Origin: an uncultured Chloroflexia bacterium
GTDB lineage: Bacteria; Chloroflexota; Limnocylindria; Limnocylindrales; CSP1-4
Assembly (NCBI GenBank): GCA_963768655.1
Contig: CAVYIM010000009.1
Coordinates: 160,001 to 224,000, forward strand
DNA: 64,000 nucleotides
Reading direction: 5' to 3'
The position numbers were made by a program, and so were the translations under genes. This document shows positions 1-64,000 of the stretch, in pieces (position 1 is the first letter of the stretch; each line of letters starts with the position of its first letter). Below the pieces are notes generated by a model that worked only from the letters and a program-made list of their open reading frames with translations, made no database searches and was not told the origin of the DNA.

Positions 1-1
1 C

Positions 2-1957
2 GACACGGGCACGGCGGCAAGCCAGGGCGCCCTCGACGCCGGCCATGTCTACCAACCAGGGACTTACCAGGTTCGAGTCGTGGTCCAGAACAGGGCCGGC
101 TGGTGGAGCGACGCCTTCTTCAACGTCACCCTGATCGACGACGGCCCGACGGTCGTGTTCGCCTCCGGCGACGTGTCGGCCGTGGAAGGCGTACCGGCCA
201 CTCTGGTCACGGGCTTCTACGATCCCGCGCCGGATGCCCCCTTCGCGGTCCACGTCGATTGGGGCGACGGAACCTCGCAGGACCTGTCCATTTCCGCCAT
301 CGGCCCGATCAGCCTGACCCACACCTACACGACGACGGGCCCGACGCTGCCCGGCGAGGACTACTTCGTCGACACGGCGACCGTGACCGTAACCGATGCC
401 CTCGGCGTCGTGGGGACGGGGAGCAAGGCCGTCTACGTCGTTGACGAAGCGCCGCTCGTTACGGCCTCGCCCAAGATCGTCATGACGGAGGGGCAGAGCT
501 CGCTCCTCACGCTGGCGACTTTCACCGATGCCAGCGCGGGACCGTGGACGGTCGACATCGGCTACGGCACACGCTGGGAAGTGGACGAGACGTTCCAGAC
601 ACCCGGTGACATCCAGCTCCAGTTCGGGGCCAACCCGGGCGACTACTCCATCCCGATTCTGGTCACGGACGTCGGCGGACAGGGGACTGAGGTCGCGGTC
701 GAGGTCGTCGTCCAGAACGTGGCGCCCGTCGTCTCGCCCGACCAGGTCCCGACCTCGACGAAGATCGGGCTCGCTGTGGCGCCGACCTACACGTTCGGCG
801 ACCCCGGCTACCAGATCGATGGTGAGACCTACACCTGCACGGTCGACTACGGTGACGGCGGCGGGCCTCAGGCCGGCGTTGTCGTCGGCCTCGAATGCCA
901 GGGCCCGGCGCACTCGTACGGCAAGGCGGGCACCTACACGCTGACTGCCCAGGTGGCCGACTCGAACGGGGGAGCTGGCACCTATTCGTCGACGCTGACG
1001 GTCGTGAACCCGGCGCCTGTCGTCGGCGCAATCTCAGCGCCCGATCAGGTGAACGAGGGATCGTCGGTGACCGCCTCGGCTGCCTTCACTCCGGCCAATT
1101 CACACGCTTCCTGCACGGTCGACTACGGCGAAGGCGCGGGGCCGGTGGCCGGGACGATCACCGGCTCGACGTGCCGGGGCCCAAATCACCTCTACGGTCG
1201 CCCGGGCACGTTCATGATCACCGTTGTCGTGACGGCTTCCTCTGGATCGTCGGGCTCGGCGACGAAATCGATCACGGTCGTGAACGTGGCGCCGACGGTG
1301 ACCTCGATCACCGCGACTCCCGGCGTTGCGACGATGGGTTCCTCGGTCAAGCTGTCACTCAAGTTCACTGATCCCGGCACCAGCGAGACCCACAGGGCCG
1401 TGGTGGACTGGGGCGACGGTGTCATCACGGTGATTGATCTCGGGTCCGCCACGAGGTCGCTCACCAGCACGCATGTCTTCGCGAAGGCCGGTCTATACCC
1501 GGTCTATGTGTATCTGACCGATTGGACGATCTGGATCTCCTCGACCCCTGGCGTCGTGGCCATCTACGACCCCAGTCGGTCCGTCTCCGGCTCGGGCTCG
1601 GTGCCCTCTCCCGCAGGCGCCTGCCAGCTCTCGTCGAAGTGCGGCGTCGCCTCGACGGCGACCTTCTCCCTGAGCGCGAAGTACGCCAAGGGGGCGACGA
1701 AGCCGACGGTGGCGCTGACGTTCTCGGCGGCTGGCTTCAGCCTTTCGGCAACAGGGGCCGACTGGTTCGTGGCAGCCGGCGGAACGGCGACGATCCAGGG
1801 CGCCGCAAAGGTCAACGGCGCGGCCGGATACACGTTCCAGCTAACAGCCATCGATGGCACGCCGGACTCTCTGCTGCTCCAGGTTTGGGACTCGAAGGGC
1901 GTCCTCGTCTACGAGAGCGGCGCGCCGCTGAAGTGCGGCTCCATCACGATCAAGTAG
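2..1957 (+). CDS. PKD/Ig-like repeat surface protein, 5' end outside the window
   Basis: Repeated PKD-like motifs (VDWGDG/VDYGDG, HxYxxxGTYTxT, VxNVAP). The frame is open back to base 2. Confidence 0.8.
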   Translation, partial: DTGTAASQGALDAGHVYQPGTYQVRVVVQNRAGWWSDAFFNVTLIDDGPTVVFASGDVSAVEGVPATLVTGFYDPAPDAPFAVHVDWGDGTSQDLSISAIGPISLTHTYTTTGPTLPGEDYFVDTATVTVTDALGVVGTGSKAVYVVDEAPLVTASPKIVMTEGQSSLLTLATFTDASAGPWTVDIGYGTRWEVDETFQTPGDIQLQFGANPGDYSIPILVTDVGGQGTEVAVEVVVQNVAPVVSPDQVPTSTKIGLAVAPTYTFGDPGYQIDGETYTCTVDYGDGGGPQAGVVVGLECQGPAHSYGKAGTYTLTAQVADSNGGAGTYSSTLTVVNPAPVVGAISAPDQVNEGSSVTASAAFTPANSHASCTVDYGEGAGPVAGTITGSTCRGPNHLYGRPGTFMITVVVTASSGSSGSATKSITVVNVAPTVTSITATPGVATMGSSVKLSLKFTDPGTSETHRAVVDWGDGVITVIDLGSATRSLTSTHVFAKAGLYPVYVYLTDWTIWISSTPGVVAIYDPSRSVSGSGSVPSPAGACQLSSKCGVASTATFSLSAKYAKGATKPTVALTFSAAGFSLSATGADWFVAAGGTATIQGAAKVNGAAGYTFQLTAIDGTPDSLLLQVWDSKGVLVYESGAPLKCGSITIK

Positions 1958-1975
1958 GGTTGGCGGCGGGCCGCG

Positions 1976-2539
1976 TCAGCGCCCGCCGGTGGCCCGCTCC
2001 AGAGCCAGCGTCTGCACGGCCAGGATCGTCATCGCGTCGACGATCTCGCCGCGGGCGATCATGGTCATGACCTCGTCGAACGGAACCCAGCGCAGCTGGA
2101 GCTGCTCCGTGCCTTCCGGCGAGGCCGGGCCTGCCTCGAGACCGGTGGCGACGAACAGGATCGTCACCTCGTCCGTGACCGAGTTGGACAGCTCCGCGCG
2201 GCAGATCTCGCGCCACGTCCCGCCGACGAAGCCGGTCTCTTCCGCCAGCTCGCGCCGGGCCGCCGCCTCGGGGATCTCGTCGAAGCTACCGCCGCCCTCC
2301 GGGATCTCCCAGGAGTAGTGGTTCATCGTGTAGCGGAACTGGCCCACGAGCAGAACCCGGTCGGTTGCGGTGTCGAGCGGCACGACGCCGATGGCCAGGT
2401 GCCGGAAATGGACCACGCCGTAGATCCCCGGCTTCCCATCGGGCCGAACGACATCGTCGTGCAGGACTTCGAGCCAGGGATTCTCATATGCGACGCGCCG
2501 AGAAACGCGCTGCCAGGGGTTGGACTCGGTCGAGCTCAT
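1976..2539 (-). CDS. NUDIX hydrolase (ADP-ribose pyrophosphatase-like)
   Basis: Nudix box GG..EIPEAAARRELAEETG and WEIPEG. ATG 2539 is preceded by TACCAT at 7 nt (leaderless-type). Confidence 0.9.
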   Translation of the reverse strand: MSSTESNPWQRVSRRVAYENPWLEVLHDDVVRPDGKPGIYGVVHFRHLAIGVVPLDTATDRVLLVGQFRYTMNHYSWEIPEGGGSFDEIPEAAARRELAEETGFVGGTWREICRAELSNSVTDEVTILFVATGLEAGPASPEGTEQLQLRWVPFDEVMTMIARGEIVDAMTILAVQTLALERATGGR

Positions 2540-2676
2540 GTGGCAAATGGTAGCGGGGCCGCCTCGCCGGCGCCGTCGCGCGCGGCGTCGCGGCGGGAAC
2601 CGGCGACTGGCTCTCGGCGTCTCAGCCATGTCCACGAGACAGCCGAAACCGACAGACACGCCGCCAGGGAGAAGAG

Positions 2677-3492
2677 ATGAACGACACACCGAACTACGCC
2701 TCGGCCGAACGGACCGAGTCCGCTGCCGAGGCCACCCACCGGCCCAAGTTCCTGACGGTCGGCGGAATCGTGGCCGCGACCGCGGCCTTCAGCCTGCTGG
2801 TCGGCATCGTCGCCGGGCCGATCATCGCCAACAGCCACGTTCAGGGCGCAGACCCGACGGGCACTCCTGAGCACACCATCACCGTGTCGGGCACGGGCGA
2901 CGTCAGCGTCGCCCCGGACGTGGCCGACGTGTATCTGGGCATCTCGGTCACCATGCCGACCGCGAAGGCCGCCCGCGACGCGGCGGCAACCTCCATGACG
3001 GCCGTCCTCGCGGCCGTGAAGCAGGACGGGGTGGCCGACAAGGACATCGTGACCACCAACGTCAGCCTGAACCCGGTCTACGACTACAGCTCCGGCGGCT
3101 CCTCGGGGAAGCTCACCGGCTACCAGTACACCAACACGGTCAAGGCCACCGTTCGCGACCTGACCAGAGTCCCGAACGTCCTCGACGACGCGGTCGCGGC
3201 CGGAGCGACCACAGTCCAGGGCATCTCGTTCCGTCTTGACGATCCCACCTCGGTCGACGCCCAGGCTCGCCAGCTGGCCATGGCCGACGCGAGAAGCAAG
3301 GCCAACGCGCTGGCGCAAGCGGCGGGCGTCTCCATCCAGGGCGTGGCCAGCATCAGCGAGGTCACTTCGAGCTCGCCGATCATCGAATACGCGCCCACGG
3401 CAAGCGTCGCCCAGAATTCGGTCTCGACGCCGATCCAGACCGGTACCACGGACATCTCGGTCCAGGTCACGGTCAGCTACCTGATTGGTTGA
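2677..3492 (+). CDS. SIMPL (DUF541) domain exported protein
   Basis: N-terminal TM segment, TITVSGTGDVSVAPD, ARQLAMADARSKA..LA and terminal VTVSY, all typical of SIMPL. Confidence 0.85.
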   Translation: MNDTPNYASAERTESAAEATHRPKFLTVGGIVAATAAFSLLVGIVAGPIIANSHVQGADPTGTPEHTITVSGTGDVSVAPDVADVYLGISVTMPTAKAARDAAATSMTAVLAAVKQDGVADKDIVTTNVSLNPVYDYSSGGSSGKLTGYQYTNTVKATVRDLTRVPNVLDDAVAAGATTVQGISFRLDDPTSVDAQARQLAMADARSKANALAQAAGVSIQGVASISEVTSSSPIIEYAPTASVAQNSVSTPIQTGTTDISVQVTVSYLIG

Positions 3493-3694
3493 CATCTGGA
3501 AGGGTGGAGCGGCGACCCGCCGCTCGGAGGTTCACCAGGAGGAGCGGTCGCGACGGCGGCCGCTCCTCGGCGTCTCCAGGATGTCGCGCCGTTCAATCAC
3601 CATCTAGTTCGGTGCACTTTCTGCCGCGTGGCACTCGATGGCAGGACCAACGGCAGGGTCTTGCCTCTCGCGGCCGGCGCGATACTGTTTGACT

Positions 3695-4135
3695 ATGCGA
3701 CTAGATCTGACCAAGCGCAGCGACTACGCGATCCGCGCCATGCTTGCGCTGACCATGGCCAAGGATGGTCTCCTGAGCAGCCGCAAGATCGCGGAGGAGA
3801 TGAAGATCCCGCCGCGATTCCTGCCCCAGATCATGGGTGACCTCACGCGGGCCGGTCTCGTCGACGCCCATCCCGGTCGCGCCGGGGGCTACAAGCTGGC
3901 CCGGCCGGCATCGTCCGTGACGTTGCTCACGGTCATCGAGGCGGTCGAAGGCGATCCCCACCGGCAGATCTGCGTCATGCGGGGAACGGCCTGCGGCCAG
4001 AACGGCGAATGCGGGGTGCACGACGTCTTCTTCGCGGCCGAGGGCGCAATCCTGGAGAAGCTCCGCGGGGCGACTCTCCAGGGCATCGTCGACGCCTACG
4101 CCGCCAAGCAGGCGGTCGGCGCCGCGGCCACGTAG
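3695..4135 (+). CDS. Rrf2-family transcriptional regulator, probably Fe-S binding
   Basis: DYAIRAML, G..GGYKLARP..VTLLTVIEAVEG, and C-x6-C-x5-C-x2-H putative cluster ligands. ATG 3695 is preceded by TACTGT at 6 nt. Confidence 0.9.
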   Translation: MRLDLTKRSDYAIRAMLALTMAKDGLLSSRKIAEEMKIPPRFLPQIMGDLTRAGLVDAHPGRAGGYKLARPASSVTLLTVIEAVEGDPHRQICVMRGTACGQNGECGVHDVFFAAEGAILEKLRGATLQGIVDAYAAKQAVGAAAT

Positions 4136-4143
4136 CGTTCGAC

Positions 4144-4348
4144 GGCATCGACCGTCCGGCCAGACGAACTGCCGTTCCGGCGAGGCGAGGAGCGCAAGGA
4201 GCAACACCGGCTCGACCGCCCGCCGGACGAACTGCCGTTCCGGCGAGGCGAGGCCCAGGCGCTGCCGAGCACCGGAGCGAGCGGACCTGGACGTCCGTGA
4301 GCGAGGAGCGCAGGGAGCAACACCGGCATCGACCGCCCGAACGGCAGT
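4144..4348. repeat. Mosaic intergenic direct/inverted repeat between convergent genes
   Basis: 28-mer GACGAACTGCCGTTCCGGCGAGGCGAGG at 4163-4190 and 4226-4253. ~38-mer GCGAGGAGCGCA(A/G)GGAGCAACACCGGC(A)TCGACCGCCCG at 4185-4222 and 4301-4339. GAACGGCAGT at 4339-4348 is inverted relative to ACTGCCGTTC. Confidence 0.8.
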
Positions 4349-4929
4349 CAGCCCGGTTTCTGCCTCGCCTCCCATTCCTCGGCGAGGATGCTCATGTGGA
4401 TCTCATCCCAGAAGCGGCCGTCTCGGAAGATCGCGTCGCGGGCGCGACCCTCGACCTTGAAGCCGCACTTCTCGTAGGCGCGGATCGCGCGCGTGTTGAA
4501 CTCGAAAACGGACAGCGCCACCCGATGGAGAGCGAGATGGGTGAACGCGTGGGCGACCATCAGCGCGGTCGCCTCCGACCCGTAGCCTTGCCCCCAGGCG
4601 TCGCGCTCGCCGATGGTTATGTGGTAGAGCGCTGAGCCGTTGTCTCCGTCGAGCTGGCTGAATGCGCAGGTGCCGATAAGCCGATCGGTCTCGCGGACGT
4701 GGATCGCCATCGCCAGAAAGTCGACGCCCAAGATCCGGCCGTGGAAGAAGCGCTCGATCTCCTCCGGTGTCAGCGGCCCGACCTGATAGCGCGTCAGCCG
4801 CGCAACCTCCGGGTCGGTGTACCAGCGCATGAACGCCTTGAGGTTCTCGCCGCGATGGCGGCGCAGGAGGACGCGCTCGCCGACCATCGTCTCCGGACGC
4901 CAGGCCTGCCGGTTCGGGACGAGCGTCAT
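4348..4929 (-). CDS. GNAT acetyltransferase, RimJ/RimL type
   Basis: WGQGYGSEA, LHRVALSVFEFNTRAIRAYEKCGF.VEGR.R. Confidence 0.9.
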   Translation of the reverse strand: MTLVPNRQAWRPETMVGERVLLRRHRGENLKAFMRWYTDPEVARLTRYQVGPLTPEEIERFFHGRILGVDFLAMAIHVRETDRLIGTCAFSQLDGDNGSALYHITIGERDAWGQGYGSEATALMVAHAFTHLALHRVALSVFEFNTRAIRAYEKCGFKVEGRARDAIFRDGRFWDEIHMSILAEEWEARQKPG

Positions 4930-5055
4930 CGGCGCGGACCCATGGAAGCGCCGAACCAGGCGTCATGACCGAGCAATGGGGCGTCTGTTCGCCAGAGTGA
5001 GCCGCGGGAACCGCGTTGGGCAGGCTTCACAAGGCGAAGGTATACCATCCCGGCC

Positions 5056-6885
5056 ATGCGTGGCTGGAGCGAGTTGGCCGAGCGCGTCGGCGCAACGACC
5101 CGCACCTCCGAAAAGACGGCCCTGCTGGCCCGATATCTCGCCCAGCTCACGAGCGACGAGCTGCGGCCGGCAGCGGTCTTTCTGTCCGGGCGGCCCTTTG
5201 CCGAGTCTGACCAGCGGGCCCTCGGCCTCGGCTGGGCGGCCATCTCCGCCGCCGTAACCCAGATCGCCGGCACCACGGCCGGGGCCCTGGGCGAGGCCTA
5301 CGATCGCTCCTCGGATCTGGGCCGGGCCGTTGCCGACGTCCTGGCCTACCGGCCCGAAGAGCCGGACCCGAGCCACTCCCCGGGGATCGTGGAAGTGGCC
5401 CAGGCCTACGGCGCGATCGAGGCGGCTTCCGGAGCCGCGGCCAAGGGCGCTGTCTTCGGGGCGCTGCTCCGGCGCTGCGACTGCCTCACCGCACAGTACG
5501 TGGTCAAGGTCCTCACCGGCGAACTGCGCATCGGGCTGCGCGACGGCCTGCTGGAGGCGGCCATCGCCGCAGCGTTCGAGAGGCCCGTGGCGCAGGTCCA
5601 GCTGGCGGGGATGCTCACCGGGGACGTGGGCGAGACGGCGGTCCTCGCCAAAGAGGGGCGCCTGGACCAAGCGCGTCTTCGGCTGCTCCACCCCATCAAG
5701 TTCATGCTCGCCTCGCCGGCCGAGGACGCGGCCGAGATCATCTCGCGCCTCGGGCCGACGGTCTGGGTGGAGGACAAGTACGACGGCATCCGTGCCCAGC
5801 TCCACCGGCGGGGCGGCGAAGCGCGCCTGTACTCGCGCGACCTGCACGACATCAGCGACCAGTTCCCGGAGATCGTCGAGGCGGCGAAGGATCTGCCGTG
5901 GGACGGCATTCTCGACGGCGAGATCCTGGCCTACGCCGACGGCCACGTCCTGCCGTTCCTGACCCTGCAGGCGCGGTTGGGTCGAAAGGAGCCGACATCA
6001 CAGGTCCAGGCGGAGGTGCCGGTCGTATACGTCGCCTTCGACCTGCTGGCAGTCGGGCCACGGTCCGCCGGCGGAGCCGGGCCTGCCGCCGACGGAGCCC
6101 GGCGCGCCTCCGACCGGGCCGCTCGCGCCGGAGCGGCGTCCGGGGACGGAGCCGTGCCTGCTGAGGGTGCAGCGGGCGCCGGCAACGTCGGCGCCCCTGT
6201 CGAGGCGCTGCTCCAGGTTCCTCTCTCGGAGCGTCGCCGGCGCCTGGAGTCTCTGGATCTGCCGACCGCCGGCGATGGCGGACGCTTCGCGCTGTCGCAC
6301 CTGATGACGGCCAATTCCGTCGAGGCGCTCGATCGGGTCTTCGGCGAGGCGCGGGCCCGGCGTAACGAAGGCCTGATGGTGAAGGACCCGCAGAGCGGGT
6401 ACTCCCCGGGCCGGCGGGGCCTGGGCTGGCTGAAGATGAAGCGGGCGCTGGCGACGCTGGACTGCGTGGTCGTCGGGGCGGAAGCGGGCCACGGCAAGCG
6501 CCACGGCGTCCTGTCGGACTACACGTTCGCCGTCCGCGACGAGAGCAGCGGCCGGTTCGTCACGATCGGCAAGGCCTACACGGGCCTGACCGATGCGGAG
6601 ATCGCGACCATGACCCAGTGGTTCGAGGCCCACACCGTCCGCCGGCTGGGCCGCTTCCGTCTGGTCGAGCCGACGGTAGTGGTCGAGGTCGCCTTCGACG
6701 TCATCCAGCGTTCTACTCGGCATCAGTCGGGCTTCGCGCTGCGCTTCCCGCGGATCGTCCGCCTGCGGCTCGACAAGAGCGCCGACGAGATCGACACGCT
6801 CCAGACGGTCGAGCGGCTGCACCGCGAGCTCCAGACCGGGGCCGAATACCTGGTCACCGCCGAGGCCCGCAAGACCGGTCGCTGA
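5056..6885 (+). CDS. ATP-dependent DNA ligase (LigB-like)
   Basis: Motifs EDKYDGIR, LDGEI, AFDLL, EGLMVKD, WLKMK and ALRFPR, plus an N-terminal DNA-binding domain. Confidence 0.95.
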   Translation: MRGWSELAERVGATTRTSEKTALLARYLAQLTSDELRPAAVFLSGRPFAESDQRALGLGWAAISAAVTQIAGTTAGALGEAYDRSSDLGRAVADVLAYRPEEPDPSHSPGIVEVAQAYGAIEAASGAAAKGAVFGALLRRCDCLTAQYVVKVLTGELRIGLRDGLLEAAIAAAFERPVAQVQLAGMLTGDVGETAVLAKEGRLDQARLRLLHPIKFMLASPAEDAAEIISRLGPTVWVEDKYDGIRAQLHRRGGEARLYSRDLHDISDQFPEIVEAAKDLPWDGILDGEILAYADGHVLPFLTLQARLGRKEPTSQVQAEVPVVYVAFDLLAVGPRSAGGAGPAADGARRASDRAARAGAASGDGAVPAEGAAGAGNVGAPVEALLQVPLSERRRRLESLDLPTAGDGGRFALSHLMTANSVEALDRVFGEARARRNEGLMVKDPQSGYSPGRRGLGWLKMKRALATLDCVVVGAEAGHGKRHGVLSDYTFAVRDESSGRFVTIGKAYTGLTDAEIATMTQWFEAHTVRRLGRFRLVEPTVVVEVAFDVIQRSTRHQSGFALRFPRIVRLRLDKSADEIDTLQTVERLHRELQTGAEYLVTAEARKTGR

Positions 6886-7002
6886 GGAAGCCGGCCGGAG
6901 CCGCACCGCGCCGCCGCGGCGGCGCCGGCCCGAACGAACGTCCTGTCCGATGCCCACGGATGGACCATCCAAACGGACGCGGCGCGCCGCTATCCTGCCG
7001 CC

Positions 7003-7569
7003 ATGTTCGGCTCGTTCAATCCGGTGCAGGAGCTGCCGCTCACCCTCGTGACCGACAGGCTGGTCATCCAGGGGACGATCCTGACGCGCGTCCGCCGTCT
7101 CACTGACCTGGTCAACGAGCCCGATACGGCTCACCTGGTCCTCCAGGACGCCACGTTCATGGAGGTCGGCTCGCGACGCGTGGTGGCCAACGGGGGCTCG
7201 GCGCAGGTCCGGCTGAGCGACGTGCTGTTCGTCCATTCGAACGGACCGACCCAATCGGCGTCGAACATGCGGATGCCCAAGCAGCCGGTCAAGGCGACGC
7301 TGCTGCTACCGCCATTCACGGTCGAAGGCACGATCCACCTGCCGTACGAGTCCGAGCTGCGGATCGCGCTGGACGCGTACGGAGATCGCTTCCTTCCCGT
7401 CACGGGCGCCAGGTACTGGGCCTACGGTGTGGCCGAATCGCCCAACTACGTGGACCTGCTCGTCGTCAATCATGCCCGCGCTCACGTCTGTGTCGCGGCA
7501 GATGCCCAGTGGCACGGCGAGGTCGGTCCCGCGCACTCGGACTCCGACGGCGGTTCGAACCCCTGGTAG
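7003..7569 (+). CDS. Hypothetical protein with two internal repeats (DUF6812-like)
   Basis: Two similar halves (IQGTI..RLTDLVN / VEGTIH..LRIALD..FLPVT). TATCCT-6nt-ATG start. The family name is from memory. Confidence 0.65.
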   Translation: MFGSFNPVQELPLTLVTDRLVIQGTILTRVRRLTDLVNEPDTAHLVLQDATFMEVGSRRVVANGGSAQVRLSDVLFVHSNGPTQSASNMRMPKQPVKATLLLPPFTVEGTIHLPYESELRIALDAYGDRFLPVTGARYWAYGVAESPNYVDLLVVNHARAHVCVAADAQWHGEVGPAHSDSDGGSNPW

Positions 7570-7691
7570 GCCGGGGCGCTCCGCCCTGCCGCGCCGTCGC
7601 GCCCGCGCGACGCGAGCCCGAGCCGCCGAGGCGACACCGAGCCCGCGCGACGGCACAGGCGCACGCCGCCGACCAACCGCGGCCACGCGCC

Positions 7692-8540
7692 CTACCGGTC
7701 GATCGGCAGATCCAGCCGGTCGCCCCATTCGGCCCACCCGCCGTCGTAAACGGTCACGTCCTGGTGACCGATGAGGGCCAGCGCGAAGGCCAGCTTGCAC
7801 GCCCCGATGCCGGTCGCGTCGTAGCAGATCAGGCGCCGCCGGGCGTTGACGCCAGCCCGCCGAAGCAATGCCCAGAGGTCCTCCGCCGGCCGGAAGCGGC
7901 CCGTGCGCGGCTCGGTCGTGGCGGCCGCGGGGACGTTGAACGCGCCGGGGATGTGACCCAGCCGGCGCGTCGTTCCGGCGTGGCCGGCATATTCCGACGG
8001 CGTTCGGGCATCGAGCAGCTGGATGTCCTCCGAGCCGAGCAGGTCGCGCACCTCGGCCGCGCTCAACCGCAGGCGTGACTCCATCCGCGGCGTGAACGTT
8101 GTCGGCGAGCGCATCTCCAGGGCCGTGGACACCGGCTGCGAGAGGGCCCTCCAGCCCTCAATTCCGCCCATCAGGATTCGTGCCGAGTCGAAGCCGTAGA
8201 CCCGCAGGCTCCACCACGCCCGAGCCGAGTAGGAGTTGCCGGTGTCGTCGTACAGCACCGCAACCATGCCGTTGCCGAGCCCGACTCGGGCCATCGCCGC
8301 GGTTACCCGCTGCGGACCGGCCAGGAGCAGGATGTTGCTGTCATCGTCGGGCTCGACCAGGTCGGCGCGCCAGTCGAGGTATGTGGCCCCGGGAATGTGG
8401 CCGGCGGCATATACGCGCCGCCCGGAGCCGTCCGGCCGCCAGCGAGCGTCGAGAACCTGGAAGCCGGGCCGGGCGATGTTTTCGGCCAGCCATTCGGGCG
8501 TCGCCAGCAGCTCCGGTCGCCGGTATCCGATGATTCCCAA
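7692..8540 (-). CDS. Tandem-domain rhodanese/sulfurtransferase (SseA-like)
   Basis: LDAR, GHIPGA twice, and YDGGWAEW. TTG 8540 has a GGGAGG SD. Confidence 0.9.
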   Translation of the reverse strand: MGIIGYRRPELLATPEWLAENIARPGFQVLDARWRPDGSGRRVYAAGHIPGATYLDWRADLVEPDDDSNILLLAGPQRVTAAMARVGLGNGMVAVLYDDTGNSYSARAWWSLRVYGFDSARILMGGIEGWRALSQPVSTALEMRSPTTFTPRMESRLRLSAAEVRDLLGSEDIQLLDARTPSEYAGHAGTTRRLGHIPGAFNVPAAATTEPRTGRFRPAEDLWALLRRAGVNARRRLICYDATGIGACKLAFALALIGHQDVTVYDGGWAEWGDRLDLPIDR

Positions 8541-8595
8541 GCTCGACCCTCCCACGAGATGGGACTGCGCGTTCCGGCCTCTATCATACGGAGCC

Positions 8596-9840
8596 ATGGT
8601 CGGCCCATTCCTCCCCGACGACGAGAAGCTGCCCGCGATCCGCGAGGCTCTGCCGGCGACGGCCGCGGGCATCTACCTGAATACGGGCTCCTGCGGGCCG
8701 CTGCCGCGCGAGACCGCCCGGGCGATGGCCGAGCTGGAGGGCATCGAGCTGCGGACCGGCCGGGCCGACATGGCGTACTGGCAGGACTCGGCCGAGCGTA
8801 TGAACGAGGCCCGCGCGGCCGTCGCCGCGGTGCTCGGGACCGAACCGCGCCGGATGGCGTTGACCCATGCCACGACCGACGGCATGAACGTGGCGACATG
8901 GGCGATCGACTGGCGGGCGGGGGAGAGGGTGGTCACGACGTCGCTCGAGCACTCCGGCGCGCTGGGGCCGCTGTGGGCGTTGCGCGACCGCCGCGGAGTC
9001 GAGCTGGCCATCGCCGACGTCGGCAGCGGCGGCGACCCGGCCGAGGTGCTCGGCGCGCTGGATCGGGCGATCACGCCACAGACGCGGCTCGTCGCCCTCT
9101 CGCACGTGACGTGGGCCACCGGCGCCCGCCTCCCGATCGCGGAGATCGTCGAGCTGGCGCATTCGCGCGGCGCTCTCGTCGCGGTCGACGGCGCGCAGGC
9201 GGTCGGCGCGATCCGAGTTTCGGTCGAGGAGCTTGGCGCGGATTTCTACGCCGTGCCGGGCCAGAAGTGGCTGCTCGGCCCCGAGGGGACGGGCGCGCTC
9301 TACTGCGCGCCGTCGGTGCTGGATCGGCCGCGCCTCACGTTCGCGGGTTACGCCGCCTTCGAATCGCTCGACCTGGCCGCCAAAGGAAAGCTCTGGCCCG
9401 ATGCCCGACGCTTCGAGATTGCCGGCTACCACCAGCCTTCGATCCTCGGTTTCGCCCGAAGCACGGCCTGGCTGTCGATGTACGTCGGCCTGGATTGGAT
9501 CTTTGAGCGCGTCGCCCGGCTGGCCGGCGAGGCGGCGGCGATGCTGGCGGAGGTCCCGGGCGTCGAGGTCGTCACGCCGCGCGACCGCATGGCTGGCCTC
9601 GTGACCTTCCGCATCGCCGGCTGGAAGGCCGGCCCCGCCCTGGGCGAACTGTCGAAGCGGACCCTGTGCATCGCCCGCACGATCCCGCCCCTCGATGCCA
9701 TCCGTATCAGCGTCGGCTTCTACAACACAGATGCGGAGCTGCGCCGCTTCCGCGACGGCGTGGCGCTCGTCGCCGCTCACACTCCCGAGTCGATCCCGCA
9801 ACGGCCCACCATCCAGGTACTGCGCGGCGGGCTGGAGTAG
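8596..9840 (+). CDS. Class V PLP-dependent aminotransferase (cysteine desulfhydrase/EgtE/CefD-like)
   Basis: YLNTGSCG, SHV, VDGAQAVG, PGQKWLLGPEG (PLP lysine) and IRIS. No RxGHHC desulfurase motif seen. Confidence 0.85.
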   Translation: MVGPFLPDDEKLPAIREALPATAAGIYLNTGSCGPLPRETARAMAELEGIELRTGRADMAYWQDSAERMNEARAAVAAVLGTEPRRMALTHATTDGMNVATWAIDWRAGERVVTTSLEHSGALGPLWALRDRRGVELAIADVGSGGDPAEVLGALDRAITPQTRLVALSHVTWATGARLPIAEIVELAHSRGALVAVDGAQAVGAIRVSVEELGADFYAVPGQKWLLGPEGTGALYCAPSVLDRPRLTFAGYAAFESLDLAAKGKLWPDARRFEIAGYHQPSILGFARSTAWLSMYVGLDWIFERVARLAGEAAAMLAEVPGVEVVTPRDRMAGLVTFRIAGWKAGPALGELSKRTLCIARTIPPLDAIRISVGFYNTDAELRRFRDGVALVAAHTPESIPQRPTIQVLRGGLE

Positions 9841-9956
9841 GGGCCGCCCAGGCGCGCGGCGCCGGGTCGGCAATTCCGGCTAGCCGGGCCGCCGGCCGGC
9901 GGCGACGGGGATTCTGCGCCGCCGAGCCCGCCTGCTGGTGTACCATCGGGCCCGGC

Positions 9957-10032
9957 GGGGGAGTAGCTCAACGGTCAGAGCACGGCTCTTATACAGCCTC
10001 GGTTGGAGGTTCGAATCCTCCCTCCCCTACCA
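9957..10032 (+). tRNA. tRNA-Ile with anticodon UAU
   Basis: Cloverleaf: acceptor GGGGGAG/CTCCCCT, D-stem GCTC/GAGC, anticodon stem CGGCT/AGCCT with loop CT-TAT-AC (anticodon 9990-9992), T-arm GGAGG-TTCGAAT-CCTCC, discriminator A73, encoded CCA. Confidence 0.93.
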
Positions 10033-10175
10033 GCCGCCTGAAGGCGGCGACGCCACCACGGCCCCATTGCGAACGGCCGAGGGGCGACTCACAGCGACGA
10101 TGGCCGAATGATGGGCCAAGCTGCCACTCTGGCTGAGCTGGCCCAAGGCATCTTGCGAGCCAGGACGCAGCCTTC

Positions 10176-10928
10176 CTACGACACGCAGGCGGTGTCAAGC
10201 TGCGCTCCGCTGCCGGCGTCAAGCCACACGACGCACGGCCAGCTCTCGCCATCGGGCTGTACCTTCGCGTAGTCGAGCCGCCAGGCCAGCCGGAAGGTCT
10301 GACTGCTCGGCGGTTCGAGCGCCCAAACAAGCTCGACCCGGTTGGGCTTTCCTCCGGCCACCTTCCTCGCCTGCGCTTCGCTGATCAGGTGTGCGGGTGC
10401 TGCTTCCGTCGGGCCGAGTGTTCGCGAGAACGACAGAACCGTACCGTACGCGTCCATGTCGAGCCGAATGGCGGGGTAGCTCGGGTCGATCGGGAAGCCT
10501 TCGATGCAAGTTGGGGCGGGGCAAGACTGTCCGGGCCGACTGGCCCAGTCCCCCTCCCAGCCCGCATCGGTGGGTTCCTGCCAGACGGAGTCGGGAGCAC
10601 TCAAGCCGACGAGCGCGCCGATCTTCGTCGCGCGCGCCCGTGCAGACGCCTCATCGAGCTGTGTCGGCGAAGGCGCGACAGCGATCTGATAGACCACGGA
10701 CGAATCAGTCGTGGTGGTCTCTACAAGGATCGGTTCGGCGGGCAACGTTGGAGTGGCGGTCGGCGTCGGCAGTGGCGCCGCAGTCACGGTCGGTGATGGA
10801 TATGCCGTCGCCTTCGAGGACGGACCTGCCGTAGGCTCAGTTAGGGTCGCACTCGCGACGGCGCCCGAGCACCCGGACACGAGCACGCACGCAACAACCA
10901 GAAGATCGAGGCGATGGCCCTTCGACAT
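10176..10928 (-). CDS. Putative lipoprotein with C-terminal PepSY-like segment
   Basis: GGGAGG SD, lipobox-like VSGC, P/T linker, and ISEAQARKVA...WLDAGSG. Confidence 0.6.
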   Translation of the reverse strand: MSKGHRLDLLVVACVLVSGCSGAVASATLTEPTAGPSSKATAYPSPTVTAAPLPTPTATPTLPAEPILVETTTTDSSVVYQIAVAPSPTQLDEASARARATKIGALVGLSAPDSVWQEPTDAGWEGDWASRPGQSCPAPTCIEGFPIDPSYPAIRLDMDAYGTVLSFSRTLGPTEAAPAHLISEAQARKVAGGKPNRVELVWALEPPSSQTFRLAWRLDYAKVQPDGESWPCVVWLDAGSGAQLDTACVS

Positions 10929-11248
10929 TCGCGCCCTCCCGCGCCGCTCTGAACGGCGTTCCGACGTCCAGGCCTCGGACGCGGTGACGATCACCCCCAA
11001 CCGAAGACGTGTGCTCGCAGCGGCGCCCCTGGGCGCGGTGGGCCGGCTCAGTGTAGGCTGATCCGGCTCTGGATGGCGCCCGCTGGTCGGTTCGCATACC
11101 GACCACTCTGTTCTACCAGCCTTCGGACCAGTGTCAGGGCCGGCGCCCATCACCTCAGGCGAGCTGGCGATCGCCCGTCACGGTGTGACGGGCGGCGCAC
11201 TGGATCTGCCCTCCACCCTCGTCCATTACCGCGTTCCCAGAGCACCGC

Positions 11249-11896
11249 TCAACTCGGGCTGGCAGCAGGCTCCGGGTCCAGCTTGATGCTGTCGACGAAT
11301 GCTTCGACCTGGGCCTGCATCGGCGCCAGGTCGGGACCGCGGAAGATGGCGCTGACGCCGTATATCGTCTCGCCGGGCCCGGGGCGTCCGATCATCCAGT
11401 AGGTGTGCACGTCGACGAGATCGGATGGCGACGCCGGGATGTTCTGCTTGACGACGAGCCAGTCGCCGACACTCTTGACGTCCAATTCAGGGGATTCGAA
11501 GGCGCCGATGTCGATCGGAGTGGCCGAGCCGGTTGAGATGCTGACCGCCAACTGGTTCGGATCGAGGTGGCAGCAGATCGGAACCAGCGCAGTGGAGTCG
11601 CCGTTGGTAAAGCCCGCGAGGAAGAAGAGCGGCACGACGTGCCAATCGGCCGGGTAGTAGAAGGACAGGCCGTAGCCCGATCCCGAGAGGTGGTCGTAGA
11701 TGAGCGCCGGCGTCGGGCCTGCGGTCGGAGCGGCCGTGAGCGATGGCGATGCGGTGGCGGCGGTTCCAAATTCGCGCGGGCTGGCAGGCGCCGGCGACGT
11801 GCACGCCACAGCCACCGCGGCGATGAGCGCAACACAGATTGCCGAGCGGGCGACCCGGGTCGAGCCGCCTGCCGTCACGGAGCCGCGATCGAGCAT
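11249..11896 (-). CDS. Putative lipoprotein
   Basis: Hydrophobic signal ending VAVAC, P/T/A linker, YGLSFYYPADW, and C-terminal FVDSIKL (PsbP-like). Start uncertain. Confidence 0.6.
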   Translation of the reverse strand: MLDRGSVTAGGSTRVARSAICVALIAAVAVACTSPAPASPREFGTAATASPSLTAAPTAGPTPALIYDHLSGSGYGLSFYYPADWHVVPLFFLAGFTNGDSTALVPICCHLDPNQLAVSISTGSATPIDIGAFESPELDVKSVGDWLVVKQNIPASPSDLVDVHTYWMIGRPGPGETIYGVSAIFRGPDLAPMQAQVEAFVDSIKLDPEPAASPS

Positions 11897-12175
11897 CCTG
11901 GGACCAGGTCGCTCGATTGAGGTCTCGATTGAGGTAATGATCGAGCCGGGCATCGTCTCCGCCCCCGTCAGGTCGACTTGTCGTTGGCGCCGTCAACGAA
12001 GATACGCCCCGAGCCTCGGCCTGGATCGCCGCTTCTCCGGCCTCGGTGCCTTCCGACCCGCCTCAGAGATCAGTGCCCGGCCGGTCGCATCAGCAACTCG
12101 GACGCAGCCCGGCGTCACGCGCGCCCCCTCGAATGGTCATCCTAAGTTCGTTCCGATGATGGAGGATGACGGCCC

Positions 12176-13054
12176 GTGGGAGCTAGAGCGAAAGTCGACA
12201 AGGGGCGCGGTTCGGCAGCGCTGTCGGTGTTCGGGGCGCTGATGGTTGCCGCAGCCGTCGTCGGATGCTCCACGGCTGTTGCGACACCCTTACCGTATCC
12301 CTCGGCCGTTGCCAGCGCGGCCAACACGGCGAGTCCAAGTCCGGGCGGATCTGGGTCTCCGAGCCAGCCCCTTTCGATCAACCCGCTCTACAGCTGTGGT
12401 GTGAGTGGTCCTCGGTTCAGCCCCGACGTTCTTGACGGCCCGGCTGACGCAGAGAGTGGCACGGACGGTGCCGCGGCGGCGCTCCGTGCCGCGATCGCTG
12501 GGCCACCGAACACGGATTCGACGGCCGCAGGCGGCTTGCCAGCTGCAGGCTGGCTCAGGGTATTCGACAGCGGGAACGAGGTCTTGTTCCTCGCACCGGC
12601 TGTGAACAAGGCGTATGGCTACGACTCGGTCCAAGCGACCCGCTCAGACTCCACCTGGACGACATCCGTTAGCTTCTGCTGGGTTGGCCCCGATGACGAG
12701 ACCTACATCGGTGTGGGCTGGGAACTGGCGGCACGTCCGGACCCGCAGAGCACCACCGTGCAGGTGCTACTCAACGTGTCTGATCCCCCTTGCGGCACTC
12801 TGCTCGGTTGGACGATCAAGGATTCGCCGACGAACGTTGTGATCACTTCTTGGGCGCATCGGCCACCGCCGGTCGTTACCGCCTCCGGCCCGGTTGCTAT
12901 GGGATGCGCGTTGCCGGACGACTACCTGCTCACGGTCGTCCAGCTGGCCGAGCCACTCGGAAATCGAACGCTGTATGACGGCGCCTCCTACCCGCTACAT
13001 CCTGCGACGGTGGCTTCCGTGCAGATCCAGCCCTACGGGACCTGGCAGCCGTAG
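12176..13054 (+). CDS. Putative lipoprotein
   Basis: Signal ending AVVGC, S/P linker, and C-terminal V.LAEPLGNRTLYDG. Confidence 0.65.
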   Translation: MGARAKVDKGRGSAALSVFGALMVAAAVVGCSTAVATPLPYPSAVASAANTASPSPGGSGSPSQPLSINPLYSCGVSGPRFSPDVLDGPADAESGTDGAAAALRAAIAGPPNTDSTAAGGLPAAGWLRVFDSGNEVLFLAPAVNKAYGYDSVQATRSDSTWTTSVSFCWVGPDDETYIGVGWELAARPDPQSTTVQVLLNVSDPPCGTLLGWTIKDSPTNVVITSWAHRPPPVVTASGPVAMGCALPDDYLLTVVQLAEPLGNRTLYDGASYPLHPATVASVQIQPYGTWQP

Positions 13055-13109
13055 TACCAGCGACTCAGCCAACCGGCCAGTGTTCGGGAGGTAACCTCGA
13101 CGTTGAGGC

Positions 13110-14154
13110 GTGGAGCGGGAGAAGGCGTTGGACGAGCTTGTGGATCGGGCAATCCGTGGCGATGCTGCTGCGGCCAGGGTCCTAGAGGACACTCTCGATC
13201 GCCTGGCCTGGCGGTCAGCGACGGGTGACTTTCCATCGAAGCCTCCGTCAAGCGGCGATCTTGCCTGGATCGATACTTGCGTCAGGCTGCGGCGCGACCG
13301 CAAGTTCTCAGGCAGGGCCGCGACAGTCCTGTCCAATCTGTCGCCCGGCGAGATCGATACTGCCCGCCGACGGGTGCTCGCGGCGCCGCCTCCACCGCGC
13401 AATCGGCCCCTCGTGCCAGGTGAACTGCTGGCCCGCTACCGCCACGGAGACCACGAAGCTGTCTGGTCCGAACTCGCCCAACTTGGAGCCCTTCGATCGG
13501 ACTCGGAACGGCAAGAGGCCGCCGCAGTTGCTGGCGAGACGATGGCCGTCGCGGCCAGAGCGATCGATGAACTTGTTCGTCGACTCGGGAATATCGACTA
13601 TCCACTGCGGGCTCGGGCACGACATCGTCCCGTCAGCGCCAAGTCAATCGGGCGCCTCGCGAAGGTATGCCGCGGGCCGGTCGCCGTTTCGCTGGCCGCT
13701 TTCTGGCAGGTCGTCGGCGGAGTCGATCTGGCTCCGCAAGCCGACAGTCCGCTCCCAAGCTGGTGGCCGACCGAGGTACCGCCTGAAATGGTCGACCCTC
13801 TCGTGGTGGGCCAGCTGGACGAACTCTGGTCTGACATCGACGAGTGGAACGAAATCTCGCGCGGAGTTGGGTGATGCCAGCGACCGCCCGAGGCTGGAGC
13901 TTGCGATCGCACCGGACCGCTACCACAAGGTGAACATCAGCGGGGGAGGGGCCTACTCCATTGAGCTGCCCGACGCCTCGGCAGACGCGCCAGTTCTGCG
14001 CATCGACTACGTCGATCGAGATCCGCTCTTCGTCTCGTATCTTCGCGGAGCTGTGAGGGCTGGAGGGTTCCCTGGCGTACTCGCCTCCGGCACCGTCGGA
14101 CCGGAATGGACCCGGATCATCGCCGAGCTAACCGACGGGATTGAGGCGTTCTAG
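13110..14154 (+). pseudogene. Conserved-looking hypothetical protein (possibly SMI1/KNR4-like) with one frameshift, likely a sequence error
   Basis: Removing one A in GAAATC (13851-13856) joins ORF 13110 to the frame ending at 14154 (..APDRYHKVNISGG..FVSYLR..GGFPG). Confidence 0.6.
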
Positions 14155-14393
14155 CTTCCGGCCCGAAATCGACAGCGACCGCCGGATCGTCCCGGCCAGC
14201 CGGTTCGCATGCCGACCACTCTCTTCTCGTCTCTGCCTTACCACGTCCCGTGGCGGCGGCCGATGTGATCTCGTGGCCGACGTCGCGACGCGGCGTTCGC
14301 AACCGCCTGATCCGACAGGAGGCATCGTTCGCATACTGACCAGACGTGGTGCGACGGCGGTCGCGATGGCCAGGGTGGAGAGAGGAGGGGGCG

Positions 14394-15682
14394 ATGGACG
14401 AATTGGCGGCACCCACCGATCCTGGCCGGGCAGGAAGGTTGCCTCGCAGCCGCCGCGTCGCCGGGGCGCTGATCGGGCTGGCCGTAACGGTGGCCCTCGT
14501 TCTCGCATTGCTGGCAATCGCCGGTGGCCGAGTGGCACAAGCCCCGCTCGCGCCTACCCAGGGCATCGACTGGCAGTCTGCGACCCGGGTGGCTGCAGGC
14601 AGATGGGATTTCGGGCCGTTCCTTGCCAGCGCAGGCGGCCGCCTGTTTATGGTCGGCCAAGGGCATTCGACGGCCACGCCAAGCGGGAGCGGCATCGTCC
14701 AGTCCATTGGGCCGATCACCGTCTGGTCTTCAGCCGACGGCCTCACTTGGGATCAGGTCTCGGAGCCGGGTTCCTTCGAGGCGAGCACATCCAGGTTCAG
14801 TCCGCTGGCCTTCTCGGACGACGGCAACGGTGGCCTGATCGTTGTTGGCAATACCGCCGTAGGAAAACGACTTGCAGCCCGCGATGGCGTGGCACTCGTC
14901 GGATGGTCGGACCTGGACCCAGGAGCAGATCGCGTCAGACCCGGCTCAGGTGCTTGGCGTCGCGGCCCGGTCCGGTGCTGTGGTTGCCTTGGGGCAACTC
15001 GTGACTAGCACTTCCGTGGTCGCCGGAGAGATCCGGTCAGCCACCGAGCTTGCCGCTTGGTACTCAGCCGACGGCATCGTCTGGAGCCAGGCTATCCTGC
15101 CCGACTCGGCGGGCTACCTTCCGAGCGCCGTCACGGCCTGGAAGGATGGTTTTGCGGCGGTCGCTTACGACGAGGGCCCGGGAACGACGGACTCCACCGC
15201 GTGGACATCGACTGACGGACGCACCTGGGAGAAGGCGCCGACGCAGCTCACCGGTTTCGGTGCGAGCGCCATGACCGCTCTCGGCGACCGAGTAGTTGTC
15301 GTGGGAAGCGTCGGCCTGTCGCCGGCCTCGTGGTCTTCCACGGACGGCCGAGCGTGGGTTGAAATCGATGGCGCCTGCGAGGGACCCGGCCACGGCGTTC
15401 AGCGACGTGACGATCGTCGGCGAATCCCTGGTGGGAATTGGCGTAAGCCAACAGACTCTTCCCGCAAGTGCGCCGCCTTCGAATTGGACCCCACCCCCGC
15501 CGCCTCTGGCGAGCGTTTGGGTCTCAACCGACGGTCTGACCTGGCGACTCCTTGCCGAGGATCCTTCCTTGACGTTCGGTGGCGCGCACAACACCTATAT
15601 CGCTAACTCAGGCGACCGCATCGTCGTTGCCACGCAGGGGGCCAACGCAGTCGAAGTCTTCGTCGGTGACTTGGTGAAGTGA
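14394..15682 (+). pseudogene. Exported BNR/Asp-box beta-propeller protein with two frameshifts, likely sequence errors
   Basis: GAGGAGG SD and TM signal. WxSxDGxTW repeats continue across three frames, joined by removing one A at about 14864-14867 and 15362-15364. Confidence 0.7.
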
Positions 15683-16467
15683 CCGCGCCTCCGCAGCCAC
15701 CCGCACCTGGGGCTGCCCGAGTCGCGGCCGCTCGGGCAATGGCTGAACGAGGCGTACTGAACTTGACGAGAGCCGTCATCTGGGACTTCGACGAGACGCT
15801 GGCACGCCGCTCGGGCGCCTGGCGGCACATGCTGATCGACGCCCTTGACGCGGAGTCGCCAGGGCACGGCATCACCGCTGCGGACGTGGAGCCGGGGCTC
15901 AGGCACGGCTTCCCCTGGCACGACCCGGATCGGGCACACCCGGAGCTGTCCGACCCGGACCTGTGGTGGGCCAACCTCCGGCCCGTGCTGCGCGGAGCCC
16001 TGGAGCAGGCGGGGGTGAGCAAGCCGATCGCCGAAAGGGCGGCGAGCAGGGCCCGCTCGGAATACGTCCGGCTCGATCGCTGGTCCGTCTTCCCCGACAC
16101 CGAAGCGGCGCTCGACCGACTCCGGCGAGCCGGCTGGCGCCAGGCCATCCTCTCGAACCACTGCCCCGAGCTTCCGGACCTCGTGCGCGGGCTGGGCTTG
16201 ACGGGCTACTTCGACGTCGTCCTGACATCGGCCACGATCGGGTTCGAGAAGCCGCATCCGGAGGCCTACGCCCGCGTACTGCGCGAGCTCGGGCATCCGG
16301 AGACCGTGTGGATGATTGGCGACAGCCCCGAGGTCGACATCGCCGGGGCTCGCCGGTGCGGCATTCCCGGCGTGCTCGTCCGCCGGCCTGCCCCCGGTTT
16401 CGGCTACGCGGCCGACCTGACTACCGCGGTCGAGATGATCGAGCGATCCGCCGCGAGCCCGGGCTAG
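15679..16467 (+). CDS. HAD-superfamily hydrolase
   Basis: WDFDETL, ILSN, FEKPHP and MIGDS..DI.GA. Start may be ATG 15739. Confidence 0.9.
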   Translation: MTAPPQPPAPGAARVAAARAMAERGVLNLTRAVIWDFDETLARRSGAWRHMLIDALDAESPGHGITAADVEPGLRHGFPWHDPDRAHPELSDPDLWWANLRPVLRGALEQAGVSKPIAERAASRARSEYVRLDRWSVFPDTEAALDRLRRAGWRQAILSNHCPELPDLVRGLGLTGYFDVVLTSATIGFEKPHPEAYARVLRELGHPETVWMIGDSPEVDIAGARRCGIPGVLVRRPAPGFGYAADLTTAVEMIERSAASPG

Positions 16468-16508
16468 ACGGTTCAGGCTGGGCCGCGCCGAAGTTCGCCA
16501 TACGCCAA

Positions 16509-16670
16509 CCGGGGTAGCACGCGACCAGGTGATCGGCGCCGCGCTCGGCTCGAATCGGCGATTGGGACCGAGCCCGCGGGCTGTCTGAGCGTGGGTGACG
16601 GGTTCCCGAGCACGCCCGACGGGCCAGGCCGGTCAGGAAGGCCTGCCATTTCGGTCTCGTGCTACCCGGG
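16509..16670. repeat. Intergenic element bounded by inverted repeats (MITE-like or long hairpin)
   Basis: CCGGGGTAGCACGCGACC (16509-16526) and GGTCTCGTGCTACCCGGG (16653-16670) are a 16/18 inverted match. Confidence 0.5.
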
Positions 16671-16778
16671 CTTGAATCTGACCAGAATGGCGCGCGCCCG
16701 GGGTCGCAGAGGCGCCGCGCCCGGGTCGCCTTGCGCTCAGGCCACACGCCGCCCTCGCCCAGCGGGCATCATTCGGGC

Positions 16779-17279
16779 ATGACCGCCCGCATCGATGACG
16801 CCCGCATCGTGATCCGCCCGGCGACGGCGGAGGACCGGGCCACTCTGGTGGAGTTCAGGCTGGCGATGCTGGCGGAGATGTTCGGTAGCGAGCCCGGCGC
16901 CGCAGCTACCCGGCTGGTCGATCCGGCGACCCTGCGCCAGGCGAACGAGCGTTGGGTCGATGAGCACTTCGGGCGCGACTTCACGGCCTGGATGGCCGAT
17001 CTCGACGGCCGGCCCGCTGCCTGCGCCGGCCTCTTGTGGTTCGCCCACCCGCCCGGCCCCATCAACCCGGGCGGCCTGGAGGCGTACATCCTGAACGTCT
17101 ACACCCGACCCGAGGCGCGACGGATGGGACTGGCCCGCGCGGTCGTGGAGCGGGTCGTCGCGCAGGCCAGGGCCGCCGGCGTCCGGCGGATCTGGCTTCG
17201 TGCCAGCCCCGACGGCCGGCCGCTGTACGAATCCATGGGCTTTCGAACCGGCGACTACATGCAGCTGACGCCGGAGTAG
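16779..17279 (+). CDS. GNAT acetyltransferase
   Basis: YILNVYTRPEARRMGLA, WLRAS..GRPLYESMGF. Confidence 0.9.
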   Translation: MTARIDDARIVIRPATAEDRATLVEFRLAMLAEMFGSEPGAAATRLVDPATLRQANERWVDEHFGRDFTAWMADLDGRPAACAGLLWFAHPPGPINPGGLEAYILNVYTRPEARRMGLARAVVERVVAQARAAGVRRIWLRASPDGRPLYESMGFRTGDYMQLTPE

Positions 17280-17389
17280 CGCGAGGCTCGGGCCGGCTTC
17301 CACCGCCGGCCGCCCCGTTTCGAATTGAGGGTTACTCTCGATCGACGCCGCTCGCCTCCCTCGGTCCGTCGGCGCATTCGAGGAGCGTC

Positions 17390-18184
17390 GTGAAGAATTC
17401 GGCGTCGATCACCATCCGGGTCCTGGGCTTCCCGATCACGATCGGTATCGCCTTCCCGATCGTGATGTTGATTCTCGGCTACATCTCCCGGCTGGCGGGC
17501 ATCGAGCTGGTCATCTGGGTGGTCTTCGGCACGTTCGCGATCGCGGTCCACGAGCTGGGCCACGCCCTGGCCTTCCGGCACTACGGGCTCGAGTCGACGA
17601 TCCGCTTCTGGGCTATGGGTGGGCTGGCAATCCCCATCGACCAGGACGGCGCGGCCAGGCTTCCGGATCGCCAGTGGCTGGTCGTGTCGCTCGCAGGACC
17701 GGGCGTCGGGCTGGTCCTCGGCTCGATCGGGCTGGCGCTCGAAGGATTCGTCGCCGGCCAGGGCCTCGACCTGCGCTCGGCCGTCGGGATCTGGACCTTC
17801 GTCAATCTGGGCTGGAGCGTCTTCAACCTGCTGCCGATCACCGGGCTCGACGGCGGCAGCGCCGTCATGCACGTGTTGCGGCTCGCGTTCGGCGAACGTG
17901 GTTTCGACGCCGCCCTGGCGGCGAGCATGGCCTTCAGCGCCGTGGTGGCCGTCCTTTCGTTCGCGAACGGGCTGGCCTTCGTGGGCGTCATCGCCATCGT
18001 CTTCGGCCTGACCAACCCGTACCAGTATCGGGCGCTGCTGGCCGGGCTCTTCCCGGAATGGACCGAACGCCGTCGGAGGCGAGAAGCCGAACTCGAAGAG
18101 CTGACCCGCGAGCGCGGCCCTTTCGAGGATGGAGTGAGCAGGTCATGGCCGGGCGGCTTCAACCAGCCGAGGCCGAGGTCCTGA
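17390..18184 (+). CDS. Site-2 protease (M50 family) intramembrane metalloprotease
   Basis: HELGH, SLAGP, FNLLPITGLDG and several TM segments. GAGGAG SD before GTG 17390. Confidence 0.88.
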   Translation: MKNSASITIRVLGFPITIGIAFPIVMLILGYISRLAGIELVIWVVFGTFAIAVHELGHALAFRHYGLESTIRFWAMGGLAIPIDQDGAARLPDRQWLVVSLAGPGVGLVLGSIGLALEGFVAGQGLDLRSAVGIWTFVNLGWSVFNLLPITGLDGGSAVMHVLRLAFGERGFDAALAASMAFSAVVAVLSFANGLAFVGVIAIVFGLTNPYQYRALLAGLFPEWTERRRRREAELEELTRERGPFEDGVSRSWPGGFNQPRPRS

Positions 18185-18196
18185 GCCGCGGCTCCG

Positions 18197-19873
18197 TCAG
18201 CCGCCGCTCGCGACCCGCGGGTGGGCGACGAAGAAGTCGGCGATCAGGCGCGAGGCGTCGAAGTCGTCCGGGTTCGCCGGGGTGGCCGACGACGATCTGA
18301 CCGGCCACGTGTGCCAGCCGCCGGAGACCACCCGCATCGCCACGGTGCTTCCGCCCTGACAGTCCCAGCTCGTGGTGGTCGAGGCGCCGTCGACCGCGAC
18401 GGTCTGCGGAGCCGCGCAGGAATCGAGGGCCCGCCACCTGGCGATCACGTCGACCAGCGGCGAGAAGGCGATGTCCACGGTGCCGCCGTCGATCGGGATC
18501 GTGCCATCGGCGGTGCCGTGGATCGCCAGCACGGAGACGGGTCGATCGAGGGTGCAGGGCACGTCGGCGCTCCCGTCGGCGGTGGCCATGTTGCCGGAAA
18601 CCGGCGCGATCGCGGCAATTCGATCGGACAGCTCGCAGCCGAGCTTGTAGGTCATCATCGCGCCCCGCGACAGGCCGGTGGCGTAGACCCGATCGGGATC
18701 GACGGCATCGCTCGCCTCCAGCCGGTCGATCGTCGCCGAGATGAAAGCCACGTCGTCGGCGCCGGGGTGCTGGCCCCAGCTCGGGCCGCTGCCGAAGGCG
18801 TCCCAGCCGTCGGCCACGCCGTCGGGGTAGACGGCGATCCAGCCGAGGCGGTCGGCCTGGGCGTCGAAGCCGCTGTTCGCCTCGATGATGAAGCCGTCGC
18901 CGAAGACCCCGTGCAGAACGAAGACGAGGCCGGGGTGGGCGACTGTTTGGGCGGGCCGGTAGATACGGTAGGTGCGGTCGACGTCGCCGACGCGGATCGT
19001 GTCCACTTGCGTTCGGCCGGTCAGCTGGGCCGCGATCGTCGTCCGGTAGTCCCGCAGGAACGGAGCCGAGACACCGACCAGACCGGCGATGAGGACAAGG
19101 GCCAGCGCGACCGAAGACTTGCGACCGGGACCGGGGACCGTCGCCAGCCGCCGGAGCGCCGGCAGGCGGGGGAAGAGCGTCGCCTCGAGCCGTTCCGGCA
19201 GGCCGAGCAGCCAGAGCCCTGCCACTGCGCACCAGGTGGCGGCCAACGCCTCGACCGGCTCCACCGCCGAGAGCTGGGGCTGCAGTGCCCCCGAACGCAT
19301 GCTCCAGATCGTCCAGTCGGCCGCGACCCAGACCACCGCCACGGCGAGCAGGGCCGACAGCCAGGCGAGCGCCCGGCTCCGGCCGCCGAGGGCCGCGCCG
19401 ACGAGGACCAGCGTGGCCGGCAGGCACGCCAGCAGCAGGAGCGCGGCCAGGCCGCGAGCCTCGCCCACACCGTATAGATGTGGGTCCGGGGCCAGGATGC
19501 CGACGCCGTATCTGGCGGCAACGGCGACCGCCGCGACGGCGAACGCGGCTCTGGCGACGCGCCGCCGCTCCGCCCGGAGAAGCACGCCGCAAACCAGGAC
19601 AAGCTGCAGCCCAAGAAGCGCGACGCCGGCAATCAGCAGGACCACAAACCAGCGCGAGTCGAGTGCTCCGAAGAGGCGCTCCGGCCGCGAGACGAGGGAG
19701 TGGCTCACCTGGCCCTGGCTGAGCTCCAGGGCGACGATCGTGGCCCAGGAGATCGGCACCAGCAGGCCGGCCAGGCCGGCGGCGCGGGCGAAGCGTGGGC
19801 TGCCCTGTACCGGTACGCTGGAGAGCGAGGCGAACCTCCCGGCCCCTCGACGGCCTGGCACTTCTACCGACAT
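18197..19873 (-). CDS. Multi-TM domain fused to a PHB-depolymerase/LpqC-family esterase
   Basis: N-terminal hydrophobic helices, then FVLHG, VYPDG, DDVAFI, GLSRG nucleophile elbow, IHGTADG and GWHTWP. Confidence 0.8.
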   Translation of the reverse strand: MSVEVPGRRGAGRFASLSSVPVQGSPRFARAAGLAGLLVPISWATIVALELSQGQVSHSLVSRPERLFGALDSRWFVVLLIAGVALLGLQLVLVCGVLLRAERRRVARAAFAVAAVAVAARYGVGILAPDPHLYGVGEARGLAALLLLACLPATLVLVGAALGGRSRALAWLSALLAVAVVWVAADWTIWSMRSGALQPQLSAVEPVEALAATWCAVAGLWLLGLPERLEATLFPRLPALRRLATVPGPGRKSSVALALVLIAGLVGVSAPFLRDYRTTIAAQLTGRTQVDTIRVGDVDRTYRIYRPAQTVAHPGLVFVLHGVFGDGFIIEANSGFDAQADRLGWIAVYPDGVADGWDAFGSGPSWGQHPGADDVAFISATIDRLEASDAVDPDRVYATGLSRGAMMTYKLGCELSDRIAAIAPVSGNMATADGSADVPCTLDRPVSVLAIHGTADGTIPIDGGTVDIAFSPLVDVIARWRALDSCAAPQTVAVDGASTTTSWDCQGGSTVAMRVVSGGWHTWPVRSSSATPANPDDFDASRLIADFFVAHPRVASGG

Positions 19874-20191
19874 TGGCAATTCCCCGCGCTGCTCTCGGTG
19901 GTATGGCCGGGCCATTGTGCTGCCTCGTCGGACGTTCCGTCGGCTCGGGTCCTCCCTTCACGCCAGAGTCGGCACGACCGGCCAGGGGACGGCGAGCAGG
20001 GAATGGCCCGGTCGCCCGAGCGCAGACAGGAGTGTCATCGGCGGATCACGCTCCAGACGATGCGGCCGTAGCGGGTCGCCCGATCGATTGGGGGCTCCTC
20101 AAGCACCGCCCGCGCCCCTACGATGTGCCCGACGGCGCCACGGCCGTCGATCGGCCGGCAATCCCGGCAAGAAGGAAGAGGTCCGTCGGCG

Positions 20192-21193
20192 ATGAACTCT
20201 CTCCCTCCGGACGCGTCCAGCGCGCCTCAACCAGCGGACTCCGAGCCCGACAAATCCGCGGCAGTGCCGCGTTGGGCCGTGCCGGCCGTGCCGCCTCCCT
20301 GGAGCGGCACGGATCAGGCCGCCCCCGGCGACCAGCAGCCGACAGGTCAGCAGCCCGCCCAGGTCTCGGTCGACATGGCATCGGCACAGGTCGACGTGGC
20401 ACCGGCACAGTCGGATCAGGCTGCCGCGCCGGCCGGCTTGCCCGGGTGGGGTCAGCCCGCATGGGGTCAGCCCGGGGCCGCTCCCCAGCAGTTCGGCCAG
20501 CCCGCATGGGGTCAGCCCGGGGCCGCTCCCCAGCAGTTCGGCCAGCCCGCATGGGGTCAGCCCGGGGCCGCTCCCCAGCAGTTCGGCCAGCCAGGCTATG
20601 GCCCTCCGCCCTGGGCTCAAGCCGGCGTCGCTCCTGCAGTCGCCAGCAAACCTCAGAGCGATCGACGAAAGTGGATGCCCACCTTCGTCGTCGCGGCCAT
20701 CATCGCCGGAGTGGTACTGGGCGGCATCGGTCTCGACGATGTCATCGCCGCGCCGAGCGCCGGAACGGTCAACGTCGGTGGCTCAGTGACGATAGTCGCT
20801 GCGCCCGGTTGGGTTCGCGTCGACACCGGGGACAGCGGCGGTGCCGTCGAGCTTCAGAAGGCGGACGTGGAACTCACGGTGGCGGCAGAGCTCTACTCCG
20901 GCACTGCCACCGAGGCCCTCCAGGACGCGGAGCAGTCGCTCTCGTCGGATGAGGCCCAGATCTCGTTCGGCGACGAGCAGGACGGAACCATGTCCGGGCA
21001 CGAAACGGCGATGGTCGGCTTCGAGGCGATCGTGTCGGGCTCATCGGGATCGGGCACAGTCGATGGCGAGCTGATCTGCCTGTTGGACGCGGGCAATGTC
21101 GTCGAGTTCGTGGCGGCGACTTCTCAAGGCGATCTCGCAGATGATGTGGATGACCTCAAGGCCATGATCTCGAGCATTGAGGTGGGTCAATGA
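20192..21193 (+). CDS. Single-pass membrane protein with a Pro/Gln-rich repeated N-terminus
   Basis: GQPAWGQPGAAPQQF repeats, a TM segment and an acidic extracellular domain. ATGA overlap with the prsW-like gene. Confidence 0.7.
   Translation: MNSLPPDASSAPQPADSEPDKSAAVPRWAVPAVPPPWSGTDQAAPGDQQPTGQQPAQVSVDMASAQVDVAPAQSDQAAAPAGLPGWGQPAWGQPGAAPQQFGQPAWGQPGAAPQQFGQPAWGQPGAAPQQFGQPGYGPPPWAQAGVAPAVASKPQSDRRKWMPTFVVAAIIAGVVLGGIGLDDVIAAPSAGTVNVGGSVTIVAAPGWVRVDTGDSGGAVELQKADVELTVAAELYSGTATEALQDAEQSLSSDEAQISFGDEQDGTMSGHETAMVGFEAIVSGSSGSGTVDGELICLLDAGNVVEFVAATSQGDLADDVDDLKAMISSIEVGQ
20450..20592 (+). repeat. In-frame 45-bp tandem repeat, 3 copies plus a partial copy
   Basis: GG(T/C)CAGCCCGCATGGGGTCAGCCCGGGGCCGCTCCCCAGCAGTTC repeated. 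Confidence 0.9.
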
Positions 21194-23008
21194 GCGCCTC
21201 CGTCGCCCCGACTTCTCCGGGCCAGGCCGCTCCACGCTGGGGCGTCCAGGCCTCGCTGATCCAGCCTCGCCAGCCGGCCTTCTGGCTGTTCCTCGTGCTG
21301 CTGGGCATCGGCGGCTATCTCTTCGTCGACGAGCAATCGACGTTCAGCCAGCTGCCAACTGCCCTGACCCTTTCCTGGGGTCTGGTTCTGCTGTACGCCC
21401 TCCCCGTCTTCCTGATCGTCTATCGGCTCGATCTCTTCGAACGTGAGCCCAAGCTGATGCTCGCGGCCGCGCTCGTATGGGGCGGCGTCATCGCCGTGAG
21501 CCTGGCCGGCTACGCCAACGACGCCTGGCTCTCAGTCCTGGGCAAGGTCGCCGGCGCGAACTTCACCGCTGACTGGGGCGCGGCGGTCATCGCCCCCGTG
21601 ACAGAAGAGATACTCAAGCTGACCGGCGTGGTCGTCCTGTTCCTGATCGCCCCAGCCGAGTTCGACGGCGTCATGGACGGGTTCGTCTACGGCGCCATGG
21701 TCGGTCTGGGCTTCACCGTGGTCGAGGACGTCTCGTACTTCATCAGCGCGACGGCGGCGTTCCAGGGCGCCGATCAGACCGGGCCGGTCATCGACACTTT
21801 CCTCATCCGGGTCGTCGCCGGCGGTCTCTACAGCCACGTGCTCTTCGCCGGCCTGACTGGCATGGGCTTTGCATACTTCGTGACGCGGCGCCAGGCCGGG
21901 TTGCCCAAGCGCCTGTTCGTCTTTGGCGCGCTCCTCGTGGCCGGCGCCGGCGCGCACTTCGTCTGGGACTCGCCGTGGATGATGTCCGTTCTGAACGTTG
22001 CCCCCGGAGTCGACAAGCCGAGCACGCTCCAATGGATCGAATACGGCGTGATCAAGGGCTCGCCCTTCCTCCTCTTGCTGCTGCTGATGGTCATGTTTGC
22101 CACCAGGAGCGAGGAGAAGAACTTCCGGGCGATCATCGCCGGCGAGCCCGACCCTGAGGTCATCACCGAGGCGGAGACTGCATCCCTGGGCAGCCTGTGG
22201 TCCAGGCGCAAGGCCCGCTCGGCGGCGGGACGTCAACGCGGACGACTGGGATCGCGGCTGACCGGGCGGCTGCAGGCGGCCCAGGTCGAATACGCGATGA
22301 TCAGGAGTCGATCCGACACCCTGGCCGATCCGGCGCTCGAGGCCCAGCGACTCAAGATTCGGGCGATTCGAGCGCAACTCGCCGCCGTTCCGTTCGTGAC
22401 CGTTGCCGCCACACCCGGGGCTGTCGCGGCCGCAGCACCCTATGCCGCCCCGATGAGTGCCACCTATGCGGCCCCGATGTCCGCGCCCGCGGCACTTCTC
22501 TCCGCTGCGCCCGCGGCGGCAGCATCCTACCCGGCGCCGATGGGCGCGCCCGTTACGACCCCCGCCGTCGAACCCGTGCTCCCGGCGGAGTCCACGCCCG
22601 AACCAGCCACAACGCCCGAACCAGCCGCAACGCCCGAGCTGGCCGAGCTGGCCGGGCAGACCGAAATCGGCCGGGCAGACCGCCACAGCCGCGCCGGCTG
22701 CGACGGCCGCGCCGGCTGCGACGGCCGCGCCCCAGCCCGCGGCTCAATGGCAACCGCAGCCCCAACCCGCTCCGGCGCCGATCGTGCTGGCGCCCCCTTG
22801 GCCCCCGCCTTGGGCCCCGACTCACCTCGTGCCGCCGGGTGGCATGGCAGCGTGGAACGCCCCCGACCCATCACGCCCGCCCATGCTGATGCTGCCGGAA
22901 CGCCTCGAGCTGGTCGTGGACTCGCGCGCGGGGGCCTGGGCGTTCGTCCGCGCCGTCAACGGCTGGCGTGGTTGGGTGGATGGCCGCCGGCTGATCGACC
23001 GCGCCTGA
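21190..23008 (+). CDS. prsW: PrsW-family intramembrane protease with linker and C-terminal SH3-like domain (one apparent frameshift)
   Basis: EEILK, GLGFTVVED, H motifs (YSHVLF, AHFVWD). Removing one A in GAAATC 22663-22668 continues into ..WAFVRAVNGWRGWVDGRRL, stop 23008. Confidence 0.78.
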
Positions 23009-23102
23009 GGCTCATTTGCGGCCCGGAGCGAGTCGGACCGAAGCCCGCTCGCGCCGCTCCGCCGGGCTCCGCACGGCCGCAGCGGCGTGTCGGGGCCGAT
23101 CC

Positions 23103-24350
23103 TCAGGGTCTGGCGACCAGTGGCGAGGGCTCCGCCAACCCGGCGATGACGCGCCGCGTCTCCCGCGCGATCATGCGCTCCTCGTTCGTCGGGATGAGCA
23201 ACACCCGCACGCGACTGGAATCGGTAGCGAGGTCGACCGCCCGCCCCCGCTCGTTCGCGTTCTTCGTCGCGTCCAGCTCCACGCCGAGAAACCCGAGATC
23301 GCGGCACGCGCGTTCCCGCACGACGGGGCTGTTCTCGCCGATGCCGGCAGTGAATACGATCGCGTCGAGGCCGCCCATGGCCGCGGCGTAGGCGCCGACG
23401 TACTTGCGGATGCGATAGCAGAAGACCTCCAGCGCCAGCACCGCCCTCGCGTGGCCCCTGGCGGCGGCCTCCTCGATGTCGCGCATGTCGCTCGACAGCC
23501 CGGACATCCCCTGCAGACCGCTTTCCTTGTTGATGATCCGGTCGATGTCCGAGACCGAGGCGTCTAGCCGGCGGGCGAGGTACACGAGGATGGCCGGATC
23601 GAGGTCGCCCGAGCGCGTGCCCATGACGAGGCCCTCGGCCGGGGTCAGCCCCATGCTCGTGTCGACGACGCGGCCGCCCTGGATGGCGGCCATGCTGCAG
23701 CCGTTGCCGAGGTGGCATGTGACGATCCGAGATGCCTCCCGCGAGACCCCGTTCTTGGCGAGCATGTCGAGGGCGATGCCGGTCACGTACTGGTGGGACG
23801 TGCCGTGGAACCCGTATCGCCGCACGCCGAAGGCCGTGTAGTAGTCATAGGGGAGCGCGTACATGTATGCGTAGTCGGGGATCGTGGCGTGAAATGCGGT
23901 GTCGAACACGGCCACTTGTGGAATGCCCGGCAAGAGCTTCAGGCAGGCACGAATGCCGTCGAGATTGGGTGGGTTGTGGAGTGGCGCGAGCTGGCTCACC
24001 TTCTCGATTTCCTCGACGACGTCGTCGGTGATGAGCGTCGGCAGGACGAACTTCTCGCCCCCGTGGACGACCCGATGCCCAACCGCGACGATCTCGTCGA
24101 CCCGCTCCACGACGCCCCTCTCAGGGTCGGTGAGCAGCGCGAACACGCGGCGCATCGCCTCGTCGTGACAGTCCATCTCGGCGTCGAACGCGACCTTCCC
24201 ATCGCGCTTCGTCTCCTGGATGATCCGGCCCTGTCGCTGGGCGACACCGACGCACTCGGCAATCCCCTTCGCGACGACCTCCTCAGTCTCTGCGTCGATG
24301 AGCTGGTACTTGAGCGACGAGCTACCGCTGTTTAGGACGAGGATCTTCAT
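23103..24350 (-). CDS. ackA: Acetate kinase
   Basis: LVLNSGSSSLKY, GHRVVHGG, APLHN, RYGFHGTSH, HLGNG, TAGIGEN and TNEE. Confidence 0.97.
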   Translation of the reverse strand: MKILVLNSGSSSLKYQLIDAETEEVVAKGIAECVGVAQRQGRIIQETKRDGKVAFDAEMDCHDEAMRRVFALLTDPERGVVERVDEIVAVGHRVVHGGEKFVLPTLITDDVVEEIEKVSQLAPLHNPPNLDGIRACLKLLPGIPQVAVFDTAFHATIPDYAYMYALPYDYYTAFGVRRYGFHGTSHQYVTGIALDMLAKNGVSREASRIVTCHLGNGCSMAAIQGGRVVDTSMGLTPAEGLVMGTRSGDLDPAILVYLARRLDASVSDIDRIINKESGLQGMSGLSSDMRDIEEAAARGHARAVLALEVFCYRIRKYVGAYAAAMGGLDAIVFTAGIGENSPVVRERACRDLGFLGVELDATKNANERGRAVDLATDSSRVRVLLIPTNEERMIARETRRVIAGLAEPSPLVARP

Positions 24351-24446
24351 TCGGTGTTCTACCGCCTGTCCTGCTGCTGACCTTCACCCGGTCCAGTCCG
24401 CGTCTGCGCGAGCCGCCTCCGGGGCCGGATCGCTTCCACGGGGTCG

Positions 24447-25451
24447 CTAGTTGTTCGTGGCCTGGGCGGCCGTGATGGCGGCCACGTTCACGATGTCGAC
24501 CGCGTCGCACCCCCGCGAGAGGTCGTTCACCGGGCTGCACAGGCCCTGGAGGACGGGGCCGAACGCCTTGGCCCTGGCGAGCCGCTCCGTGAGCTTGTAG
24601 GCGATGTTCCCGGAGTTGAGGTCCGGGAAGATGAGCACGTTCGCCTTCCCGGCTACGGGGCTGCAGGGTGCCTTCTTCTTGCCGATCCAATCGACGAGGG
24701 CGGCGTCGGCCTGAAGCTCGCCGTCGAGAGCGATATCCGGGCGTCGTTCCTTCGCGATCCGGGTCGCCTCGACGACTTTGTCGACGATCGGGTCCCTGGC
24801 ACTGCCCTTGGTCGATAGCGAGAGCATCGCGACGCGCGGCTCGAACCCGAGGAGGGTCCGCATGGTGTCCGCGCTCTGGATCGCGATCTCCGCGAGCTGC
24901 TCGGCGTTGGGGTTGATCACCAGGCCGCAGTCGGCGTAGATGAACGCGCCCTCCTCGCCGTACTCGCAGTCCGGAACGATCATGACGAAGAAGGCCGAGA
25001 CCAGCCCGCAGTTGGGTGCCGTGCCGAGGACCTGGAGGGCCGGCCGGATGGTGTCGGCCGTGGAGTGTGTCGCCCCCGAGACCTGCCCATCGGCCTCGCC
25101 CTCGTGGACCATGAGGCAGCCGAAGAACAGCGGGTCGAGGACGAGCTGAGCCGCCTTCTCTTCCGTCATCCCCTTGTGCCGGCGGAGATCGAGGAGCGTG
25201 TCGGCGAACCGGTCTCGTTCTGGCGCGACGGCGGGGTCGACGATCCGGCACCGGCTGATGTCCGCCCCGGCCTCCTTGGCGGCGGCTTCGATCTTCCAGA
25301 GCGGGCTCACGAGGACGACCTCGGCCAGGCCCTCCCGGACGATTCGCTCGGCCGCGGTCACTGTCCGAACGTCGTCGGCCTCCGGCAGCACGACGGTCTT
25401 GTGCCCCGCGCGTGCGCGCGCGTAAACGGTTTCCATGACGTTGGACGTCAT
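24447..25451 (-). CDS. pta: Phosphate acetyltransferase
   Basis: VLPE..DVR, DGELQADAA, NVLIFPDLNSGNIAYK and GPVLQG..PVNDLSRG. Confidence 0.95.
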   Translation of the reverse strand: MTSNVMETVYARARAGHKTVVLPEADDVRTVTAAERIVREGLAEVVLVSPLWKIEAAAKEAGADISRCRIVDPAVAPERDRFADTLLDLRRHKGMTEEKAAQLVLDPLFFGCLMVHEGEADGQVSGATHSTADTIRPALQVLGTAPNCGLVSAFFVMIVPDCEYGEEGAFIYADCGLVINPNAEQLAEIAIQSADTMRTLLGFEPRVAMLSLSTKGSARDPIVDKVVEATRIAKERRPDIALDGELQADAALVDWIGKKKAPCSPVAGKANVLIFPDLNSGNIAYKLTERLARAKAFGPVLQGLCSPVNDLSRGCDAVDIVNVAAITAAQATNN

Positions 25452-25725
25452 CTTCAAGACCACTCCTGGTGCAGTTGTGTCGTTCGCGCGTAAAGGCGCG
25501 GGAGTCGGGCGCCGCGGACGCCGCCGACATGGGGTGAGGCGCCGCGAGAGCCCGCAGCGGTATTAGTCGGAGCTTCCTCGATTGGGCTCCACGGCGAGTA
25601 GAGCCAATGGGCGCGCGATGCGGGCCGGAAGTCCCGTGCCTGTTGGACGGGCAGGGGGCCGAAAGACCGGATCCTCGACCACGCGGCTCCGTCTTGTGGC
25701 GCCCGGGGCCTCTGAAAGGCGGCGC

Positions 25726-26424
25726 TCAGGACCGCGGCGAGGCCGACGGCAGGCCGGCGAGGTACGGCAGGATCTGATCGGGCCTGAGGACCGAGGCCCA
25801 CGGCGCCCTGTTCACCTCGTGGGGAGCGGTCACGACCGCGGCGTAGACGTCCACCACGAGGTCTCGATCATCAGGGTCCAGGCAGGGGCCGTCCTGCGCC
25901 GAGCCGGTGCGCGTCTTCCGGCCGGGATGCTCGAGCGGCATCCACTCACCGTCGACGTCAACTTCCCAGCGATCGCCGAAACGGCCCACCGAGCCGCCGC
26001 CCGCGGCCGGCCGGCAGACGACGGCACCGAAGCGGCCCACAGCCACCGGCGGCACCACATAGCCGTCGGGAAGGGCGAGCGGGGCGAAAGCCGCGTCATA
26101 CCCCAATCCGCCGGCCACTCGCCGCAGGACGCTGGAGCGGGGCTCCAGGGCGATCCGGAACGCGTCCAGCAATCGCGCGATCCCTGCGGTGGCCAGGCTG
26201 AGAGGAATCGTGGCGACCATCGCCACGGCGAGGACGAAGATGGCGCCGCCGCTCGACGCGATTCGGCCCGAGAGGACGAGCCGGCTGACAATCGGCGTGG
26301 CCAGGGCCACATACGCGAGAGTGGCGGCGATCGAGAGCCAGCCGGCGCCGAGGACGGTCAGTTCTATCGGATTGGCGCGGCGGGCGATCGAGTCGGACGG
26401 GGCCTGAAGGGCGATCTGAGCCAT
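25726..26424 (-). CDS. Hypothetical membrane protein with NERD-like C-terminal region
   Basis: Two TM helices, then LPDG..VAVGRFGAVV..W..GEW.PLEHP..VYAAVV. The start is inferred. Confidence 0.55.
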   Translation of the reverse strand: MAQIALQAPSDSIARRANPIELTVLGAGWLSIAATLAYVALATPIVSRLVLSGRIASSGGAIFVLAVAMVATIPLSLATAGIARLLDAFRIALEPRSSVLRRVAGGLGYDAAFAPLALPDGYVVPPVAVGRFGAVVCRPAAGGGSVGRFGDRWEVDVDGEWMPLEHPGRKTRTGSAQDGPCLDPDDRDLVVDVYAAVVTAPHEVNRAPWASVLRPDQILPYLAGLPSASPRS

Positions 26425-26765
26425 GCTGGGATCCTGCGCCGGCCGGGCCGGACAAGCACTACGTCCCATGACCAGTTGCCCGATGTCACCGCGTCCGACG
26501 CCTGGTGCACGGGCGCACCCCCCGATGTAACAGGTCCCTGTTGGGCCCATCGGAGCCTTGAACGAAGCACAGGATTGGTCGGGTGCGGTCGGGTGCGGTC
26601 TGGTGAGCCGTTCCGGTACTTGTCCGTAAGGCGGCACGACAGGTCCGCCGGCATCATCCCCGGACACGGTCCTGGGTGCCATGACGCCCGTACCATTGCT
26701 CGCTTCCCCCAGCCGTCCCATTGTCCGGGGCAAGACGGGCCGGCCTGTCCGCGGAGGTAAGAGAG

Positions 26766-28868
26766 TTGTCGAAAAAGCGCGACTTGCGGCTCCACGCCAG
26801 CTGGCTTCTGGCGTCGCCGCTCGCGCTGATCCTGCTCGTTCTGGCGGTTAGCAGCGCCGCCGCGCACCACTCGCCGGGCCACCTGTCCGATCCGTCCGTT
26901 TCCCCGCGCGAGGTCGCCGCAGGCGGGACGGTCGTCCTGGCAGTGACCTTCACCGACGACACCGGCGCCGCGCCGAGAGCGGTGACGGTGTCGGTGGATG
27001 GCGCGGCCTCATCGATGACCGCCGATGCCGACTCGTTCAAGACGGGCGTGCGCTACGAAACCAGGGTTGCGCCGGCCGCCGGTCGGCATGCCATCGTCTT
27101 CAGCGTGACCGACGCAACTGGCGACCGGGAATTCCTTGCGGCGGGTTATGTCCAGGTCAAGGGCAGCGACGGCCCGGGACCCAGCGCCGACCCCACGGCC
27201 GCTCCGACCCGGTCGCCCAGGCCCGAACCGACCGCCAGGTGCACACCCGCTGTCACGCCGGCTGGCGGTGGCCGAGGGACGGGCGGCACCGACAAGAGCG
27301 ACACTGGCGATGGCCCCGGCGGCGCAACGCCGGCCCCGGCCGTGACTCCGGCCGCAGACGCCACGCCGGTCCCAGGCAGCACGCCGGCCCCGGACGCAGC
27401 TTCCCCCGATCCCACCAACGCAGGCCAGACTGAATGGCCCGGTACCGGAACCACCAGCGGGTCGGGTGTCGGCAAGCCGGCCGGCCCGGAGGGGCCGATC
27501 TCGACGGCGGATCCCAGCCCCGGTGACGGCCGGACGATGGGCCCGGCCACCGGGTTGACCGACGAGAACAACGTCGCCGGCGGAGACGTCGAGGAGTCGC
27601 AGGGCGCGATCCTCCCGGTCGATGGCCAGTCGCGCATCGATCTGCTGGCCCGGTACCACGCCTCGCTGCCGACGATGCTGGTCGAGATGGTCCCGACCAT
27701 CGTCACCGCGACCACCGGCGGGCTGGCCTGGGCCGCATTTGTGATCTTCGGCAAGCGTCGTCGGGACGGAGAGAATTCCGAGCCCGATCCGCTTCTGGCC
27801 ACAGCTGCGGCCACCGGTGTCGAGACGGGCGCCGCGCAGGGCCTGCGAGCCGTCGACGAGTCGCAGCTGCCGCGCTGGCGGCGACCCTCACTGCAGCAGG
27901 TCCGCAGGACCGACCCGCTTCGAGTCGTCGCCGACGCGCCGACCATGTCCTTCGCCAAGGCTGGCGTCCGGCCGCTGGAGAGCTACGAGCGCCGCCAGAT
28001 CCGCTATCGCCTGGTTCGGCTGCTGAACTGCCCCGACGAGGTCCGCGCCTCCGAGATCGGCGTCCTCGATCGCGGCGACGAAGTCCAGCTTCTGGAGCGG
28101 CATGGCGTCTACTGGCGAGTTCTGTGCCCGGACGGACGAACCGGCTGGGTCCACCGGATGACCCTTGCGGCTCCGGCTTCGGAATCCGCGTCTGAAGCGG
28201 TCGAGCCGGAGATTCGCCTGGCGCTCGAGCCCCCTTGCGAGCCGGTTGAGACGCCGGTCGCGCCAGCAGCCGCGGCGCCGGCGGAGAACGTCGACGGCCT
28301 CCTGGAGGCATACATGCGAGCCCGGAGCGACGTCTTGCACTCGGCCGGGGAGGTCGAGGCGGTCGGGTTCGAGGCAGGCCCGATCGTCGAAGCGCCGGTC
28401 GAGCCGGTCGAGCCGGTCGAGCCGGCCCAGCCGGCCGAGGCGACCGAGCCGGTCGAGCCGGAGACGAGCGAAATCGAGCCCGCCCCCGCGACCGCGCCCG
28501 GGCGCGCAGCTACGCCCGCGCCCGCCATGGGGCTGTCGGTCGCCGCGCTGGCTCGCGACTATCTGGAACGAGCCGGGTTCGCCGTCGTGAGTCCCGAGAC
28601 GGCAGCCCAGCCCGCGGTCGGGCCCCTTGTCGAACCGGTGATCGAGCCCGCCGTCGAGGTACCGGCCGAACCGGCGATCGAGCCGGTTGCGGGACCCGCG
28701 GTCGACGCGGCGACTACTCCCGCCGTCCCCGCGCCGTCGAGCGACGCGGCTCCTTCCGCAGAACGAGAACGTGCTGATGGGCGATATTCGGGACGTAAGA
28801 GCGCGGGTAGCCGTAAGGCCTCAACCGAGTCCCGGCCTGGTACCAGATCACGTCGCCCTTCGCGGTGA
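26766..28868 (+). CDS. Exported/membrane protein: signal peptide, low-complexity linker, TM segment, SH3-like domain, acidic Pro-rich tail
   Basis: GGAGGT SD before TTG 26766. LDRGDEVQLLER..YWRVLCPDGRTGWVH is SH3b-like. Confidence 0.65.
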   Translation: MSKKRDLRLHASWLLASPLALILLVLAVSSAAAHHSPGHLSDPSVSPREVAAGGTVVLAVTFTDDTGAAPRAVTVSVDGAASSMTADADSFKTGVRYETRVAPAAGRHAIVFSVTDATGDREFLAAGYVQVKGSDGPGPSADPTAAPTRSPRPEPTARCTPAVTPAGGGRGTGGTDKSDTGDGPGGATPAPAVTPAADATPVPGSTPAPDAASPDPTNAGQTEWPGTGTTSGSGVGKPAGPEGPISTADPSPGDGRTMGPATGLTDENNVAGGDVEESQGAILPVDGQSRIDLLARYHASLPTMLVEMVPTIVTATTGGLAWAAFVIFGKRRRDGENSEPDPLLATAAATGVETGAAQGLRAVDESQLPRWRRPSLQQVRRTDPLRVVADAPTMSFAKAGVRPLESYERRQIRYRLVRLLNCPDEVRASEIGVLDRGDEVQLLERHGVYWRVLCPDGRTGWVHRMTLAAPASESASEAVEPEIRLALEPPCEPVETPVAPAAAAPAENVDGLLEAYMRARSDVLHSAGEVEAVGFEAGPIVEAPVEPVEPVEPAQPAEATEPVEPETSEIEPAPATAPGRAATPAPAMGLSVAALARDYLERAGFAVVSPETAAQPAVGPLVEPVIEPAVEVPAEPAIEPVAGPAVDAATTPAVPAPSSDAAPSAERERADGRYSGRKSAGSRKASTESRPGTRSRRPSR

Positions 28869-29643
28869 AGCCGGCGCGCGTCGCGCGCTCGGCCAGGTCC
28901 GCTCCGGTGAAGATGTAGCGCCCGTCCTGGTAGGCATCCCGGACGATCACGGCCGCGTAACGCTCTGGGCGGAGGACGCGCGCGAGATGCGAGAAGACGC
29001 TCTCCATTCGGTCGAGGAACGTCCCATAGTCGGCGCTGTTGGCCAGGTCGCCCGGATGATCCGTGACCATCGAGTAGTCGGTCCGGCGGTTGGCGTGACT
29101 CTCGGCCAGCTTTCCGCCGACCATCGTGATCGGCAGCTGGATGTTGTAGGGCGGGTCGGTCGCGACGAAGTCGACGCTTTCGGCCTCCATCTCGGGCAGG
29201 AGGAGCATGGCGTCGCCCAGGCGCATCCGCAGCCCCGAGGGGTCGAACGTCCGCTCGCCGCCCGGGTCGTTGGGGCCGATGTCGGCCACTACTGGCCCGC
29301 GCCCGCCACGCTCCGCCGCCAGGCTGCTCAGAAGCGATTCGTAGACCGCGACCCAGCGGGCCTCGATCTCGATCCCGATCGCACGCCTGGGACCGCGTGC
29401 GATGGCCGCCCCGATCAGCGTCCCGCCGACCCCTGCGAACGGGTCCAGGACGAGCTCTCCGCTGGTGGTGAAGAACTCGATCAAACGGGCCATGAGCCGC
29501 GGCGGCTTGTTTGCACCGTGCTGTCTTCGGAGATCGTGTCCGAGCTCGGATGGATAGGCCGTTCCCCACACGGACTTGGTGAAGTACAGCCACTCCTCGC
29601 CGGAGAGCTCGTTGAGGGTGTTGTCAGGGTGCCTGGGGCTCAT
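28714..29643 (-). CDS. DNA amino-methyltransferase (N6-adenine or N4-cytosine), orphan
   Basis: [11 protein letters not shown] (SAM-binding) followed by DFVATDPPY (catalytic). TGCTAGGCT-6nt-ATG start. No endonuclease adjacent. Confidence 0.85.
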
Positions 29644-29792
29644 TCGACGAGCCTAGCAGGCGCGACCGCCCTTCTTGCGCCCGATACGGAATTGGCGCCC
29701 GTAACCGGGCGTCCAGCGGTTACCCTAGGCGGGCCGAGGGGAACGGCGAGGCTCTGCCATGGGCCGCGCCGCATTCGGGGGGTGGGAATGTC

Positions 29793-32700
29793 ATGACGAA
29801 CAGCATCGAGCGGAGCGGCGGACGCGGCTTCGACGGGCGCTCCTCGCACCGCAGGCTCTGGAGCGACCGATTCGTCGGACGCGAGCGCCCGCTGGAGCGA
29901 ATAGCCGTCGGGCTGCAGAGCGTGGCCGACGGCCGGCCCAACGCGCTCATCCTGTCAGGCACCGCGGGCCTGGGTTTGACGCGACTCCTGGCCGAGACGG
30001 AGCGGCGCATCGGCGCGCTCGCGGATCCGTTCGCGGCCGTCCACGGGGTCGCCATGCCGGCCACGTCGGGCGTGCCCTATGCCCCGATCAGCGCGGCGCT
30101 GGAGCGTTTGCTCGAGCCGGTTCCCGATGAGACGCTGGCGGCGCTGGTTGGCCCGACGGGCGACGCGATCGCCCGGCTGGTGCCGAGCCTCCGGCCACGC
30201 CTGGCGGCTTTGGAACTGCTGCGCCAGCGGCCTCGCGTCGTGGCCACCGAGTGGCGCGAGGCGCGCATGCTGGAGGCAGTCCTCGGATTGCTGGAGCGTC
30301 TCGGCGAGCGCCAGCCGGTGGCGCTGCTGCTGGAGGACATGCACTACTCGGATGCCGCAACCCGCAGCCTGGCCACGTTCCTGGCGCGGGTCTCGCGGGG
30401 CCAGCGGGTCATGCTGGTCCTGACATACCAGCCCGACCGGTTGTTGCGATCCGATCCGTTGCGGGCGACGCTGGCATCTCTCGTGACGACGCCGTCCGTC
30501 GTCAACGCCGAGGTCGGGCCGCTGGACCGCGCCGAACTGGGCCAGCTCATCGAGGCTATCGAAGGCGGGCGGCCCTCGTCCACGACCCTGCTGCTGGTCG
30601 CCGAGCGGTCGCGCGGCAACCCGCTCGTCGCCGAGGAGTTGCTCGCGGCCAGGCGCGAGCTCTCCGGTGTCTCTCTGGCGGGCTCGTTCGAGCGGCTCGT
30701 GACCGCTCGTTCTTCGCTCCGCTCCCCTGAGTGCCGCCGGGTGCTGCGGCTTCTATCCCTGACCGGCGAGCCGGTCACGCGGCCGATGCTCATGGCTATG
30801 GCCACGGAGTTCGAGCGTCGGGCGCCCTCAAGACCGCCGCGGTCGACGAGCGGTGGGCGGAAGAGTGACAGCCTGGACGGAGACATCGCCGCCGGCGCGG
30901 CCGAGGGACTCGAACATGGGTTCCTGGTCGAGGTGGCCGACGGGCGGCTCACCGCGGATGGTCGCGAGCGGCGGATCTGGTTCCGCCACGAGTTGATCGC
31001 GGAAGCGATCGCCACCGATCTGCTGCCGGCCACGAGGCGGCGCTACCATGCGGCGCTGGCCGCGGCCGGGCGAGGCGATCCAGCGTCCGACGCCCCGTCC
31101 GCCGGCACGCCGATGGGGCTGCCGTCTCGCGAATACATCCGTTCGAGACCCGTTCCTCGGCCTTCCGCGTCATCAACCGCGGAGGCGGCCCCACGGGATC
31201 CGGTCGCAGCCATTCCTCCGCAGCCGGCAGCCGCTCTGGCGCATTACTTCGCCGCCCACCAGCTGGCCGAGGCGGAGCAGGCAGCGCTGGCCGCGGCGGC
31301 GGCGGCCGAAGCTCTCGACGCCGGAGCGGACGCGCTCGCCCACTACGAAAAGGCCCTCGCCCTCTACGAGATCGTACGTCTGGGAGAAGACGTGCCGCCT
31401 CTGTCCGACCTCTACGTTCGGGCCGCCGAAGCTGCCTTCGCCGCCGGCGACCCGGCTCGCGCCTCGGCCTACTGCGAGGCCGCCGCGGCCGCACTGGACG
31501 ATCCCCACGAGCGTCTTGCCCTCGGCCTGGTGATGGAGCAGCTGGGCCGCTACCGCCGCGCCTCGGGCGACCAGGAGGGATCGCTCGCGGCCTACAAGCG
31601 GGCCGTCGATCTCGTCCCGCGCGAGCCGACCGCGGCTCGGGCCCGCGTCCTCGGCTCGCTGGCCCAGTTCCGGATGCTCGAGGGCGTCTTCTCGGAAGCG
31701 AGGAGATACGCGCAGGAAGCGGTTGCGGTGGCGATCGAGGTCGGCGAGGAGGCTCGCCAGGAACTCCTCCACGCCACTTGCACGCTGGCGGTGGCCCAGG
31801 CCTGGGGGGAAGAGCCCGAACCGGCCGTCGAGATGCTGCGCCAGACACTGGTCGACGCCGCGGCGCTGGGGCGGCTCGACGACCTGTTCCGGGTGTACGC
31901 CAACCTCACCACCGTCCTGGACCTGCTCGGTCGCCGCGAGGAGGCGATCGCGATGGCCTACGAAGGGATCGCCGAAGCCGAGCGGGAAGGCCAGGCCACG
32001 GTGTACGGCAACTTCCTGCGGGCCAACGCCTCCGAATCCCTGTACTTCATGGGCCGCTGGCCCGAGTGCCGCCGTCTCTGTCTGGACGCTCTGAGCTGGA
32101 ACCCGGTGGGCATCTGGTTCCTCTCGCCGCTCCTTAATCTCGCGACGGTCGAAGTCGCCATGAGCGCGGGCGAGTCTGCCGGCAGACTGCTCGGGCAGCT
32201 CCTGCTGGCGCTCGAAACCGTCCAGGATCCGCAGTTCGCCGTGCCGGCCCAGCAGACGGCGGCTGCGTATGCGCTGTGGCAGGAGGACCTCGCGGATGCC
32301 CGCCGGGCGGCGGAGCGTGGCTGGCAGAAGGTCAGCGACACCGAGGACTGGCTGCTGATGGCACGCATGGCATCGACCTGCCTCGAGGTCGACGCCACCA
32401 TTGCCGAGGACGCCCACCGCCGCCGCGACTTCGCCTCACTCGCGGCTGCCCGCGAGCGAAGCCTCCCGATCGTTCTTCAGGCGGAGGCAGTCGTGAAGGG
32501 CTGCGGCGTTCCGACGAGGTTCGGGTCTCGCCGGCAGGCGGATCTGGCGATCCGGGTGGCCAGGGCGTTCCGGGCGCGAATTGAGGGTCACGACGATCCG
32601 GCTACGTGGACGCAGCTCGCCGCCGACTGGGCCGAGCTGGGAGATCCGTATGAAGCCGCCCGCGCCCACTGGCGGGAGGCCGAAGCTCTCCTCGATCGAG

Positions 32701-33278
32701 CCCGCGGCCGCTCCACTCGGACCGCGGCTCGCGATCCGCTCAGCGCCGCCGCGGAAGGCGCCTACGGCCTGGGGGCGTGGCCGCTGCTAAGGGCCGTTGC
32801 CGAGCTGTCGCGGCGGGCCATGCTGCCTCTCCCCAAGCACATCGAGGCGGCCCTGGAGGGTCGGCTCGAGCCCCTCGCCGCTCCCACCCGGTCGATCGCC
32901 ACCCGGCCCGGAGCCCCTGCCCGGCCCGCGGTTCCGTCACTGGCAAGCCGTGGTGGCGCGACGGGACAGGGCGCCGGCCAGGGCGCGGGCGGATCGGCCG
33001 GCGCGGCCGCGCCCCGCTGGGAGTCGGGCTTCGTGGCCGACTTCGCCGCCTCGGCGGTCCAGCAGGCGCAACACGACTTCGGCCTCAGCAAGCGCGAGCT
33101 CGAGGTCCTGGCACTGATCGCCGAGGGGCGCAGCAATCCGGAGATCGGCCGGCAGCTGTACATCACGCGCAAGACGGTGGCCGTGCACGTGAGCAACATC
33201 CTGACCAAGCTCGGCGTGTCGGGACGGGTCGAGGCGGCCGCCGCCGCGATCAGGCTGGGACTGACCGAGAGCGCGTAG
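29793..33278 (+). CDS. STAND/MalT-like regulator: AAA ATPase + TPR-like + LuxR HTH
   Basis: FVGRE, Walker A region GTAGLGLT, Walker B LLLEDMH, RSRGNPL, WFRHEL, and C-terminal [37 protein letters not shown]. Confidence 0.93.
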
Positions 33279-33369
33279 GGCGGCGGCACCGAGGGCTCGC
33301 TTCGGTGGCCCGCGGGTCTCCCGCGATGTCGCTCAGCGCCTCCGCCGCCGGCGCCGTCCGACGGACACA

Positions 33370-33400
33370 AAGAAACCCGGACTCAGTGTCCGGGTTTCTT
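33370..33400. terminator. Bidirectional intrinsic terminator
   Basis: 13-bp perfect stem AAGAAACCCGGAC-tcagt-GTCCGGGTTTCTT, U-rich on both strands. Confidence 0.85.
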
Positions 33401-33414
33401 GCGGCGTATCCGAC

Positions 33415-33483
33415 CTACCAGCGCTTGCCCCAAATGATCACGACAAACGCCAGGAGGAACGGAGCCAGATCCGTGAAGTCCAC
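33415..33483 (-). CDS. 22-aa hydrophobic small protein MDFTDLAPFLLAFVVIIWGKRW
   Basis: AAAGGAG SD 6 nt before GTG, TAG stop, then a terminator. Upstream promoter-like motif. Too short for the ORF track. Confidence 0.7.
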   Translation of the reverse strand: MDFTDLAPFLLAFVVIIWGKRW

Positions 33484-33548
33484 AGTCGACTCCTTTGTCT
33501 GCTCTCCCCCTTGGGAAGTTGCCACGCAGGCCGTGTGCAGCGTCGGTA

Positions 33549-33595
33549 ACCATATCCCTTTCTGGCCAAGATTCTCAATCGCTCATCCGTACGGA
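33549..33595 (-). promoter_or_regulatory. Sigma70-like promoter for the small ORF, with an upstream palindrome
   Basis: TTGAGA (33578-33573), N18, TATGGT (33554-33549). Perfect palindrome TCCGTACGGA at 33586-33595. Confidence 0.5.
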
Positions 33596-33799
33596 GGGTA
33601 CCGACCGGACCCGGGGCCGGGTACTGCCAGGTCCCGAGCCGAATGGGGCAAGGGTTATTCCCTAGAGGTTCCGCGGGATCCTGGGCTTCTTCCCGATCTT
33701 CGGGTCGTCCGGCCGGTGAGCCTGACCCTACACTTCGGCCAGCGGACCAGAGCCGGCGCCGCGCGGCACGGCCCTGCTCGCACCTCGAGGTGACGTGGC

Positions 33800-34486
33800 G
33801 TGCCGACCGACGTCCAGTTCCAGCTCGACATCTCGACGCGGCTCCTCGTGGCCGCAGGCTTTGGGGCGATGATCGGCCTGGAGCGCGAGATCCACGGCCA
33901 CCAGGCGGGTGTGCGAACGCACATGCTCGTGTCGCTGGGCTCCGCGATATTCACCGTGCTATCTATCTACGGCTTCCACGCGGTCGCGGGAACCGGCAGC
34001 GTCGACCCGAGTCGCATCTCGGCCCAGATCGTGACCGGCATCGGCTTCCTGGGCGCGGGTGCGATCGTTAAGTTCGGGACCAACGTCCGCGGCCTGACCA
34101 CCGCTGCCAGCCTGTGGGTCGTGGCCGCCGTCGGTCTGGCCGCCGGAACCGGCTGGTACTTTGTGGCCGCGGTTGGCACCGCGCTGGCGATGCTGTCGCT
34201 GTGGCCCGTCCATCGTCTGGTTGCCAAACTCGAGCTGTCCGGTGGGCGCGTCGTCCGGGTTCGCCTCAATCTCAGGAAGCTGGACCTCTTCGCCGGCGTC
34301 TCGCAGATCCTTCTGTCCAACCGGGTGGAAATAGTGAGCGTCCAGAGCGAGAAGACGAAGGGGGGCCACTTCATGGACCTGGAGCTCCGGCTGCCGGTTG
34401 GGGGGCTGGACCACAAGATCCTTTCGGAGCTTGGACAGATGAGGGATGTCGAGGTGGAGACGATCGCGGCGGTCGAAGAGGCCTGA
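33800..34486 (+). CDS. MgtC/SapB family membrane protein
   Basis: IGLERE..AGVRTHMLV, DPSRISAQIVTGIGFLGAG and VRGLTTAASLW, plus an ACT-like C-terminus. Confidence 0.92.
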   Translation: MPTDVQFQLDISTRLLVAAGFGAMIGLEREIHGHQAGVRTHMLVSLGSAIFTVLSIYGFHAVAGTGSVDPSRISAQIVTGIGFLGAGAIVKFGTNVRGLTTAASLWVVAAVGLAAGTGWYFVAAVGTALAMLSLWPVHRLVAKLELSGGRVVRVRLNLRKLDLFAGVSQILLSNRVEIVSVQSEKTKGGHFMDLELRLPVGGLDHKILSELGQMRDVEVETIAAVEEA

Positions 34487-34497
34487 GCCCGCGGCGG

Positions 34498-37400
34498 TCA
34501 GTCGGCCGATTTCTCCGATGCCGCGGGCTTCCCGGGCCGTGCAGCCAGAGCCGCATCCACGGCCGAGATCAGCGACTCGGACGTGAAGGGCTTGGCCAGG
34601 AAGTCTATCCCTGCGTCCAGGACGCCGTCGCGGACGATGCCCTTGTCCGTGTGGCCCGACATGTAGAGGACCCGGAGGCCGGGCTGGGAGGCGGAGAGCC
34701 GCGTGGCCACGTCGCGGCCGCTCATGCCGGGCATGATCACGTCGGTGAGGAGCAGCTCCACGGCGGTGTCGCGCGCCGCCTCGATGGCCGCCGAGCCGTC
34801 CTGGGCGGTCAGGACCCGGTAGCCGGCCGTCTCCAGGACGCGGCTCGCGAATCGTCTGACGCCGCTGTCGTCCTCGACGACGAGGATCGTGGCCGTCCTC
34901 GCGGCGCCGGTCGTCGCGGCCCGCGGTGCCTCCGGGCTGGCGGCGCTGGTCCTCTCGACGCGCGGCAGGTAGACGGTGAACGTCGACCCGTTGCCCGGTT
35001 TGCTTCGAGCGGAGACCGTTCCCCCGGACTGTTGAACGATGCCGTAGACCGTTGCCAGCCCGAGGCCCGTGCCCTTGCCCGGGCCCTTCGTAGTGAAGAA
35101 TGGCTCGAAGAGGTGGTCCAGGGTGTCGGCATCCATGCCCGTGCCCGTGTCCGTCACCGACAGCGTGGTCATTCTTGCCGGCAGCTCGGCGCCGGCCTGT
35201 GACTCGACGGTCGGGGTCGAGTCCAGGTCGGCGATCTCGATCGTCAACGTGCCGCCGTCGGGCATGGCGTCGCTGGCATTCACCGCAAGGTTGAGGATCA
35301 CCTGCTCGATCTGACCCGGGTCCGCCAGGACGCAGCCGGTGCCATCCGGGACGACTGTCAGCAGCCGGACGTCCTCGCCGATGAGTCGACCCAGCATCGG
35401 CTCCAAACGCCGGACGACCTCGCCCAGATCGACCACCTCCGGTTGCAGGACAGTCCTTCGAGCAAACGCCAGGAGCTGGCGGGTCAGCCTCGCGGCGCGA
35501 TCCGCGGCCTGCTCTATCTGCTCCAGGTCTTCGCGCGGCCCTTCGCCTGGCGGAAGCTCGGCCAGGGCGAGGCTGGCGCTGCCGCGGATGGCGGTCAGGA
35601 GGTTGTTGAAATCGTGGGCGATGCCGCCGGCGAGACGGCCGATGCCCTCCATCTTCTGGGCCTGGCGCAGCTGCTGCTCGAGTTCGGCTCGCTCGGCATC
35701 CGCCTGGCGCCGTTCGCTGACGTCGCGGGCGATGCTCAGGATGGCCTTGCGGCCGCCCAGGTCGATGACGGTGGCGCTGACCTCGACCGGGATGGCGACC
35801 CCGTCTCGTCGAACGTGCGCCGTTTCGAAGAAGGCCGAGTGCTGGCTGGTGAGCGCTTGTTCGCGGATCGGGACGAGGGCGGCGAACTCCGGCGCATCTA
35901 TGTCGGTCGGCCCCATGGCCAGGAGCTCTTCGCGGCTGTAGCCGAGCCGCTCACAGGCGGTGCGATTGACCTCTACGAACTTGCCGCCGATGTCGTGGAT
36001 GAAGATCGCGTCGTTGGCGAAGTCGAAGAGCGACCGGAAACGCTCCTCCGACTGCCGGAGGGCCTGCTCCGCGCCATAGCGGTCGGAGATATCCAGGCCG
36101 GCGGTGACCAATCCGATGATCTCCCCGCCCTTGGATCGGAGTGGGGCTTTGGTCAGTAGCTGGCGCCGCACAGTCCCGTCGGGGAAGGCCATGTCGGCCT
36201 CGTACGTGTGCGCCGTCCCGTCCGCCAGGATCTCGCGGTCGCGGTCGGCGTGTACCGCCGCGTCGGGCTGGCCGAGCTCACCGATCGTCTTGCCGATGAT
36301 CTCTTCGCGGGGCCGGCCCGGACCGGCCGCGAACGCGGTGTTGCAGAGCTCCAGCCGGCCATCCACGTTCTTGGCGTTGATCGGGAAAGGCAGGGCGTCG
36401 AGCAGCTCCTGCATGAAACGCGCCTGCTCGCGCAGCGCCTCCTCGGACCGGCGGCGCTCGGTGATGTCGCGATGGACGGATAGGATCGCCGGCTCGCCGC
36501 GGTACTCTACTCGCCGCGCCACCACCTCGATGGGAACCTCTATGCCATCGCGCCGCAGGTGCGTGGTTTCGAACACGAGCAGCCCAACTTGCATCATTCG
36601 CTCGATGCGTTCGGGGATCAGAGACGCCATCTCAGCCGTATTGATGTCGCCGATGGTCATCCCCAGGAGCTGCTCGCGGGTGTAGCCGAGGCGCTCGCAC
36701 AGGACCCGGTTGACCTCCAGAAAGGGGCCGGCCGGGTTGTGGATTGCTGCGCCGTCGCCGATGCTGTCGAAGACGGTTCGGAACTCAGCTTCCGATCGGC
36801 GTGCGGCCTCGTCGATCTCGTGCCGCACCGATATGTCGCGCACCGACGAGACGACGCCCACGATCTCGCCACCGGCGTTCCGGTGCGGCCGGTTGGTCTG
36901 GACGACCCAGCCGCGTCGGCCCGTGCGAGAGATCACGTACTCGAACTCGCGCGACGTGGGCGACTCGCCGGCAAGGGCTCTCTCCAGGTCCTCGCCGACG
37001 CCCGTCGCCATGACTTCGGGGAACGCTTCACGGGCTTCTCTTCCGAGAACATGGTCAGCGGCCAGTCCCGTCAGCTCCTCCATGACCGGATTCCAGACGA
37101 CATACCGAAGGTCGCCGTCGTAGACGATGATCCCCTCGCCGGCGCTGGCAATGATCGTCTCGACGAACGCGTTCCGCTCGCGAGTGGCGGCCTCGGCGCG
37201 CCGGCTGGACGTGACGTCCTCGATCATCGCCATGATCCACGTTGGCCCCACGCGCGAGAGGCGGACGAGCACCGTGCGGTCGGTCGTCGCGTCGTGCCCC
37301 TCGAATTCCTCCGGTTGACCGCTCGATGTGACCCGGCGCGCCCGTTCGATCAGCTCCGGCCTGAGTTCGGGTCTGACCTCCAGAGCCCGCAGCCCGAGGA

Positions 37401-37605
37401 GCTGCTCGGCCTTCTGGCCGGTCAACCTCTCGAAGGCGGGGTTGACGTCGATTATGCGGTAGTCGGCCGGCATCCCGGCTTCGTCGCGCAGCGTCTCGGC
37501 GATGGCGACGGCGGTCGACATCTGTTCGAACAGCATCGAATGGATGTCCGCGGATGCGGGTGCGTCGTCCTCAGGGCACCCGTCGGAACGGTCTGCGTCC
37601 GCCAC
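34498..37605 (-). CDS. Hybrid sensor histidine kinase (about 5 PAS domains + HisKA + HATPase + receiver)
   Basis: [38 protein letters not shown], and receiver [15 protein letters not shown]. Confidence 0.95.
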
Positions 37606-37891
37606 GCTCGCCTCATTCTCCGGCTATGGGCTCTACCGCACCCTACCACCGCCGGTGCCGGGAACCCGCCGCGTGTGATCTCGGGGCAGAACCAGATACC
37701 GCCTGGCAGCGGCCGACAGCCCGGCCATCTTCTCACCGCGCCATGGCCGAGTCCATGCGGATTTCGGACCAGGTTGGCCACCTTGCGATCGGAGGCGGTG
37801 GCGCCTCAGAGACGGGCGCAGCCCGGGGAATTGGCGGGCGCGGCGGTGAGACCGGCGGCGCGGCCTCAGATCGGCGGCGCAGCTCGGGGCC

Positions 37892-39353
37892 CTACTGGGC
37901 CTTGACCGCCGCGATCAGATTCTGCGAGACCCTGCTTGGCGTCGGCGAAGTACATCCCGGTCTTCGGGTTCACGTACAGAGGGTTGTCGACGCCGGCGTA
38001 ACCGCGACCCATCGAGCGCTTCATGACGATGATCGACCGGGCGTGGTCCACGTCCAGGATCGGCATGCCGAAGATCGGGCTGGTGCGGTCCGTTCGGGCG
38101 GCGGGGTTGGTGACGTCGTTGGCGCCGATCACGAGGGCGACGTCCGTCCGCTCGAACTCGGGGTTGATATCGTCCATTTCTTTGAGCTGCGGGTACGGCA
38201 CGTTGGCCTCGGCGAGCAGCACATTCATGTGGCCGGGCATCCGGCCGGCAACCGGGTGGATGGCATAGGAGACGTCGATCCCGCGGGCCTCCAAGAGGTC
38301 GGCCAGCTCGCGGACGCCGTGCTGCGCCTGGGCGACCGCCAGGCCGTAGCCGGGGACAATGACGACCTTGCTGGCATAGGCGAGCTGGATCGCGGCGTCG
38401 TCGACCGACACCTCCCGGATCGTCCCGCCCTCGCTAGTCATCGCCGCCTGCGACCCCTCCGCGACGCCGAAGCCGCCGACCAGGATGTTGGCGATCGAAC
38501 GGTTCATCGCGTCGGCCATGAGCTTGGTCAGGATCGCCCCAGAAGCCCCCACGAGCGCCCCGGCGACGATGAGGATCACGTTGCCGACGACGAAGCCGGC
38601 CATGGCTACGGCGGTGCCCGTGAAGGCGTTGAGCATCGAGATCACGACCGGCATGTCCGCCCCGCCGATCGGCAGGACCATCGTCACGCCGAAGATGAGA
38701 GCGCCGACGAGGGCCGCGATGAGGAGCCCATTCAGGATCTCGGTGTCGTAGTTGAAGAGCCCGGCACCGGCCAATACGAGCACGATGGAGCAGCTGATCG
38801 ACACGATCAACGCGATGGCCGACAGGAAGCGCCCGCCCGGCAGAATGATCGGCTGGCCCTTGAGCCTGCCCATCAGCTTGGCCGTGGCGATCAGCGAGCC
38901 GGTGAACGTCACCGATCCGACGACGACATCGACGACGATGAAGAAGATCAGCCAGCCGTCCAGGCTCGCCAGCGCGCCTTCGGGAGTGCGTTGGCTGCCC
39001 AGGCGGACGAAGTCGTCGATGGCGAGCACGGCCGCGGCTCCGCCGCCCATGGCGTTGAAGAGAGAGACGAGCTGCGGCATCGCGGTCATGGCGACCGTCC
39101 GCGCCAGACGCAGGCCGGCGGCTCCACCCACCACCAGGCCGCCGACGATGATCGCCCAGTTCCCGATCCCAGGACTCGAGTTGGCGACGAAGACCAGTTC
39201 CGATATGACGGCGATGGTCATGCCGATCGCGGACAGGCGGTTGCCATTGCGCGCCGAGGCCGGCGAATTCATCAGGTGCAGGCCCATCGCGAAAAGCGAG
39301 GCCCCGACCAGGAACGCGAACTGCACCAGGTACCCGAGGTCGATGGGGTTCAT
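37892..39353 (-). CDS. pntB: NAD(P) transhydrogenase beta subunit (apparent frameshift near the 3' end)
   Basis: MPQLVSLFN, PIGGADMPVVIS, PGYGLAVAQAQH, HPVAGRMPGHMNVLLAEA and GANDVTNPAA. A single-base correction near 37920 gives ..LIAAVKAQ*. Confidence 0.95.
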
Positions 39354-39366
39354 GGCCGGCTCCTCG

Positions 39367-39681
39367 TCATTCGGCGGACTTGTCGGCCTTGGGGACCGGG
39401 CGTCGTTTGAACATCTGCAGCATCCGGTCGGTGACCCAGTAGCCGCCCACGACATTCGCACTGGCGAAGACGACGGCCACGAAGGCGAGGACGCCGGTCA
39501 GCGTGTTGTCGGCCGTGCCCGCGAGAGCGATGGCGCCCACGAGAACGATGCCGTGGATCGAGTTGGTGCCCGACATCAGTGGCGTGTGCAACGTCGCCGG
39601 GACGCGGCTGATCACTTCGAAGCCGAGCAGTATCGCCAGGGCAAAGACCGTCAGGTCGTTGATCAGTGTGCCGACGTTCAT
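39367..39681 (-). CDS. pntAB: NAD(P) transhydrogenase alpha subunit, membrane part (PntAB)
   Basis: VPATLHTPLMSGTNSIHG, NVVGGYWVTDRMLQMF. Confidence 0.95.
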   Translation of the reverse strand: MNVGTLINDLTVFALAILLGFEVISRVPATLHTPLMSGTNSIHGIVLVGAIALAGTADNTLTGVLAFVAVVFASANVVGGYWVTDRMLQMFKRRPVPKADKSAE

Positions 39682-40838
39682 GCCTGGTCGCCTCCCTTTG
39701 GAGCCGGCTGGAGCAGCTTCAGGGTCGCCGCCTGGACGACCTTGCCGCCGTGAGTGATCACCGTCGCAGCCGTCACCTCATCGTCGAAGTCGAGATGGAT
39801 GGCTCCGTCGACGACGAAATTCAGCAGCAGGTTGGAGATGTTGCGCGAATAGAAGATGCTGGCCCCGGTCGGCATCGATGCCGGCAGGTTGAGAGGGGCG
39901 TGGATCTCGACGCCGTTGGCGCTGGTCACGAGTTTGCCCGGCCGGGACAATTCGCAGTTGCCGCCCAGCTCGCTGGCGGCCATGTCGACGATCACCGAGC
40001 CGGTCTTCATACCCTCCACCGCGGCGCGAGTCACCAGGACGGGGGGACGGCGGCCGGGAACCTGGGCGGTGGTGATCACAATGTCGGAAGTGGCGATGAT
40101 GCCGTTCAGCTCGGCCTGCTGGGCGGCCTGCTCCTCGGCCGTGAGGGCGCGCGCGTAGCCGCCCTGGCCGGTGGCCTCGATCGCGGACTTCAGCGTGACG
40201 AATTGCGCGCCCAGGGACTCGGCCTGCTCCTTGGTGTCGCGGCGGACGTCGTAGGCCTTGACCATCGCCCCCAGCCGTCGGGCGGTGGCGATCGCCTGCA
40301 GACCGGCAACGCCGACGCCGAGCACGAGCACGTTGGCCGGCTTGGCGGTGCCGGCCGGGGTCGTGAGCAGCGGGAAGTAACGCCCGAAGGCATTCGCGGC
40401 GATCAGCACGGCCTTGTACCCGCCGACGTTGGCCTGCGACGAGAGGGCGTCCATGCTCTGCGAGCGGCTGAGCGTGCGAGGGATGGCGTCGAGGCTGATC
40501 GCGGTCACCTTCAGTCGAGCGAGACTGGCCATCGCCCGGGGATCGAGCAGCGGCGCGAGCAGGCCGATCACGACCTGGCCCTCGTGGAGCATTTTCGTCT
40601 CATCCGGAGTGGGGCGATGGATGCGCAGAATGATGTCGCCGGTCGAGTAGAGGGTCGCGGTGTTCACGACCTTCGCCCCCGCCTCGACGTAGCTCTGGTC
40701 CGGGAACGAGGCGGCGGCACCTGCGCCTCGTTCGACGAGCACGGTCATGCCCGCTTCCCGGAGCTTCCCGACCGCCTCGGGGACCAGCGCCACGCGCCGT
40801 TCCTCCGATGCGATCTCCCTGGCTACGCCAACTTTCAT
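39678..40838 (-). CDS. pntAA: NAD(P) transhydrogenase alpha subunit, NAD(H)-binding part (PntAA)
   Basis: ERRVALVP, RSQSMDALSSQ, GVGVAGLQA and DMAA..GGNC. Confidence 0.95.
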   Translation of the reverse strand: MKVGVAREIASEERRVALVPEAVGKLREAGMTVLVERGAGAAASFPDQSYVEAGAKVVNTATLYSTGDIILRIHRPTPDETKMLHEGQVVIGLLAPLLDPRAMASLARLKVTAISLDAIPRTLSRSQSMDALSSQANVGGYKAVLIAANAFGRYFPLLTTPAGTAKPANVLVLGVGVAGLQAIATARRLGAMVKAYDVRRDTKEQAESLGAQFVTLKSAIEATGQGGYARALTAEEQAAQQAELNGIIATSDIVITTAQVPGRRPPVLVTRAAVEGMKTGSVIVDMAASELGGNCELSRPGKLVTSANGVEIHAPLNLPASMPTGASIFYSRNISNLLLNFVVDGAIHLDFDDEVTAATVITHGGKVVQAATLKLLQPAPKGGDQA

Positions 40839-41226
40839 GGTGGTACCACCTGCTGCACGCATCTTGGACCAGCCGGCTCAAGGCAGGAGCGTCCAGCGAG
40901 GACGCGCCCGACAGTCTAGCCCGGCTTGCCGGGCCGTGCCGCGCCCAGCGGCACCGCCGCTCTTGCTCGATCGCCGGGCCGTTCCTGGGACACGACCGCC
41001 GGCCATCGTGCGGCCGGCATCGAGGTCAGCACGACCATCGCACATCTCACATTTCCGGGCGACGGAAACGGTCTCCTGTCTCGCCAGACCGACCACGCTC
41101 CCACACCTCGACCCATTCGAAGATGACCTCTGGTCACATTTCCACGAAGGCGTATAGTGATTCCGTAATCGCCGGCGCTGCCGGCGAGTTTCACCGAAAC
41201 GGGTCGTGGATCGGAGGAGGAAGACG

Positions 41227-41559
41227 ATGGTCACCGTACGCAAGGCCGACCCGGCTCTCATGGACAAAGCCGCCACACCAACGCGCGAGTTGAGCCCGGC
41301 CGCAAAGGAGCGGGATCAGCAACAGCGCCAGTTCAAGCGGCTCATCGCCCAGCTCAAAGGTCCCGAGCAGGTCTTCGTGGTTCGGCTCGATCCCACCGAA
41401 AAGCCGATAACGATTCGGCAGCGATTGTTGCGCGTAGCCGCCGAAGCCAACGTCGAGATCGCCGTCCGAAAGCACGGCGACGGTTTCCTCGTTGGTTTGC
41501 TCACACCTGAGCGTCGCACCAATCGTGGGCGCCGCGCTGCGGGCGCGCCTAAGGCCTGA
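41227..41559 (+). CDS. Small basic hypothetical protein (110 aa)
   Basis: GGAGGAGG SD and TATAGT -10 at 41153-41158. Arg/Lys-rich with an RGRR tail. Confidence 0.75.
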   Translation: MVTVRKADPALMDKAATPTRELSPAAKERDQQQRQFKRLIAQLKGPEQVFVVRLDPTEKPITIRQRLLRVAAEANVEIAVRKHGDGFLVGLLTPERRTNRGRRAAGAPKA

Positions 41560-41767
41560 CGTTCGGGCGCTAACGCACATAGCGGTCGTGTTCTGACGCC
41601 GTCGGCCACGTCAGGCGTCGCGGAAACGTCCAGCCTGTCGATGACCGGTCCTCAGCCCGGGGTCGCGAGACTGGGTGGTCTGCGTAACGTGCGCCGGTCG
41701 GCACCCGCGACCGTCAGTTCGCGCGACTCGTCGTACGCGGGCGTAACCTGCGGACGGGGAGGGCCAC

Positions 41768-43141
41768 GTGCAGGTCGATGACCAGGGCAGCCAGACAGGC
41801 GCCGATTCGCTCGATCTCGGGTCGAGCCGGAGCCGGCTGGTCGAGATACGTTGCAGTTTCGCCGAACTGGCGCGTCGTGAGGCGGAAGCTGCCGAGGTTC
41901 GCGTTGGCGAGACGCGAGCCCAGCTCGATGCCCAGCTGACGACGCTTGCTTCGGCTCAGACCGCGGTCGATCCGCGTGCCACTCGGGCCGCCAAGGAAGA
42001 GGCCCACCAGACCTTCCGCAAGGCGATCGGCAGGGCCACGTCCCACGATCAGGTCGAGGCGGCTGCCGTCACCTGGCTGGCCGAGATCAACCGCGTCAAC
42101 GGCGCGGTCCGGGCGGCGCAAACGAGGATCCAGAGGGAGCGCGATGCGACCGACGCGCTGGCAGCCGAGCTCGATCGCCTCACGGCAATCGCGGAGGCGA
42201 GCCGGGCCATGGCGGAGGCCGCTCTTGCGGCGTGCCGCGAGGCTCGGGAGGCGCTGGCCGCCACTCACGGCGCGGCGGTCGCCGGTGCAGCGGCCGGCAA
42301 GGCGAGCGAGTCGCCCCCGCAACCGATCCCGGCGCCCGAGGCTGCGCAGCCCGCCCCGGCGCAGGCGCAGCTGATCGTGGCGCCGACGGCCGCGCAGGCG
42401 CAGCCGGCTGCGACCCCGGCACAGGCGACCACCGCCCCGGCGCCCGCCTCGAGAACCCGCAAGGCCGGCGCCGGTGAGGCTGGAGCGCTACCCCTGTCGA
42501 CCGGCCCGTCGCGCGCAGGCGATGTGGCCGCGAGCGGCGCTCGTCCACAGGAAGAGCCAGGGCCGCCGGTCGACCTCCGCGGGCCGAAGCCGCCGACCAT
42601 CGTTCGACTCCTGCAGCAGGACGGCGCCACGATGAGTCGCCTGGTGGATTGGCTGGCCGGCCCGGATCCCGAGCAGCGACGTCGCTGGCAGTTCTGCCTC
42701 TCCAACTTCGTGGACGCGGTCGTGGCGACGGCGATCGACAACGGCTGCTTTGTTTTCCCGCGGGGCAACGCATTCTGGGATCAGCTCACCGTGGACGAGG
42801 CCAGTGAAGTTGCGCGCGGCCTGGCCGCGCTCGGTTTCCGTTACGACGGCATGGGCGAGTTCGCCGACGGACGCGTTCCCGGTCAGCGCGAGCTATCGAT
42901 GGCCCTCGGTCAGGCGGGACTGGTCACCGTCCGTGTCCGCAACTGGCCGCGGCCGGATGAGGCGGCCCAACTCTACCGCCACATCCGAGTAGACCCGATC
43001 GCGCTCCTGGCCGAGAAGGCCCCGTCGATCACCATGGGCGAGCTGGTCCTGATGCTCGGTCGTCGCGCCGAGGTCGTATCCGATCTCTGGAATGACTGGC
43101 CTCGCGCCCGGCCGCTGCTGCTGCTGCCCAGTCGCGATTAG
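41768..43141 (+). CDS. Hypothetical protein: coiled-coil N-terminus, linker, globular C-terminus
   Basis: Ala/Glu/Arg helical N-terminal half and coding-like codon usage. Confidence 0.65.
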   Translation: MQVDDQGSQTGADSLDLGSSRSRLVEIRCSFAELARREAEAAEVRVGETRAQLDAQLTTLASAQTAVDPRATRAAKEEAHQTFRKAIGRATSHDQVEAAAVTWLAEINRVNGAVRAAQTRIQRERDATDALAAELDRLTAIAEASRAMAEAALAACREAREALAATHGAAVAGAAAGKASESPPQPIPAPEAAQPAPAQAQLIVAPTAAQAQPAATPAQATTAPAPASRTRKAGAGEAGALPLSTGPSRAGDVAASGARPQEEPGPPVDLRGPKPPTIVRLLQQDGATMSRLVDWLAGPDPEQRRRWQFCLSNFVDAVVATAIDNGCFVFPRGNAFWDQLTVDEASEVARGLAALGFRYDGMGEFADGRVPGQRELSMALGQAGLVTVRVRNWPRPDEAAQLYRHIRVDPIALLAEKAPSITMGELVLMLGRRAEVVSDLWNDWPRARPLLLLPSRD

Positions 43142-43165
43142 CTGCGCCCCCAGGTCCCAACAGAG

Positions 43166-43942
43166 CTATCGCGCCTTCGACGTATCGACCGCCGGCTCGG
43201 GTTCGGTGGGGTCCGGGTCCAGGACCACCACTCGGAAGCTCTCCGCAGCCGCGACGCCGACCGCGGCTCCCTGCTCGGCCATCCGGGCGCGCACCCGCTC
43301 GAACACCGCCTCGGGATCGTGGAGCTGGCTTGCGTGGGCCCGCAGGGCCTCGATCTTCCGCCCGGCCGTCGCGCTGACGTCGACCCAGACATCGGGCTGG
43401 TTCGACCACATCAGGTACAGCCGCCTGACCCGGTGAGCGGGCAATCCCTGGCGCTGGAGCCACGGGAAGCTCATCGGGTTGCGGGCAGCCGGGTAGACCG
43501 CATCCACGGCCGCCATGGCTGCCGCTCGATGGTCAGTGTGGTTGATGCCTCCACCGCGGTGGATCACTACTTCCGGATCGCCGGCCAGGACTGCGTCGGG
43601 TCTGAAGGTCCGGATCTCGCGGACGAGCATCTCGCGCAGGGGAAGATCGTTGACCAGGTTTCCATCGGGTTGATGGAGGAAGGTAACACCCTGGTAGCCG
43701 ACTATGCGGGCTGCCCCGCGCTGCTCCTCCTCGCGTGCCCGGGCCAGCTCGAGCGGATTCGCCTCGGGGTCTTCGCTGCCGGCGTCACCTGAAGTGCAGC
43801 ACACCAGCCAGCCCTCGGAACCGGCGTCGATCCAGGCCGAGGCCGTGCCGGCCGGACCGAAGTCGGCGTCGTCGGGGTGGCCGACGATGACCATGAAGCG
43901 CCGTGGTCGCCAGTTGTTGGGGGAAGGCGTTTCTTCGGTCAT
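43166..43942 (-). CDS. PIG-L/LmbE family deacetylase
   Basis: GHPDD, TSGDAG, REEEQ, NHTDH and ALRAHASQ. Confidence 0.9.
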   Translation of the reverse strand: MTEETPSPNNWRPRRFMVIVGHPDDADFGPAGTASAWIDAGSEGWLVCCTSGDAGSEDPEANPLELARAREEEQRGAARIVGYQGVTFLHQPDGNLVNDLPLREMLVREIRTFRPDAVLAGDPEVVIHRGGGINHTDHRAAAMAAVDAVYPAARNPMSFPWLQRQGLPAHRVRRLYLMWSNQPDVWVDVSATAGRKIEALRAHASQLHDPEAVFERVRARMAEQGAAVGVAAAESFRVVVLDPDPTEPEPAVDTSKAR

Positions 43943-44121
43943 GGTGCGTCCTGTCTCCGGGGCGTGAAAACTCACCGTTGTCCGACGGCAACAGACATGT
44001 TCTCAGTCCGCGTGAGCCGGCCGGAAATGCGACCCCGCGTCATGCGAACCCGAGGTATCATGCCGCCCGAGGCTTCGCTCGTCTCCCCCCACGGGCGAGG
44101 CCTCTGTTGCTGTCCGGGACT

Positions 44122-44664
44122 CTACACTCTCGCGTGCGCCGGGTCCGAACGCGACCGGCGATCTCCGGCGGGCGTGTTCAGACGAGCGCCGCAGCGGGCC
44201 TCTCGCAGCGCGGCCAGGACCTCGGATGCGTGATCTTCGGGTTTGACTTTCGTCCAAACGGTGACGATTCTCGCGTCCGGCCCCACCAGGAAGCTGTTCC
44301 GGGCCACGCCCCAGTAGGTCTTGCCGTAGTTCTGCTTCTCCACCCAGCTGCCGTACAGGTCGGCCACGGCGTGGTTCTCGTCGGCGAGGAGCGTGAAGGG
44401 CAGCCCGTACTTGGCGCGGAAGGCGGCCTTGCTGGCGGCTCCCTGCGGGCTGATGCCCCAGATCTCCGTGCGGGCGTCGTCGAACGAGGCGTGGGCATCG
44501 CGGAAGGCGCAGGCCTCCTTGGTGCATCCGGGGGTGTCGTCGGCCGGGTAGAAATAGACGACTGTGAACTGGCCTTGTCTCTCCGAGAGGCGGTGGGTCC
44601 GCCCCTGGTCGTCGTGAAGCTCGAAATCGGGGGCGAGCTCGCCCGCTTGTGGCATGTTGCTCAT
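44122..44664 (-). CDS. bcp: Thioredoxin-dependent peroxiredoxin BCP
   Basis: FYPADDTPGCTKEAC. TGCTAATCT-6nt-ATG start. The C-terminal tail may be frameshift-extended. Confidence 0.92.
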   Translation of the reverse strand: MSNMPQAGELAPDFELHDDQGRTHRLSERQGQFTVVYFYPADDTPGCTKEACAFRDAHASFDDARTEIWGISPQGAASKAAFRAKYGLPFTLLADENHAVADLYGSWVEKQNYGKTYWGVARNSFLVGPDARIVTVWTKVKPEDHASEVLAALREARCGARLNTPAGDRRSRSDPAHARV

Positions 44665-44698
44665 GCAATCAGATTAGCAGCGAACCCTCGGACGGCGA

Positions 44699-45484
44699 CT
44701 AGTGGGCAGTGAAAAGCGCGGCTGCCGCGACGGCGAAGGCCACGACGATCGTGAGCCAGTCGCGCCAGCTCGTCCGAAGCTCGCGGAAGTGGGTGCGCCG
44801 GACGCCGCTGTCGAAGCCGCGCGCGTCCATGGCCAGGGCCAGACGCTCCGCTCGCCGGATCGCGGACACGAGCATCACCAGGAGCCGGCCGCCTGCCTCT
44901 CGAACTCGTCCGACAGGGCCTCTGGGCGTGAGGCCGCGGATGCGACGCGCCGCGCCTATGGTGGCCCAGTCGCCTGCCATGAAAGGCGCCACTCGCAGTG
45001 CTGCCAGCGTGCCGTAGGCGAATCGATCCGGGACGTGCCACTGCTGAACGAGCGAATCGGCCATCCGCGTCGGGTCGGACGGACCGAAGACGAGCAGCGT
45101 CGTAAGGGCGATGACGACGACCCGGAGACCGACCGCCAGGCCGGCTGAGATGGCCGGGCCGGTGATGCGGGCCGGGCCTATCTGGGCGACGGCCGCCAGC
45201 GACGCGTCGCCGTTGGAACTCGACAGCAGGATCGAGAAGACGGTCAGGCTCAGGATGGCGAAGCCTATCGGGGCCAGCCGGCGGGGAATGCGCCGCAGCG
45301 GCAGACCCGACCAGAGCCACAGGGCGACGATCGCGGCGATGGACAGCAGGATCGGCACGATCGGGTCGAGGGTCACGATGCTGGCGACCAGCCAGGCCAG
45401 GCCGGCCACGAGGCGGGCCACGGGCGTGGTCCGGGTCAGAAACGCCGGTCGGGTCGGCGTGAGCGGGGCGGGGAGCACGCTCAT
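44699..45484 (-). CDS. ECF transporter transmembrane T component (YkoC-like)
   Basis: ARRIRG and ALAMDARGF motifs with multiple TMs. Confidence 0.88.
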   Translation of the reverse strand: MSVLPAPLTPTRPAFLTRTTPVARLVAGLAWLVASIVTLDPIVPILLSIAAIVALWLWSGLPLRRIPRRLAPIGFAILSLTVFSILLSSSNGDASLAAVAQIGPARITGPAISAGLAVGLRVVVIALTTLLVFGPSDPTRMADSLVQQWHVPDRFAYGTLAALRVAPFMAGDWATIGAARRIRGLTPRGPVGRVREAGGRLLVMLVSAIRRAERLALAMDARGFDSGVRRTHFRELRTSWRDWLTIVVAFAVAAAALFTAH

Positions 45485-47220
45485 CGGGCGCCTTCCGCGG
45501 GCGCGTCCGATCGACCGGCGGCCTCCGCCCGACCGGCTGCGACGCCGTCCCGCCACGGCTCGGCGGGCTCGTACGGCGGAGCTGCGAGGAACGCGTCGAC
45601 CGACCCGTCGAAGACGACGTGGCCACCATCGAGGGCCACCACGCGGTCGCAGGCCGGCAGGAGCCGCGGGTCGTGAGTGGCCAGGATCTGACCCTGCCCG
45701 GCGGCGCGGCCGCCGTCCAGGAGCGCCAGCACTGCCGCCGTTCCGCGCCTGTCGAGTCCGAAGGTCGGCTCGTCGAGGAGCAGAAGGGCGGGGGGACGAA
45801 GCGCCAGGGCAGCCAGGCTCAGGCGGCGCTGTTCTCCCTCACTGAGCCGAAACGGGACCTCGCCGGCGAGGTGGCCGAGGCCGAATTGGACGAGCACGCC
45901 GTCTGCGGCCTGGCCGTCAGGAGCGCCGGCGGCGGAGCCTTCGCGACCGCGAATTGCGCGAGCGGTGGCACTCACCTCATCGCGCGCTGTCCCCGCCACA
46001 AAGCCGAGCTCCGGATCCTGGAAGACGAGGCCGACCCGGGCCGCGATCTCCGCCGCCGGCAACCGCGCTGGGTCCCGCATCGGTTCGGCCGTCTCAGCGT
46101 CAGCTGGCAACGCGCGCAGCCGCACGGATCCCGCCGCCGGCCGCAGCAGCCCCGCCAGTGCGAACAGCAGGCTCGACTTGCCGGCGCCGTTCGGCCCGAC
46201 GAGGGCGATGCGCTCGCCTGCCCGCACGGACATCGACACGCCGGCCAGGGCCACCCGCCTCCCGCTCGCGTCGGCGGGGTACTCGACGCAAACGCCGGTG
46301 GCCTCGAGCAGCGGCACGGCTTCCATCGCGCGACTGCCCGCAGGCGCCTGCTCGACTGCCGATTCGAAGGGCGGCTCCGCCGGCGGCGCTCCGGCTCGGG
46401 CATCGGCCAGATGCGCTCCTTGCCAGGACCGCGGTACCCAGGCGCCACTCCGCTCGAGCAACTCGACCGCCTGACGACCGACTGCGCCGGCCGGGGCGAA
46501 TGCCAGCTGGTGGCCCTCATCGTCGAGCAGGAGAACCTCGTCGGCCAGAGGCAAGGCCGCTTCGAGCCTGTGCTCGATCAGGACGATGGTGTGCTCGCGG
46601 CGCCGAGCCAGCCCGGCCAGCCGCTCGAAGACGCCATACATCCCCGGTGGGTCGAGATTCGCCGTTGGCTCGTCCAGGACCAGCAGCCCCGGGCGGGCCG
46701 CGAGCACGTCGGCGATCGCTAGGCGTTGCTTCTCGCCGCCAGAGAGAGTGACTGTGCCCCGCGGTTCGAAGCCTGCCAGGCCCACCTGCGCCAGCGCTTC
46801 GGGAACGCCCGACACCATCTGAGCCCGCGACCAGGCGCGGTTCTCCAGGCCGAAGGCGACCTCGTCGTCGACCCTGCTCATGACCAGCTGGCTGTCGGGG
46901 TCCTGGAAGACCAGGCCGATCCGCTCGCCCAGCAGCCGGGCCGGAGTCTCGGCGACTTCGACCCCTCCGACCCGGAGGCTGCCCCGCCAGCTGCCGGGAA
47001 GTACCTGTGGGACCAGCCCGGCGAGGGCGCGCGCCAGTGTGCTCTTGCCCGATCCCGAAGGGCCGAGAACGAGCAGCACGTGCCCAGGCTCGAGTCGGAA
47101 CGTCAGGCCCTCGATGGCAGGTCTGGATCTGCCGGCGTACGTCCAGCCGAGTCCGGCCGCCTCGATCGAAGGCGGGGCGGCCGGATTCGTTGCGGGCCGG
47201 CCAGCCGCGACTCCGGTCAC
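45481..47220 (-). CDS. ECF transporter duplicated ATPase (YkoD-like)
   Basis: Two ABC cassettes (GPSGSGKST/LSGGEKQR and GPNGAGKSS/LSEGEQRR). GTG 47220 overlaps the upstream stop. Confidence 0.9.
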   Translation of the reverse strand: MTGVAAGRPATNPAAPPSIEAAGLGWTYAGRSRPAIEGLTFRLEPGHVLLVLGPSGSGKSTLARALAGLVPQVLPGSWRGSLRVGGVEVAETPARLLGERIGLVFQDPDSQLVMSRVDDEVAFGLENRAWSRAQMVSGVPEALAQVGLAGFEPRGTVTLSGGEKQRLAIADVLAARPGLLVLDEPTANLDPPGMYGVFERLAGLARRREHTIVLIEHRLEAALPLADEVLLLDDEGHQLAFAPAGAVGRQAVELLERSGAWVPRSWQGAHLADARAGAPPAEPPFESAVEQAPAGSRAMEAVPLLEATGVCVEYPADASGRRVALAGVSMSVRAGERIALVGPNGAGKSSLLFALAGLLRPAAGSVRLRALPADAETAEPMRDPARLPAAEIAARVGLVFQDPELGFVAGTARDEVSATARAIRGREGSAAGAPDGQAADGVLVQFGLGHLAGEVPFRLSEGEQRRLSLAALALRPPALLLLDEPTFGLDRRGTAAVLALLDGGRAAGQGQILATHDPRLLPACDRVVALDGGHVVFDGSVDAFLAAPPYEPAEPWRDGVAAGRAEAAGRSDAPAEGAR

Positions 47221-47793
47221 TCCCCGGATGGGAACGTCTGAAGCGCGCCCGTCTGTCGGAGCGCCCGGACGAGCAGCCAGCCGCCGATGCCGGCGACGAT
47301 CGCGCCCGACCCGATCTCGAGGACGGCTATTCCGGCCTGGAGTTGCGGCGTGTAGGTCGGGAAGTAGACCGGGATGTCGTGCAGAGCCTCGCCCACGCCC
47401 GCGCCCGCGCCGGCCAGCAGGGCCATCAGCGGGCCGAACGAGCGGTACATCACAAAGCCGAAGAGGATTTCGGCGCCTGCGCCCTGGACGAAGCCCGAGA
47501 GGAGAGTGTCGAGCCCCCACTGGCTGCCCAGGATGACCGACACGATCGCTGCCACCATTTCGGCGAAGAGGGCGGCGCCCGGCTTGCGCACGACCAGCGG
47601 AGCGACTACGGCCGGCATTACCCAGACACCGCTGATGACGTACTCCCACGGTTCGCCAAGGGGCTTCAGCCATATCCAGACGAAGGCGTTCCAGAACCAG
47701 AAGACAACGCCGAAGGCGACCGAGATCGCGGCCACGACGAGAATGTCGACCGTTCTCCAACGCGCAGAATTCGGCCGGCGATCCGCCGGTCAT
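47217..47793 (-). CDS. ECF S component for thiamine or a precursor (YkoE-like), apparent frameshift near the 5' end
   Basis: WRTVDILV..FGVVFW..RKPGAALFAE..QGAGAE. Removing one base at 47768-47769 links ATG 47793 to this frame. Confidence 0.85.
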
Positions 47794-47813
47794 CCTGGAT
47801 CCGAGGACGCTGT

Positions 47814-48527
47814 TCACATCTGATCTCCTGTTCCGGGTCGTTGGTACTCCGAGTCCGTTCTGGTTTCGACGATCAGCAATTGGCCGTGGCGGAGCGCCAC
47901 GCTCGCCTCGGCCCTAATGCGCACGTTCGAGAGCCCGCGTGCCGGGCCTGCTTGCAGGTTTTCGTTGAGGAGCGGGTACAGGAGCCCCGATGTCGAAACG
48001 CCCTCGGTCGGCTCGCCGAGCGGCAGCAGGGATACCAGGTCGCCGGCGGTCCCCGCGAGATCGAGCCGGACCGCGGCGCCGTCCCCCGCCGGAGCGCGCA
48101 GGAGGCGCACGCGCGTGGTCGCGTCGAGCAACTCCACCTCAGCAGTGCCAGGGTCCGGAAGAGCGAGCAGACCGACGTTCGCGAGGGCATGGTCGAAGCG
48201 CAGCCCGCCAAGGGCCCCCAGGATGGTCACGTGGGTCGCCCCCCGCCGGAGAGATGCCGTGAGTGCCAGCTCCGTATCGGATTCGTCCTTGGCTGTGGGT
48301 GAGCGCTCGATCGGGATGCCCTGCGCGGCCACTTCCCTGTAGCGAGTCTCGGGCAGCGAATCGGCGTCGCCGACGAGCAATGCCGGCCGCAGGCCGAGCG
48401 CCACGGCCTTGTCCCAGCCTCCGTCGGCGGCCACTACCAGATCGACGTCTCCGTCCCAGCAGGGCCAACCCGCGTCCAGAGCGGAGCGGCTCGGGACGTC
48501 ACCGTCGGCGACGATCAGCGCACGCAC
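47814..48527 (-). CDS. thiN: Thiamine pyrophosphokinase
   Basis: VAADGG, VGDADS, KDESDTELA, GALGGLRFDH and GLSN. Confidence 0.92.
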   Translation of the reverse strand: MRALIVADGDVPSRSALDAGWPCWDGDVDLVVAADGGWDKAVALGLRPALLVGDADSLPETRYREVAAQGIPIERSPTAKDESDTELALTASLRRGATHVTILGALGGLRFDHALANVGLLALPDPGTAEVELLDATTRVRLLRAPAGDGAAVRLDLAGTAGDLVSLLPLGEPTEGVSTSGLLYPLLNENLQAGPARGLSNVRIRAEASVALRHGQLLIVETRTDSEYQRPGTGDQM

Positions 48528-48682
48528 GGTCGTCCGTTCTCGGCCGCCGCGGCGAACGCTGCGGCGGCCGTCCCGGCAGTCGAAAAGGCAGTCGAAACCC
48601 GGCGCCCCAACGCGACGCGTTCGGCCGTCTGTTGGCGCATGGAAAACACCTCCATCGAGCTCGACAGAGGTGCTCCGTGCTT

Positions 48683-48775
48683 GACTCCCTTCGCCGGCAT
48701 GATCCGGATCAGGTTCCAAGGGTCTGCGGATGTGGCTCCGCACTCTCAGCGCCGCCCCGGCGCTCCCCTGTCTTT
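48683..48775 (-). ncRNA. TPP riboswitch
   Basis: Minus strand reads AGGGGAGC..GCTGAGAG..GACCCTTGGAACCTGATCCGGATCATGCCGGCGAAGGGAG, upstream of thiN-ykoEDC. Confidence 0.95.
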
Positions 48776-49038
48776 GTTCTGTTGTTTGGTGACTGTACAC
48801 CCGCGCGGAGGAGCCTCGCCAGCCGGTTGCGGGTTGCGCAGATGCCGTGCGAAGAACGATTCCGGCAGCTACGATCCAAAGCGGCGCATGCGACGAATTG
48901 ACTACAGAAAGTCTGGGAACCAAAGGTGCACGATTGGGGTCCTTAAGTTGAGGGACCGCGTCCTCCGACTGTTGGATTGCATCCCACTCGCCGATACTCT
49001 CAACGAAACCAAGTCGAACGCATGGTAGATTTCGAGCC

Positions 49039-49602
49039 GTGAGCGACCTGTCGCACCCAGCTATCCAGCGCGTTGTCCAGGCGGCGGCCCGCAAGGGCGT
49101 CAAGCTGGACATAACCATCTTCGATGACTCGACTCACACCGCCGAAGAGGCGGCTGCGGTCGTTGGCGCGGATCTTGGGCAGATCGTCAAGTCGCTCGTC
49201 TTCGTCGCGCCGAGGGCCGGCGGGCGCCTGGTCCCGATCGTGTGTCTGGTTTCCGGCCGCAACCGGGTCGACCTCGCGCAGCTGGCCGCGGTGACTGGCG
49301 AGGCCGCCATCCGGCGAGCCACTGCTCGTGAAGCGCGCGACCTTACCGGTTTCTCCATCGGCGGGATTCCGCCCTTCGGTCATGGCCACGACGTCCGCGT
49401 CGTGATGGATCCGGATCTGTGCCCCTACCCGGTGGTCTGGGCCTCGGCCGGCACCGATGCAGCCATCTTCCCGGTCCCGCCGGGCACGCTGAGGATCCTT
49501 GCCAACGCCCTGGTCGCGCCTATCGCCGAAGAGGCCTGGATCCCGGCCTCGATCGGGATCGACACGCGGTTGCGCTTCGAGACAGGCGGGTCGACGGCCT
49601 AG
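49039..49602 (+). CDS. YbaK/EbsC family aminoacyl-tRNA deacylase
   Basis: THTAEEAA, QIVKSLVF, TGFSIGGIPPFG and WASAG. TGGTAGATT-7nt-GTG start. Confidence 0.9.
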   Translation: MSDLSHPAIQRVVQAAARKGVKLDITIFDDSTHTAEEAAAVVGADLGQIVKSLVFVAPRAGGRLVPIVCLVSGRNRVDLAQLAAVTGEAAIRRATAREARDLTGFSIGGIPPFGHGHDVRVVMDPDLCPYPVVWASAGTDAAIFPVPPGTLRILANALVAPIAEEAWIPASIGIDTRLRFETGGSTA

Positions 49603-49798
49603 CCTGGAGCAGCGGCCGCGCTTCGCGGATCGTCGGTCCGGGGAGCGTGGTCCGAGTCGGCGACAGTTCGACAGCGACTGCACCTGTAGTTCCCCGGCAC
49701 ATGCGCGCGCCAGTGCCGGAATCCGGCGGCTGACTGAACGAGAGGCAAGGCTGCCGGAGCCGCGGCCGACGCCGATCCTGGACGTTTCGCGGCGGTGG

Positions 49799-49908
49799 TC
49801 TTCCACAGATTGGGCAGAGAGGGTGCATAAGGGGTGGATAAGTGGCCTGCCTCTGGTTGGATCTAGGTGTACAACCCGATTGAACGGGGCCACCCCCGCA
49901 TGTAGCGT
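49799..49908 (+). promoter_or_regulatory. DnaA-box-like sites followed by a sigma70-like promoter
   Basis: TCTTCCACA 49799-49807, rc TTATGCACC 49822-49830, rc TTATCCACC 49833-49841. TTGAAC (49880), N17, TAGCGT (49903-49908). Confidence 0.45.
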
Positions 49909-49915
49909 ACCGACC

Positions 49916-50001
49916 ACGCCCGAAGGGGCTGAGCGACTGCTAGTGGCAGCGATGGCATCAAAGCCCACGCAGCGAGAAGGTTCCTTCGGGCGTTTTCTCT
50001 T
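49916..50001 (+). ncRNA. Candidate structured small RNA
   Basis: ACGCCCGAAGG (49916-49926) pairs with CCTTCGGGCGT (49983-49993), followed by a T-rich tract. It has internal stems, starts 7 nt after a -10-like hexamer, and has no downstream same-strand gene. Confidence 0.4.
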
Positions 50002-50096
50002 GCCCGCACCAGCCGTCGGCGCTGCCTGTCGCGCCTTGTGGCGCCTTGGCTCTGGCTCCAACTCGACGCGCCTACCGCTGCCCAGAAGCGACGAAC

Positions 50097-50933
50097 CTAG
50101 CGGCGTCTGATGCGCAACCGGCGGTCCGCCTCGAGGCCGTATTCCTCGGCCGCACTCTGCAGGTTTACGGCCAGCGCCAGACGGCCGTATGAATCCAGGC
50201 AAATCAGCGGCTCGCCGGGCTCGGCGTCGCCGTACGTGAGTCGCCAGCGCAGGTCGATACCGTTTGGGCCGCCAAGCGCAGATCCGTCCGCGGCCTCGAC
50301 TCTCAGCTCGTCGCCATTCGACACTCGTCCGATGGCTGCCTCGAGATCCGCCGGCTCCGCCATCAGCTGTACGTTCCCCCATGTGTCGACGAAGACGACG
50401 CTGGCATCCAGGTATCCGGACGAATGCTCGGGCGCGGGAGTGTCCAGGTGGACGAGCGAAGCAGGGTCGAACGCCGGTCCGAATGCGTCCAGCGCCACCC
50501 CGCTGGCGAGATAGGCCGCGGCGGGCGCGAAGACGTCGCGGGCGTGGAATGTTCTGCTTACCGTGGCGAGCCGGTAGGCCCGAGCCTCGAGCAGGTTTGC
50601 CGCCACGATCCCGCCGAGCCGCTCGGCGGCGGGCAGCAACAGGCCGTTGTCCGGCCCTACGAGGTGGTCTCCGCGACCGGTTCGGAGCGCGATGGCGCGC
50701 CGTTCGGTCCCGACGCCGGGGTCCACGACGGCGAGATGGACGCCGGCGGGAAGGTATGGCAGCGCGGCCCACAGGATGGCGGCGCCATGGGCGACGCAGT
50801 GGCGCGCAATGCCGTGGCTGATGTCGATGAGCCGGAGATCGGGGTTGATGCGCAGAATGATGCCCTTGCAGGCCGCCACCGACGGATCGGCCAGTCCGAA
50901 ATCGGTCAGGAGCGAAACAAAGGGCGCAGACAC
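50097..50933 (-). CDS. SAM hydroxide adenosyltransferase (DUF62; fluorinase/chlorinase superfamily)
   Basis: LLTDFG, DISH, AVVDPGVGTERR, GPDNG, TFHARDVFAP and DTWGN. The Asp/Arg/His residues typical of SAM hydrolases are present. Confidence 0.9.
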   Translation of the reverse strand: MSAPFVSLLTDFGLADPSVAACKGIILRINPDLRLIDISHGIARHCVAHGAAILWAALPYLPAGVHLAVVDPGVGTERRAIALRTGRGDHLVGPDNGLLLPAAERLGGIVAANLLEARAYRLATVSRTFHARDVFAPAAAYLASGVALDAFGPAFDPASLVHLDTPAPEHSSGYLDASVVFVDTWGNVQLMAEPADLEAAIGRVSNGDELRVEAADGSALGGPNGIDLRWRLTYGDAEPGEPLICLDSYGRLALAVNLQSAAEEYGLEADRRLRIRRR

Positions 50934-51154
50934 TGGCAGCATCGTAGACCCCGCAGTGCGATGCCGCGAACCGCATGTGCCGAGAACCGCGCCCGACAAA
51001 CGTCGAGGCGGCGCCCCCGGGAGAGAGGGCGCCGCCTCGAGCGTTGCCCGTTTCGAGGTGGAGGAGGAGGCCTCGAAACGGCGGGCTCTCTTGAGTTGTC
51101 GTGGCGTGCCAGCGGGGCAGCCGGTCGCCGCCAGCCGATCGGGCGATCGATCGG

Positions 51155-51568
51155 TCAGTCGGCCGGCTTTCGCTCCTCTTCGCCCCACCTGGCGTCGTTG
51201 TACAGCGCTCGCAGGAACAGCAGTCGATTGATCTGGGAGATCGTCCAGGGCGAGACGTTCGTCGGCAAACCGGAGACGTAGCCGATCACGCCCGCCGCCT
51301 CGGCCCCCGTGAGCCCGCTCGAGACAAGCTGGCGATAAGACGCCTGGATCTTGATCGTTCGCGGTCGCACGTCTGGCGCCATGACAGATGCGACCGAGAC
51401 GGTGGTCTCGTCTGCGAGTGGATCGGGGATCGGCGTGGATGGGTCGATCCCGATGGGCACCGGCGTCGCCTGCGAGTTCCGTGCGGCACGCGGAGCGCGG
51501 GAGGGCGTCTGCCGTCCAGCCGTCTGTCCGGCGCCGTCTGCGCTCGGGTGATCTGCCTTGCCAGTCAT
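51155..51568 (-). CDS. Small hypothetical protein with C-terminal W..SQINRLLFLRALY motif
   Basis: GAAAGG SD before ATG 51568. Only this 3' part of the 703-aa track ORF looks coding. Confidence 0.6.
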   Translation of the reverse strand: MTGKADHPSADGAGQTAGRQTPSRAPRAARNSQATPVPIGIDPSTPIPDPLADETTVSVASVMAPDVRPRTIKIQASYRQLVSSGLTGAEAAGVIGYVSGLPTNVSPWTISQINRLLFLRALYNDARWGEEERKPAD

Positions 51569-51919
51569 CTCGCTAACCTTTCGACCCTTTGCTGTGGTAT
51601 CGGTGACGAGAGCCCTTGCCCAAACCTGGGGGATCGCCGCTCGACCGATGGATTCGGTCCGGCTCCTGCCGTCCGTACCGGAAGGGTCGGTGCCGGGGCG
51701 GCCCGGCACGATACCCCGCACGGCTGAAGGTCCCAGGTACTTGCGGTCCATCAATGGTTCGTTCGGATTAGCCGGTTCGGTGAGCGCCACCCACGGTGGT
51801 GGGGTGGACCGCGCCTCGGGCCCGCTGCCCCGGCGAGCTCGCCTCGCTGCCGGGCCCGGAGCCGCCCGGCCGAGCAAGATGCCGGCAGCGATCCGGCCGA
51901 TCCGGGCTAGACTGCCCGG

Positions 51920-53110
51920 GTGCGCGTCCGCCTCTTCGAACTGCGGCTTCTGGCCGTCGCCCTCACCGTCCTCTGGGCCGCGGGCGGAGGCATCGTTCTG
52001 ATCGGCTACCGACCGGGCGGTCCATGGGATCTGCTCGTGGGCGTGACCGCCGCGTTGCCGCTCTTCGTGGCCGTGGCCCCGATCGTGTGGCCGCCGCTGG
52101 TGACGAGCGATCGCGGCTCCGCCGGGGTCTTCTGGATCGGCCTGGTGGCAGGGCTGCTGCTGGTCCCTTCGATCGTCAGTGTCACCGCGCAGGTTCTGGC
52201 GCGAACTTCCGAGCCGCTGCTGCCGTCCGCCGAGGTCGTCTACCCATGGGCTGTCGCACTGCTCGCCACCAGCCTCTTCGCCGGCCTGGGAGTGAGTCGC
52301 CAGCTGATCACCGAAACCGGCATCGGGCGCAAGCGCCTGGCCGCCGCGATCGGCTTCGCGCTTGTGACGACCACGATCATCGGAGGCGCCTTCGCCGGCG
52401 TCAGCCTGGCCGACAACGCAGCGTTGAGCAACATGCCGGCCGCATACTCGCGGTTCGGCCCGACCGCCGCCGATCTCACGCCTCCCCAGTGCGACCAGGC
52501 GTTCCAGCCGGCGGCCACGGCACAGCTTGCGCTCGACGTCTGGGGCGACGTCGACACGCGCTCCATCGGCACCGTGGAGCTGACCGGGCAGCGCTCCGGC
52601 AGCGACGTCGCCTGGACGGCGCAGGTCGTACGCAGCGACCTCTTCGGCGAGTTCGGTGCCATTCGGGTCGGCTCCCAGGCATGGCTGCTGGCACCCGGAC
52701 AGGGCTGGAACAGCGTTCCCTACGCCTCGCTCGATTCGGACATGGTCGATGCCACGGCCACCGCCGAAGCTCTCTCGTCCGGGAACCGCGCGACGGCCGA
52801 GGATCGCGGGCTCGAGTACGTCGAGGGGGCGCGCGCCCGCCATTGCCGCGTGGCGATCGACGGGACGACCTTCGGGGCGTCGTTCCCGCAGGTCGTGTGG
52901 CTGGTCGCCGACGCGAGTCTGGCGACGTGGCGGGGTGAGATCGACTACTGGGTCTTCGGCGACGGCGAGATCGGCCAGATCACCGGCTCGGTGAACGGGA
53001 ACGCGCAGGAGATCCTGCCTCACGGCTTGCTGGCGACGGTCCAGATCAAGCTCACGGCGACCGACCGCGGCCAGCCCGTCAGCATCTCGCCGCCGACGTC
53101 CGGGCAATGA
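51920..53110 (+). CDS. Multi-pass membrane protein with a C-terminal extracytoplasmic (LppX/LolA-like) domain
   Basis: About 5 TM helices, then a beta-rich domain (GLEYVEGARARHC, IDYWVFGDG). TAGACT-6nt-GTG start. ATGA overlap with the WYL gene. Confidence 0.7.
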   Translation: MRVRLFELRLLAVALTVLWAAGGGIVLIGYRPGGPWDLLVGVTAALPLFVAVAPIVWPPLVTSDRGSAGVFWIGLVAGLLLVPSIVSVTAQVLARTSEPLLPSAEVVYPWAVALLATSLFAGLGVSRQLITETGIGRKRLAAAIGFALVTTTIIGGAFAGVSLADNAALSNMPAAYSRFGPTAADLTPPQCDQAFQPAATAQLALDVWGDVDTRSIGTVELTGQRSGSDVAWTAQVVRSDLFGEFGAIRVGSQAWLLAPGQGWNSVPYASLDSDMVDATATAEALSSGNRATAEDRGLEYVEGARARHCRVAIDGTTFGASFPQVVWLVADASLATWRGEIDYWVFGDGEIGQITGSVNGNAQEILPHGLLATVQIKLTATDRGQPVSISPPTSGQ

Positions 53111-54267
53111 CGCCGACGGCGCCACGCGACCCCGACCGAGCCAGCGGCCCGGCTCCGCAGCGACCGGCGCCCGAGCCCGCCTCTGCCGCCGCGCCGGTTT
53201 CCGCGGCCGCGGCCGAGGCGGCGCCCCCCGCGGTCCCCAAGCCCGCCGCGGCCCCCGCGCCGGCACCGGAACGAGCCTTCGATCGTGGAACCGATCGCGC
53301 CTCGGCCAAGCACGATCGGCTGGCCCGGTTCTACCGCGTCGTCCGCTACCTGGCGGCCCACCCCGAGGGTGCCACGCCCGACGCGATCGCCGGTTTCGTG
53401 GGCATGTCCAGGCGGACCGTCTACCGGGACCTGCAGGCCCTGGAAATCGAGATCGAGATCCCGCTGTGGAGCGAGGGCGGCAGGTGGGGGATCGTCGAAG
53501 GGGCGTTCCTGCCGCCGCTGCGCCTCACCCTGGATGAGGCCGTGGCCTTCTTCTTCGCGGCGCGGCTGACGGCCCAGTTTGCCGACCGCTACGAGCCCGA
53601 CATGGGCGCCGCATTCCAGAAGCTGGCGGAGATCCTGCCGCCCGTCGTGGCACGGCACCTGGAGCGGACGATCGACGTCCTGGCGAGCCGGCCCGCGGAC
53701 GAGCAGCTGACCCGCAATCTCCGGACTCTCGCCCGCGCCTGGGCCGAGCGGCGGGTCGTCGAGCTGGTCTACGACGCCGCAACCTACAGTCCCGGCCGAC
53801 CGCCGAGACGGTCGCGCGTCCGGCCCTACCTGCTGGAGGCGTCGGCAACGACGCGGGCGCTGTACTTGATGGGTTTCGACGAGTCGCGCGAGGCGATTCG
53901 CACCTTCAAGCTGCAGCGGATCCTGGAGCTCTCGCTGACGCCCGACACTTTCGAGCCGCCCGAACCGCGCCTCGCCCAGGAGAGCCTGGGTCGGGCCTGG
54001 GGCGTCATCGCCGACCAGGAGGAAGTCGAAGTCGTGCTTCGCTTCGACCCCGCGATCGCCAGCCTCGTGACGGAGACGACCTGGCATCCGACGGAACAGG
54101 TCACGCGCGAGGCCGACGGCGGCGTGGTGTGGCGCGGGCGCGTACCCGGCACGCTGGAGATCCGGCGCTGGATCCTGGAGTGGGGCGCGCAAGTAGAAGT
54201 CCTGGCGCCTCCGGAGCTGCGGGCCGAGGTCGCGGCTACTTACCGAGCGGCGGCGGCGCGGTACTGA
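53107..54267 (+). CDS. HTH-WYL-WCX transcriptional regulator (PafB/PafC-like)
   Basis: MSRRTVYRDLQAL HTH, VRPYLL..LYLMG..IRTFKLQRI WYL domain, and WILEWGAQVEVLAPPELR WCX domain. Confidence 0.93.
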   Translation: MTPTAPRDPDRASGPAPQRPAPEPASAAAPVSAAAAEAAPPAVPKPAAAPAPAPERAFDRGTDRASAKHDRLARFYRVVRYLAAHPEGATPDAIAGFVGMSRRTVYRDLQALEIEIEIPLWSEGGRWGIVEGAFLPPLRLTLDEAVAFFFAARLTAQFADRYEPDMGAAFQKLAEILPPVVARHLERTIDVLASRPADEQLTRNLRTLARAWAERRVVELVYDAATYSPGRPPRRSRVRPYLLEASATTRALYLMGFDESREAIRTFKLQRILELSLTPDTFEPPEPRLAQESLGRAWGVIADQEEVEVVLRFDPAIASLVTETTWHPTEQVTREADGGVVWRGRVPGTLEIRRWILEWGAQVEVLAPPELRAEVAATYRAAAARY

Positions 54268-54398
54268 GACGGCGCGGCATCGGCGAAGGCGCGGCGTCGC
54301 GCGGCCGGAGATGGCTGTGTTTCCGCAGACCGGGCGCCCGCGCTCCGGGCATGGCAAGTTGGGCGGTAGTCCGGCTCGCGGGAGGCTACGCTTGTGCG

Positions 54399-55877
54399 AT
54401 GGAGTCGAAGCCTGACGCCGCGCGAGCCACCGAACGTGATGAGCGCCCTATGGATGGCCAGGTCCACCCGCAAATGTGGGCCGTCAACCTCGTCAGCGAC
54501 CCCATCCATGGCTACATCGAGCTGACCAAGCGCCTCACGCCCGAGCACGCGCGCGCCCTCGGCCTGGCGCCTGAAGAGGCGGCTGAAGGCGACATGCTCG
54601 ACTCGGCCTGGCTGCAACGGATGCGCCGCATCAGCCAGCTGCAGAGCGCCCGCTGGGTGTTCCCTACGGCCGAGCACAGCCGTTTCACCCACGGCCTGGG
54701 CGTGATGCACGAGGCCGGGTTATGGGCCCGCCACCTGTATCCCAGCCTCAGGACGGCGCTGGCCGCCGTGGAGCCAGGGCGGCCGGCCCCGTCCGAGGGC
54801 CTGGTCGTGGAGACCCTTCGGCTGGCCGGGTTGCTGCACGACGTCGGGCACGGGCCGTTCGCCCACTTCTTCGACGAGCACGTGCTTTGCCACTTCCCGG
54901 CTCCCGCCGATCCGCGTCGAGGCGAGGGCAAGAGCCTGACTCACGAGGATCTCTCGGCGCTGATCATCGAGCGCGAGCTGGGCGAGACGATCGCCGCGAT
55001 CCGGCGCGCGCCCGGCGTCGTGCCCGAGCGAGATGCGCTGGCGCCGGACGAACGCATCGATCCGCGCTGGGTTTCGTTCCTGATCTCGAAGCCGGCCCTG
55101 GCGGATGCATCGATGCCGCTCTGGCTACGCTGGTTGCAGCCGTTGCTCTCGGGCGTTTTCACGGTCGACAACCTCGACTACGTCCGGCGCGACTCGTACA
55201 TGATCGGCGTCTCCACCGGCCCGGTGGACGTGGAGCGGCTGCGCCGCTACAGCTTCGTCGGGCCGCGCGGGCTGTCGCTGTACGAGCCCGGGCTGGGAGC
55301 CCTGGAGATGTTCCTCAGCGCCCGACTCTTCATGTATCAGCAGATCTACTTCCACCGGTCCGTCCGGGCGATCGACCTCGATCTCGCCGAGGTCTTCCGG
55401 CCGAGCATTCTGGCGATCTTTGGCGAGTCTTCTCCGGCCGAGGCCCTGAGCCATTACGCGGACCTGGACGAGTACGCCCTGCTGCACCAGGCCGCTCTCT
55501 GGGCGCGAGGCGAGGCCCTCGCCGACGAACCGGCACCGGGCGACGGGACGGTCACTCCCGCGGTCGGCCGGGTCTGGCAGGCGATCCTGCTGCGGCGGTC
55601 GCGCTGGCGTGCCGAGTCCGAGCTGCGCCGCGACTACGAGGAGCCGGAACGCGAGGCGACGCGAGCTGCGGCGCGCCTCCAGCTCGGCGGGGCGACGCCG
55701 TGGCTGGTGAGCATCGACCTGGCCGAGATCGACGCCCGCCCGGCCGACGCCACGGCCACCGATTCGCTGCTCGCCATCGTGGGTCGTGACGGCGCCCCGG
55801 CGGCGCCGCTCAGCCAGTCGCTCGGTCGATTGCCCGCCTACTCGCTGGTGGCGAGGCGGTACCGCCGCACCGGTTGA
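54399..55877 (+). CDS. HD-domain phosphohydrolase, SAMHD1/dNTP-triphosphohydrolase-like
   Basis: DPIHG, QRMRRISQL, HSRFTHGLG, LLHDVGHGPFAH, DNLDYVRRD and MYQQIYFH. TACGCT-6nt-ATG start. Confidence 0.88.
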   Translation: MESKPDAARATERDERPMDGQVHPQMWAVNLVSDPIHGYIELTKRLTPEHARALGLAPEEAAEGDMLDSAWLQRMRRISQLQSARWVFPTAEHSRFTHGLGVMHEAGLWARHLYPSLRTALAAVEPGRPAPSEGLVVETLRLAGLLHDVGHGPFAHFFDEHVLCHFPAPADPRRGEGKSLTHEDLSALIIERELGETIAAIRRAPGVVPERDALAPDERIDPRWVSFLISKPALADASMPLWLRWLQPLLSGVFTVDNLDYVRRDSYMIGVSTGPVDVERLRRYSFVGPRGLSLYEPGLGALEMFLSARLFMYQQIYFHRSVRAIDLDLAEVFRPSILAIFGESSPAEALSHYADLDEYALLHQAALWARGEALADEPAPGDGTVTPAVGRVWQAILLRRSRWRAESELRRDYEEPEREATRAAARLQLGGATPWLVSIDLAEIDARPADATATDSLLAIVGRDGAPAAPLSQSLGRLPAYSLVARRYRRTG

Positions 55878-55946
55878 CGACCGCGGCAACGGCGGGCCGG
55901 CCGCCAGAGGCGCGCCCCGGCCGCCCCCCTTGCCGCCTCACCGGCT

Positions 55947-56888
55947 CTAGCTTTGGGGGCTCGCCGACGGGCTCGCGGAGGGGTGAGCCGCTGCCCAGGC
56001 GGCGGCGTCGGCGGGCCGAAGCGTCTGCATCTCCGTGACGTCGTTCCGATACGGCAGCACCAGCAACGGGTCTATACGGGCGATTTCGGTGGCCGGGAGG
56101 TGGTAGTCCTTGATGTACTGCGGCAGGTTCGCGAAGGTCGCCGTCTCGAGGGGGCTGTACAGGCCGAAGTGGACGTGGCAGCCGGTGGCGTCGCCGGTTG
56201 CGCCCTCGTAGCCGATGATCTGGCCGGCTTTGACGTGCTGTCCGGCCTTGACCAGGACCCCGGGCCACTCGTGAGCGTAGATGCTGCGATAGCCGTCCCC
56301 GTCGTCGATGACGATGACGACCGGCAACGACGCCTTCAGGGCCGGCGACGAGAACTTCTTCTTGTAGAGGGTCAGATCGCCGATCCAGCCCATGTAGTCG
56401 ACGTAGTCACGCCCGGCCGTCAGGACGACTCCGTCGTGGGCCGCCATGACGTTGTCGCCGCAATGGGTGGCCATGTCCACGCCGTCGTGGAACAGCTGGC
56501 CGTTCACCAGGAAATCGCCATAGCTGCTCGGCCCGAAAGGTAGCGTCACTCGGGCGTCGACGAGCGGCCAGACGTAGCCGGTCAGCTCCGAGGCCGGGGT
56601 CGGCGTGGGCGGGCCCGGGAACGGCGTCGGGGCCGGAGTGGCTGTGGGAGACGGTGTCGGCGAAGGAGTGGGCGTGGGAGACGGTGTCGGCGAAGGAGTG
56701 GGCGTGGGGCTCGAGGTGGGCAGCGGCGCGATCGCCGGGCGCGACATGAGGACCGACCCCGCCACCAGGGCCACGACGGCGGCGACTGCCACGAGCGCGA
56801 AGGCGAAACCCGGGATGACCACGCGAGTCCAGCGCGAGCCACGCGAAGCTCGTCGGTGAGCGCCGGCTCTTGGAAACTCCGATGACAT
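55947..56888 (-). CDS. M23 family metallopeptidase with N-terminal anchor and PT-rich linker
   Basis: HDGVD, YAH, GQIIGYEGATG..TGCHVHF. Confidence 0.88.
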   Translation of the reverse strand: MSSEFPRAGAHRRASRGSRWTRVVIPGFAFALVAVAAVVALVAGSVLMSRPAIAPLPTSSPTPTPSPTPSPTPTPSPTPSPTATPAPTPFPGPPTPTPASELTGYVWPLVDARVTLPFGPSSYGDFLVNGQLFHDGVDMATHCGDNVMAAHDGVVLTAGRDYVDYMGWIGDLTLYKKKFSSPALKASLPVVIVIDDGDGYRSIYAHEWPGVLVKAGQHVKAGQIIGYEGATGDATGCHVHFGLYSPLETATFANLPQYIKDYHLPATEIARIDPLLVLPYRNDVTEMQTLRPADAAAWAAAHPSASPSASPQS

Positions 56889-57200
56889 GTCGTGGAAGCT
56901 GCCCATCATCGATCCTTGTAGCACGGAACGGCCGCGGGCGCCACCGTTTGGCATGGTGACGCGCGCGGCGGCTGCCGCCTCACGTTCGCGACGCCGCACC
57001 CCGGGTTGCGCGATCAGGCGCTGTGGCGGCACACTGCACTCGCACCGACCCGATCGCCGGCGGCGATCTGCACGCAGCGGTGACACAGAACGGAGTTCGC
57101 TTCCACCACGGCGGACTCTTCAGTCGGGCGGCGCCCGTCAGCGGGCCCGTCGAACGGGCCGGTAACAGCCGTCGAAGGCCCAGAGATCGGAGGCAGACAG

Positions 57201-59531
57201 TTGCGCCGAGCCACCACCCTCTGCCGGGTTGCCGCCGCCTTCGCCCTGATGGGCTTGACCGCGATCGGGACCGCATCGACGGCCGCCGCCGCCTCGACGC
57301 CGGGTGTGTGGACCGTCACGGGCAGCCTGCCGCAGGCGACGGGCTTCGCGCCCGCCGTGCTGCTGAAGGACGGCACTGTCATCACGGCCGGTGGGACCGA
57401 CGGTACCTCGTTCACGGCTGCCGCCGAGCGATTCTCCGGCGGAACCTGGACCAGCGCCGGATCGATCGGGCAGGCCGTAGCCGGCCAGGTTGCCGCAAGA
57501 CTGCCCGACGGCGACGCTCTCTTCGCGGGCGGAGCCGATGCCATGAGCTACTACACGGACGGCGACCTCTTCAACCCGGCGGACGGCGGTACCTGGAACC
57601 AGACGCCGGCGATGACCCACGCTCATGCGTACGGCGTCGCCGCTTCCCTGGCGAACGGCGACGTGATGGTCATCGGCGGATACGACGGTGGAGCCAGCTT
57701 CACGACAGGCGCGGTCGACATCTACTCAGCGGCCGGCGGGACGTGGAGCGCCGGGCCGACACTCCCCGGCGGCCGGTACGCTTTCACGGCCACGACCCTG
57801 AGCGATGGCCGCGTGCTGGTCGCGGGGGGCGACGACGGCTCGCTCATGCCCGGCTCGGCCCTCTCCTCAGTCGAGATCTACCAGCCGGGGTCCGGCGGGT
57901 CCGCCGGCAAGTGGTCCGCTGCCGAATCGATGAAGAAGGTCCGCCTCGACGCGGCTGCCGTCCTGCTCAACGACGGCCGGGTTCTCGTCGCCGGCGGGGT
58001 CGATGCCAGCGGAACGGCCCTCAATACGGCCGAGGTCTTCGATCCGACGACCGGCCACTGGACGCTCACCGGCACGATGTCGTACGCCCGGGCCGGGTTC
58101 ACGATGACGGTTCTCCCCGACGGTCGAGTAGTTGCGGCGGGCGGCTACGCGACCAGCCCGAGCCAGGCCCTGACCACCGCCGACCTGTTCGACCCGACGA
58201 CGGGCGGCTGGACGGCCACGGGGTCGCTCACCACCGGGCGCCGATACCAGGCCGCCACATCGCTGGCCAACGGCAGCGTGCTCGTGATCGGTGGCCATGG
58301 CGCCTCGGCCGACTACCTGGCGTCGTGTGAGATCTTCACGCCGCCGCCGGCGCGGGTGACGTATCCGGCCACGACCTTCCATCCGCTCGTCCCGGCCCGA
58401 ATCCTCGACACTCGCGTTGGCAACGGCCTGAGCGGCCTCCTCTCCAACAGGGTGCCCCGCCAGTTCCAGGTGACCGGCCGGGGCAACGTGCCCAGCGGCG
58501 CGGTCGCGGTGACGGGCATCCTGACCACAACCGGGTCGACGGCCGGGGGTTACATGACGCTCGGGCCCGTCTTCACCGGCGCGCCGACGTTCTCCTCACT
58601 CAACTTCCCGAAAGGCGACAACAGGGCCAACAACGTCGTGGTCGCCCTCGACGCGAACGGGATGCTGTCCGTGGTCTACGTGGGCACCGGCCGGACTCAA
58701 GCCATCTTCGACGTCACCGGCTACTTCACCGCGGACAACACCGGGGCGACCTTCTTTCCGCTCAATCCGGCGCGCGTCCTCGACAGCCGAAATGGCACGG
58801 GCTTGAGCGGCAAGTTCGCGACGAAGGTCGCTCGCAGCTTCGCGGTTGCCAACAACGCCGCCAACGACGGCGTGCCGAAAGGGGCACTGGCTGTGACCGG
58901 CAACCTGACCCTGGTCGGTCCGACCAGCAAGGGATGGGCTTTCGTGGGCCCGTCGGTCCCGTCGGACCCCACCACCTTGAACTGTTCGACCGTCAACGCG
59001 CCGGCGGGTGACACTCGGGCCGACGGAGTCACGGTCATGCTCGGCGCCAGCGGCACCCTGACGGCCGTCTGGGTGGGTACGGCCGGGTCCACCGCCGATC
59101 TCGTGTTCGACGTCACGGGCTACTTCGCGGCGGGCACGAGCGGCTCCAAGTTCGTGCCGATCGAGCCGACCCGGCTCGTCGATACCCGCTACAACTTGCC
59201 GTTCACCGGCCCGGTGGCGAAGGCTACGCCGGTCCAGCTGGCCATCGCGGGTCACGCCACGGTTCCGCTGAACGCAACCGGAATCAGCGGCAACCTGACC
59301 GTGACCCAACAGACCTACGCCGGCTACCTGACGGTCGCGCCGACTCTCGCACCCGGAGTCGCGCCGTCGTTCTCGACCGTCAACTTCCCCAAGGGCGACA
59401 ACAGGGCGAACGGTTTCTACGTGCGTTTGAACAGCGACGGATCGCTGGCGGTGGTGTACGAGGCGACGCGCGCCGGCTCGACGACGCAGTTCATCATCGA
59501 CATCACCGGCTACTTCCTGCCCGCACCGTAG
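57201..59531 (+). CDS. Secreted kelch/galactose-oxidase-like propeller with three C-terminal P.R.LD(T/S)R repeats
   Basis: Signal peptide, about 7 L.DGRVLVAGG repeats, and three repeats PARILDTR/PARVLDSR/PTRLVDTR ending (F/I)D(V/I)TGYF. Confidence 0.85.
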   Translation: MRRATTLCRVAAAFALMGLTAIGTASTAAAASTPGVWTVTGSLPQATGFAPAVLLKDGTVITAGGTDGTSFTAAAERFSGGTWTSAGSIGQAVAGQVAARLPDGDALFAGGADAMSYYTDGDLFNPADGGTWNQTPAMTHAHAYGVAASLANGDVMVIGGYDGGASFTTGAVDIYSAAGGTWSAGPTLPGGRYAFTATTLSDGRVLVAGGDDGSLMPGSALSSVEIYQPGSGGSAGKWSAAESMKKVRLDAAAVLLNDGRVLVAGGVDASGTALNTAEVFDPTTGHWTLTGTMSYARAGFTMTVLPDGRVVAAGGYATSPSQALTTADLFDPTTGGWTATGSLTTGRRYQAATSLANGSVLVIGGHGASADYLASCEIFTPPPARVTYPATTFHPLVPARILDTRVGNGLSGLLSNRVPRQFQVTGRGNVPSGAVAVTGILTTTGSTAGGYMTLGPVFTGAPTFSSLNFPKGDNRANNVVVALDANGMLSVVYVGTGRTQAIFDVTGYFTADNTGATFFPLNPARVLDSRNGTGLSGKFATKVARSFAVANNAANDGVPKGALAVTGNLTLVGPTSKGWAFVGPSVPSDPTTLNCSTVNAPAGDTRADGVTVMLGASGTLTAVWVGTAGSTADLVFDVTGYFAAGTSGSKFVPIEPTRLVDTRYNLPFTGPVAKATPVQLAIAGHATVPLNATGISGNLTVTQQTYAGYLTVAPTLAPGVAPSFSTVNFPKGDNRANGFYVRLNSDGSLAVVYEATRAGSTTQFIIDITGYFLPAP

Positions 59532-59660
59532 CTCCGAGGAGTGGGCTGGTCGTAGACCCGCGACCGGACCCTATCCATAATGTGAGCAGTACGGTCCAGG
59601 TGCAGGCGCCTGGCAACCGCCGTCGCCGGCGTTCCGCCCATCTGCCAGAGGAGAGAGCCT

Positions 59661-61061
59661 GTGGACGTCGTCCAGCTGTCGCGTCTCCAGTTCGCCCTGA
59701 CGATCAGCTTTCACTTCATCTTTCCATCGATCACGATCGGGCTCGCCGGCCTGATTGCGATCACGGAGACGCTGCGCTGGCGCACGAGGCGCGAAGTCTA
59801 CGATCGGATGGCCGTCTTCCTGACGAAGTTGTTCGCCGTAACCTTCGTCATCGGCGTCGTGAGCGGTGTGGTGATGGAGTTCCAGTTCGGCACGAACTGG
59901 TCCACCTTCTCCGGCTACGTCGGCGACATCTTCGGGGCGCCGCTTGCGGCCGAAGGCGTATTCGCCTTCTTCCTCGAATCGGCGTTCGTCGGCCTCATTC
60001 TCTTCGGCCGCGACCGAATCTCGTCGACGGTCCGTTGGGTCGCCGGCCTGCTGGTCGCCTTCGGCACTCTCCTTTCGGCCTTCTGGATTCTTGTGGCCAA
60101 CTCGTTCATGCAGACGCCGGCCGGCTACACCTGCTCTCCGGATCCGGCCTGCGGACCCACGACCACGAAGCTCGTCCTGACCAACTTCTGGGCGGCCGTG
60201 TTCAACCCCTCGACGCTGCCGCGCTTCTTCCACACGGTTGCCGCCTGCTACGTCGCCGGCGCCTTCTTCCTGGTCGGCGTTGCCGCCTGGTATCTGCTGC
60301 GCGGGCGCCACCTCGACGTCGCGCGGCTCTCGCTGCGCCTCGGCATCGTCGTGGCGTTCATCGGGTCTGGGCTGATGTTCGTGAGCGGCGATCTCCAGAC
60401 TCGTGAGGTGGCCAACTACCAGCCACTCAAGTTCGCGGCCATGGAGGGCGTCTGCAAAACCGACACGAATGTCGAGCTGGCGATCTTCGGGATCCCGCCG
60501 AGCCAGGACTGCAGCGCCGCGGCCGAAGCGCTGGCCGTCCCCGACGGCCTCAGCCTGATGATGAACTTCAATCCCAACAGCCAGATCAAGGGCCTGGATC
60601 AGCAACCCGACCAGTCACTCTGGCCGCCCGTCGCGATCCCGTTCGTCGGCTTTCACACCATGGTCGGCATCGGCGCGCTGATGCTGCTCCTCATGGCGCT
60701 GGGCGCTCTGTTCCTGTGGCGGCGGTCGGTGGAATCGCACCGCTGGTGGCTGAAGCTGGCGGTAGTCGCCATTCCGCTGCCGATCCTGGCCATCGAGATC
60801 GGCTGGATGGTCGCCGAGGTGGGCCGCCAGCCCTGGATCGTCTACGGCCTGATGAAGACTTCCGCCGGCGTCTCGCCCGGAGTCTCGAGCACGGACGTCG
60901 CGATCTCGATCACCGGGATCGTGCTGCTCTACACGCTCCTGTTCTTCCTGTGGCTGTATTCGCTCGTGAAGGAGATCAGTCGCGGCCCCGAAGCGGCGCC
61001 CGGTAAAGCCGGAGCCGGCGCTTCGGGCGCGGCCACGGCCGCGAGCGCGGGAGGCCGCTGA
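59661..61061 (+). CDS. cydA: Cytochrome bd oxidase subunit I
   Basis: SRLQFA..HFIF, EFQFGTNW, KFAAMEG, FHTMVG and EVGRQPW. Confidence 0.96.
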   Translation: MDVVQLSRLQFALTISFHFIFPSITIGLAGLIAITETLRWRTRREVYDRMAVFLTKLFAVTFVIGVVSGVVMEFQFGTNWSTFSGYVGDIFGAPLAAEGVFAFFLESAFVGLILFGRDRISSTVRWVAGLLVAFGTLLSAFWILVANSFMQTPAGYTCSPDPACGPTTTKLVLTNFWAAVFNPSTLPRFFHTVAACYVAGAFFLVGVAAWYLLRGRHLDVARLSLRLGIVVAFIGSGLMFVSGDLQTREVANYQPLKFAAMEGVCKTDTNVELAIFGIPPSQDCSAAAEALAVPDGLSLMMNFNPNSQIKGLDQQPDQSLWPPVAIPFVGFHTMVGIGALMLLLMALGALFLWRRSVESHRWWLKLAVVAIPLPILAIEIGWMVAEVGRQPWIVYGLMKTSAGVSPGVSSTDVAISITGIVLLYTLLFFLWLYSLVKEISRGPEAAPGKAGAGASGAATAASAGGR

Positions 61062-61062
61062 C

Positions 61063-62082
61063 ATGCCGGGTCTATCGACTGTCTGGTTCGTGCTCCTGGG
61101 CGTCCTCTTCGGCGGCTATGCGGTGCTCGACGGCTTCGATCTCGGTGCCGGCATCGTCCACCTGTATGTCGCCCGGACCGACCTCGAGCGGCGGCAGGTG
61201 CTCAACTCGATCGGCCCGGTCTGGGACGGCAACGAAGTCTGGCTCATCACCGCCGGCGGCGCGCTCTTCGCCGCTTTCCCGATCGTCTACGCGACCGTCT
61301 TATCGGGCTTCTACCTGGCGATGATGCTCGTCCTCGCGAGCCTGATCCTGCGCGCGATCTCGATCGAGTACCGAGGCAAGGAAACGGCGACCTGGTGGCG
61401 GACCGGCTGGGACGTGGGCTTCTCGGTTGGGTCCGCGCTCGCGGCGCTGCTTCTGGGCGTGGCGCTCGGCAACCTGCTGAACGGCGTCGCGCTCGGCGCC
61501 GACGGAGTCTATCGGGGCGGCTTCGTCGGCCTGCTCAGCCCGATCTCGCTGGTCGTGGGCGTCCTGACTCTCGCCCTCGCCACCCAGCAAGGCTCGGCCT
61601 GGCTCGTTCTCAAGACCGAGGGCGATCTGGCGGAGCGGGCCCGCCGAGTCCAGATGGGAGCCCAGATCGTGGTCGTCGTCGCCTGGCTCGCGGCCACGGC
61701 CCTGGCCTTCGCCGGTTCGCTGCCGGCGGTCGACAACTTCAAGACCAACCTGGCCGCCTGGATCGGGCCGGTGCTGGTGGTGAACGCGATCTTCTTCGGT
61801 TTCCGGGCGACGCTCATCGGCCAGGCGTTCCGGGCGTTCATCTGCTCTTGCCTGACGATCCTCTTCCTGGCCATCACCGCGGCGACGGCGCTCTACCCGA
61901 ACCTGGTTCCGGCCGTTGTGCGGGCTCGCAGCCTGACGGTCGACAACGCCCACTCCTCGGACCTGACCATGCAGGTCATGTTGATCGTGGCCGTGATCGG
62001 AATGCCGATCGTCCTCGCCTACACGTCCTATATCTACTGGAAGTTCAAGGGCAAGGTGCGGCTGGGCGAGGCGAGCTACTGA
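61063..62082 (+). CDS. cydB: Cytochrome bd oxidase subunit II
   Basis: LDGFDLG, IGPVWDGNEVWLI..GGALFAAFP and YWKFKGKV. Confidence 0.96.
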   Translation: MPGLSTVWFVLLGVLFGGYAVLDGFDLGAGIVHLYVARTDLERRQVLNSIGPVWDGNEVWLITAGGALFAAFPIVYATVLSGFYLAMMLVLASLILRAISIEYRGKETATWWRTGWDVGFSVGSALAALLLGVALGNLLNGVALGADGVYRGGFVGLLSPISLVVGVLTLALATQQGSAWLVLKTEGDLAERARRVQMGAQIVVVVAWLAATALAFAGSLPAVDNFKTNLAAWIGPVLVVNAIFFGFRATLIGQAFRAFICSCLTILFLAITAATALYPNLVPAVVRARSLTVDNAHSSDLTMQVMLIVAVIGMPIVLAYTSYIYWKFKGKVRLGEASY

Positions 62083-62099
62083 CAACGAGCGGCGGCGCT

Positions 62100-62490
62100 C
62101 GCCCAATCGCCCAATCGCCCAATCGCCGAATCGCCATAGCGCCGCCGCGGGAACGGCACCTCCGCCGCCGCGGGAACGGCACCTCCGCCGCCGCGGGAAC
62201 GGCACCTCCGCCGCCGCGGGAACGGCACCTCCGCCGCCGCGGGAACGGCACCTCCGCCGCCGCGGGAACGGCACCTCCGCCGCCTCGGGAACGGCACCTC
62301 CGCCGCCGCGGGAACGGCACCTCCGCCGCCGCGGGAACGGCACCTCCGCCGCCGCGGGAACGGCACCTCCGCCGCCGCGGGAACGGCACCTCCGCCGCCG
62401 CGGGAACGGCACCTCCGCCGCCGCGGGAACGGCACCTCCGCCGCCGCGGGAACGGCACCTCCGCCGCCGCGGGAACGGCACCTCCGCCGC
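62100..62490 (+). repeat. Compound VNTR: 5 x 8 bp followed by 15 x 23 bp
   Basis: CGCCCAAT-like octamers at 62100-62139. GCCGCCGCGGGAACGGCACCTCC x15 at 62141-62485 plus a 5-nt partial copy, with one G>T variant in copy 7 (62285). No spacers. Confidence 0.95.
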
Positions 62491-62496
62491 TCGCCA

Positions 62497-62699
62497 AATT
62501 CCTCAATACGCATCGGGCGAGTGCTGAGTTGGGCGCCGCGGTGCAGCCGATCCATGACCCGGATCGGTGGCGTCATGGATACCCGTTGGCGGCTACCCGC
62601 CCGGTCTTCGTCGGTCGAATCCGGGCCCGCGAACCCGAATCCTCGACGCCGGAAGGCGCGGGTGGTGCGCAGTACTCACACCATGCGTGTCAGGGAATT
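62497..62699. repeat. ~200-bp element bounded by imperfect 30-bp inverted repeats
   Basis: 62497-62526 and 62670-62699 match at 22/30 inverted positions; three of the mismatches are G-U compatible. Confidence 0.45.
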
Positions 62700-62780
62700 C
62701 GGTGCGCCGCAACGCCGAGCGCGGCCTCGCTTCGGGCTTCGCTCCGGGCGGCGCTCCAGACGGCGCAGCCCGCTCGGCGG

Positions 62781-63998
62781 CTACCAGCGCGGGGCGATCT
62801 GTCCGTCGAGGAGGTCGCGGGGCGACACGCGCGGCCGGATGAGACAGGCATGGCCGCCGCGGACCGCCACCTCGACGGCGGTCGGATGCGATAGGAAGAA
62901 CGGCATCGACTCGGTGAAGCCGTAGGCGCCCGCGTCAAGGACGGCGACCAGATCGCCGACCTGGGGGCGTGGCAGCTTCGCCTGGAGTGAGAAGACGTCG
63001 ATGCCGGTACACAGCGGCCCGGCGACGGTCGTGGGAACGAGGTCGCGCGTGTCGGCGTCCGGAGCGAGGACCGCCAGGCGATGTTCCTGGCGCACGAGCG
63101 CGGGCCTGACGAGGTGGTGGATGCCACCGTCCAGGATCGCGACCGGTGCGTCCGGCGTGCCCTTGACGTCCACGACCCGGGCCAGGTACGCGCCCGCTGG
63201 ACCTACGAGGAATCGGCCCGGCTCCAGCAGCACTTCCATCTCGCGCAGGGCGGGGTCGCGATCCCAGCGGCCTCGCAACTCCTCCAGCCGCGAGCCCAGC
63301 AGGGCCAGGTCGAGCGGCTGCTCCCCGTCGGCGTAGGGGATCCCGAGACCGCCCCCAGCGTCGACCAGGCGGAGAGGGACGCCCGACGCTCCGGCCACTT
63401 CCTCGCCTACCGACACGAGCGCCGCCACGTGATCCGCGATGCGGCCGGCGTCGAGCACGTTGGAGGCGCCGAAAGCGTGGATGCCGAGCAGCTCCAGGTT
63501 CGGCGATTTCGCCGCGGCCGCGGCGGCTTCCTTCAGGACCGGCAGCGGCATGCCGAACTTTCCCGCGGCGCCGCCGATGAGGCGGACGCGCTCGAACTTC
63601 GCGTCGTCGGCGACGGACAGGCGGAGCATGATCGGCTGGCGGCGGCGAAGGCGCGCGGCGATCGCGTCGAGGCGGGTGAGCTCGCCGGGCGACTCGACGG
63701 TGACGACGCCGATGCAGGCCGTGACGGCGGCGGCGAGTTCGTCGTCGCGCTTGCCGGGGCCGGTCATGGCAATCGACACGGGGGCGAAGCCGGCTCGCAG
63801 AACTGCCTCCAGCTCACCGCCCGAGGCGACGTCCGCGCTTATGCCGGAGCCGGCGACGTGGGTCAGGACTCCGAGCGCGGGATTGGCCTTGACCGCGAAG
63901 GCGAGGCGGAAGCCGAACGGGAGGACGGCACCCAGGGCGTCGATGCGGCGGCCGATCAGGTCCAGGTCGTAGACGTAGAGAGGAGTGCCGAAGTCGGT
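62781..63998 (-). CDS. PLP-dependent diaminopimelate-decarboxylase-like protein (LysA/ornithine decarboxylase fold), 5' end outside the window
   Basis: FGTPLYVYD, AFAVKANP (PLP lysine), DVASGGE, GKFG, GGGLG, EPGRFLV, GPLCT and GAYG. Confidence 0.88.
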   Translation of the reverse strand, partial: TDFGTPLYVYDLDLIGRRIDALGAVLPFGFRLAFAVKANPALGVLTHVAGSGISADVASGGELEAVLRAGFAPVSIAMTGPGKRDDELAAAVTACIGVVTVESPGELTRLDAIAARLRRRQPIMLRLSVADDAKFERVRLIGGAAGKFGMPLPVLKEAAAAAAKSPNLELLGIHAFGASNVLDAGRIADHVAALVSVGEEVAGASGVPLRLVDAGGGLGIPYADGEQPLDLALLGSRLEELRGRWDRDPALREMEVLLEPGRFLVGPAGAYLARVVDVKGTPDAPVAILDGGIHHLVRPALVRQEHRLAVLAPDADTRDLVPTTVAGPLCTGIDVFSLQAKLPRPQVGDLVAVLDAGAYGFTESMPFFLSHPTAVEVAVRGGHACLIRPRVSPRDLLDGQIAPRW

Positions 63999-64000
63999 GG

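Follow-up and report, generated by a model that had tools for sequence, protein, structure and literature searches.

A conserved micro-protein gene, commonly convergent with a STAND-LuxR regulator gene, in Limnocylindria

Introduction

No part of bacterial genomes is less well charted than the small proteins, and those of uncultured soil and peat Chloroflexota are almost entirely unexplored. In MalT promoters a weak -35 element is immediately preceded by repeated boxes. In the Firmicutes, SHP/Rgg, ComS/ComR, Phr/Rap and PapR/PlcR form peptide-receptor pairs with TPR receptors. In Klebsiella, the rmpA-rmpD-rmpC locus includes a small protein gene under a LuxR-like regulator, as described in passages of PMC12648545.

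The locus analysed here belongs to an uncultured member of the class Limnocylindria (Chloroflexota) and lies in a window of 64,000 nucleotides, the whole stretch of DNA that was analysed. An earlier reading made from the letters alone (the sequence-only reading) had singled out a gene for a 22-residue membrane peptide between a STAND-LuxR regulator gene and mgtC. As in RRNPP-like systems, a short candidate precursor gene was found beside the gene for a TPR-containing transcription factor. The literature search returned no such regulator-peptide pair among the matches listed, and nothing on DUF5317 or on LuxR in Limnocylindria.

Results and Discussion

The genes and the signals immediately around the peptide ORF are as follows:

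29793-33278, plus strand: STAND-LuxR regulator gene, 1161 aa, with AAA_16 NTPase, TPR superhelix, disordered linker and GerE HTH
33400-33370, unstranded: 13-bp hairpin AAGAAACCCGGAC-ACTGA-GTCCGGGTTTCTT, with an A-tract and a T-tract on its flanks
33483-33415, minus strand: small ORF of 22 codons (MDFTDLAPFLLAFVVIIWGKRW), GTG start at 33483-33481, TAG stop at 33417-33415
33495-33488, minus strand: Shine-Dalgarno (SD) sequence AAGGAGTC, 4 nt upstream of the GTG
33800-34486, plus strand: mgtC, 228 aa, in divergent orientation to the peptide gene; not a constant neighbour and outside the unit

The minus-strand unit of SD, ORF and terminator that the sequence-only reading had described is present at the locus and conserved in relatives, and the 22-codon GTG ORF was confirmed on the sequence. 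The SD was also found, with a spacing to the start of 4 nt. The encoded peptide is hydrophobic, ends in Gly-Lys-Arg-Trp and has an uncharged run of only 14 residues with an acidic N-terminus; its gene is unannotated and present in a single copy in this genome. The tail-to-tail arrangement with the STAND-LuxR gene holds as well, with the 13-bp hairpin between the two genes, 14 nt past the peptide stop and 92 nt past the LuxR stop (33278). By its form and position the hairpin is a putative bidirectional terminator common to both; a simple terminator scan missed it because the T-run sits within the stem. Across 20 loci, 12 consensus pairs of the hairpin are nearly invariant and one pair shows compensatory changes in 3 loci.

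The peptide had been called undescribed, and the database searches agree: the 22-residue form and six 31-33-residue relatives matched no family in Pfam or NCBIfam, and an Rfam search of 32800-34300 gave no match. A protein atlas returned unnamed clusters only (0.87-0.89, under the meaningful level), and in the sources the family is named 'hypothetical protein' and nothing else.

In 29 of the 36 other genomes of the genus, conservation in the intergenic region falls on the block formed by SD, ORF and hairpin. The ORF is intact at all 20 same-genus loci first fetched, and ORF, SD and start are likewise intact in a second set, at each of its 34 evaluable loci (31 by profile, 3 by eye); this set overlaps the first in genomes. 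At the 20 loci the SD always reads [AG]AGGAGT[CT], with a spacer of 4 nt except at one locus, where it is 5 nt. ORF lengths of 5, 9, 16, 18, 21-23, 27 and 31-33 codons were observed; all length changes are in frame and keep the C-terminal G-[KR]-R-W, the codons of G-K-R-W vary synonymously (GGC/GGT/GGG, AAG/AAA, CGC/CGT), and a broken frame was seen in no allele. The loss of ORF or SD and the frame breaks named beforehand as signs of a spurious gene were thus looked for in relatives, and both ORF and SD proved to be kept. The conservation of the peptide unit goes far beyond chance, and the peptide gene is real and under selection in its reading frame. The ORF is apparently translated, and the gene has what looks like its own promoter and terminator.

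Beyond the genus, a typical member of the family has ~32 residues, a basic N-terminus (net +2 to +5) and an almost invariant C-terminal G-x-R-W. In relatives of 31-34 residues the basic N-terminus is followed by 13-20 uncharged residues (mostly 15-19), and a stretch of 15-19 should be enough for one membrane span; alleles of 5, 9, 16 and 18 residues are too short for one. By the profile search the 22-residue copy in the window is a shortened, derived form in which the basic N-terminus has been lost. Profile homologues were found in 55 of 151 genomes of the taxonomic family (24 of 49 genera), in 55 of 301 genomes of the class, and outside the class in one of ~355 genomes of the phylum; a protein-level search gave 20 matches among 1.84 billion representative proteins. 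Other genera encode the same residues by different codons, and the stop codon differs too. A second subfamily is located behind DUF5317 membrane-protein genes, and tandem copies of the peptide gene occur in one genome. A covariance model of the SD-ORF-hairpin block recovered the full element in the genus only, its matches in other genera being terminator-only or empty when inspected. Together these distributions show a previously undescribed small-protein family that is almost confined to Limnocylindria.

The region upstream of the ORF contains the following elements:

33549..33578, minus strand: promoter-like site, TTGAGA (33578-33573), 18-nt spacer, TATGGT (33554-33549)
33594-33587, minus strand: GTAC box CCGTACGG, near -48 from the predicted start
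33595-33586, minus strand: palindrome TCCGTACGGA
33602-33597, minus strand: GTAC box GGTACC, near -58 from the predicted start
33626-33619, minus strand: GTAC box CAGTACCC, near -80 from the predicted start
33638..33648, minus strand: upstream motif CCCCATTCGGC, recognised by eye at most genus loci
33663-33651, minus strand: palindrome AGGG-N5-CCCT, just upstream of the CCCCATTCGGC motif

The promoter TTGAGA-N18-TATGGT and both palindromes of the sequence-only reading are there. The promoter-like site is the sole sigma-70-like site in 33200-33900 (0.1 expected from shuffles) and would place the transcription start near 33542, with a 5' UTR of ~59 nt; the opposite (plus) strand of the same interval has no promoter-like site. 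The -35 block GCGATTGAG is conserved across genus loci. Upstream of it the three GTAC boxes span 33586..33626 and are conserved both at genus loci and across genera, where they often stand beside a poor -35. GTAC was present within the -180..-60 interval at 29 of 30 loci, compared with 109 of 624 control windows (17%). A matrix of box 2, box 3 and the -35 element scored 49 here and 15.5 at the runner-up site in the genome, and the next-best promoter look-alikes, at C9:4112 and C8:92009, have nothing comparable downstream. The promoter with its GTAC boxes is conserved, and it is unique in this genome. The CCCCATTCGGC motif is kept also at genus loci where mgtC is not the neighbour.

The convergent regulator has the domain makeup of MalT/LAL proteins, that is, an N-terminal P-loop NTPase (AAA_16, residues 26-209), a helical-repeat sensor (TPR_12, 617-686) and a C-terminal LuxR/GerE HTH (GerE, 1098-1150), and the HTH segment is nearly invariant among homologues. 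In a structure model of the C-terminal 760 aa of a homologue (pLDDT 82.6), the helical repeats, the linker and the HTH are visible, and the best PDB matches are TPR superhelices, the peptide-binding TPR domains of LGN/Pins.

Peptide and LuxR genes are convergent and adjacent at 20 of 20 and 7 of 7 genus loci. Among 50 genomes of other genera that carry the peptide, comparison of coordinates by hand found the two genes adjacent in 23; of the 27 non-adjacent cases, 9 are separated by 2.5 kb to >100 kb and 18 are on another contig or at a position not placed. The convergent arrangement also occurs at one locus each in two further families of the class (L173 and L174). LuxR homologues had no peptide gene within ~1 kb at 10 of 18 evaluable loci and at 16 of 20, and some of these homologues may be paralogues. 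The STAND-LuxR gene is the commonest and most constant neighbour of the peptide gene, and not an obligate one. The gene on the other flank varies (mgtC, pntB, histidine kinase, AlaX-like, cupredoxin). At 9 of 20 genus loci pntB lies upstream in the same orientation; a link to it was dropped because the neighbours differ in other genera.

The best reading of these observations, which we put forward tentatively, is that the gene encodes a membrane-associated micro-protein and is switched on by the STAND-LuxR regulator. The peptide gene would form a separate transcription unit, with the GTAC boxes just upstream of its -35 and the terminator common to it and the convergent regulator gene. The regulator, a MalT/LAL-type NTPase-TPR-HTH switch, would bind the GTAC boxes once its sensor is triggered and would activate the peptide gene alone; the peptide would then act at or in the membrane on a partner, through its hydrophobic segment and GKRW end. 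We infer that the GTAC boxes are bound by the LuxR protein, and likewise the membrane location and downstream action of the peptide. Against a membrane role stand the alleles of 5-18 residues and the short uncharged run and acidic N-terminus of the window's own copy, and against the link to the regulator stand the 27 of 50 non-adjacent genomes and the subfamily behind DUF5317 genes. The sequence-only reading had cast the peptide as either output or ligand of the STAND-LuxR protein: the synteny supports a link between the two, synteny and conserved promoter together fit an output, and nothing shows a ligand.

That the peptide, or its C-terminal GKRW piece alone, is a ligand of the regulator's TPR sensor, in a peptide-receptor circuit akin to SHP/Rgg, ComS/ComR or Phr/Rap with a STAND NTPase-TPR-LuxR protein as the receptor, seems unlikely to us, although several features are in its favour. 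The C-terminal G-x-R-W is the sole invariant part of the peptide, and in-frame shortening to M-G-K-R-W retains it. The 32-residue forms look, by eye, like signal peptides, with a basic n-region, a hydrophobic h-region and often A-x-A or L-x-A, followed by 4-5 residues. The peptide and regulator genes are adjacent across genera, and the long TPR superhelix best matches the LGN/Pins domains, although such TPR matches are generic for the fold. However, the motif is identical across three families, whereas the signals of known peptide-receptor pairs diversify. No exporter, processing protease or oligopeptide permease was found as a conserved neighbour, the paralogous subfamily sits behind DUF5317 genes and not beside a receptor, and the genus forms lack the basic n-region and have before the G a residue (W, L, M, Q) ill-suited to signal peptidase. 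A complex prediction for the C-terminal 760 residues of a homologous LuxR protein with its own 32-residue peptide, scored without controls at 0.27 against a mark of 0.32, weighs neither for nor against this proposal. A narrower form, in which the active entity is the C-terminal G-K-R-W(-x), freed from a precursor resembling a signal peptide or translated directly from the 5-codon allele and sensed by the STAND-LuxR TPR, is more doubtful again. If true, it would give the first STAND transcription switch that senses a peptide, and a case of peptide signalling native to Chloroflexota.

Constraint on the RNA itself was also considered. The transcript folds better than shuffles (z = -4.2), and for a 12-bp helix that pairs codons 11-14 with the GKRW codons, 85% of cells keep the pairing, compared with 32-48% when the helix is slid. 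The pairing proposed in the sequence-only reading, of the SD region GACAAAGGAG with CTCCT..TTTGTC, is absent from the minimum-free-energy fold and from the RNAalifold consensus, which instead pairs GGAGUC with GGCUCC (Leu-Ala-Pro codons). Within the genus, pS is 0.10 in the Leu-Ala-Pro and GKRW codons and 0.58 in the LuxR gene at the same 10 loci, and this unusually low synonymous change points to an additional RNA-level constraint.

These properties would suit a unit that is mainly a translated cis-acting RNA element, in which translation of the mini-ORF, with its GKRW-stop before the hairpin, sets termination versus read-through antisense to luxR and so controls the regulator. The 5- and 9-codon alleles, which retain SD, start, GKRW, stop and hairpin, would fit such an element, as would the stop-to-hairpin distance of 13-19 nt in the genus. 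The same can be said of the stop codon itself, TAG or TAA at 42 of 42 parsed genus loci although the long ORFs of this genome favour TGA (650 of 1075), a count that is weak because loci of one genus are not independent. We nevertheless regard this explanation as improbable, below either form of the ligand proposal. Outside the genus the stop codon, the hairpin distance and the nucleotides vary while the residues stay; type B copies sit in operon-like positions where the convergent gene is absent; the hydrophobic segment changes fast (pN 0.32), yet is hydrophobic in most alleles; and covariation in the helices is weak (3 double changes, equalled by 24-41 of 500 shuffles). Arrest at the stop via a constant TAG was weakened as a candidate mechanism, as other genera use TAA, TAG and TGA.

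The type I toxin also suggested in the sequence-only reading, a small hydrophobic membrane-damaging peptide checked by antisense RNA and mRNA structure, is very improbable. The peptide is indeed small and hydrophobic with a basic aromatic end, structure is predicted in its mRNA around the SD, and one genome has the tandem copies. Against this, the gene is a single copy here, at a chromosomal position fixed across a bacterial family and not in mobile DNA; its strong SD is conserved, alleles of 5-18 residues are kept in frame, no antisense unit is seen in the form of a plus-strand promoter-like site in 33200-33900, and the Pfam, NCBIfam and Rfam searches returned no match.

Least probable of all is that the peptide partners the divergent MgtC protein in the manner of MgtR, an idea suggested by the adjacent mgtC here and at 6 other genus loci and by small hydrophobic peptides known to bind MgtC or control Mg2+ transporters (in passages of PMC12648545), but mgtC is absent from beside the gene at 13 of 20 genus loci and in all other genera examined, and an MgtC-family gene (PF02308) was found in 0 of 5 other peptide-bearing genomes tested (completeness 73-94%). 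The peptide gene is not tied to the neighbouring mgtC, and an MgtR-like role as a general function is close to refuted; the case illustrates that adjacency in a single genome can mislead.

We return to the micro-protein that may be switched on by the STAND-LuxR regulator. The module combines micro-proteins of a clear sequence signature, a conserved promoter bearing putative operator boxes and a conserved, large signal-transducing regulator. It is compact enough (regulator, operator, output) to be reconstructed for tests in a laboratory host. Were the peptide gene the only one under the regulator's control, the module would offer a clean model for STAND/MalT-type switches beyond Proteobacteria and Actinobacteria. 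Feedback by the peptide on the regulator, should it exist, would make this a new kind of peptide signalling.

Comparison with known systems

Small membrane proteins of the MgtR, MgtS and KdpF type, which modulate larger proteins of the membrane, as portrayed in passages of PMC12648545, resemble the family in having ~30 residues, one hydrophobic segment and charged ends, in being missed by annotation and in often being encoded beside a regulator or target gene. The present peptide has no sequence relation to them (no Pfam or NCBIfam match); its constant neighbour encodes a cytoplasmic STAND-LuxR protein and not a transporter, its invariant part is the C-terminal G-x-R-W, and alleles below membrane-spanning length are kept. 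In rmpA-rmpD-rmpC, as far as the same passages describe it, the gene for a LuxR-type regulator likewise stands next to that for a small protein, which is the output of the regulator. There, however, the genes form one operon with a small regulator, whereas here they converge and the regulator, an NTPase-TPR-HTH switch, has 1161 residues, with no sequence relation between the systems.

Type I toxins such as Ldr, Fst, Hok and TisB share with the peptide gene a short hydrophobic product and a structured mRNA leader. They differ from the case described here, in which a single copy occupies a fixed syntenic site, an antisense unit was not seen, the strong SD is conserved and very short alleles are kept.

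The SHP/Rgg, ComS/ComR, Phr/Rap and PapR/PlcR pairs are alike in that a very short, hydrophobic precursor, conserved at its C-terminal end, is encoded beside a TPR transcription factor and preceded by a promoter with a conserved operator. In contrast to these, the candidate receptor here combines a STAND NTPase module with a GerE-type HTH, the C-terminal motif is not diversifying, export or import genes are not linked, and the host belongs to the Chloroflexota.

The STAND activators of the MalT/LAL type have the same order of domains (NTPase, helical-repeat sensor, LuxR-type HTH); MalT promoters, like the candidate target promoter described here, have several repeated boxes directly before a weak -35. 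The boxes in Limnocylindria have a GTAC core and are not the MalT box, and in this genome a gene of 22 codons is the sole candidate target.

Results

The minus strand between a STAND-LuxR regulator gene and mgtC is predicted to hold a complete small transcription unit, comprising a promoter-like site, a Shine-Dalgarno (SD) sequence, a 22-codon open reading frame (the peptide gene) and a hairpin.

Features of the peptide gene and its surroundings
33626-33619 (-): GTAC box CAGTACCC, kept in the genus
33602-33597 (-): GTAC box GGTACC, kept in the genus
33594-33587 (-): GTAC box CCGTACGG, kept in the genus
33578-33573 and 33554-33549 (-): promoter-like site, TTGAGA and TATGGT separated by 18 nt, read from sequence
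33495-33488 (-): SD AAGGAGTC, read from sequence
33483-33415 (-): peptide ORF, read from sequence; GTG start at 33483, 22 codons encoding MDFTDLAPFLLAFVVIIWGKRW, TAG at 33417-33415
33400-33370: 13-bp hairpin between an A-tract and a T-tract, 14 nt past the peptide stop
29793-33278 (+): regulator gene, convergent; AAA_16, TPR and GerE protein of 1161 residues
33800-34486 (+): MgtC-family gene, divergent from the peptide gene

The promoter-like site is unique within 33200-33900 (0.1 expected from shuffled sequences), and 92 nt separate the hairpin from the end of the convergent regulator gene. No Rfam family was matched in 32800-34300. The two palindromes that the sequence-only reading had placed upstream, at 33586-33595 and 33651-33663, are indeed present in the minus-strand reading.

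A DNA search of 61 genomes, all of them, like every genome used here, metagenome bins, covered the window's own genome, 36 others of its genus and 24 from another genus in the order. The unit was matched in 29 of the 36 and in none of the 24, with the majority of alignments limited to the SD, ORF and hairpin. All 20 genus loci that were fetched, which as loci of one genus are not independent, have an open frame preceded by an SD 4 nt (5 nt in one locus) ahead of GTG or ATG, a product ending in G-[KR]-R-W plus 0-2 residues, and a TAG stop followed by the hairpin. A second set, sharing some genomes with the first, was drawn from 41 named records, whose titles as metagenome-assembled Candidatus Limnocylindrales/Limnocylindria genomes assign the genus to Chloroflexota; the ORF was found in all 34 loci reaching the 3' flank of the regulator (31 by profile, 3 by eye), in one case 1.35 kb away, beyond an insertion.

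A covariance model of the unit recovered the complete element in the genus alone. Profiles were then built from opposite-strand ORFs, 32-34 residues long and terminating in G-[KRTW]-R-W, which lie downstream of several regulator homologues. Such homologues (~50% identity) occur in 145 of the 151 genomes of the taxonomic family, and the profile search found the peptide family in 55 of these 151, spanning 24 of 49 genera. Across the class Limnocylindria it was found in 55 of 301 genomes, distributed over its families f1 (49/91), f4 (4/103), f3 (1/92) and f2 (0/12); outside the class, 1 of roughly 355 phylum genomes gave a match. This last is a small ORF ending ..GAGTKWG (locus L186, 2995-3141, minus strand), just upstream of a multi-pass HD_5/HD membrane protein on the same strand (1580-2914). 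Among 1.84 billion representative proteins there were 20 matches of 29-73 residues, often with the start codon miscalled too far upstream; 5 of the 18 listed members carry the source name 'hypothetical protein' and no other name is given. No family member searched matched Pfam or NCBIfam. Family members usually begin with a basic N-terminus (net +2 to +5), continue with 15-19 uncharged residues and finish in G-x-R-W; the basic start has been lost in the window's form, which has an N-terminal charge of -1 and 14 uncharged residues.

Two subfamilies were distinguished. Type A (..RAWR..LAP/GP..AIAL..AG[KR]RW), to which the window copy belongs, is regulator-linked. Type B (..QAFRVLLALSALASSALVLEAG[KRQ]RWF) is paralogous; in 7 of 20 loci examined (L167, L169, L172, L175, L177, L179 and L181, peptide at ~3001-3100 in each) it immediately follows, in the same orientation, a gene for a DUF5317 membrane protein, and six further loci show this position by eye. 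At some type B loci (L169, L171) a GAF-GGDEF-EAL gene lies upstream, a possible sign of a connection with c-di-GMP signalling. The window's own genome has no type B gene, and its sole DUF5317 domain (contig C3, 203096-203536, minus strand) shares a single open frame of 613 codons with a transporter-like membrane domain, to which it is fused. Tandem type A genes were seen in genome G077 (locus L081, 302523-302615 and 302280-302369), ahead of a convergent regulator, with an own GTAC-box promoter before at least the second and none seen before the first; L172 and L175 also have tandem peptide pairs.

Within the genus, the convergent regulator adjoins the peptide gene in 20/20 and 7/7 loci, and the gene upstream varies: in 9 of the 20 loci it is pntB, immediately before the peptide gene and in the same orientation; in 7 it is mgtC, in 3 a hybrid histidine kinase, and in 1 it was not resolved. 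In the window, a hybrid PAS histidine kinase (34498-37605, minus strand) and mgtC separate the peptide gene from pntB of the pntAA-pntAB-pntB operon (40862-37866, minus strand); judged against many genomes of the genus, these two look like insertions at this place. Coordinates were compared by hand for 50 genomes of other genera with a peptide match. The peptide gene is convergent with a LuxR homologue less than 1 kb away in 23, 2.5-3.8 kb from it with intervening two-component genes in 2, 17-31 kb away in 5 (all one genus), over 100 kb away in 2, and on a different contig or of unknown position in 18. The convergent pair also occurs in two other families of the class, at one locus each (L173, L174), and an AlaX-like gene is frequently divergent on the other side of the peptide gene. 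Conversely, 10 of 18 evaluable regulator loci (L070, from an unpublished genome, left out) lack a peptide gene within ~1 kb, as do 16 of a second sample of 20; some of these regulators may be paralogues. The window also contains an N6/N4 DNA methylase-family gene (28714-29643, minus strand), which diverges from the regulator gene, as well as genes for acetate kinase and phosphotransacetylase (23103-25463, minus strand).

The genus promoters have three GTAC boxes ahead of the -35. In other genera, and before type B genes, one to four boxes stand at the same distance, often with a poor -35 beside them and a TAnnnT -10 further on. GTAC occurs between -180 and -60 in 29 of 30 loci compared to 109 of 624 control windows, and two or more copies in 20 of 30 compared to 12 of 624. 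Scored with a matrix built from box 2, box 3 and the -35, the peptide promoter reaches 49, and the runner-up in the 3.37-Mb assembly 15.5. The architecture reads as that of an activator-dependent promoter, and synteny and the nearly invariant HTH of the adjacent regulator lead us to infer that this protein acts on it as activator. Elsewhere in the window's own genome, GGTACC-N4-AGTACC precedes a zinc-type alcohol dehydrogenase-like ORF (C8:92009), and at C9:4112 box 3 and the -35 are partly matched, with no clear gene downstream. Most genus loci, with or without mgtC, also carry, as judged by eye, the motif CCCCATTCGGC (33638-33648, minus strand) ~12 nt further upstream than the distal box.

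Discussion

On comparative sequence evidence, we consider it settled that the peptide gene is genuine, that the small-protein family to which it belongs is new and restricted to the lineage, and that no other partner is as constant as the STAND-LuxR gene. As to function, we rank first, as a plausible but tentative reading, that the regulator switches on a membrane-associated micro-protein. This reading draws on promoter, synteny and hydrophobic segment alike.

Products in the genus are 5, 9, 16, 18, 21-23, 27 or 31-33 residues long, differing always in frame, and no broken frame was found among the loci examined. The shortest alleles, M-G-K-R-W (L151) and MLVIKGRRW (L160), retain SD, start, stop and hairpin. 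That G-x-R-W alone is indispensable is best accounted for if the peptide, or its GKRW end, is sensed by the TPR of the regulator, an explanation we regard as unlikely overall.

For ten 22-codon alleles, pN was 0.22 and pS 0.31 (regulator gene, last 200 codons, same loci: 0.17 and 0.58). Taken separately, the Leu-Ala-Pro and GKRW codons gave 0.013 and 0.10, and the remaining codons 0.32 and 0.41; the ends of the peptide are thus under strong constraint, while the core is fast-changing yet still hydrophobic. Synonymous variants are seen for the G, K and R codons, and in this genus the motif codons are constrained at silent sites as well. Two predicted mRNA helices could be the cause: GGAGUC of the SD with GGCUCC, and the GKRW codons with codons 11-14 (85% of cells pair, compared to 32-48% when slid; covariation weak). 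A translated cis-acting RNA element would best explain this silent-site conservation in the genus, but it fails outside it; we consider it improbable.

That the peptide is a toxin seems very doubtful. Least probable of all is the MgtR-like partnership with MgtC that had been proposed from the sequence, since none of five peptide-bearing genomes without an adjacent mgtC (completeness 73-94%) carries any MgtC-family gene; by genome comparison, we consider it likewise settled that MgtC is incidental.

The C-terminal 760 residues of a regulator homologue were modelled in structure (pLDDT 82.6). Helical repeats take up ~475 residues of the model, followed by a disordered linker and the HTH, and its best PDB matches are TPR superhelices (LGN/Pins, OGT, Ctr9). 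While saying nothing specific on a ligand, the predicted fold is compatible with a STAND switch of the MalT/LAL kind.
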